In this document: positions 1 through 30,196 of the stretch, one piece after another
How positions within the stretch are numbered: the stretch's first letter is position 1
Layout of the letters: every line of letters starts with the position of its first letter
Notes under the pieces: model-generated
What the model was told of the DNA's origin: nothing
Seen by the model: the letters and a program-made list of their open reading frames with translations, nothing else
The model's database searches: none
From: Candidatus Micrarchaeota archaeon
GTDB lineage: Archaea > Micrarchaeota > Micrarchaeia > Burarchaeales > JBDROI01
NCBI GenBank assembly: GCA_043810245.1
Contig: JBDROI010000122.1
Location: 1 to 30,196 of the forward strand
DNA: 30,196 nt
Direction: 5' to 3'
Position numbers and translations under genes: made by a program

Positions 1-1809
<1,809 letters not shown>

Positions 1810-1817
1810 GGTAGGCT

Positions 1818-4565
1818 ATGGCTAAAGAAGAAAAAGGAAAAGGTGCGAAGAAAGGCGAGGAAGCGAAGAAACAGCCGAAGGCTTCGGAAGAGCCGAAGGA
1901 GAAGCCTGCATCCGTAGCGAAGGCGCCAGAACCTAAGAAACTGCCTACTCCGCAAGCGGCGCAGCCTCCTGCTCAACCAGCTGAAGCGCAAGCGCCTCCA
2001 GCCGTGCAAGCTCCGTCTACTCCTCAGGCAAAAGAGCAGAAGGAAGCGAGACCTATTCAAACTACTACTAATGGAATTCGCCCGCGCTACATTGAAGACG
2101 AGATGAAGGATTCCTATTTGGACTACGCGATGAGCGTAATCGTGGGAAGAGCGCTTCCGGATGTCCGCGACGGATTGAAACCCGTGCACAGAAGAGTTCT
2201 TTACGCAATGAGCGAGCTTGGGAATACGTCGGACAAAGCATACAAAAAATCCGCGCGTGTTGTCGGAGAAGTTTTGGGTAAATACCACCCGCACGGAGAC
2301 ACTGCAGTTTACGATACGCTTGTTAGAATGGCGCAGAATTTCTCGCTCCGCTACCCGTTGATTGACGGGCAGGGAAACTTCGGCTCAATTGACGGGGACA
2401 ACGCTGCAGCTATGCGCTATACTGAAGTGAGAATGGATAAAATTGCAGAGGAAATGCTTGCTGATATTGAGAAGAAAACTGTTGACTTTGTTCCTAACTT
2501 TGACGGCTCACTTCAGGAGCCGAGCGTGCTTCCGGCGCGTATTCCGAATCTGCTCATCAACGGCTCTTCTGGAATTGCTGTTGGAATGGCAACGAATGTT
2601 CCGCCCCACAATTTGAGCGAAATTGTTGACGGCTTGATAATGGAGATTGACAACCCCAACACCCCGCTCATTGAACTAATGAAAGCAGTTAAGGGGCCAG
2701 ACTTCCCAACGGGCGGGTATATCTGCGGAATGAAGGGAATTCTTGACGCTTACTCAACTGGGCGCGGAATAGTGAAAATGCGCGCGAAAGTGGCTTCGGA
2801 AAAAAGCGCAAAGGGGAGGGAGCGCATCATAGTAAACGAGCTTCCCTACCAGGTGAACAAAGCCGAGCTTGTGAAGCTGATTGCAGAACTCGTGAAGGAG
2901 AAGAAGGTTGAGGGAATTTCGGATTTGCGCGATGAATCGGATCGAGATGGAATGCGCATAGTTATTGAGCTTAAGAAAGATTTTACTCCGGACGTTGTGC
3001 TTAACCAGCTCTATAAGCACACGCCTCTTGAAACTACGTTTGGAGTAATCAACCTGGCGCTCGTGAACAAAGAGCCTGAAGTTCTAACGCTCAAAGAAAT
3101 TCTTGACGAGTTCGTAAAATACCGCAAGGAAATCGTTACGCGAAGGTGCAAGTGCGATTTGGAGATCGCAGAGGATAGGGCGCACATTGTCGCGGGTTTG
3201 ATGATTGCGCAGAATGATATTGATGAAGTTGTGAAAACTGTTAGAAAGGCGCAGACTCCAGTGATTGCAAAAGAACTGCTCATGAAGCTGTTGAAGCTGA
3301 GCGAGAAGCAGGCTCTTGCAATTTTGGATATGAAGCTCCAGAAGTTGACGGGCTTGGAGCGCGAGAAGCTCGAGGAAGAGAGAAAGGAGCTTGAGAAAAC
3401 GATTGAGGGGCTCAATGAGATTCTTGGAAGCGAGCCCAAACTGTTCGAAGTAATAAAGAAGGAGCTTCTTGAAGTGAAAGAGAAATACGGAGATGAACGC
3501 AGAACGCAGTTCATTGAAGACGTAGGAGATTTGGATACTGAAGACTTGATTAAGGAAGAAACTGTTGTTGTTACTGTTTCGCGCGGAGGCTATGTTAAGA
3601 GAACTCCGCTTGGAGTTTACCGCGAGCAGAGAAGAGGCGGGCGCGGAGTAATTGGAACGGATATTAAGGAAGAAGACTTCATAAAAGACGTTCTCGTTTG
3701 CTCAACGCACGACTACCTGCTCTGCTTCACGGACAAGGGAAGAATTCACTGGCTTAAAGTTTACAGAATACCGGTTGCAGACCGCTATGCTCTTGGAAAA
3801 GCAATTGTAAACCTTCTCGAGCTTCAGCAGGATGAAAAGCTCGCGGCGCTCATTCCGCTCTCGGAATTCAAGGAAACAGAGTATTTGATTATGGCAACTG
3901 AACAGGGAGTAATTAAGAGAAGCAAGCTCTTGGATTACAGCCACCCGAGAAGAGGAGGCATCATTGCAATTACGCTCCGCGAAAATGATAGGCTCATTGA
4001 AGTAAAAAGAACGAGCGGAAAGCAGGATGTAATATTCGCGAGCAAAAACGGAATGGGAATAAGATTCCATGAAGATGGAGTTAGAAGCATTGGAAGAACA
4101 GCGCAGGGAGTGCGCGGAATAAGATTGAGAAAAGGGGATGCAGTAGTTGCAATGGCAGTTGCGGAATTTGGGGAAACGATTCTCACAATTACTGAAAACG
4201 GATATGGAAAGAGAACCATGCTTGAAGACTACCGCGTGCAGGGAAGAGGAGGCATGGGGGTAATCAACATAAAGACGAGCGAGAGAAACGGAAAGGTCGT
4301 ATGCGTGCGCTCTGTCCGCGACGACGACGGAATTATTGTGATCAACAGCGCGGGCGTAATTATTCGCGTGCCAGTTATAGGGATTTCCGTAATAGGAAGA
4401 AACACGCAGGGAGTGCGCATAATGAAGCTCGAGGAAAAACAGAAAGTCGTTGCAGTTGCGCGCGTGGCAAAGGAAGATATGGAAAGCGAGGGCGAAGTTC
4501 CAGCTGAAGGAGCGGAAGAAGCAGGCAAAACTGGAGCTGAAACAGAAACACAGCCTAAAAATTAG
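1818..4565 (+). CDS. gyrA: DNA gyrase subunit A with ~85-aa low-complexity N-terminal extension and acidic C-tail
   Basis: [21 protein letters not shown], catalytic AAMRYTE, GyrA-box QRRGGRG and C-terminal beta-pinwheel repeats. Lies directly downstream of gyrB (8-nt gap, GAGGT SD-like sequence). Confidence 0.98.
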
Positions 4566-4638
4566 TTCGATTTTCGAATCAAAAAGCTTTTATTCTACTT
4601 CTAGATAGAAAACTAGTTCTCACAACGAGGGGGATTAA

Positions 4639-5328
4639 ATGGCGGATGAAACTATAACTGGAATGAGTTATGAAAGCACATTGGAACTTGCAGAAAGCAA
4701 AGACAATGGAAATAGATGGAGAGCAGCGCGCGCTCTTGCGAGATTTCCGAGCGAAAAGAAAACGCTGAGCACGCTGAAGAGGCTTATCTGCGACAGTGCG
4801 CATGATGTTTCAGCTTCTGCTCAGGACACGCTTTTGAATCTTGCAGCTGGAAACAGCACTACGAAAGCAAACCCGAGTGCGATACTTATAGTTTATGAAA
4901 TTTCTCAGGAGTACGCAAAGGGCTGTGAGGCTAGCGCGCTGGACGAAAACTGCGTGGAACATGAGAGACTGCTGGGAGAAAGCTATGAGATGCACACGAA
5001 GCTAATAGGAACGATCAATGCGTTTGAGAGAGAAATGAGCGCAAAGGGAAGAAGCATAAGCGCAGAGATTGCGAACTGCCTAAACATAGTAAAAGAATCG
5101 TTTGCTGAGCTTAAAGCAGAAATGGAAGTGAGCGCAAAAGTAGAGAAGCAGAATGAGATTACGAGCATCATGAAACACGATGGAATATTCGAGAAGGTTA
5201 TGCAAAACCCTGACAAGATTCCGCTTAGTGAGCTTAGAGACTTTAAGATGATTCTGGTCGGGATGCAGGGCAGAATAGAGGCGGGCAAACCTTCAGGCGG
5301 AGCAACCCAAGTGAAAGCTAAAGTTTAG
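4639..5328 (+). CDS. Hypothetical protein, N-terminal HEAT/PBS-lyase-like repeat plus helical C-terminal region
   Basis: 229-aa ORF with GAGGGG SD. RWRAARALARF...TLKRLICDSAHDVSASAQDTL fits a HEAT-repeat pattern. Confidence 0.7.
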   Translation: MADETITGMSYESTLELAESKDNGNRWRAARALARFPSEKKTLSTLKRLICDSAHDVSASAQDTLLNLAAGNSTTKANPSAILIVYEISQEYAKGCEASALDENCVEHERLLGESYEMHTKLIGTINAFEREMSAKGRSISAEIANCLNIVKESFAELKAEMEVSAKVEKQNEITSIMKHDGIFEKVMQNPDKIPLSELRDFKMILVGMQGRIEAGKPSGGATQVKAKV

Positions 5329-5436
5329 CTTTCTTTTCTCTTTTTTTCTTTTATTTTTCTTCTTTTTTTGTTTTCTCTTTCTTCTCTTTTTTTTGTTTTT
5401 TATTTTTTTCTTTCCTTTTTTGCTCCTTTTTTCTCT
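5329..5436 (+). terminator. ~110-nt polypyrimidine (T-rich) low-complexity tract between convergent genes; probable terminator region
   Basis: Almost only T/C on the + strand immediately after the stop of 4639..5328. Archaeal termination uses U-tracts. Confidence 0.55.
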
Positions 5437-5450
5437 CGCATCTTTTCGCT

Positions 5451-6854
5451 CTACTTCTTTCTTATTTTCACTCCGTCTTTGGAGTCTTGAAGCTCATAGC
5501 CTAGCTCTGCGAGCTTTGCGCGCATCTCGTCCGCGCGCTTCCAGTCTTTGCTCTTGCGCGCGTCTTCGCGCTCTTCTGCGAGCTTTGAGATGTTCTCTGG
5601 AATCTCCTCTTTTTTCTTGAAGAATAAGCCGATGGAGCCTGCGAGCTCCTCAAAAGTAGAAAGAGCCTGCTGAAGCGAAAGACTGCTTGCCTGCGCGCCT
5701 AGCGCGGAATGCTTATTCAGCTCGCTTGCGAACTCAAAGAGCGCGGCGAGGGCAAAGGGAGAATTGAAGTCGTCGTCCATTGAGTCTATGAATTTCTGCT
5801 TGAGTTCCTCTGCGCGCTTCTCAAGGTTAGCTTCTTTTCCGCCTTTTGCTCTGTTTAATGCTTCGCGCGCAAGAAGCACCGAAGTTGAGAGCGTTTCAAA
5901 GTTCTTCTGCGCCTGCTCAAGAAGCGCAGGTTCAAAGTCTATGGGCCCGCTGTACTGCGTGTTTAAAACGAGCATGCGCACCGCTTGGGCAGAGTGGTTC
6001 TTTAGAATATCGCGAATGGTGAGAAAATTGCCGAGCGATTTTGACATCTTCTCCTTGTTGATGTTTATGAAGCCGTTGTGAATCCAGAAGCGCGCAAACT
6101 GCTTTCCGCTTCTTGCTTCGCTCTGCGCAATTTCATTTTCGTGGTGCGGGAAGATTAAGTCTTTGCCGCCTCCGTGAATGTCAATAGTAGCAACTCCCAA
6201 AAAGCATTCCTTGCACATTGTTGAGCACTCAATGTGCCAGCCAGGTCTTCCGCGGCCCCAGGGGCTTTCCCACGAAGGCTCGCCTTCTTTTGCAGATTTC
6301 CAGAGCGCGAAGTCAAGCGGATTCTTCTTTTTTTCTCCAACTGCTACGCGCGCCCCTGATTGAAGCTGTTCAATCGGTTGCCCGGAAAGCTTTCCATATT
6401 CCTTGAATTTTTCAACTTCAAAGTAAACGTCGCCATCGGCTTCGTATGCAAAACCTTTTTTCACGAGCTCTTCTATGAATTTCACCATCTGCGGAATGTA
6501 TTCGGTTGCGCGGGGCCATCCTTGCGGGTATTCGAGAGCTTTCTTGGCGCCAAGAGCGCGCATGTCTTCCAAGTATGCCTGCGTGAACCGCTCTGCAATT
6601 TCCTTCTCGGTTTTCTTTTCCTCGCGGGCGCGCTTTATGATTTTGTCATCTACGTCGGTGAGGTTGTGAACAAATCGGACGCGGAATCCGCGGAAAGTCA
6701 AATAGCGGTAGATGATGTCGAAAACGAGCTCGGAGCGAGCATGCCCAAGGTGCGCGTAGTCGTAGACAGTAGGGCCGCAGGCGTACATCGTGAGCTCGTT
6801 TCCTTCTGTTATGAGCTCGTCCTTCCTCTTTGTGAGCGTATTGTAGAGCTTCAT
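5451..6854 (-). CDS. cysS: Cysteinyl-tRNA synthetase (class I)
   Basis: MKLYNTLT start, CGPTVYDYAHLGHAR (HIGH), GRPGWHIECS, DIHGGGKDLIFPHHENE and KMSKSLGN. Confidence 0.98.
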   Translation of the reverse strand: MKLYNTLTKRKDELITEGNELTMYACGPTVYDYAHLGHARSELVFDIIYRYLTFRGFRVRFVHNLTDVDDKIIKRAREEKKTEKEIAERFTQAYLEDMRALGAKKALEYPQGWPRATEYIPQMVKFIEELVKKGFAYEADGDVYFEVEKFKEYGKLSGQPIEQLQSGARVAVGEKKKNPLDFALWKSAKEGEPSWESPWGRGRPGWHIECSTMCKECFLGVATIDIHGGGKDLIFPHHENEIAQSEARSGKQFARFWIHNGFININKEKMSKSLGNFLTIRDILKNHSAQAVRMLVLNTQYSGPIDFEPALLEQAQKNFETLSTSVLLAREALNRAKGGKEANLEKRAEELKQKFIDSMDDDFNSPFALAALFEFASELNKHSALGAQASSLSLQQALSTFEELAGSIGLFFKKKEEIPENISKLAEEREDARKSKDWKRADEMRAKLAELGYELQDSKDGVKIRKK

Positions 6855-6906
6855 GAGTTAGAATTAGGAAGAAAATATTAATAAGCAGACGCGCGAAAAG
6901 AAACTC

Positions 6907-7332
6907 ATGAAAAAATGCGCGCGAGGGCAGATCAGCGTTGAAGTGATGGTAATTTTGGGGTTCGCGATAGTCTTCTTAATTCCAGTTGTTTTCGTGGCGT
7001 ATTCTCAGAGCAACTCTTTCAACGAACAGCTTGCAATTACGCAGGCAGAAGCGTCTGCAAAAAGAATTGCCGAAGCAGTCAACTCCGTGGGCGCCATGGG
7101 TGCAGGAGGAATTTCAACTGTTGATATAATTGTGCCCCCTGAAACCGAAAGCATACTTATTACAGGGCGCGAAGTTGTTTTCAAGGTTAGAAGCAGGGGC
7201 GAAATTACAGAGGTAGTCAAGACTACGGATTATAAGATGATTGGCACGCTCGCAGCGCTTTCTTCTGGTGCAACTCACTCAATTAGAGTAACTGCACTCG
7301 CGGACAGCGTTAACGTTGAGAAAGCCAACTGA
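6907..7332 (+). CDS. Class III signal-peptide (archaeal type IV pilin-like) protein
   Basis: MKKCARGQ|ISVEVMVILGFAIVFL: basic residues, G|Q cleavage site, E at +5 and a hydrophobic helix, matching prepilin peptidase (PibD/FlaK/EppA-type) substrates. Confidence 0.85.
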   Translation: MKKCARGQISVEVMVILGFAIVFLIPVVFVAYSQSNSFNEQLAITQAEASAKRIAEAVNSVGAMGAGGISTVDIIVPPETESILITGREVVFKVRSRGEITEVVKTTDYKMIGTLAALSSGATHSIRVTALADSVNVEKAN

Positions 7333-7333
7333 T

Positions 7334-8416
7334 TTAGCGCTTCTTGTGCATCTTATTCGGCTTCTCTTTCTGCATGAGCTTTTGAATGTCTTTGAGCGTC
7401 TGCCAGATTACACCTTCAAGCTCCCAGCCAAATGCGCGCGCTGAAACCAGTTTGTCGCTCATGAGGCGCGCGCGTATTGAGTATTTGTGCTTGTACTTTT
7501 TCACATGAAGCGATAGGTATTGAACAGTAAAGCTCTTCTTCAGCTTTTCCATCATTCGTGCAGCCAAGTTCTCAATGTCCGGAGTGTATTCCTTGTCTTC
7601 CGGAGCGAGCCCGCTTATGAAAATCGCAGGCTTGTCTGAGACTAAAACGGATTCGAAAATATCACGCGCTGAAAGCAGGCCGAGGGGCATGTTTACTTCA
7701 TCTTCGCTTCCAACTACCACGAGAGAGGAGATGTCGTTTTCCGCCATTACGCGCGCTGCTTTTGAAATGGGCGCAGTCTGAAGGATTGTTTCTATGTCCG
7801 AGCGCATGAACGAACGAACAGGCTGGCTGCTGATTCCGCTTTTTTCGCGTGCGAGCGGAAGCTTCTCTTTTGGGGAGCTCAGACCGATTGCCAGATCATA
7901 GGTGCTTATTACGCCCGCGAGCTTGCCCAGCTCGTTGGTAACCACTAACCTGCGAACGTTGTGGTCGTGCATCTTCGATCTTGCCTGTGCAATCGAGGCG
8001 GTTTCCAGAATTTCGGCTACAGGGGAGCTCATGAGCTCGCTCACGCGCTTCTTTGGAATTGCGTTTGAGTCGAGAAGCAGCTCAAGAACATCGGCGCGCG
8101 TAACTATTCCAAGAACCTTCTTTTTATCCATGAGCGGAAGCGCTTTGAAGCGTCCGGTGAAGAATAATCTGCAGACATCCGCCAAGCTGGAAGCAGAAGA
8201 AATTACTGGAGCGCGCTCGGCAACGGTTTCCACCTTTGCTGAATGCTGCGGCTGCGAGAGCTGACGTATGCTTCTGTCGTCGATTAAGCCTGCGTATTCT
8301 TTGTCTTTTAATACTACGACGCACGTTTTCACGCGCCCAAGCTCGCTGATTGCTTTTGAGAGCGGTTCGTTTGCATCAATTAATACTGCTTCCTTCATTT
8401 TGCTGAATTCCACCAT
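7334..8416 (-). CDS. Tandem CBS-domain protein (4 CBS) with C-terminal HPF/RaiA-like domain; candidate ribosome hibernation factor
   Basis: Repeated CBS motifs (LPLMDKKKVLGIVTRADVL, RRLVVTNELGKLAGVISTYDL, LGLLSARDI). The C-terminal ~95 aa follow an HPF-like beta-alpha-beta-beta-beta-alpha pattern. Start moved to ATG 8416 because of the GGAGGTG SD just upstream. Confidence 0.85.
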   Translation of the reverse strand: MVEFSKMKEAVLIDANEPLSKAISELGRVKTCVVVLKDKEYAGLIDDRSIRQLSQPQHSAKVETVAERAPVISSASSLADVCRLFFTGRFKALPLMDKKKVLGIVTRADVLELLLDSNAIPKKRVSELMSSPVAEILETASIAQARSKMHDHNVRRLVVTNELGKLAGVISTYDLAIGLSSPKEKLPLAREKSGISSQPVRSFMRSDIETILQTAPISKAARVMAENDISSLVVVGSEDEVNMPLGLLSARDIFESVLVSDKPAIFISGLAPEDKEYTPDIENLAARMMEKLKKSFTVQYLSLHVKKYKHKYSIRARLMSDKLVSARAFGWELEGVIWQTLKDIQKLMQKEKPNKMHKKR

Positions 8417-8455
8417 GGTCGCCACCTCCCTGTTTGGAAATTGATTCACGCAGGT

Positions 8456-9190
8456 TTATGCAAGCAGTGTATACTTGCTTATGAAAATCTGCGTCTGAAG
8501 AACTACTAGGAATGGAAGCAGAAATACTGCGTTGAGGAACAACAGAATATCTGTTGCGAGATTGTGCGGTGCGATTGCATAGATTATGAGCTGGAGAAGG
8601 GCAAGCACGGCTATTGCAATCAGGCACCAGAAAACAAAATAAAGCGCCTTCTTCGCAACGAGCTGGAGGCTTGTTTGAATCGCACGCACAGGTCTTCGTT
8701 CGTCAATTACAATCGCCGCGGGCGCATAGAAAACTGCGAGCGAAATGATGAATGCCGCAAGTGGTGTGAGTATGCGCTCCAATCCGTATTCAAACGAAAT
8801 GATGCTGACTATCACTGAAAGCAGGAACGCGGAAAGCAGAAGCCAGAAAATGCTGAACGTATATTTTTCTATTCCCGCGAGCACTTCGCTCGAGAGCCTT
8901 GCTCCGCTTCTCTGCGTCTTGATTACCAGATTGACTGCAACGTAGCCAAATGAGGAGAGAATGAGCGAAACGATGTAGGAGAGCACGATGAGCACAATGT
9001 CTGCAACGCCCATCTCGGGAATACTGCCCGTTCTTAAGAAAACAGCTCCGTTCGCAACGAAAGTAGGCATTGGCGAAAAGCGGTGAATTATGACTGCAAG
9101 AAAGAATGAAATAGAGAAAAACGCGAGAATTGCGAGGTTTTTGAAGTATGATTCGGCTGAATGCTTCAGAATTTCAATGAAATCGTCCAT
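8456..9190 (-). CDS. Hypothetical integral membrane protein (about 5-6 TM helices)
   Basis: 244-aa ORF with several long hydrophobic segments and an AGGGG SD upstream. Confidence 0.75.
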   Translation of the reverse strand: MDDFIEILKHSAESYFKNLAILAFFSISFFLAVIIHRFSPMPTFVANGAVFLRTGSIPEMGVADIVLIVLSYIVSLILSSFGYVAVNLVIKTQRSGARLSSEVLAGIEKYTFSIFWLLLSAFLLSVIVSIISFEYGLERILTPLAAFIISLAVFYAPAAIVIDERRPVRAIQTSLQLVAKKALYFVFWCLIAIAVLALLQLIIYAIAPHNLATDILLFLNAVFLLPFLVVLQTQIFISKYTLLA

Positions 9191-9243
9191 AGTGATGCCC
9201 CCTTTCCCGCGTTTCTTTTCTCGGGCTACCTATTTAATATTTG

Positions 9244-10842
9244 CTAGTCTTTCTCGCTCCTGCCAATGTTGAAGATGTCCCACTTCAGCTCCTTTTTCTT
9301 TTCGAGTTCGCTTCCAATCTGTTCAAGAAGCGAAGCTTTTATTCTCGAGTATTTCTCCGGAGCAAGCTGTGCGTTGCCTATTGCGTAGCGCTTGGCTTTT
9401 GTGTTGAAGCAGAAGAGCGCCTCGCTGAGTGCTTCGCAGTTGAAGCAGAAGAGCGAATCCGAGCATTTTGTTGAGCTATCAACCTCGAAGCACCTCATCA
9501 GGTTGAGCGAATCGTAGCAGTTTATGCAGAACTGGGAGTTGAGCAGCCCGTGGGTGCCGAAAAGATATTTGGAGCTGGCTATTGCCGAGCTGATTGCCAC
9601 ATATTCACAGGGCGTATGAGTGCTTGCAATCGCGTAGCCCTTGTAAACATTCGCGGCGTTGAATGTTCTCGGGCTTTTCACTAGGTTGATAGCGATGCCT
9701 CCGCGCGACGCCATTGTGAAATATCCAATTTTAGGCAGAGCACTCGTTATTTTTTCAAGCGAAGTGATTTCATCTTCATTTAGGTGCACTATTTTTCCAA
9801 GCTCCATTCCTTCTGGGTAGGAAATCGCGCGCTTTTCCGGAATTCGCGTGTAGAACCGAGATTCTCTTGCGCCCCTTGAAACAAATGTTGCAGCTCCGAA
9901 TGGGGAGGCTATTTCTTTCAGCGAGATAATGTGCTTTGAAAGCCAGTTTTCGTATTTCGTTATGTCGTTCAGTTCTTTTTTGAGAATGATTTTGCACGTA
10001 GAAGAAAACGCCTTGTCTATGGGCTTAAGCTGGCCTTCTGCTGGAGGAGAAACATGGAGGTCTATATCGTTGGGCTTGGTGTTTGGAACGAATTCGAGAA
10101 TGGAAGGAAACTTCTTCGAGCGCTTCAGCTCCTCCTTAATTTCGCCCAGCAGTTTGGTTTTGAGAGCGAGATATTTTTCTTTTGGCAGTTTGAGGTTGCC
10201 TATGCAGTATGAATTGGCTCTTTGATTAAAGGAGAACATCATGTTGCTGGAGTTGTAGCAGTGGTGCGAGAAGTAGACATCACTGCAGTCTCCTGCGCCG
10301 GATGTTTCAAAGCATCGTTTTAAGCTCGAAGTGCCTACGCACCTTAGAAGGAACTCGCCCCCAATGCCTCTTCCGCACCCAAAGAGGTATCTGCTATTTG
10401 ACTTCACGGAGTGGCACGCGAAGATGTACGAGGCTTGCTGAATATCAACTGAGTTCATCACGTACTGCGAATCCTGTACGCTGTCGGATAATTCCACGAA
10501 GCTGGAGTTTCCAAGAGCCTTGTTTCCGGCGTACTCCCATTTGTCCGAGATTGCCTCGAGCAGAGAGTCCATGTCTTTTATTTCGTTCACGCTGAGAGCT
10601 TCTGCTTTTATTGATGTGTCTTTTATTTCGTCTGCTGAAATGAAGTTTGCAGATTGAGGGTAGTCGTCAACGCTAAAACGCACCTCTTTTCCAGAAACGC
10701 GCGATTTTCTTTTGCCGACAGCTGGGAGATATTCGTTAAGCCATTCTTCGTATTCGCTAAGCTCCCCAATTTCTTCTTCAAATAGAATGCGGCAGGTGCT
10801 TTTCCAAGCTTTGTTGAGGGCTGAGTAAACCGGAGAAGCCAT
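9244..10842 (-). CDS. Hypothetical Cys/Ser-rich protein made of two ~265-aa internal repeats
   Basis: 532-aa ORF. Halves align by eye: KAWKSTCRILFEEEIGELSEYEEWL vs KAFSSTCKIILKKELNDITKYENWL, and SYCIGNLKLPKEKY vs RYAIGNAQLAPEKY. Confidence 0.8.
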   Translation of the reverse strand: MASPVYSALNKAWKSTCRILFEEEIGELSEYEEWLNEYLPAVGKRKSRVSGKEVRFSVDDYPQSANFISADEIKDTSIKAEALSVNEIKDMDSLLEAISDKWEYAGNKALGNSSFVELSDSVQDSQYVMNSVDIQQASYIFACHSVKSNSRYLFGCGRGIGGEFLLRCVGTSSLKRCFETSGAGDCSDVYFSHHCYNSSNMMFSFNQRANSYCIGNLKLPKEKYLALKTKLLGEIKEELKRSKKFPSILEFVPNTKPNDIDLHVSPPAEGQLKPIDKAFSSTCKIILKKELNDITKYENWLSKHIISLKEIASPFGAATFVSRGARESRFYTRIPEKRAISYPEGMELGKIVHLNEDEITSLEKITSALPKIGYFTMASRGGIAINLVKSPRTFNAANVYKGYAIASTHTPCEYVAISSAIASSKYLFGTHGLLNSQFCINCYDSLNLMRCFEVDSSTKCSDSLFCFNCEALSEALFCFNTKAKRYAIGNAQLAPEKYSRIKASLLEQIGSELEKKKELKWDIFNIGRSEKD

Positions 10843-10936
10843 GAGAGTTATTTGGAGCTAGGTTATTATAATTAGTGCCCGCGCGCTGGGCGTTCGTTAA
10901 GAGATAATATCTCCAATCAGCGAAGTGGTTGTTGCC

Positions 10937-12217
10937 TCAACCGCGCGCAAATAAATTGGGCAGGCGTAGAAGAAACTCGTGCACTGGCATCCATTGTACG
11001 CCTGCAACTCCCTTCGCATGCTTTCCCTCGTCTTTTGTAACTACAATTGCTTTTTCGCAGTTGTATTTCCTGCAGAATTTTTCAAGGCCCATGTTCCGCT
11101 CCGGTTCGTTGCGGTACTTGACTTCTATTGGCAGCAAGCATTGCTCTTTCTGGAGCACGATGTCCACTTCGTTCTTATATTGGTCCCTCCAGAAAAAGTT
11201 GGCATCTGTGGCAACTACGCAAAGAGTTTCAATCAGTTTTCCCAAATGCTCTTCTCCCTTGTCTAAAGACATGGCGGAGCTGAGAAAAGTCGGGTAGAAT
11301 TTCCTTAGCCGTTTCTCCGATGTGCTTCTGTTTCTGGAGAAATTGTGCAGCTTAACTATAAGATGCGCCATCTCCAGGTATTCGAAATACTTGGAAAGCG
11401 TTTGCCGTGAAATTCCAAGCTCCTGGGAGAAGGAAGCGAAATCGACCGTCATCCCAGGGTTGTCCATCAGGATTTCTAGGATGGAAAGCAATTGAGACGG
11501 ATTCTCGATAGGGTAGATTTTAGGCATGTCTATAAAAACGATTTTTTCTACGATTGCGGTTCGGATGTACTGAGTTATTAGCGCCTTGTTTTCTTTGCCT
11601 ATCATCTCGGGAAAGCCAGCTGTAAGAAGGTAGTTCTCAAGCTCCTTTTTCAATTCAACCTCGTATAATTTTGGCTTCTTCGCCATTTCCGCTTTGCCTG
11701 CAAAATTCAGGTATTCCGCAAAACTCAATTTTTTTATTTCAAATTCGTAAATTCTGCCCGCCAAACTTTCCCGCGAGCCGTGGCGCAAAAAGAGAGACTC
11801 GGAGCCGGAGACGAATATTTTGTATTTCTTGGTATCGTAGAGAACTTTCACTTTTTCGGCCCAGTTTGGCAACTTTTGCACTTCGTCAAACATCAAGAAT
11901 TTTGGATCTTTTCCGTGAATTTCCCTAAAAGCCTGAATAACGTCCAAAAGTTCCAAACCTTGAAAATCGTCAAATGAAAAATATAGGATGGAGTCCGCGG
12001 GATGCTTGATTAACAGATCACTTATGATTTTCTGCAGAAGCATTGTTTTGCCGGTGCGCCGAAGGCCGCAAAGAGAAACAATCTGCGGCTCGTTTATTAG
12101 GCGCTTTATTTGCAGATAAACCTGCCTTTCTTTGTAATCGCTTTTTGGCGCAGTTTTCCAAAAGGGGTTGAATTCAACCAGCATTCTCCTAATTTTTTCG
12201 TTTACCATACTCATCAC
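10937..12217 (-). CDS. AAA+ ATPase of the AAA_14/DUF4143 type with C-terminal PD-(D/E)XK-like motif
   Basis: Walker A GLRRTGKT, Walker B FLMFDEVQ, SGS, ESLAGR, GFPE and C-terminal EVDIV...LPIEVKY. The start could be 12217 (GTG), 12214 or 12208. Confidence 0.9.
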   Translation of the reverse strand: MMSMVNEKIRRMLVEFNPFWKTAPKSDYKERQVYLQIKRLINEPQIVSLCGLRRTGKTMLLQKIISDLLIKHPADSILYFSFDDFQGLELLDVIQAFREIHGKDPKFLMFDEVQKLPNWAEKVKVLYDTKKYKIFVSGSESLFLRHGSRESLAGRIYEFEIKKLSFAEYLNFAGKAEMAKKPKLYEVELKKELENYLLTAGFPEMIGKENKALITQYIRTAIVEKIVFIDMPKIYPIENPSQLLSILEILMDNPGMTVDFASFSQELGISRQTLSKYFEYLEMAHLIVKLHNFSRNRSTSEKRLRKFYPTFLSSAMSLDKGEEHLGKLIETLCVVATDANFFWRDQYKNEVDIVLQKEQCLLPIEVKYRNEPERNMGLEKFCRKYNCEKAIVVTKDEGKHAKGVAGVQWMPVHEFLLRLPNLFARG

Positions 12218-12300
12218 ATTTCATATTTTGTGTTAATCATGTTTAACATTAAATAGTCAAACTTTATAAAGCTTTGTATGAACGAAAGCAGGTTACAGCA

Positions 12301-13554
12301 CTAAAGAGTCTCGCCAATAAGGGAGGTAGTTGTTGCCTCAGTTACGCGCACTTTCACGAACTCGCCGAGCTTTGCTTTGCCGCGTATTACCATTTGGTTG
12401 TACGCGTTCGTTCTTCCTTTGAGCGAGCCGCGCGAGCATTCTGTAACGAGCACTTCAAACTCCTTTCCAATCAGCGCGCGGTTCTTTTGTTCTGTCAACT
12501 CTCTGCAGAGCGCGCTCATTTTTACACTGCGTGCGTTGATTACGTGAGGAGAAAGCATCGTCAGCTTTGCCGCGCGCGTAAGCGGACGAGGAGTAAATTT
12601 TGAGACGTTGACTACGTTCGGCTGAAGCTTTTTTATGAGCGCAAGCGAGAGCTTGAAGTCGCGCTCGGTTTCCGTTGGGTAGCCCACTATAATATCGGTT
12701 GCAATGCTTGCTTGTGGAAAATGCACGCGGAAGCTGTTGATTACGCGGAAGAACTGCGCAACTGTGTATTTTCTTCCCATTTCTTTGAGAACGCGATTGC
12801 TCCCGCTCTGAACCGGAAGATGAATGAATTTGTAGATGTTTTTGCTTGCGAATGAATTTGCAAAGCTCTTTAGCGAGAGCGCGTGCTCTGGGTTGCACAT
12901 GCCTACGCGCAATCGGAAGTTGCCCCTGAGCGAAGCGAGCTCGCAAAGAAGGGAAATTAGACTGCTTCCAATATCCTTTCCATACGCGCCCGTGTCCTGC
13001 GCAGTAAGCTGGAATTCTTTGAAGCCGCGCTTGAGAAGCGAAGAAATTTCCTTAACTATTGCTTTTTGCTCGTAGCTTGAAAGATTCCCGCGCGCGAGCT
13101 TAGTTTGGCAGTATGCGCATGCGCCTAAACAGCCTTCTGCGATTGGAATGCGCGCAATTACTCCGGAGCGCTCCTGAGCGAAGGATTTCTTTTCGTGCTC
13201 AAGAAAAACAAGCTTTCTTCCCTGAAGAGCTCCTTCTGAAGCTTCGTAAATGTGCGCGAGCGAGAAAGGGCCCACGATGCACGCGCTTGGAATGAATTTC
13301 TCAACCAAGCGCAGGTTTGCCTGCGGAATGCATCCTGCAATAACCAGCTTTTTTCCCGAGCTTGCAAGCCTTTTGGCGTATTCGAGCGTCTTCTGCTCAG
13401 TGCTTCCCTTAACCGTGCAGGTGTTGATTATCACTACGTCCGCCTTCTCTTCATTTTCAGCTTCGCTCGCCCTGTTTTTGAGCATTATTCCGCGAATCAT
13501 CTCGGAGTCTGCCTGGTTGAGCGTGCACCCGTAGGTGCGCAAATAAAAGCGCAT
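12301..13554 (-). CDS. mtaB: Radical-SAM tRNA methylthiotransferase, MiaB family (probably archaeal MtaB/CDKAL1-like)
   Basis: UPF0004 domain (TYGCTLNQADSE, INTCTV, AGC), CxxxCxxC (CLGACAYC), TDIIVGYPTET and C-terminal TRAM domain. Start set at ATG 13554 (MRFYLRTYGC). The subfamily assignment is inference. Confidence 0.85.
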   Translation of the reverse strand: MRFYLRTYGCTLNQADSEMIRGIMLKNRASEAENEEKADVVIINTCTVKGSTEQKTLEYAKRLASSGKKLVIAGCIPQANLRLVEKFIPSACIVGPFSLAHIYEASEGALQGRKLVFLEHEKKSFAQERSGVIARIPIAEGCLGACAYCQTKLARGNLSSYEQKAIVKEISSLLKRGFKEFQLTAQDTGAYGKDIGSSLISLLCELASLRGNFRLRVGMCNPEHALSLKSFANSFASKNIYKFIHLPVQSGSNRVLKEMGRKYTVAQFFRVINSFRVHFPQASIATDIIVGYPTETERDFKLSLALIKKLQPNVVNVSKFTPRPLTRAAKLTMLSPHVINARSVKMSALCRELTEQKNRALIGKEFEVLVTECSRGSLKGRTNAYNQMVIRGKAKLGEFVKVRVTEATTTSLIGETL

Positions 13555-13667
13555 GAAGTTAATACACGAGTAAAGGATAAATTGAGTGCGCCGTGGATGG
13601 GATAAACCTATAAAAGCGTTTTCGCCCATAAACTACTCCACTAAGTACGAATTTAAGGAGGGTTTAC

Positions 13668-13847
13668 ATGCTGTGCGAAAGATGCAATAAACAAGTTTAC
13701 AAACTCGGGAAGTGCGACAACTGCAGTAAAAGCATTTGCAGTGCGTGCGTAAAATCTTCAAAGACTGTAAACAAGACGGATAGACATGCAATTTGCAAAA
13801 GCTGCTGGGGAAAGATGCAGGCAAGACGGAGATTTAAGAGAGTTTAA
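13668..13847 (+). CDS. 59-aa zinc-finger protein (four CxxC pairs), missing from the ORF track
   Basis: Hand translation: MLCERCNKQVYKLGKCDNCSKSICSACVKSSKTVNKTDRHAICKSCWGKMQARRRFKRV*. AAGGAGG SD upstream, TATAAAA at 13609-13615, T-rich tract after the stop. Confidence 0.85.
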   Translation: MLCERCNKQVYKLGKCDNCSKSICSACVKSSKTVNKTDRHAICKSCWGKMQARRRFKRV

Positions 13848-13918
13848 GAAGTTTTTCTTCTCTATTTCTTAGTTCTTTTAGATTTCTCAAAACTTCGTTG
13901 CGAGCCATAGTTACGCCC

Positions 13919-14686
13919 CTATAAGCTGCCCATGTTTAACTCGCTAACTGAGCACACGAAATCCGTAAACACGGCCACTGCAGAAAAAAGCTCTTTTTGC
14001 GTTGATTTGCCCAGATTTGACGGCACGGCCATTCGAATTGCAGATAAAAGTGCGTAGAATACTTTAGGATTTTCGTTTGTTAGTACTACTAGGTCTGCTT
14101 CTGTCAGCAAACTCTCAAGGAGCGCCTGAAGAATCCAAGGGCGTTCTGGAATAACCCAACCGAGTTTGTTCGCTATGTGCATGCGCAAATCGGATGCAAC
14201 CTCGTAGTTATAGCCGTAGTTGTAATTGAGAAGTTCGCCTCGGAGAAGAAGAAGCACAGCATTCGCCAAAAGTTCTCTTGTCTCTTTTGGACAATCTTCT
14301 GAGTAGTTGTTTGTATCTGCAAATTTGCTTATTTCGCTTATAAGTTCAATTGCCTTTGTTCTATCTTCACGTGCAGCAATAAAAAATGATTCTATAAGCC
14401 CCGCTAATTTTTTGCCCTGCGGAGTTTGCATTGCGTTTTTAAGCTCTGCCAGCTTTTTAGGAGTTCCTTTCTTCGCTTTAGTTTTAGGAAGCAGAACCTT
14501 CACATCTGATTTTAGTTGGGTTAATTTGCTGCTGAAATCCCCTAGCAGGTCTGTTCCACTGCGCCTGCTGAAATGCGTTGTTAAAGCGCCGAGGCGTCCG
14601 CGCGGTGTTTCATTTACTGAAATTTCGTCTTTTTTTCCGCGCACTTTCGCGCCGTTTGGATTAGATAAAACATTTGCTCTGCTCAT
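13919..14686 (-). CDS. Hypothetical protein, basic N-terminus plus helical domain
   Basis: Long ORF with GGGGTG SD before ATG 14686 (MSRANV). No family recognised. Confidence 0.65.
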   Translation of the reverse strand: MSRANVLSNPNGAKVRGKKDEISVNETPRGRLGALTTHFSRRSGTDLLGDFSSKLTQLKSDVKVLLPKTKAKKGTPKKLAELKNAMQTPQGKKLAGLIESFFIAAREDRTKAIELISEISKFADTNNYSEDCPKETRELLANAVLLLLRGELLNYNYGYNYEVASDLRMHIANKLGWVIPERPWILQALLESLLTEADLVVLTNENPKVFYALLSAIRMAVPSNLGKSTQKELFSAVAVFTDFVCSVSELNMGSL

Positions 14687-14750
14687 TTTCACACCCCACA
14701 AAGATATTGGTTACAAACTACTTTTGATTTTTTAATCCCTGCAATTTAGA

Positions 14751-14900
14751 TTCAGCCCGCAGGGGGTTTGGGCGGTGCCGGACTAAGGGGCAATTCGAAC
14801 GGCGCTCCGTTTGAATGCCCATCAGAACAAGGTGTCGTTCTGATTGGGGGCGGAGCCCCACTTGGGCTGGCAGAAGTAGACGGAATAATAGGCGGGAAGG
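14751..14900 (-). other. Structured non-coding element, copy A
   Basis: Shares four ordered sequence blocks with 20056-20192 and forms several stem-loops (see findings). Strand is given as the one co-oriented with the upstream gene; true polarity is unknown. Confidence 0.6.
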
Positions 14901-14902
14901 GC

Positions 14903-14910
14903 TATTTATA
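14903..14910 (-). promoter_or_regulatory. Putative TATA box (TATAAATA) upstream of element copy A and ORF 14686
   Basis: The minus strand reads CCAAAGG-TATAAATA, which resembles a BRE plus TATA box. Confidence 0.45.
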
Positions 14911-14930
14911 CCTTTGGATTGGCTTTTTTC

Positions 14931-15191
14931 TTATTTGTAGGAGGAATACCACTTTTCGTACTCTTTGTGGTTTTTAAAACATCGCAGTATGTAGAGCGTG
15001 CCGGCTTCAAGGTTGTAAACAAGCCGCGCCTGCTTGGTTACGTCTTCCACGTTGTACGGCAAGCCGAATTTCAAGTGCCTTCTTGGAGGAATTTTTTCAA
15101 GTTTTTGAATGTGCTGAAAGAAGAAAGCTTTTAGAGAACGTTCCATGCCGTCGAGATCTTTTTCAGCGGACTCGGAAAAAAGCACCTGCAT
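14931..15191 (-). CDS. RelE/ParE-superfamily toxin (type II TA)
   Basis: 86 aa. MQVLFSESAEKDL start and RLVYNL...LYILRCF match the RelE-fold pattern. Directly downstream of a small antitoxin-like gene. Confidence 0.75.
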   Translation of the reverse strand: MQVLFSESAEKDLDGMERSLKAFFFQHIQKLEKIPPRRHLKFGLPYNVEDVTKQARLVYNLEAGTLYILRCFKNHKEYEKWYSSYK

Positions 15192-15195
15192 TTTA

Positions 15196-15432
15196 TCACA
15201 GTTTGTACTTTTTTTGCATTTCGGCCAGCGGCTTTGTTTTGAGCTCTCCGCTTTTAATTTTCTGCATTTCAGATGCGATTCCGCGGTTGACGAGCAGAAC
15301 TTCTTCTTCCTCTATGCTTCTTCCATATGCAAGTAAAGCCTGCCTTATCACTTCGGTCATGTTTCCTGCGTAGCCCTTTTCGATGAGTTTTTCAATTATC
15401 TTCTCGTAGGGCGCACCTAGATTAATGTTCAT
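15196..15432 (-). CDS. Ribbon-helix-helix (CopG/ParD-like) antitoxin
   Basis: MNINLGAPYEKIIEKLIEKGYAGNMTEVIRQAL fits an RHH (G.Y...SEVIR.AL) pattern. AGGTGG SD before ATG 15432; 4-nt gap to the toxin. Confidence 0.75.
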   Translation of the reverse strand: MNINLGAPYEKIIEKLIEKGYAGNMTEVIRQALLAYGRSIEEEEVLLVNRGIASEMQKIKSGELKTKPLAEMQKKYKL

Positions 15433-15442
15433 AGAACCACCT

Positions 15443-15473
15443 ATGTATATTAGATGTACATTTAAGTATATAA
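15443..15473 (-). promoter_or_regulatory. TA promoter: TATA (TTTATATA) and imperfect inverted repeat ATGTA-N9-TACAT, possible antitoxin operator
   Basis: The + strand reads atgtatattagatgtacat at 15443-15461 and tatataaa at about 15466-15473. Confidence 0.4.
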
Positions 15474-15502
15474 ACATTGTGCATTAGTTGCTCAAAAAGA
15501 GG

Positions 15503-18500
15503 TTAATTTGCTTTCAAAACGACAATTTTCACGCTTTCCTCTTCAATCTCCCACTCGGTTTCAGTTCCCTTGAGCTTTGCAGACGTGGAGAGAACGAGCT
15601 CCTTTGCTTTTACTTCGCGCGCGAGCTTCTCTTCAAACGGCTTTATGCGCGCGAGGAACTCTTTTGAAGCAACTATGTTCGCGCGTATCGCGTCGCTCTC
15701 AACTAGGTTCATCTGCTTTCTTGTTTCCTGAATTCTTCTGCCGACTTCGCGCGCCATCGCTTCTCCGTAGAGCGCCTCGTTCATCTCGGTTTTGAGGAAA
15801 ACACTTCCCTCGCTGAACTTTCCTTCGGCATATCCTTCAATGAGCTTTTCCTTGAACTCAACCATGTCTTTGCTGATTTCGTGCTTTGCGCTTTCGAGCG
15901 TGATTGTAATTTTTCCCTCGCTTTTCAGGAGCCCGATTTCCTGAGAATTGAGCTTGCGGAGCGCGTCTGCAACCAGGTTTGCGTCCTTCTTGAATTTGGG
16001 CCCGAGTTTCCCTGGAAGAGGGTTGATTTCTGCGACCTTGAGCGAGTTCTCTCCAAGCTTAACTTCCTTTACGTTTGAGGTAGATTCTATGAGCGTATGG
16101 AGCTTCTTCACTGCTTCTGCAGATTCGGTTGAAGAAGTGACAACGAGCGCGCTTTCAAGAGGCCAGCGGAGTTTTACGTCTGCTTCCTGGCGCGCGTTCG
16201 CAACTGCACTCGCAACTTCGCGCGCAATAATCATCTGCTTCTCGAGAATCGGGTCTATTCGCGATTCGTGCGCTTCTGCACTCGGCCACGGGAAAAGCGA
16301 AAGTGATTCTTCTGAGTTGCTCGCGCGGAAATACATCTGGTAGAGCTCTTCGGAAATGAATGGAATTAGCGGAGAAGAAAGCTTAAGAAGCTGGAAGAGA
16401 GTCGTGTGAAGCGCCGAATGCACTGCATCTGCTTTGTCGTTTTCAGCCAATCTTTTCTTTGCGAGCTTCAAGTAAAATCTGCTTAAATCTTCTATTATGA
16501 AAGTTTTGAGAGCGCGCGTAGCAGTGTGAACGTTGTAGGTTTCGAGCGATTCGGTGCATTCCTTTGTGATAGTTCCCAAGCGCGAGAGAAGCCAAAGGTC
16601 TTCAATTGAGTAGCTTATCTTTGCGCTTTTCGCAGGCTCTTTGTAGAACCTTCCGTAGAGCAGGTAAACGTTCCACATGATTTGAAGCGCGCGGTTTGCT
16701 TCAGCGAGCTCGTCCCAGCTGAATTTTAAGTCGTCCCAAACTGCATTTCCCAAACTCCATAATCTAAAGGCGTCTGCTCCGTGCTTCTCGAGCATTTCCT
16801 CAAGAGGAACGAAGTTTCCCAAACTCTTGCTCATGGGCTCTCCTTTCTCATTTACGAAGAAGCCGTGCATGAGTAAGCTCTTGTACGGGATTTCGTTGTT
16901 TAGAACTACGCCCGAGCCGAGAAGCGAGTAGAACCAGCCTCGGATTTGGTCTTTTCCTTCAACAATGAAATCGCAAGGATACCACTGCTCTTCGCCTTTT
17001 TCAAGGGAAGCCCAAATTGCATTTCCAGAGTCAAACCAAACGTCGAGAACATCGGGAGTTCGCTTCATTTTTCCCCCGCACGCGCATTCAAACTCAACGC
17101 CGTCAATATATGGTTTGTGGAGCTCGGGAAGCTTAACTTGAAGCTCTTCCTTTGAGCCGATTACTTTGATTTTTTTGCACTTCTCGCAGACCCAAATTGG
17201 AAGCGGAATTCCCCAGTAGCGCTGGCGTGAAATGCACCAGTCGGGCGCTGAGCTCACAAAATCAGTGAACCAGACGCGCGCAAAATCCGGATTCCAAGTT
17301 GCATTGTTGATTTCCTCAAGCATGCGCTCTTTTACTTTTGTAATTGTTATGAACCACTGCTTTGTGGTTATGAAAATGAGCGGGGTCTTGCAGCGCCAGC
17401 AGTGCGGGTAGCGGTGGGTTATTTTTCCAGCGTTTAGGAGAAGCCCTTTCTCTTTCAAATCTTCAATGATGAGCGGGTTTGCCTCGCGCACATTCATGCC
17501 CGCGTATTTGCCCCCTTCTTGCCCGTAGTTTCCGCGCGTGTCAACCGGGCAGAAGATGTCTAAATTATTCTGCTTTCCTACGATGAAGTCAGAGGGGCCA
17601 TGGCCAGGAGCGCAGTGAACCAACCCGCTTCCCTCGTCAAGAGTTACAAAACGGTCGGTCATTATTATTTTGTGGAGTTTTTTCTGGTAGGGAATGTGCT
17701 CAACGAGCGGGTGCTCGTATTCAAGATCTTTGAGCTTTATTCCGGAAAATTCTTCGAGAACTACGAAGCTCTTCCCCAAATCCAAGCAGATTGCACTCAC
17801 GGCTTCGAGTCTGTCTTTTGCAAGAATCCATGTTTCCTCGTCAACTTTCACGCGCACGTACTTGAACATTGGGTGAGCCATTACTGCGATGTTTGAAACG
17901 AGCGTCCATGGAGTGGTTGTCCAGATTACTAGGTACTCGTTGGGGTTGCGCATGCTCTTGAATTTTACATAAATAGAAGGGTCTTCCTTGTCGTCGTACT
18001 CGAGCTCGTAGTTTGCAATTGTCGTTTCGCAGCGCGGGCAGAATGGAAGAACGTAGACTCCTTCTTCAAGAAGGCCTTTTTCGTGCGCCTTCTTTATGGT
18101 TTTCCATGAAGACTCGATGAACTCGTCTTTGTAGGTAACATAAGGCTTTTCGAACTGCATCCAAACTCCGAGTTTCGAGAACTGCTCGGACATGATGTTT
18201 ATGTATTGGGTTGCAAACTTCTTGCAGCGCGTTATGAATTCTTCTATTCCAACTTTTTCAATCTCCTTTTTTGAAGTGAGGTTCATTTCTTTTTCGACTT
18301 TTACTTCAATCGGAAGACCGTGGGTGTCGTAGCCTGGTTGCGCGCGCAGGTTGAAGCCTCGAGCTCGCTTGTATCGGCACACCGTGTCTTTTATGCATTT
18401 GTTCCAAGCTGTTCCTGGGTGAATTTGGCCGGTTGCGTATGGCGGCCCGTCGCAGAAGTAGAACTTCTTTCCTTTCTTGTTCTTTTCTTCTAGTTTTTTG

Positions 18501-18562
18501 AAAATCGCACTGCTTTCCCAGAAGGCGCGTGTTTTTTTCTCGTTTTCCTGCGCATCGTACAT
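15503..18562 (-). CDS. ileS: Isoleucyl-tRNA synthetase (archaeal/type 2)
   Basis: DGPPYATGQIHPGT, GYDTHGLPIE, WTTTPWTL, GSGLVHCAPGHG, DWCISRQRYWG, EGKDQIRGWF and PMSKSLGN. Start set at ATG 18562 (MYDAQENE). Confidence 0.97.
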   Translation of the reverse strand: MYDAQENEKKTRAFWESSAIFKKLEEKNKKGKKFYFCDGPPYATGQIHPGTAWNKCIKDTVCRYKRARGFNLRAQPGYDTHGLPIEVKVEKEMNLTSKKEIEKVGIEEFITRCKKFATQYINIMSEQFSKLGVWMQFEKPYVTYKDEFIESSWKTIKKAHEKGLLEEGVYVLPFCPRCETTIANYELEYDDKEDPSIYVKFKSMRNPNEYLVIWTTTPWTLVSNIAVMAHPMFKYVRVKVDEETWILAKDRLEAVSAICLDLGKSFVVLEEFSGIKLKDLEYEHPLVEHIPYQKKLHKIIMTDRFVTLDEGSGLVHCAPGHGPSDFIVGKQNNLDIFCPVDTRGNYGQEGGKYAGMNVREANPLIIEDLKEKGLLLNAGKITHRYPHCWRCKTPLIFITTKQWFITITKVKERMLEEINNATWNPDFARVWFTDFVSSAPDWCISRQRYWGIPLPIWVCEKCKKIKVIGSKEELQVKLPELHKPYIDGVEFECACGGKMKRTPDVLDVWFDSGNAIWASLEKGEEQWYPCDFIVEGKDQIRGWFYSLLGSGVVLNNEIPYKSLLMHGFFVNEKGEPMSKSLGNFVPLEEMLEKHGADAFRLWSLGNAVWDDLKFSWDELAEANRALQIMWNVYLLYGRFYKEPAKSAKISYSIEDLWLLSRLGTITKECTESLETYNVHTATRALKTFIIEDLSRFYLKLAKKRLAENDKADAVHSALHTTLFQLLKLSSPLIPFISEELYQMYFRASNSEESLSLFPWPSAEAHESRIDPILEKQMIIAREVASAVANARQEADVKLRWPLESALVVTSSTESAEAVKKLHTLIESTSNVKEVKLGENSLKVAEINPLPGKLGPKFKKDANLVADALRKLNSQEIGLLKSEGKITITLESAKHEISKDMVEFKEKLIEGYAEGKFSEGSVFLKTEMNEALYGEAMAREVGRRIQETRKQMNLVESDAIRANIVASKEFLARIKPFEEKLAREVKAKELVLSTSAKLKGTETEWEIEEESVKIVVLKAN

Positions 18563-18566
18563 AGAG

Positions 18567-18971
18567 TTACCCCGAAGTTGCTTCTGCTGTTTTTTCGTCC
18601 TTCTCTTCCCTGCCCGCATAGCTCCTCACAGAGTATAGAACAGGGTAGATGAAGAATGCAAGCGCTATTAGAAACGAGGAGGAAGTTGAAATTGGCGCGT
18701 TCCAGTTGATGACTTTTATTATGAATGCGCACGCGAGCGGAATTGCTCCCAAAACAAGTGCGCGCACTGGAGTCAGCGTAAGCCCGAATTCCTCTGTTGC
18801 AAGCGCAAAGAGAAGAGGCGAGAGAGCGCTCGCCGAGAAGAAAAGCACGTAAATCGTTGGGAAGAAGCTTTGAACTCCATAGATGTTGAAGAACCATAGG
18901 AGAACTAAAAGTAGGAGCGTCGCGTTAAGCGTTAGCAATGCAGAAACTCTTGACTCTTGCTCTTCTTCCAT
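18567..18971 (-). CDS. Hypothetical membrane protein (about 4 TM helices), likely co-transcribed with ileS
   Basis: Four hydrophobic segments; stop 4 nt before the ileS ATG. Start ATG 18971 is preferred over the longer ORF. Confidence 0.7.
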   Translation of the reverse strand: MEEEQESRVSALLTLNATLLLLVLLWFFNIYGVQSFFPTIYVLFFSASALSPLLFALATEEFGLTLTPVRALVLGAIPLACAFIIKVINWNAPISTSSSFLIALAFFIYPVLYSVRSYAGREEKDEKTAEATSG

Positions 18972-19080
18972 TTTATCTACCTTTTCTCCCGTGTGAATTA
19001 GATTGGATGCGTAAGAAGATTTTTGCCGAGTAATATAAATAAAGGTATAGGTCACAAATGATTAACGGGAGTCGAGTTAT

Positions 19081-20040
19081 ATGGACATGCAATTACCTTG
19101 GACTGAGAAATACCGCCCGAGAACGCTTGGCGAAGTTGTTGGACAGAAAGAGGTAGTTGAACGGCTGAAAGCGTATGTGAAAGCCCGCAATATGCCAAAT
19201 CTCATGTTTGCAGGAAGCGCGGGAATTGGCAAAACCACGAGCACGCTTGCCCTTGCGCACGACTTGTTCGGAGAAGACTTCAAGCAGAGCATTCTTGAGC
19301 TGAACGCGAGCGACGAGCGCGGGATAGACGTAGTGAGAGGGAAGATAAAGGATTTCGCGCGAACGATGGCGCTTGCAGAAGTTCCTTTCAAAATTATATT
19401 TCTAGACGAAGCTGACGCACTCACGAACGACGCCCAGCAGGCGCTTAGGCGAACCATGGAGATGTACGCGGGCGCTACGCGCTTCATTCTGAGCTGCAAC
19501 TACAGCAGTAAAATCATTGAGCCCATCCAGAGCAGATGCGTTGTTTTCCGCTTCCGCCCTTTGAGCGATGCAGAAGTTGAAGAAACGCTGAAGCAGATTG
19601 CCAAGAAAGAAAATGTTGAGCTGAGCGATGATGCAGTGAAGGCAATTATTTACATTTCAGAAGGAGACATGCGCAATGCGCTGAACGCGCTTCAGGGAGC
19701 CGCTGTTTTCAACAAGAAGATTACAGGAGAAGACATCTACAAGGTTGCTTCGCGCGCTCAGCCCGAAGAGATTTCAAAGATGATAAAGTCTGCTCTTAAT
19801 GGAAGCTTTGTGGAAGCGAGAAAGAAGCTCGATGAAGTGATGCTCAAGTATGGAATGAGCGGGGAAGATGTTCTTCTCCAAGTTTATAAAGAAATAACGA
19901 GCTTGGACATATCGGACGAAATTAAGGTGCAGATGGTTGACCGCGTTGGCGAGTATAATTTTAGATTAGTTGAGGGCGCGAACGAGAGAATTCAGCTCGA
20001 AGCGCTTCTAGCGCAGATTATGCTTTTTGGAAAGAAATGA
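19081..20040 (+). CDS. rfcS: Replication factor C small subunit (no intein)
   Basis: PWTEKYRP, Walker A GSAGIGKT, ELNASDERG, DEADALT, QSRC (SRC motif) and GDMRNALN. Confidence 0.97.
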   Translation: MDMQLPWTEKYRPRTLGEVVGQKEVVERLKAYVKARNMPNLMFAGSAGIGKTTSTLALAHDLFGEDFKQSILELNASDERGIDVVRGKIKDFARTMALAEVPFKIIFLDEADALTNDAQQALRRTMEMYAGATRFILSCNYSSKIIEPIQSRCVVFRFRPLSDAEVEETLKQIAKKENVELSDDAVKAIIYISEGDMRNALNALQGAAVFNKKITGEDIYKVASRAQPEEISKMIKSALNGSFVEARKKLDEVMLKYGMSGEDVLLQVYKEITSLDISDEIKVQMVDRVGEYNFRLVEGANERIQLEALLAQIMLFGKK

Positions 20041-20055
20041 TTTGCAACGAGGGCA

Positions 20056-20192
20056 CCTTCCCGCACTAAAGTGCGGTGTTTCGTCGCCAGCCCAATTCGA
20101 ACCGGCGAACCGTTTCGGATGGGCATTCGAACGAAGCGTCGTTCGAATTGCCCGTTGCAAAACTTTGTGAAAGCACTCGTCCGCGGGCTGAA
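20056..20192 (+). other. Structured non-coding element, copy B
   Basis: Same four ordered blocks as the reverse complement of 14751-14900; multiple hairpins. Confidence 0.6.
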
Positions 20193-20242
20193 GCCCGCGG
20201 TATCCGCGGCGCTTTCACAATGAGAAAGTTGAAAACTTTCTC
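20165..20242. repeat. Nested perfect inverted repeats
   Basis: TTGTGAAAGC (20165-74) / GCTTTCACAA (20211-20) enclose CCGCGGGC-TGAA-GCCCGCGG (20181-20200). They are followed by GAGAAAGTT-GAA-AACTTTCTC (20222-20242). Confidence 0.85.
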
Positions 20243-20280
20243 GGCTTTGGAATTTGATGCAAATTGCAATCCAAAAATAA

Positions 20281-20532
20281 TTATTTTTTGAGTATTGTTT
20301 CTGATTTTGGAAGAGCGAAAAGAAACTTGCTTCCGTGGCTTTCGGTTTCGAATACGTTGATCTTTCCGCTTGTTTCATCTTTGCTTAAAGTGATGGCAAG
20401 CTTTTTGTCGATTCTGAAGAATGCTCGGTCGTAGCGGTCCAAAAGCCCAAATACTTTCTCAGATGGAAGACCCCTAAGATGTGTTATGAGTCCGTCTTTA
20501 GTTTTCGGAATTGCTTGTTTGTTTGTAGCCAT
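20281..20532 (-). CDS. Hypothetical 83-aa protein
   Basis: AAGGTGA SD before the ATG and an upstream TTTTATA TATA-like box. No family recognised. Confidence 0.65.
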   Translation of the reverse strand: MATNKQAIPKTKDGLITHLRGLPSEKVFGLLDRYDRAFFRIDKKLAITLSKDETSGKINVFETESHGSKFLFALPKSETILKK

Positions 20533-20628
20533 AATATCACCTTGGGATTTTTTATTTGAAAAATAAACTATAAAAAGGAGTATGGTGCGAAAATCGTCGG
20601 AGAAAAAGAAAAAAGAAATGAGGAGAAA

Positions 20629-22254
20629 CTACTGATAGCTCGCACTAAACACTGCAGTTATGCTCCTAGTAATGTCTAGCTCGCTGGTAACTGCGTATTT
20701 GAGCATTATTTCGCCCGTGAACTTTTCTCCAGAAGCTCCGGCGGGACATATGTTTTTGACAATTGTTACGGGCAAAGAGTCTCCTGGCGCGAGCTTTGCC
20801 TCGTGCGTATCGTCAAGCTCCGAGTCGATTGGAAATTGAGTGCCTGGGATTGTGCAGCTTACCCCAATTAATTTGACTTCTTCGTCTTCTAGGTTGGCAA
20901 TCTCAATCGTCATCTCTCCGCTGCTCTTCAGCTCTGCAATTTTGCACCCGAAAGTTTTTGGGAACGCGCAGCTAGAAACTGCTGAGGCATATGAAACGTT
21001 CTGGTCCGCTGGGGGCATTTCGCTTGGCGGTCTTTGGGACTCATCTAATGGCCTAATGGGAACGTCTGAAGGAGGCGGGCGAGGAGTCTGGTACTGTGTT
21101 GCTTTGTTTAATTCTGCATATAATAAGTTCAGCTCCTCGCTTGATGCGCTGACGGAGGAAAGTACGAAGATGTCTTCCTGCGAAAACACAATTCGGTTTA
21201 GAAGTGTTTTGCTCATCGAATTGCTTTCAACAGAGTTTAGCCCCGTTTCCACGAGCCCGTTGAGCAGTATGCTTATTTCTCCTGCGCTGTTTGCGCTCTC
21301 GCAGTAGAGCGCGAGCTTTAGCTCGTGAGTAGACTCGCTCTTTGAATAGGAAAAGGCAAGCTCGTTTATTGATGCGAGCGCTCTTGCATCAAAAGAGCTT
21401 GATTCGCTGGCTGAGAGCGCTTCTTTCATTTCGTCTGGCATTGAGAAAATTGCAAGAACCCATGCGTCGGTGTTGATTTTTTCAGAGTACTTGCCGATGA
21501 CGTTCGCATCAAGCGCTTTTCCATTTCCGTTGCTTATGTCAATAACATCTTGGACTGCTTCTAAAGTTCCCGAAACAACGAATGAGTCGCCTAGGAAAAC
21601 TACGCAGTTGTCTTGAGCTGCGTTGCTGTAGATTGTGTAGCCCCCGTAAGTTGTTTCTTTTTGAAGAGAATTGGAGTTTTTTAATATGCTTACTATTTCC
21701 TCTTTGTCAAAACTGCCTTTCAATATTACTCCAAGATAGGGCTGCTCGGTACTTCCAAGTGCACCCACGGCAGGAGTAAGCTGTCTAGGAGTTTCCACGG
21801 GCACTACTTCTTTCGGCTCTTCCGAAGAAACTGCTTCAGTCGTTGCAATTAACGCGTTGAGAGTTCTTATTTCTGGCGTAACTTCATGCGGAGCTGATGA
21901 AGATGTAGTTGAAGGAACTGCAGTTACTTTGCCCGCAAAAAATGTTAAAAGAAGGTTCGCGTCTGAAAAAACCACGAGTGTTTCGACTTTTTCTGCGTCT
22001 ATGCCAGTGTTCTGCTTGATGCTTGCAAACGCTTGCTCGGAATTCCCAGAAGACAACGTTGAAAGAACTTCTTTGTCATTGAGAATTTCGTTCACGTTTA
22101 TTACTATGACGTCGGTTGCTTTGTCCGGAATAAGCTGAGCAGCTTCGCTGACTGATGGAGATGAATTTATGCAGCCCGCGAGCAAAATGCTTGCTAAGAA
22201 AAGTGCAAAAATTCCTAAGAATGCCTTGTTTATTCCGTGCGCCATGAGCATCAC
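20629..22254 (-). CDS. Putative lipoprotein, paralog of 22355..23413, with low-complexity insertions and an extra Cys-containing C-terminal domain
   Basis: Signal peptide ending in LLAGC. LIPDKATDVIVIN aligns with LIPAKADSVAVID of the neighbour. The start may be 22254, 22251 or 22245. Confidence 0.8.
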   Translation of the reverse strand: MMLMAHGINKAFLGIFALFLASILLAGCINSSPSVSEAAQLIPDKATDVIVINVNEILNDKEVLSTLSSGNSEQAFASIKQNTGIDAEKVETLVVFSDANLLLTFFAGKVTAVPSTTSSSAPHEVTPEIRTLNALIATTEAVSSEEPKEVVPVETPRQLTPAVGALGSTEQPYLGVILKGSFDKEEIVSILKNSNSLQKETTYGGYTIYSNAAQDNCVVFLGDSFVVSGTLEAVQDVIDISNGNGKALDANVIGKYSEKINTDAWVLAIFSMPDEMKEALSASESSSFDARALASINELAFSYSKSESTHELKLALYCESANSAGEISILLNGLVETGLNSVESNSMSKTLLNRIVFSQEDIFVLSSVSASSEELNLLYAELNKATQYQTPRPPPSDVPIRPLDESQRPPSEMPPADQNVSYASAVSSCAFPKTFGCKIAELKSSGEMTIEIANLEDEEVKLIGVSCTIPGTQFPIDSELDDTHEAKLAPGDSLPVTIVKNICPAGASGEKFTGEIMLKYAVTSELDITRSITAVFSASYQ

Positions 22255-22278
22255 CGAGCTAGCTTTGAGTTAAGGGGG

Positions 22279-22285
22279 ATATAAA
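22279..22285 (-). promoter_or_regulatory. Putative TATA box (TTTATAT) for the 22254 lipoprotein gene
   Basis: The minus strand reads GCAAGC-TTTATAT about 25-30 nt upstream of the start codon. Confidence 0.5.
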
Positions 22286-22301
22286 GCTTGCGCTCAAGTT
22301 C

Positions 22302-22340
22302 TGAAAAGAAAAAGAAATAGAAAGGGGGAGAAAACTCCCC
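22302..22340 (-). terminator. Hairpin plus U-tract terminator between the two lipoprotein genes
   Basis: The minus strand reads GGGGAG-TTTT-CTCCCC followed by CTTTCTATTTCTTTTTCTTTTC. Confidence 0.65.
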
Positions 22341-22354
22341 GTTGCACTTGCTCT

Positions 22355-23413
22355 TCAGCCGTAGTAGCTGTCGTCGCTGTAGGAAGGCTGAGAGTTGTAT
22401 CCGCTGCTCTGCGCCGCGTTCATCTCCGCCTGCACTTCCTCAAGCTCTTTCTGCGTCGTGGTTAATGAAGCAGACACAAACCTGCCGTCGGTCTTAAGCG
22501 CGAGCTTTGAGACCAATGCTTCAGTTGCAGTGCCTTCTTCAAGCGTGCCTTTTGCCAGCTTTAATATGCCGTCAAGCGCATCGCCAATCTTGGTTGCAGA
22601 GTTCTCGTTGCTGCAGTAGAGAGATATTTTTACGTCCATGTTCGAGCCGCTCTTTGAGTATGAAAGAGCTACTTCGTCAACGTTTGCAAACAGTTTGCTG
22701 TCGATTGGAGAACCTGCTGAGCTTGGAGAGCTCTTCAAAGAAGCTTTTGCATCCGCTGGAACGGTTATTACTGCAACGATCCAGCCGCTCGTGTCGACTT
22801 TTCCAGAGTATTTGCCGATGAAGTCTGCGTCAATTGCTTTTGCTTTTCCGCTCTCGACGTCAATTACTTCTTCAACAGTTTCCATGGTCCCTATTATGAT
22901 GTAGGAGTCGCCGATAATTCCGACTGCACTGTCAGTGCCTCCGCTTTCTGAGTAGTAGATCGTTTGTCCATTGTAAGTTTTTGACTCGGTGTTGTCCTGC
23001 TCTGTGATTGCTTCCTTAATTTTTGCACTGTCGAATGTTCCTTGGAGGATTACTCCAGCCATTGGAGTGTTTGCAGAGTTTGCAGAGCCATAGGCGCTCG
23101 CAGAGTATAGACTCATGTACGCAGACATATCCCCAAAGACTGCTATTTTCTCAATCTTTGTCATATCTATTCCTGTTTCTTTCTCCATTTCTTGCAGACT
23201 TGTTTCAAAGTCGTCTACACTGCTCTGCGGCATTGACTCCCAGATGTCTTTGTCATCCATTATCTGCTTCCAGTCAATGACAGCAACGCTGTCTGCTTTT
23301 GCCGGTATTAAAGCAGTTATATCCTTCTCGCCTCCGATTGGAGGAATTACGCATCCCGCTAGGAGAAGCGCCACAATAAAGAGCGCAAATACTCCCAAAA
23401 GTTCTTTCTTCAT
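22355..23413 (-). CDS. Putative lipoprotein (DUF3352-like alpha/beta domain, by resemblance only)
   Basis: MKKELLGVFALFIVALLLAGC signal/lipobox and GGGTGA SD. Start set at 23413 (23419 is an alternative). Confidence 0.8.
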   Translation of the reverse strand: MKKELLGVFALFIVALLLAGCVIPPIGGEKDITALIPAKADSVAVIDWKQIMDDKDIWESMPQSSVDDFETSLQEMEKETGIDMTKIEKIAVFGDMSAYMSLYSASAYGSANSANTPMAGVILQGTFDSAKIKEAITEQDNTESKTYNGQTIYYSESGGTDSAVGIIGDSYIIIGTMETVEEVIDVESGKAKAIDADFIGKYSGKVDTSGWIVAVITVPADAKASLKSSPSSAGSPIDSKLFANVDEVALSYSKSGSNMDVKISLYCSNENSATKIGDALDGILKLAKGTLEEGTATEALVSKLALKTDGRFVSASLTTTQKELEEVQAEMNAAQSSGYNSQPSYSDDSYYG

Positions 23414-23475
23414 GAACATCACCCGTGCGTATTTCGGCTCATAAGTATTTAAAAGTATTGCCCGAGGAAGTTTGT

Positions 23476-24015
23476 ATGATTTCCATGAAAAAAGACGCAG
23501 TCGGCTTGTTCGTCGGGCGATTTCAACCGCTTCATAATGGGCACCTCGAGGCAATGAAATGGGCGCTCGGGAAATGCTCGCGCCTAATTATACTAGTAGG
23601 AAGCTCGCAGAAATGCTATGAGCCCGAGAACCCGTTCACAGTAGGAGAAAGAATTGAGATGGTTCACCGCGCGCTGAGCGCCGAGAAGCTCGCAGAACGC
23701 TGCCTTATTCTTTCTATTCCCGACATAGGGAACAACGCTTTGTGGGTTGCGCATGTTGACTCGCTTGTTCCGCGCTATGATATAGTTTTCTCGAACAACG
23801 CGCTCACTGTGAAGCTGTTCCGCGAGAAAGGAAAAGAAGTCATGGGAATTCCATTTTTCAAGCGCGAGTCGCACGATGGAACAAAAGTAAGAAAGGCGAT
23901 GCTTGTTGGAAAAAAGGAATGGGAGAAATTGGTGCCAAAAGAAGTTGCTGATTTTGCAAGGGAAATCAACGCGCTTGGAAGAATTAAGGAAGTTGCGAAT
24001 GGAGATAAAGTTTAG
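23476..24015 (+). CDS. nadM: Nicotinamide-nucleotide adenylyltransferase
   Basis: GRFQPLHNGH, GSSQ...ENPFTVGERIEM, W..HV, FSNN and GT.VR. Start is 23476 or 23485. Confidence 0.93.
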   Translation: MISMKKDAVGLFVGRFQPLHNGHLEAMKWALGKCSRLIILVGSSQKCYEPENPFTVGERIEMVHRALSAEKLAERCLILSIPDIGNNALWVAHVDSLVPRYDIVFSNNALTVKLFREKGKEVMGIPFFKRESHDGTKVRKAMLVGKKEWEKLVPKEVADFAREINALGRIKEVANGDKV

Positions 24016-24037
24016 AGAACTCATCTGTTTGGAACGC

Positions 24038-24400
24038 TTAGGAGTATGTAATGCAAGTGTATGGAGGGCCTATTTTGACAACTATGTCATAGAGCCTAAT
24101 CCACTTAGCGTTCTCTTTAAGCGGAAGAGAGTGCAGCTGCTCTTCAAGGTAAGGAAGCGCTTCGCGGCCTATTTTTACGAGCTTTTTTTCCGCGCGCGCG
24201 GATTCTTTTATGTTCTTGCTTGTCAGTGCATTTACCAGCCAGCTTAGACGCCTTCTTTTGAGTGCAGAGCGAGCGAGCTTTGGCGAATCCAGAAGCGCGC
24301 GTATGAATGGATGCGCCTCTCTTGAGGGAATTGCAGAAGGTCTGCTGGGAAAACGCCTGTTGAAACCAGGTTTTTGGAGAAGTTGGGAGTTGGTTGTCAT
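24038..24400 (-). CDS. Array member 1: conserved leader plus HEAT-like soluble module
   Basis: Starts MTTNSQLLQKPGFNRRFPSRPSAIPSREAHPF; ATGA overlap with the upstream ORF. Confidence 0.85.
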   Translation of the reverse strand: MTTNSQLLQKPGFNRRFPSRPSAIPSREAHPFIRALLDSPKLARSALKRRRLSWLVNALTSKNIKESARAEKKLVKIGREALPYLEEQLHSLPLKENAKWIRLYDIVVKIGPPYTCITYS

Positions 24401-24825
24401 TCTTCAACGCCTTGTTGTGTTTCTTCGGAATGGTTTATTTCAGTTATTATTATGTAGAGCTGCTGGTTTCGCAGGGATTGCGAGGTGGAGAACGCAGGCC
24501 AGCTTTTTTCGTATGCTTTTTGCAGAAGAGGAAGAATTTTTGCAGATTTGAATAGAGAGCAGTCATCATAGTAGCATCCTAGAATTTTTTGTTTTGCTTT
24601 ATAGCTTTTTTCTAAATTTTTGCTTCCGAGTTTGCGGATCTGCGAGTTTACGCGACTTCTCGCGCGCATGTTTATTATTGCGCTTTCAATTCGCTTGGGA
24701 ATTCTGGTTATTTCAAAAAACACATCTAGGAGCGGATGCCGTTCTTTGAACGAAAGCCTAGAAGGTTTGCTGGATAGATGAAGCCGAACATCTGATTTTT
24801 TGGGGAGTTGCGAGTTAGATGTCAT
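24397..24825 (-). CDS. Array member 2: diverged leader plus HEAT-like soluble module
   Basis: Starts MTSNSQLPKKSDVRLHLSSKPSRLSFKERHPL; TAATG overlap and GGTGA SD. Confidence 0.85.
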   Translation of the reverse strand: MTSNSQLPKKSDVRLHLSSKPSRLSFKERHPLLDVFFEITRIPKRIESAIINMRARSRVNSQIRKLGSKNLEKSYKAKQKILGCYYDDCSLFKSAKILPLLQKAYEKSWPAFSTSQSLRNQQLYIIITEINHSEETQQGVEE

Positions 24826-25562
24826 TATTTCACCTTTCGCGGAGAAGAATGTGGAGCGTCTGCCCGAATTGACATTGTTCTTCCTATTACATATGCACAG
24901 CCCATAATTAGCCCTGCAAGAGCGCCAATTGTGGAGAAAGCAAAAACTGGGAGTAAGCCGAATACTATAGAAAGCTGGGAGATGACGAAAAGTTTGCTTG
25001 GGAAGCCGAATACTTCGCGGTCTGAAGGCATTTGGGGAGCTGTCTGTTTTAGGGAGTAAAGAGTTCCCTTGGAGGAGTTGAACTGCTCCAGTTTTATAAC
25101 GTGCATCTCCCGTATCATGGGGCAGTTTTCCAATCTGCCTGCTAGATCGTATACTAGTTGCTTTTTCATATTGTTTGTTAGTAGAACGTTGAATGATTGG
25201 GAAGCGGGCTTCTTTCCAATGAGAAAAAGAGGAGGAGGCTGAAGCTTTATTGAATAGACTGCTGTTCTTGGATCAAATTTTGCTTTTGCTTCTTCAGAAG
25301 TAACTACAACTGAATTTTTGCTGAAGTAGTTCTTGAAGTTCAGTGAAACTTTGGAGGTTAGCGGAGTTGCTTGCCCGATAAGAAAGACTATAAGGGAGCC
25401 GAGCAACGCTCCTTTAAGCACGCGTTTTGATGCAAGCTTAACTTCTGGCTTTTTTAGTTTGAAGAGAAAGGGGTGCGCCTCTCTGTAGGAGATTCTAGAA
25501 GGTCGTTTAGGGAAGAGCATCCTAGCACCGGGCCTTTGCAGGAGTTGTGAGTTAACTGCCAT
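24825..25562 (-). CDS. Array member 3: leader plus TM-loop domain-TM module
   Basis: Starts MAVNSQLLQRPGARMLFPKRPSRISYREAHPF; two hydrophobic regions flank a ~130-aa domain. Confidence 0.85.
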   Translation of the reverse strand: MAVNSQLLQRPGARMLFPKRPSRISYREAHPFLFKLKKPEVKLASKRVLKGALLGSLIVFLIGQATPLTSKVSLNFKNYFSKNSVVVTSEEAKAKFDPRTAVYSIKLQPPPLFLIGKKPASQSFNVLLTNNMKKQLVYDLAGRLENCPMIREMHVIKLEQFNSSKGTLYSLKQTAPQMPSDREVFGFPSKLFVISQLSIVFGLLPVFAFSTIGALAGLIMGCAYVIGRTMSIRADAPHSSPRKVK

Positions 25563-25566
25563 TATT

Positions 25567-26637
25567 TCACCGCGCTTTTCTATAGGCTATATTGAAAAAC
25601 ACTTCTTCTATTCCCCAGCCCATTGCTCTTTCAGGAGAGCTCGTTATGCTGATTTTCCAGCCGAGTTTCTTGTGCTTTGCTTTTAGGAATGGAATTACAG
25701 TTTCTGGGTGTGCTAAACCTAGGTCGGTTAGTGCTTCTTTACTATTTTTGCATTCTGTTTTGTCTATGCTTGCAAGCATTTTAACCAGCTTGCTTAAGTG
25801 GCGCTTTCTTTTTCTTTCGCTGGCTTTGTCCCAATCTAAGTTGGTTGAAACTCCAAAGAGCGCGCGTCCTGCCAACTTTATTCCTTTCCATGCAAGACCA
25901 GGTGCATTTTGTATTCCTATAAATGCTAGAATAATAGCTCCAAAAGCCATAATGAGTCCAAGAATGAGTATGCCGGCTGTAAGAATAAAAACAGGTATTG
26001 CAGTAGCGATGCTAGAAAGTGAAAGCACGCCGCTGGAGAAGCCAGTAAGTGTACGAGTAGTCGGCGTAGTGGAAAGGCCTTCCTTTTTTAATATGCAAAT
26101 CGTTTCCTGCTTCTTGAGTTCGGATTCTGCTTCTTTGAGTTTCATAAAATTAGAGGTTAAAGCCAGGTTGCTTTGGTGTAGTACTTCACGCATTTCATAA
26201 ACTGCATTATGCTCCTCTGCGTCTAGAATAATAATGTTGACAGTCTGCTTCGGAAGCTCTTTGAAAAGAAGAAGTGGAGTCGGCTCTACGTCCATCCTGA
26301 ATATGCTTGCATCCGGACCAAATTTTGCTTTTGCTTGGCTCTGAGTTATTTGAAGTGTACGTTTGTTTAGGTATACCTTGAAGTTTTGAGAAGCAAGGTA
26401 GCTGAACAGCGAACTCTGACTTATGAGAGCCAAAACGATTGCAGAGATGAGAGTTATGCGAAGCGGTATATTAGAGTCTCTTTCGCGCAGTTTTTCAAGC
26501 GTTTGCTTGGGGTTGCGCACGGCTGTTATGATGGAGTTTGTAAGAGGATATTTCTCGCGCATGGGAATTCTGGAAGGAGTTTTAGGGAACTGCAGCTGAA
26601 AAGCTGGTTTTTGGAGAATTTGTGAAGTTATTGACAT
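25567..26637 (-). CDS. Array member 4: leader plus TM-loop domain-TM module plus HEAT-like module
   Basis: Starts MSITSQILQKPAFQLQFPKTPSRIPMREKYPL. The middle aligns with member 3 and the C-terminus with member 1. Confidence 0.85.
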   Translation of the reverse strand: MSITSQILQKPAFQLQFPKTPSRIPMREKYPLTNSIITAVRNPKQTLEKLRERDSNIPLRITLISAIVLALISQSSLFSYLASQNFKVYLNKRTLQITQSQAKAKFGPDASIFRMDVEPTPLLLFKELPKQTVNIIILDAEEHNAVYEMREVLHQSNLALTSNFMKLKEAESELKKQETICILKKEGLSTTPTTRTLTGFSSGVLSLSSIATAIPVFILTAGILILGLIMAFGAIILAFIGIQNAPGLAWKGIKLAGRALFGVSTNLDWDKASERKRKRHLSKLVKMLASIDKTECKNSKEALTDLGLAHPETVIPFLKAKHKKLGWKISITSSPERAMGWGIEEVFFNIAYRKAR

Positions 26638-27158
26638 TTGTTTGCCCCCAAGATGCTTTGCTCATTTCTTTTTATTCGGTGCTTCACTGCTGTGAGAAGG
26701 TGATAAAGACCGTTTAAGCCCCAGGATAAAATTGTAAGTGCTCCGGATGGAGAGAAAAACGTGCATGTTAGCACGACTGCATAGGCGCCTGCAGAAGACA
26801 CCCAGTGCAGAGAAGATAGAGAATCAAGCAGGTTATAAACATCAGGTATGAGCGAAACTGATGAACGGAGAGTAAAGGAAAGAACTGGAAGAGTTGCTGC
26901 AATATAGAACGCATTTGTATAATTTTGGAATTTTCTCTGCTCTTTTTCATCCATGCTCGCTTCTGCAATCACTCGAGTTCTAAGCTTCTTCTTATGTTTG
27001 GGTTTGCCTGACTCTGAAGTAAACGCGCAGAAGATGCGGGTATTTTCCATAAGAGCATAAGCAAATGGATGCATCTCTCTGAAAGGAAGGGCGGAGGGAC
27101 GCTTAGGGAAATGCTGGCGGAAGCCGGGTTTTTGCAAAAGTTGTGAGTTAACTGCCAT
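26628..27158 (-). CDS. Array member 5: leader plus C-terminal TM segments
   Basis: Starts MAVNSQLLQKPGFRQHFPKRPSALPFREMHPF. Confidence 0.85.
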   Translation of the reverse strand: MAVNSQLLQKPGFRQHFPKRPSALPFREMHPFAYALMENTRIFCAFTSESGKPKHKKKLRTRVIAEASMDEKEQRKFQNYTNAFYIAATLPVLSFTLRSSVSLIPDVYNLLDSLSSLHWVSSAGAYAVVLTCTFFSPSGALTILSWGLNGLYHLLTAVKHRIKRNEQSILGANKCQ

Positions 27159-27161
27159 CTT

Positions 27162-27311
27162 TTACCGCCCGTCTGGAAATTGCTTCCAATGCGCTGTTGG
27201 TTGAGTAAACAATTCGCTTTCATTTTTTCCATCGTGAGATTTTCCTTTCATTGCTTGCTCTAGGAAAATCCTTGAAGAGAAGGTTCTTTGAGGCGCTAGG
27301 ATTGGGCTCAT
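27162..27311 (-). CDS. 49-aa ORF filling the only apparent gap in the array, missing from the ORF track
   Basis: Hand translation: MSPILAPQRTFSSRIFLEQAMKGKSHDGKNESELFTQPTAHWKQFPDGR*. ATGA overlap with the 27308 stop, GGTGA SD, and ends 3 nt before the next ATG. Confidence 0.55.
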   Translation of the reverse strand: MSPILAPQRTFSSRIFLEQAMKGKSHDGKNESELFTQPTAHWKQFPDGR

Positions 27312-28051
27312 TCGTTCACCGTTTCAGTGCTCTCGTTTGGAGCTAATTTTTTTGCTATGAACTTGGAAATGGGCGAGATAACACGGGGCATGAGGAAAAT
27401 GCCTAGCAAGAAAGTTATAATCCATATAGCTGAGCAGATGCTGCGTGCTTTGATGACGGCTGCGTTAGGATAGAGAAAATGCACTTTGTTAGGTATGCGG
27501 CCTTTAACAGTATATTTTGTTGTGGATTTGTTTGGGGCGTGTGTTGGAGCTATAAATGGAGCAGGTATTCCATCCGTAATTATTACATTTGGAAAAATAT
27601 GTTGCATTACTGGGGGTATTTGACTTTGTTTACTGTAGGTATATTCTACTGCAAAGGATTCGGGAGTATTTTCTGGAACAGGAAAGGAAAGAGGCATTTC
27701 ATTAAAATAAGCTGTGAAAACTCTTGTATTTGGAGGGCATACGACCTTCTTGTTTTTATAGCGAAGTTGGATTGTGTTGTTGGCTACTTGAACGCTGAAT
27801 GTTTTTTGGGTAATTGTTTCATAAATATAGTTCATGATCGGAATGGATGTTAGCATAGGAAGGGCGCAGAAGGCTATTGCTAAAGAATATGTGAGGAGTG
27901 TTGAGCGCATTGTTTTTGGCTTATTAAGCAAAAGATTGCAGAAGTAGTATCTGAACGGACCTCTTTCCCTTAACGGAATTCTAGAAGGACGCCTAGGAAA
28001 AACAGGGCGGAAAAAAGGCCGTTGCAAGATTTGCGAACTAACCGGGGTCAT
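27308..28051 (-). CDS. Array member 6: leader plus TM-loop domain-TM module
   Basis: Starts MTPVSSQILQRPFFRPVFPRRPSRIPLRERGPF; same topology as members 3 and 4. Confidence 0.85.
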   Translation of the reverse strand: MTPVSSQILQRPFFRPVFPRRPSRIPLRERGPFRYYFCNLLLNKPKTMRSTLLTYSLAIAFCALPMLTSIPIMNYIYETITQKTFSVQVANNTIQLRYKNKKVVCPPNTRVFTAYFNEMPLSFPVPENTPESFAVEYTYSKQSQIPPVMQHIFPNVIITDGIPAPFIAPTHAPNKSTTKYTVKGRIPNKVHFLYPNAAVIKARSICSAIWIITFLLGIFLMPRVISPISKFIAKKLAPNESTETVNE

Positions 28052-28470
28052 GGTCTCACTACTCCTTCTTTTGATATGCTTGTTATTGCTGCTATCAGAG
28101 CCTCAATTGTTTTTGGATCTCTTTCTTTTGGCAAGCGCTGGAGAAGCATGCGCGGAATTTCGTAGGTGTCGAAGTAGCTTAAGCCAACTGCAGCTGCAAA
28201 GCGGATTCCTGGATCGTCGTCTAAAAGCAACTCAAAGAGGCGTGGAATTGCCTCTTGAACTTTATTTCTCCCCAGCTGCATGCATGCCTCGCACCGCTGT
28301 ATTGTACTGTATCTTGAATTTAATGTGAGAAGGTTGCGGGTTGTTTCTTTTTCATTTGGAGCAAAACGCCTTTCCGTAAGGGATCTGCCTGCAAAAGAGA
28401 ATTGTGGTTTGTTGGAGCTTCCAGTAGAGAAGAGGGGGAAAATTACCGCTTGCATATTTACTGCTGCCAT
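28048..28470 (-). CDS. HEAT-repeat (PBS-lyase-like) protein inside the array
   Basis: RCEACMQLG...AIPRLFELLLDDDPGIRFAAAVGL...LLQRLPKERDPKTIEALIAAI is a clear HEAT pattern. It lacks the full leader. Confidence 0.85.
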   Translation of the reverse strand: MAAVNMQAVIFPLFSTGSSNKPQFSFAGRSLTERRFAPNEKETTRNLLTLNSRYSTIQRCEACMQLGRNKVQEAIPRLFELLLDDDPGIRFAAAVGLSYFDTYEIPRMLLQRLPKERDPKTIEALIAAITSISKEGVVRP

Positions 28471-28471
28471 T

Positions 28472-28981
28472 TTAGTCTCCTTTAGTGTAAATTTCAGTTG
28501 ACTCTCCGTTGTACGGGAGATAGTTTGCTATGCTTGAGAATGATTTGAGGCCAAGGACTCGCTGAAGCATTTGTATGTCGTCTGTTTTCTTTAGGAAGTG
28601 AAGCGCAAATGAGTAGCGGAGCGTGCGCGAAGTGATGTTTGAGAAGCCCGCTTCTTCAGAATATTTCTTTATTATGTGCTGAACTCTGCGCGGAGTAAGC
28701 GAACCTCCATAGCCTTTGAAGAGATGCCTGCGCTTTGAAGTGAATGAGCACAGTTTCTCAAGGAGCGGAGAGGAAAGAGAGAGTGTGCGCGGAGTTGACG
28801 GAATTGTTAGCGTGGATTCCTGGAAGTTGATGTCCTTTGTTTTTAGGGAGGTAAGTTCGCCCACTGTTAATCCGCATGAAGAAAGAAGCTCGAGTATGAG
28901 CTGGTCGCGAGAGTTTGAGGAAGCTCGCTCTACAATTAGGGAAATCTGCTCTTGGGTGAGTTTGCTGTTAGGCGTCTTCAT
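28472..28981 (-). CDS. Tyrosine-recombinase (XerC/D-like) catalytic-domain-only protein with a degenerate active site
   Basis: RDQLILELLSSCGLTVGEL..L...DI, TSRTLRYSFALH and LQRVLGLKSFSSIANY align with Box I/Box II. There is no N-terminal core-binding domain. Confidence 0.85.
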   Translation of the reverse strand: MKTPNSKLTQEQISLIVERASSNSRDQLILELLSSCGLTVGELTSLKTKDINFQESTLTIPSTPRTLSLSSPLLEKLCSFTSKRRHLFKGYGGSLTPRRVQHIIKKYSEEAGFSNITSRTLRYSFALHFLKKTDDIQMLQRVLGLKSFSSIANYLPYNGESTEIYTKGD

Positions 28982-29384
28982 TTTTCTTCCTCTTTTTTAT
29001 GAAATGATTTGCAAGAACGTAAGTTGAAAGATAACCAGTTAGAAGTGTGAAAGCTACGTAAACTATAGCGACAGTGAGGCCCGCTAATTTGCCTATAGAA
29101 TCCGCTAATGTACCAGTTGCTACTGAAAAAAAGACGGCAAAAGGAATCGCACGGAAACCTAGCGAAACATTGCTGGGAAGTTCTATGTTTTCTTGGCGAG
29201 ATTCAAAAGAATAAAGTTTTGATACGCATGCACACGTAAGCAGTGCCTCATAGCGGAATTTTTTATCAAATTGCAGAAGCTTGTATTTGAAGGGGTTTTT
29301 TTCTCTTAGTGGGATTAAAGATGGAGTTTTAGAGAAGTTAAGGCGGAAGCCCGGTTTTTGCAGGAGTTGTGTTGCTATTGTCAT
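28968..29384 (-). CDS. Array member 7: leader plus C-terminal TM hairpin
   Basis: Starts MTIATQLLQKPGFRLNFSKTPSLIPLREKNPF. Confidence 0.85.
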   Translation of the reverse strand: MTIATQLLQKPGFRLNFSKTPSLIPLREKNPFKYKLLQFDKKFRYEALLTCACVSKLYSFESRQENIELPSNVSLGFRAIPFAVFFSVATGTLADSIGKLAGLTVAIVYVAFTLLTGYLSTYVLANHFIKKRKKNEDA

Positions 29385-29881
29385 ATTTCTTCCTCGTTTG
29401 AAGTTTTGAGCTTCTTTTCAAGCCAAGTGAAAAAAACAAATGGTTTAAACGAAATGGATGTCATGTCTTCCATTGCTAAGATTATGAGCGCGGCCACGCT
29501 GGGCAGACAAGATAAAATCAAATAACGCAAGGAAAGCGTGGAGTAAATAGAAACTGCTAAGGGTATGAAGGGCATTGAAGAAATGCATTTTAGCAGAAAT
29601 TTTTGAATGGAATTTATGAGATTAACAAATTCGAAACGGTTTACTATTTGATCATTAGTCATTCCGTTCTGCTTGACTTTTAGGGCTTGGGTTATTTCAG
29701 TTATTTCTTCCTTGTCAAGATGACAAGTACGGAGCGCAAAGTTTCCTGAGAATATTACTGCTTCATCCATTAGTTTGGAAACCAACGGATGCCTCTCTTT
29801 GAATGGAAGTTTAGTTGGGCTGCTAGGAAATATGATCTGAGAACCGGGTCGTTGAAGTAGTTGCGTGTTTATTCTCATCAT
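29381..29881 (-). CDS. Array member 8: leader plus C-terminal TM hairpin
   Basis: Starts (M)MRINTQLLQRPGSQIIFPSSPTKLPFKERHPL. Confidence 0.85.
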   Translation of the reverse strand: MMRINTQLLQRPGSQIIFPSSPTKLPFKERHPLVSKLMDEAVIFSGNFALRTCHLDKEEITEITQALKVKQNGMTNDQIVNRFEFVNLINSIQKFLLKCISSMPFIPLAVSIYSTLSLRYLILSCLPSVAALIILAMEDMTSISFKPFVFFTWLEKKLKTSNEEEI

Positions 29882-30196
29882 AAATCACCGTGATTTTTTT
29901 TAGAAAATACTCCAAGTTCAGTTAAACCTACACCTAGCATAAGCCCTCCGAAGATTGAAGTGATGCTAATAACGGCATAAATAGAGAAGAGGAAGAATTT
30001 TCCCAACAGGGTGGAAGTTTTGTGAACCTTGCTGAAGTCTGTATTGCTATTGAGAACTCCAAACGATTCGTTTTTTGTTTCCTTAAGAGATTCTTCTAAA
30101 GTTATAGTGCGGTTTGGGAGAAAAACTTCATACTTTTTGATTGCTGAAGCGAGGTTTGCTATGGTTTCTTCGTTTTCTTTATCTGAAACGATTAGA
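29878..30196 (-). CDS. 3' part of a further array gene (5' end outside the window) with C-terminal TM segments
   Basis: Open frame from 30195: LIVSDKENEETIANLASAIKKYEVF...LLGKFFLFSIYAVISITSIFGGLMLGVGLTELGVFSKKNHGDL*. Its stop overlaps the next ATG (ATGA). Confidence 0.7.
   Translation of the reverse strand, partial: LIVSDKENEETIANLASAIKKYEVFLPNRTITLEESLKETKNESFGVLNSNTDFSKVHKTSTLLGKFFLFSIYAVISITSIFGGLMLGVGLTELGVFSKKNHGDL

Follow-up and report, generated by a model that had tools for sequence, protein, structure and literature searches.

The stretch of DNA analysed here, referred to throughout as the window, is 30,196 nt long and lies on C122, a contig of a Micrarchaeota genome of 1.09 Mb (131 contigs, 46% G+C, 88% complete). 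It contains two structured sequences, copy A on the minus strand and copy B on the plus strand, which were described in the initial annotation as two copies of one element: a multicopy non-coding RNA, a riboswitch-like leader or 3′-UTR element, or a MITE, with a loose likeness to guide RNAs. The question raised by the locus is whether region 14751-14900 is a dedicated RNA gene. The evidence points instead to a stack of mobile repeat modules, with A and B both being composites, and this reading is considered quite probable. The two copies and the neighbouring genes are as follows.

14751-14900, minus strand: copy A, between an 86-aa ORF and an orphan 255-aa ORF
20056-20192, plus strand: copy B, 3′ of rfcS
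19081..20040, plus strand: rfcS, the replication factor C small subunit gene, with Pfam Rep_fac_C, AAA and lid domains
13919..14686, minus strand: the orphan 255-aa ORF (ORF 14686), downstream of copy A
14931-15191, minus strand: the 86-aa ORF, adjoining copy A

Orthologues of the RFC small subunit, with 74-75% identity, occur in Candidatus Micrarchaeota MAGs. ORF 14686 belongs to no Pfam family and has no homologue in the 29 genomes of the order. A synteny comparison for copy A was set aside because of the orphan status of this ORF and because, in the closest relative, the stretch beyond IleRS is missing. The 86-aa ORF had been labelled a toxin gene, a label that finds no backing in Pfam, where the ORF has no match. 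The 93-aa ORF upstream of it (14931-15477 of the window, minus strand, for the two together) shows CcdA/ParD antitoxin-like matches below threshold (E ~0.1), and the two ORFs could possibly form a toxin-antitoxin pair. No tRNA is found in the window by ARAGORN or by the Rfam tRNA model.

Much of what had been described for the two copies is reproduced. Both lie directly 3′ of a stop codon on the same strand, and the element that hosts copy B in fact starts at the rfcS stop. Pairwise alignment recovers the four collinear blocks common to A and B, in the same order. The third block is a 33-nt core hairpin in which A and B differ at 3 positions. Two of these form the loop-closing pair, G-C in A and A-T in B, which is a true compensatory change, as claimed. 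The remaining substitution is uncompensated: copy A, read on the minus strand, has an A.C mismatch there, which on the plus strand would be a G.U wobble. The core hairpin occurs only at A, at B and in one diverged copy on contig C14, and a blastn comparison with the whole genome gives E = 6e-7. Folding confirms that the variable hairpins fold in both copies, and the proposed CAGCCC/GGGCTG pairing (CAGCCC/GGGCUG in RNA) is the outer stem in the minimum-free-energy fold of copy A. The folding z-scores for the two strands are -3.8/-4.0 for A and -6.65/-7.2 for B. Against shuffles, blocks 1 and 2 together are rarer than chance (about 3e-4), as is block 4 (about 3e-3).

The RNA readings of the initial annotation fare less well. 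Rfam searches of the window, of both copies and of the relatives’ loci give nothing at the gathering threshold and only chance-level matches (E up to 10), and the absence of a match together with equally good folding of both strands speaks against a multicopy non-coding RNA or a riboswitch-like leader. The 20/21-nt segments suggested as variable guides have no target in the genome, the best complementary matches being 12-16 nt long (E >=0.1, that is, at least 0.1), and inspection reveals no C/D, H/ACA or omega-RNA-like boxes. These segments lie in a promoter-like module in A and in an inner hairpin of the host element in B. Equal folding on both strands, the lack of an Rfam match and the lack of targets all argue against an RNA gene.

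A self-comparison of the genome shows that each flank of A and of B is a member of a different repeat family. Blocks 1, 2 and 4 each fall in a host-specific part, and the host element differs between A and B. In copy A, blocks 2 and 4 make up stem b/b′ of an element termed type A; their counterparts in copy B are a hairpin arm and an inner hairpin loop of an element termed type B. Block 1 of copy B, with its variable segment, forms the inner hairpin of type B, which is common to the copies on C62 and C117. By these alignments the two hosts are unrelated repeat families with no common scaffold, and homology between A and B extends only to block 3 and the adjacent “variable hairpin”. The likeness of A and B arises mainly because the same insert is nested in both hosts. 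The flank matches in blocks 1, 2 and 4 can be attributed only to a shared vocabulary of G/C-rich stems or to module exchange. Since these blocks are rarer than chance, the attribution is partial and does not fully account for what may be exchange of modules, or convergence, between the host families.

The shared insert, termed the micro-element, can be delimited in each copy.

14787..14850, unstranded: micro-element in copy A, adding ~60 nt net, missing from insert-free host copies and belonging to the bulged-hairpin family found across the genome; hairpin 1 at 14821-14845 and hairpin 2 at 14788-14820, with one bulged base (block 3)
20090..20153, unstranded: micro-element in copy B, a net insertion of 60 nt seen as a gap against C62 and C117; hairpin 1 at 20094-20120 and hairpin 2 at 20121-20153

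Copy A is collinear with the copies of its host on C95 and C59 of the same genome and with six from relatives, except for a gap of ~60 nt. The insert is missing from the C95 and C59 copies and from every relative’s copy of the host. Copy B aligns end to end with C62 and C117 apart from a clean 60-nt gap (20090-20149), at which the insert-free copies run uninterrupted through GCCAGC(T/C)CGTTGC. Both hosts therefore have insert-free paralogues, and it is the existence of these paralogues that identifies the ~60-nt part as an insertion. A second invaded type-A copy is present on C34.

The micro-element is laid out as two hairpins that overlap by a central tetranucleotide. The hairpin design consists of four G/C pairs, ATT, a variable stem, a loop, the stem complement, AATT with one bulge, and four G/C pairs. 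The terminal inverted repeats of the insert are perfect in B (10/10) and match at 8/10 positions in A by inspection. Every copy is flanked by direct repeats of 3-5 nt (GCCC, CCCC or GCGC), and the centre is always their complement. The insert in copy A ends in CCCC/GCCC repeats with a complementary GGGC in the centre, while that in copy B has GCCC repeats on both sides and GGGC at the centre. Together with the copies on C34 and C91, A and B form a GCCC subfamily; the other flank type is GCGC. A centre complementary to its flanks is not explained by a simple target-site duplication and suggests that the repeats may be part of the element. Either the 4-nt repeats belong to it, or insertion uses homology to its own ends. 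By inspection, the 3′ arm and G/C foot of hairpin 2 (14788-14802; 20139-20153) resemble a T-loop that runs into the opening bases of this genome’s type-A intron. A palindromised exon-intron junction may have been the origin of the micro-element.

Bulged hairpins of this one design amount to at least 27 units in the genome, compared with 0-2 in shuffled genomes. The units are mostly head-to-head overlapping pairs and occur in both orientations. A strict pattern for the GCGC subtype matches 11 times here, 38 and 23 times in the two genomes of the nearest family and 1-4 times in a few other genomes, giving a range of 0-38 for related genomes; the reversed pattern, used as the control, has 0 matches in every genome. 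Copies A and B are themselves non-coding. Elsewhere, tRNA genes on C14 and C119 have units inside their T-loop introns, and further units lie beside tRNAs on C59, C91 and C93, including in tRNA trailers. Three protein genes of this genome contain double hairpins in frame.

C50:2001-2055: in the TyrRS gene
C53:3160-3221: in the gene for a DJ-1/PfpI protein
C66:1580-1641: in the gene for an NAD-dependent epimerase

The net inserts in these three genes measure 51, 54 and 57 nt, all multiples of three, and comparison with the Pyrococcus TyrRS (PDB 2cyc) reveals a 17-residue insertion exactly at the micro-element. The presence of units in tRNA introns, in trailers and in frame within proteins argues for spread at the DNA level, the in-frame part of the argument drawing on these three genes only. 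Long T-loop introns composed of the same hairpins were also noted in tRNA genes at C14:4050-4285 (L003, 1361-1590), C21:2000-2120 and C119:6647-6900, and hand parsing of the C14 gene gives a tRNA-Arg(CCG) with two introns. Only ~12 tRNAs of the genome score above the Rfam threshold, which suggests that many tRNA genes are hidden by introns.

Among the options of the initial annotation, the MITE proposal alone comes near the findings. The insert has terminal inverted repeats and is multicopy, with presence/absence at comparable sites and in-frame copies elsewhere, all of which fit a mobile palindromic micro-element. A parent transposase with matching ends was not found among the Y1 TnpA and TnpB proteins looked at. 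Y1 TnpA is absent from this genome and from the other two hairpin-rich genomes, the genomes that do have it being poor in hairpins; TnpB is represented once, on C84, and is unconnected with the hairpins. Mobilisation by an IS200/IS605 or REP-RAYT system was rejected because no Y1 transposase occurs where the hairpins abound and there is no tagged head. It is proposed that the micro-element spreads as DNA, either by a mobilising enzyme or by break-repair or template-switch copying. It would prefer sites that match its own 4-nt ends (GCGC or GCCC) and would persist where it is harmless: in introns, other repeats, spacers and the surface loops of proteins.

The same hairpins could instead be domesticated sites, such as protein-binding palindromes, transcript-end stabilisers or terminators comparable to bacterial REP, for which mobility is secondary. 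Such a role would account for the position of A, B and several units directly after genes or tRNAs, and the stop-codon adjacency of A and B would also fit a 3′-end function. It would likewise account for the conservation of the hairpin base (four G/C pairs, ATT/AATT, one bulge) across differing stems. However, units inside coding regions and deep in introns are a misfit for a role at gene ends, the counts vary from 0 to 38 among related genomes and no orientation rule is apparent, which makes domestication an unlikely primary explanation.

Splicing offers another account, in which the ~60-nt insert is a nested bulge-helix-bulge (BHB) intron removed by the splicing endonuclease, and the hairpins are intron-building cassettes as opposed to DNA transposons. 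The endonuclease of this lineage accepts relaxed motifs (PMC3239211), the same hairpins are abundant in real T-loop introns, and the 3′ arm of hairpin 2 has the resemblance to a T-loop joined to the first type-A bases described above. Nevertheless, a pair of 3-nt bulges with 4-bp spacing cannot be drawn at the insert boundaries, which offer one 1-nt bulge only. The in-gene lengths in TyrRS, DJ-1/PfpI and the epimerase are those expected if the inserts are translated, a regularity that would be unneeded if they were spliced, and the units occur in both orientations. Removal by splicing is judged very unlikely, and spread of the micro-element as DNA is the account followed here for both hosts.

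The host of copy B is the type-B repeat.

20037..20223, plus strand: type B, a two-hairpin repeat with ATGA at both ends, defined by a regex and BLAST census and by the C62/C117 alignment; the stem of hairpin 1 is 20041-20049 with 20153-20161, and hairpin 2 is 20165-20219
C14:8605, C44:902, C55:3485, C62:5714, C73:10566, C108:3590, C108:8763, C117:2530, C120:6338 and C124:10172: the other type-B sites

There are 11 copies of type B in the genome. The rfcS stop (20038-20040) serves as the 5′ TGA of the element in the window, and the micro-element is positioned in the 3′ arm of the first hairpin. At the other end, a long ORF begins with the 3′ ATG in 5 of the 11 copies, S6e-like and Pelota-like genes included. 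BLAST does not find type B in relatives, and the element is absent 3′ of rfcS in the closest Micrarchaeota MAGs, which also argues against an RNA gene. The two pattern matches in viral contigs are both chance. From these searches type B appears to be a lineage-specific repeat. It behaves like a small insertion element targeting ATGA, and its ATGA ends suggest either insertion at ATGA or a role at translation starts. Two other readings of type B were rejected: a small ORF is in frame in one copy only, and no BHB boundaries can be drawn on inspection. A C/D-box or K-turn interpretation of the UGA...UGA ends is improbable, as there are no internal boxes. A family of 150-250-nt repeats with terminal inverted repeats was observed in another genus (G021; L005, L008, L010 and L012), and it has in common with type B here a hairpin with a UGAA loop (CCGCGGGC/GCCCGCGG stem). 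Copy B is a type-B repeat, different from the host of copy A, that received the same micro-element.

Copy A is itself divided into a promoter-like module and the type-A element.

14873..14925, minus strand: promoter-like module, with a TATA-like box at 14903-14910 followed by block 1 and the “20-nt variable segment”; identified by a match to C123
14751..14872, minus strand: type-A element, assigned by covariance model R1 and by alignment with insert-free copies of this genome and tRNA-embedded copies of relatives to a BHB-intron family conserved in Micrarchaeota, whose usual site is the tRNA T-loop (59/60)
14869-14872 with 14776-14779: helix a/a′ (UGCC/GGCA) of the type-A element
14864-14869 with 14753-14758: stem b/b′ (CAGCCC/GGGCUG)
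14847-14859: G/C hairpin
14762-14786: near-invariant core
14751-14754: 3′ UGAA relic

The promoter-like module is ~85% identical over ~52 nt to C123:11274-11340, upstream of an unrelated gene, and the similarity stops at the start of the type-A intron-like element. By this comparison it is a separate repeat module that lies outside the structured element. A TATA-box promoter and leader of ~52 nt is in this way duplicated 5′ of two unrelated genes. Along the minus strand, copy A consists of this module, then a free-standing type-A intron copy, with the micro-element nested in the G/C hairpin of the latter.

The type-A family is best described from the relatives, where it interrupts tRNA genes in the T-loop (three genes in G016, one in G014). 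The intron is ~85 nt long, structured and conserved in sequence, with a near-invariant core of ~29 nt common to several families. In the pre-tRNA fold of a relative, the 5-bp T-stem is followed by a 4-bp helix of T-loop bases 54-57 with the 3′ end of the intron. Each strand has a 3-nt bulge, the 5′ one leading straight into helix a-a′. As modelled, this is a full, canonical helix-bulge-helix-bulge-helix motif, which places the intron at 59/60. The covariance model detects type A patchily, in 6 of the 29 genomes of the order and in five families. A pattern built on the near-invariant core retrieves 113 metagenome stretches, and viral contigs contain no type-A core.

Helix a-a′ covaries. Across 69 distinct sequences there are no unpaired cells at its two variable pairs, with GC/CG/AU/GU/UA at one and UA/AU/CG at the other, and the smaller set agrees. 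The search pattern put no constraint on the two a′ positions, so this covariation is not a product of retrieval. It would be explained if a-a′ is the intron-side helix needed by the endonuclease. The helix order a, b, hairpin, a′, b′ had prompted an HDV-like double-pseudoknot model for type A. This was rejected by inspection, as helix a is only 4 bp, the loop has no conserved P1.1 partner and a-a′ is explained instead as the BHB h′ helix.

Model R1 matches copy A at 14758-14795 despite the insert, and the a/a′ pair UGCC/GGCA obeys the covariation rule of the family. The fold of copy A has stem b/b′ only: there is no exon-side helix, and the junction of two 3-nt bulges separated by 4 bp is not seen. 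The UGAA half alone of the 4-bp splice helix survives, within block 4. Copy A does not interrupt a tRNA, as no tRNA exons are present and its 5′ flank is the promoter-like module. No direct repeats were found around it. A split or 3′-half tRNA was also considered and rejected by inspection, the bases beyond the UGAA relic forming no credible T-stem or acceptor. Copy A is read, at the level of sequence, as an old, free-standing stray copy of the intron. Because it has neither the exon-side 4-bp helix nor a tRNA body, it is apparently no longer spliceable, and it may persist as a neutral remnant in the leader or spacer that separates the 86-aa ORF from ORF 14686.

Free-standing copies are common in metagenomes. 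Among the 72 unique type-A copies with enough flank, 25 are embedded in a tRNA T-loop, and the other 47 are free-standing. In 13 of these 47, and in none of the 25 tRNA-embedded copies, direct repeats 11-60 nt long stop no more than 2 nt from the 5′ end of type A. Eleven of these repeats score >=15, above every shuffle, and several copy the start or end of a gene such that an intact gene is kept. Free-standing copies flanked by repeats include L063, L071, L075, L084, L088, L091, L110, L115, L116, L127 and others. The type-A copy on C34 has a weak 11-nt direct repeat. The 11-60-nt footprint may fit an excised intron or its cDNA captured at staggered breaks, or template switching. It is conceivable, though doubtful at present, that type A is a BHB tRNA intron in the process of moving, and that the free-standing copies, with copy A an old one, are insertions into ordinary DNA. 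If this were true, it would be the first mechanistic trace of archaeal tRNA intron spread, and the nested double hairpins would be building blocks that travel along.

Nesting takes other forms in the family. In a further genus, a free-standing type-A copy (L042; G010:C38, about 9150-9300) begins at the stop codon of a gene and contains, at another internal position, an unrelated double hairpin of ~53 nt. In five metagenome loci (L056, L086, L097, L118 and L129), a diverged type-A-like element has a type-A element in place of its hairpin, which suggests that the family inserts into itself.

With both hosts described, the idea that A and B are copies of one functional structured RNA, whether an sRNA, a 3′-UTR or leader element or a guide-like RNA, is scarcely credible: it can draw on the four shared collinear blocks, the one compensatory loop-closing pair, the strong folds (z -3.8 and -6.65), the location of both copies after stop codons and the rarity of the flank blocks, but the insert-free host members assign blocks 1, 2 and 4 to two different elements, the opposite strands fold equally well, no Rfam family matches, the variable segments have no complementary targets, and the same hairpin design recurs in both orientations and within coding sequences.

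The stack of mobile modules has wider implications. The gain of tRNA introns in archaea is an open question, and PMC4090602 leaves the mechanism of the transposition inferred for the Thermoproteales open. The present lineage provides a handle on this question, as it has one conserved T-loop intron family that occurs both in tRNA genes and loose, often with long flanking duplications, and whose covarying helix can be assigned to the splice motif. It also has a second, smaller palindromic element, which is lodged within introns, within other repeats and, in frame, within essential genes. For annotation there is a warning, in that composites of repeats mimic structured-RNA genes and many tRNA genes in these genomes are missed by standard finders.

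No papers on these Micrarchaeota repeat families were found in a literature search of incomplete coverage, and the modules are best compared with systems described elsewhere. Like Rickettsia palindromic elements and MITEs (PMC10969869), the micro-element is small, palindromic, geneless, non-autonomous and multicopy, and paralogues differ in having it or not. As is known for Rickettsia palindromic elements, members of this family are also inserted in frame in protein genes. It differs in being archaeal and shorter (51-60 bp as against ~100-150 bp; PMC10969869), in having two overlapping bulged hairpins with a centre complementary to the 4-nt flanks, and in its frequent location in introns. With the REP/RAYT system (PMC3733652) it shares imperfect palindromes of 25-35 nt with an extrahelical base, often arranged as inverted pairs. 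Unlike REP, its heads are G/C tetranucleotides followed by ATT and not GTAG or CGTC, the hairpin-rich genomes have no Y1 transposase, and the units also occur inside genes.

For the type-A intron, one close comparison is Candidatus Micrarchaeum acidiphilum ARMAN-2, which has 59/60 T-loop introns and a broad-specificity epsilon2 endonuclease that accepts relaxed motifs (PMC3239211). The two have the phylum, the intron position and BHB-type junctions in common. The published ARMAN-2 introns are short (13 nt) and are not described as a repeat family (PMC3239211), whereas type A is ~85 nt long, structured and conserved in sequence, and its cleavage is predicted. Another is the transposed tRNA-intron families of the Thermoproteales, for which “transposition” at the DNA level has been inferred with the mechanism left open (Fujishima et al. 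2010, as summarised in PMC4090602). These families consist of near-identical BHB introns in different tRNA genes (PMC4090602). Type A follows this pattern, with three tRNAs in one genome and 25 tRNA-embedded metagenome copies. It differs in belonging to the Micrarchaeota phylum, in its fixed T-loop 59/60 site and ~29-nt near-invariant core, and in that about two thirds of its copies lie outside tRNA genes, many of them with direct repeats of 11-60 nt.

Follow-up and report, generated by a model that had tools for sequence, protein, structure and literature searches.

What does a short peptide do when one genome places it, always at the exact N-terminus, on proteins that are otherwise divergent and mostly membrane-bound? 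The question is raised by the window, by which we mean the whole 30,196-nt stretch of DNA analysed here, in which the ORF listing and alignment bear out that eight minus-strand ORFs of the run 24038-29881 open with a common N-terminal leader of ~32 aa.

A gene array with a common leader

The eight ORFs, referred to below by their end coordinates (24400, 24825, 25562, 26637, 27158, 28051, 29384 and 29881), follow the consensus M-x-x-N/T-S/T-Q-L/I-L-Q-K/R-P-G-F-x3-F-P-x2-P-S-x-I/L-P-x-R/K-E-x-H-P-F/L, which is basic and proline-rich and also rich in aromatic residues. A column-by-column check upheld Q6, P21, E28 and P31 as invariant in all eight window copies, and P31 uses the four codons CCA, CCG, CCC and CCT, as P11 (Pro in seven of the eight) likewise uses all four, just as the sequence-only reading had stated. 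That reading had also counted 11 complete ORFs in the run, but 10 are complete and one is 5'-truncated.

All members of the run lie on the minus strand. The first two encode proteins free of transmembrane segments (TMs), namely a 120-aa protein with the leader followed by a helical HEAT-like module (24038..24400) and a 142-aa protein with a HEAT-like body (24397..24825), whose degenerate leader lacks P11, G12, F13, P18 and P25. They are followed by a 245-aa protein with leader, TM1, a loop of ~120 aa, TM2 and a basic end (24825..25562), and by a 356-aa protein in which leader, TM1, loop and TM2 precede a HEAT-like C-terminal extension predicted to be cytoplasmic (25567..26637). The 176-aa protein at 26628..27158 has the best conserved leader of the family (85.6 bits with the leader HMM), then a basic linker, and is weakly hydrophobic in its C-terminal half, and the 247-aa protein at 27308..28051 again combines leader, TM1, loop, TM2 and basic end. 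Two genes of other kinds are embedded here: a 140-aa HEAT-repeat protein (28048..28470; Pfam HEAT_2, 6.8e-9) with a decayed, tail-like N-terminus, and a 169-aa XerA-type tyrosine recombinase consisting of the catalytic domain only (28472..28981; Pfam 5.8e-18; NCBIfam XerA 1e-28, spanning profile positions 95-257 of 263), which has lost four aligned catalytic positions in alignment to 4a8e and 5hxy. Beyond them lie a 138-aa protein with leader, ~45-aa linker, C-terminal TM pair and KKRKKNE end (28968..29384) and a 166-aa protein with leader, ~70 soluble residues and a C-terminal TM (29381..29881). The 5'-truncated ORF at the contig end (29878..30195), which has a C-terminal TM and a body weakly resembling that of the copy on contig C15 (E 0.005), is probably a further family member with its tail beyond the contig end; the ends of contigs C122, C15 and C45, compared for joining, showed no overlaps. 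Elsewhere in the window, 10 kb from the array, the radical-SAM gene at 12301-13629 encodes UPF0004 and TRAM domains and belongs to the MiaB type.

Distribution, constraint and paralogy

When the leader HMM was run over the 20,437 six-frame ORFs of the 1.09-Mb genome, the eight window copies and one on contig C15 were recovered with E values between 1e-15 and 1e-24, another three copies scored between 1e-4 and 4e-6, and the next ORF came at E 0.02. The leader thus recurs far beyond chance, in a total of 12 copies, of which four lie outside the window (one each on C15 and C45, two on C59). All 12 stand at the exact N-terminus and are free of indels apart from one extra residue in 28051 and a doubled Met in 29881, the only length differences that the sequence-only reading had also noted; the positions invariant across all 12 are P21, E28 and P31 only.

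The source genome is a metagenome-assembled genome (MAG) of a DPANN-type archaeon from groundwater (88% complete, ~1.1 Mb). When 1.84 billion protein representatives were searched exhaustively (hmmsearch) with the 12-leader profile, proteins of this genome alone came back. Nothing beyond the genome's own genes was obtained from word-indexed searches of 5.8 billion proteins, run with a single protein as well as a seven-member profile, from six-frame searches of related genomes (a set of 60 and a set of 400, the latter from the same class), from a JGI metagenome scan, from a genome-collection scan or from exact-sequence look-ups. The sole extra match, P0011, is a tandem-repeat protein and was set aside as spurious. 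Pfam, NCBIfam, PADLOC and a PDB profile search with the leader family gave no match, in agreement with the earlier statement that no named family applies. Among the sequences searched, then, the leader is unique to this genome, its 12 copies belonging to a single MAG. Two public groundwater runs contained only scattered contigs of 180-300 nt at a depth of ~1-2. The family loci lie in assembly-fragile regions.

Between copies the leader DNA is only 60-72% identical, and third codon positions only 43%. Leader synonymous differences are saturated (pS 0.71-0.80) and nonsynonymous ones well below (pN 0.30-0.44), so that selection acts on the peptide and not on a DNA site, as had been argued from codon usage; the comparison of leader with body points the same way, since pN is as low as 0.30 in the leader and ~0.6 in the linker, TMs and loop. 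Judged by these substitution values, the duplications are old and the leader is the most constrained part of the proteins.

Whether the proteins align along their entire length, which the sequence-only reading had named as a point that would count against it, has a mixed answer. The bodies do differ in architecture, some being soluble and HEAT-like, some two-TM and some small with a C-terminal TM, and two copies are TM-free; nevertheless, seven of the 12 copies have one architecture, with tail, TM1 at ~50-75, a ~130-aa loop, TM2 at ~200-225 and basic end, and a leave-one-out profile built from bodies alone still recovers four of these seven (E 1e-7 to 1e-3). The bodies of 25562 and 26637 are homologous at E 7e-16 and another pair at 2e-5; 24825 resembles 24400 weakly (E 0.028), and the leave-one-out body profile gives no recovery of 28051. 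This shared architecture, together with the four detectable body homologues, indicates that the family is to a large extent one of paralogs whose N-terminus has evolved more slowly.

It is possible, though less probable than the shared-partner reading set out below, that the family is an ordinary paralog family and nothing else, with no common partner and an N-terminus serving each protein's own function, for example as a juxtamembrane segment that packs on the protein or uses Lys/Arg and Phe/Tyr/Trp to bind acidic lipid head groups. The single full-length architecture and the body pairs would be expected of such a family, the tail is indeed rich in basic and aromatic residues, and internal deletion may have given rise to the small members (25562 against 29384, E 0.07). 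However, the identical tail also stands on TM-free HEAT-like proteins and on differing TM layouts, and the invariant Pro, Glu and Pro at fixed spacing, despite saturated synonymous sites, fit specific recognition better than generic lipid binding. The tail is also predicted to be coil.

A predicted cytoplasmic tail and its candidate partners

In the seven copies of common architecture, the segment before TM1 contains 8-12 Lys and Arg against 1-4 Asp and Glu (net +6 to +10) and the end after TM2 is also basic, so that, from hydropathy and the positive-inside rule, the leader tail most likely faces the cytoplasm. AlphaFold2 models of the leader family gave coil for residues 1-25 and a helix from R27-E28; the models are of low confidence, with pLDDT 48 for a seven-member alignment and pLDDT 65 and pTM 0.28 for a nine-member one, values too poor for searching by fold, and the ESM Atlas offered nothing above noise.

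We tentatively favour a lineage-specific paralog network whose members dock, by way of a disordered cytoplasmic tail, onto one shared partner. The array would be the main cluster of this network of at least 12 genes, and its basic, proline-rich tail would act as a short linear docking motif with the core [KR]-P-S-x-[ILV]-P-[FYW]-R-E-x-x-P-[FL]. Most members would run from an inner tail through a TM, a fast-evolving outer loop and a second TM to an inner end, in a few the tail would instead precede soluble HEAT-like modules, and one cytoplasmic partner would probably recognise them all through the tail.

The first candidates for this partner are the HEAT-repeat solenoids of the leader loci, whose HEAT/ARM groove may accept the basic tail. 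HEAT-repeat proteins occur at three of the family's four loci; at the fourth, a HEAT-like gene is placed by an alternative contig. The window array holds one HEAT_2 gene besides its HEAT-like leader proteins; on C59 two leader copies flank a 274-aa HEAT gene whose product is homologous to the window protein at 28048..28470 (E 4e-5); and on C15 the leader gene follows a 590-aa HEAT gene, whose stop it overlaps. Since the genome encodes ~15 HEAT proteins, this adjacency carries less weight. Beyond that, 11 HEAT proteins of the genome have N-termini weakly collinear with the leader (hhalign P 4e-4), as is seen also at 28048..28470, with reciprocal rank enrichment (Mann-Whitney p 3e-7 and 1.5e-5) and z of ~11 and ~3.5 for real against shuffled sequences, a significance that is collective only, most single leave-one-out tests failing. 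For that reason the HEAT N-termini were dropped as full family members. An analogy is found in importin-alpha, whose basic extended N-terminal tail (IBB) is bound by the HEAT repeats of importin-beta. The likeness lies in a basic tail and a HEAT/ARM solenoid, and in some tail-bearing proteins that themselves contain repeats, but the importins are eukaryotic and without sequence relation, so that the analogy is mechanistic only.

The second candidate is the VWA subunit encoded on C15, where an AAA_5/CbbQ_C gene, a VWA/CobT_C gene, the HEAT gene and the leader gene overlap or abut, the leader gene closing a MoxR-AAA+/VWA/HEAT operon. The VWA protein has, by eye, a complete MIDAS motif (DxSxS...T...D). 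At a MIDAS site the target supplies an acidic residue as the sixth ligand, and targets are remodelled by MoxR/VWA pairs (PMC9976466); vWA domains capture a peptide for MoxR (PMC7159879). Glu28 could thus complete the MIDAS metal site, and the ATPase would then remodel or assemble the membrane proteins. The C15 pair is of the same make as NorQ-NorD, CbbQ-CbbO, RavA-ViaA and CobS-CobT, which bind an acidic residue of the target via MIDAS (PMC9976466), and the leader has one invariant Glu; none of these pairs, however, is known to serve a tagged membrane-protein family, and the link to the tail is here drawn from a single operon. In G012, a relative of the same order, two of three MoxR-VWA loci lie directly 5' of HEAT genes and the third has HEAT genes a few kb off, and none of the HEAT proteins near these loci bears the tail; the tail is therefore younger than the HEAT/MoxR/VWA core. 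A bolder form of the docking reading, to which we assign a rather low probability, is that the tail forms a substrate code of a kind not seen before, and that a MoxR-AAA+/VWA/HEAT machine reads this Glu-centred, proline-rich peptide to assemble or remodel a panel of fast-evolving surface membrane proteins; it would be a dedicated client-selection system for the cell-surface repertoire of an episymbiotic archaeon, in which looser tails would mark the HEAT adaptors.

Among the nearest described systems are the EAD-coupled MoxR-vWA ternary systems (Kaur, Burroughs, Iyer, Aravind 2020; PMC7159879), in which up to 22 paralogs per genome, with varied bodies, share the same small terminal tag, the tags being lineage-specific. 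Alike are the MoxR AAA+/vWA core with a third component and tagged proteins beside the core or dispersed, although only one of the 12 copies, that on C15, shares an operon with such a core. The EAD tag is a folded, mostly helical domain found also on a core subunit for homotypic pairing, whereas here it is a 32-aa proline-rich, predicted coil that the leader HMM does not match in AAA+ or VWA proteins and that is weakly echoed on HEAT proteins, the N-terminus of the 590-aa HEAT protein ranking 2nd of 1,103 N-termini at a weak E of 0.72. The third gene is HEAT instead of VMAP, iSTAND, FtsH or beta-propeller, the host is a unicellular archaeon, and the tagged bodies, mostly membrane proteins, have no enzymatic domain, in contrast to the enzymatic effectors of EAD systems.

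Export, regulation and biological meaning

The sequence-only reading had proposed an export or host-delivery address, read by a dedicated chaperone, protease or translocon that sends the proteins to a host or contact structure. This now appears unlikely. The layout of conserved tag and variable body, a small-genome groundwater archaeon (1.09 Mb) of probable symbiotic lifestyle, fast-evolving outer loops and assembly-fragile loci, one of them with a different gene on an alternative contig, as for surface or interaction genes, would all suit it. Nevertheless, the tail is predicted to be cytoplasmic in seven of the 12 copies, which are anchored by two TMs, and two copies are TM-free. No secretion ATPase, channel, translocon or peptidase was found linked to the leader loci, the only linked ATPase being the MoxR-type chaperone ATPase, which is cytoplasmic; Pfam, NCBIfam and PADLOC searches (E<=1) showed no toxin, immunity or secretion family; and the neighbouring product at 22355-23554 has a normal lipobox-type signal, so ordinary export signals are in use.

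The same reading had rightly set aside the classical signals. A Kyte-Doolittle scan found no TM-grade hydrophobic segment in residues 1-45 of any copy, hence no hydrophobic core of a Sec, lipoprotein or class III signal; the nearest hydrophobic segment lies at least 15 residues past the tail, 24400, 24825 and 27158 have no TM-grade segment, and all 12 leaders lack Cys and thus a lipobox Cys. Arg-Arg occurs in only three of the 12 tails and not in one aligned column, which speaks against Tat. With these signals, RiPP leaders and encapsulin cargo peptides the leader shares end position and a length of ~20-40 aa only, and their defining features are missing: Pfam and NCBIfam show no RiPP-modifying enzymes in the array or other loci, the bodies (90-320 aa, mostly with TMs) are unlike a short RiPP core, and encapsulin PF04454 has no match in the genome, in which gaps are possible at 88% completeness. 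The phytoplasma SVM signal family and the Plasmodium PEXEL motif are short N-terminal elements on many divergent paralogs. They resemble the present family in a small-genome, host-dependent organism with one shared N-terminal element, but they are or follow hydrophobic Sec signals that lead to export, unlike a predicted cytoplasmic leader without a hydrophobic core.

Very doubtful is a regulatory tag, such as a degron or a mark for quality control at the N-terminus (for example for proteasome/PAN) or a phospho-segment at Pro-Ser, that would set the abundance of the members together. The tail is predicted to be disordered and exposed, Ser or Thr follows P21 in 10 of the 12 copies, and one copy between dnaK and dnaJ hints at a link to proteostasis; yet no protease or kinase is linked to the leader loci, a degron is as a rule short and withstands change, unlike the 32 collinear residues conserved here, and the dnaK-dnaJ position is a single locus at which an alternative contig has a different gene. 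A DNA-level cause (recombination site, gene conversion, or a shufflon via the embedded recombinase) was ruled out because of the low DNA identity, the saturated synonymous sites, the absence of flanking inverted repeats around the leader copies and, for the shufflon, the lost catalytic positions.

In DPANN-type archaea, much of the tiny genome consists of unannotated membrane proteins thought to mediate host contact. Here 12 of ~1,100 genes (~1%), and perhaps 2% if the looser tails of HEAT proteins are counted, carry the leader. To our knowledge, the clients of MoxR/VWA chaperones are mostly unknown. Should the leader be merely the slowly evolving part of a paralog family, the result is a well-described orphan family and nothing more. 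As a 32-aa peptide with three invariant residues, it is a handle for fishing out a partner; if the docking reading is true, it would give MoxR/VWA chaperones a defined recognition peptide and might reveal how surface proteins are organised in such cells.

The leader array and its copies in the genome

The minus-strand run at 24038-30196 of the window comprises ten complete ORFs plus another, at the contig end, that lacks its 5' part, instead of the eleven complete ORFs counted in the sequence-only reading. Neighbouring ORFs overlap by 1-14 nt or lie no more than 4 nt apart, the sole exception being a 149-nt gap at 27159-27307. Eight ORFs, named here by their ends (24400, 24825, 25562, 26637, 27158, 28051, 29384 and 29881), were confirmed by the ORF listing and motif alignment to start with the described leader, a common N-terminal tail of about 32 aa. 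Column by column, the eight copies also bore out the invariance of Q6, P21, E28 and P31, the use of all four proline codons at both P31 and P11, and the near-absence of indels, with length changes limited to one extra residue in 28051 and a doubled Met in 29881; the leader of 24825 is degenerate. The two other complete genes, on the same strand, encode a HEAT_2 protein (28048-28470; Pfam 6.8e-9) and a 169-aa XerA-type recombinase catalytic domain (28472-28981) matching profile positions 95-257 of 263. Compared with XerA of P. abyssi (4a8e), this domain retains the catalytic Tyr, carries Thr for the box I Arg (GLTVGE), has the Lys hairpin shortened to IPSTPR, and reads RTLR at HxxR and LGL at LGH; it is probably inactive.

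At 28968-28996 and 29381-29399, the upstream genes have conserved basic-then-acidic C-terminal ends (e.g. KKRKKNE, NEEE) encoded by GAGGAAGAAA-[AT]-ATGA, a stretch that includes GAGGA, which resembles a Shine-Dalgarno site, as well as the next gene's overlapping start codon, so that part of the C-terminal conservation in the array may reflect translational coupling. The array is a mild low-GC island, with a GC content of 0.425 (5th percentile of 1-kb windows) versus 0.469 elsewhere on the contig and 0.462 across the genome.

The genome (1.09 Mb, 131 contigs, 88% complete), of which the window is one entire contig, C122, could plausibly come from a DPANN-type archaeon, given that an archaeal RFC small subunit, gyrase and aminoacyl-tRNA synthetases are among the other products of the window and that the public runs holding the sequence are groundwater metagenomes only. 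The IleRS at 15503-18619 (minus strand) has its nearest matches (34-40% identity) in bacteria (Patescibacteria, Bacteroidota) and one uncultured archaeon, with just 26-28% identity to other archaeal IleRS, and thus looks like a bacterial-type enzyme acquired by transfer.

Searched against the genome's full set of 20,437 six-frame ORFs, a leader HMM matched the eight window copies and four elsewhere, on contigs C15 (5982-6698), C59 (1003-1734 and 2567-3277, together C59a and C59b) and C45 (13172-14242), and no further ORF fell below E 0.02. All twelve share P21, E28 and P31 and the core [KR]-P-S-x-[ILV]-P-[FYW]-R-E-x-x-P-[FL]. A 62-aa ORF on C7 (750-935, plus strand), with M-T-Q-L-P-Q-K-P-G-I-R-F-L-F like leader residues 1-14 (HMM E 0.02), may be the remnant of a decayed copy.

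The search for copy number and taxonomic range found the leader repeatedly in this genome, the single representative so far of its family-level lineage, and in none of the relatives or JGI metagenomes scanned. Word-indexed searches of 5.8 billion proteins returned the genome's own genes alone, as did an exhaustive hmmsearch of the 12-leader profile against 1.84 billion cluster representatives; six-frame searches of 60 relatives and 400 same-class genomes, a JGI metagenome scan and a PDB profile search likewise gave no match beyond its genes. One additional hit, to a tandem-repeat protein, was artefactual. The three proteins looked up belong to singleton clusters, each known from one contig. 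No Pfam, NCBIfam or PADLOC model overlapped the tail, in keeping with the earlier reading, which recognised no named family for it.

Protein architecture and constraint on the leader

Seven copies (25562, 26637, 28051, C15, C59a, C59b and C45) have one plan in common, consisting of the tail, a short linker, TM1 at about 50-75, a loop of about 120-145 aa that contains the weak motif E-x-K-A-K-F-x-P-x-T-x-V-F, TM2 at about 200-225, and a basic end. The segment before TM1 contains 8-12 Lys+Arg against 1-4 Asp+Glu. According to the positive-inside rule, basic flanks lie on the cytoplasmic side, so the prediction is that both termini face the cytoplasm and the variable loop the outside. Extra C-terminal modules, also predicted to be cytoplasmic, are HEAT-like in 26637 and coiled-coil-like in C45. 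Among the other window copies, 24400 and 24825 are TM-free with HEAT-like helices, 29384 and 29881 have C-terminal TMs only, and 27158 has a weakly hydrophobic C-terminal half and no TM-grade segment. AF2 models were poor (pLDDT 48 and 65); in both, residues 1-25 are coil and a helix begins at R27-E28.

In the leader codons of nine close copies, pS was saturated (0.71) and pN was 0.30, with 60% nucleotide identity and 43% third-position identity, which indicates, as judged from these sequences, old duplications, absence of gene conversion, and constraint on the peptide, as had been argued, and not on a DNA site. DNA repeats in the array region are coding copies alone, 60-72% identical. The leader also evolved more slowly than the cargo: among the seven full-architecture members pS was saturated in every segment, and pN was 0.44 (amino-acid identity 36%) in the leader versus 0.59-0.63 (16-19%) in the linker, TM1, loop and TM2.

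With the tail removed, 25562 and 26637 remained alignable (E 7e-16), as did C59a and C59b (2e-5) and the truncated contig-end ORF and C15 (0.005), with the remaining pairs mostly at noise level. A body-only leave-one-out profile recovered 25562, 26637, C15 and C59b (E 1e-7 to 1e-3) and missed 28051, C59a and C45, and searching the genome with the body profile found no tail-less family member. The picture of a shared tag on diverging bodies therefore stands for the several unlike architectures, and gives way for the seven proteins with one plan, four of which still have profile-recoverable bodies. This unevenness points to a mixed family: in part old paralogs of the ordinary kind, in part other bodies on which the tail has been reused as a module. 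A plain paralog family throughout, in which the N-terminus serves each protein's own function, would fit the recoverable bodies better than the differing architectures, and we consider it rather unlikely.

MoxR, VWA and HEAT genes around the leader loci

On C15, a HEAT gene (590 aa) has its stop overlapped by the leader gene and is itself preceded by genes for a 936-aa CobT-like VWA protein, with MIDAS residues (DxSxS, T, D) present by eye, and a 421-aa AAA_5/CbbQ_C (MoxR-class) ATPase, with Walker motifs intact by eye; the contig ends 38 nt past the leader gene. On C59, two leader copies flank a 274-aa HEAT protein, and on C45 (13172-14256) dnaK and the first codons of dnaJ enclose the leader copy. 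Contig C106 (2326 nt) shares 46 identical nt with the dnaK end, followed by a HEAT-like soluble 367-aa gene before a dnaJ start 92% identical to that of C45; the slot appears to be a variable one, occupied by two strain variants or reflecting an assembly bubble.

Of the four family loci, three reach a contig end. Candidate joins, from exact overlaps between ends, are C15-left with C103-left (28 nt), C59-left with C97-right (20 nt) and C122-left with C23-right (48 nt). If the C15-C103 join is correct, the MoxR-VWA-HEAT-leader operon would be immediately preceded by two further HEAT genes flanking a 186-aa tail-bearing ORF. The genome encodes about 15 HEAT_2 proteins, and HEAT proteins are expanded in small tandem clusters on C103 (791-2282, 15360-18227), C71 (4725-7459), C22, C104 and C30.

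In G012, a relative from the same order, MoxR-type AAA+ and CobT-like VWA genes occur together at three loci. HEAT-repeat genes directly follow the MoxR-VWA pair at two of them, six in a run in L053 and one in L055, and in L054 they lie a few kb from the VWA gene, on the same strand. The HEAT proteins at these loci lack the tail, the repeat beginning at once, which argues that the MoxR/VWA/HEAT core is older than the tail. No description of such operons was found in the literature searched.

The N-termini of eleven HEAT proteins of the leader-bearing genome, including those at 28048-28470 and on C15 and C59, appear to line up with the leader residue by residue, sharing the pattern M-small-x-x-x-L-x-K/R ... 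L-x-S ... F-x-x-K ... P-[LIF]-x-E. Several clustered HEAT proteins have related tails, three starting M-[AT]-T-[ST]-T-L-[TA]-[RK]-P. Since single leave-one-out tests mostly fail, the HEAT proteins are not counted as members. Collectively the likeness is real: hhalign of the leader against the HEAT-tail profile gave P 4e-4 over the full length, each profile placed the other group high among about 1,100 N-termini (Mann-Whitney p 3e-7 and 1.5e-5), and real sequences exceeded their own shuffles (z about 11 and 3.5), which rules out composition alone. Given this collective similarity, an N-terminal tail seems to mark the HEAT-protein network of the lineage, with the sharp leader as its best-conserved branch.

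Possible roles of the tail

The best-supported reading, held tentatively, is that the tail is a disordered cytoplasmic docking motif common to a lineage-specific paralog network. HEAT solenoids bind extended basic peptides, as importins do, and could be one partner of the basic tail, as linkage also suggests. The other candidate would be the MIDAS site of VWA, where the target supplies an acidic residue as the sixth ligand (PMC9976466); vWA domains are thought to capture peptide for the MoxR ATPase (PMC7159879). Glu28, the sole acidic residue of the tail and invariant, would be that ligand. Both candidates are inferred from linkage and established mechanisms; against them, only one copy lies in the MoxR operon, and HEAT genes are frequent in this genome.

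Conceptually, the nearest parallel is EAD coupling in MoxR-vWA conflict systems, in which one small terminal tag occurs on many paralogs, some beside the core, and the leader system may work similarly. It is not a member of those systems: EAD is a folded domain whereas the leader is predicted to be coil, no AAA+ or VWA subunit was found to carry the leader, and the bodies are non-enzymatic.

The dedicated export or effector signal first proposed, with the tail presented to a translocon, now appears decidedly unlikely, since the prediction for the doubly anchored membrane proteins is a cytoplasmic, uncleaved tail, TM-free proteins carry the tail as well, and no channel, secretion ATPase or peptidase is linked to it; no toxin-like body was found, and an ordinary lipobox-type signal is present on a neighbouring protein in the window. 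The features that define Tat, Sec, lipoprotein and class III signals were absent, as had been stated; those of a RiPP leader, polymorphic toxin or encapsulin cargo peptide were not found either, contrary to the suggested likeness. A common regulatory or degron tag seems the least probable. Read as a docking motif, the leader is less exotic than an export system, and the proteins carrying it are a real, unusually clean and genome-restricted tag family.
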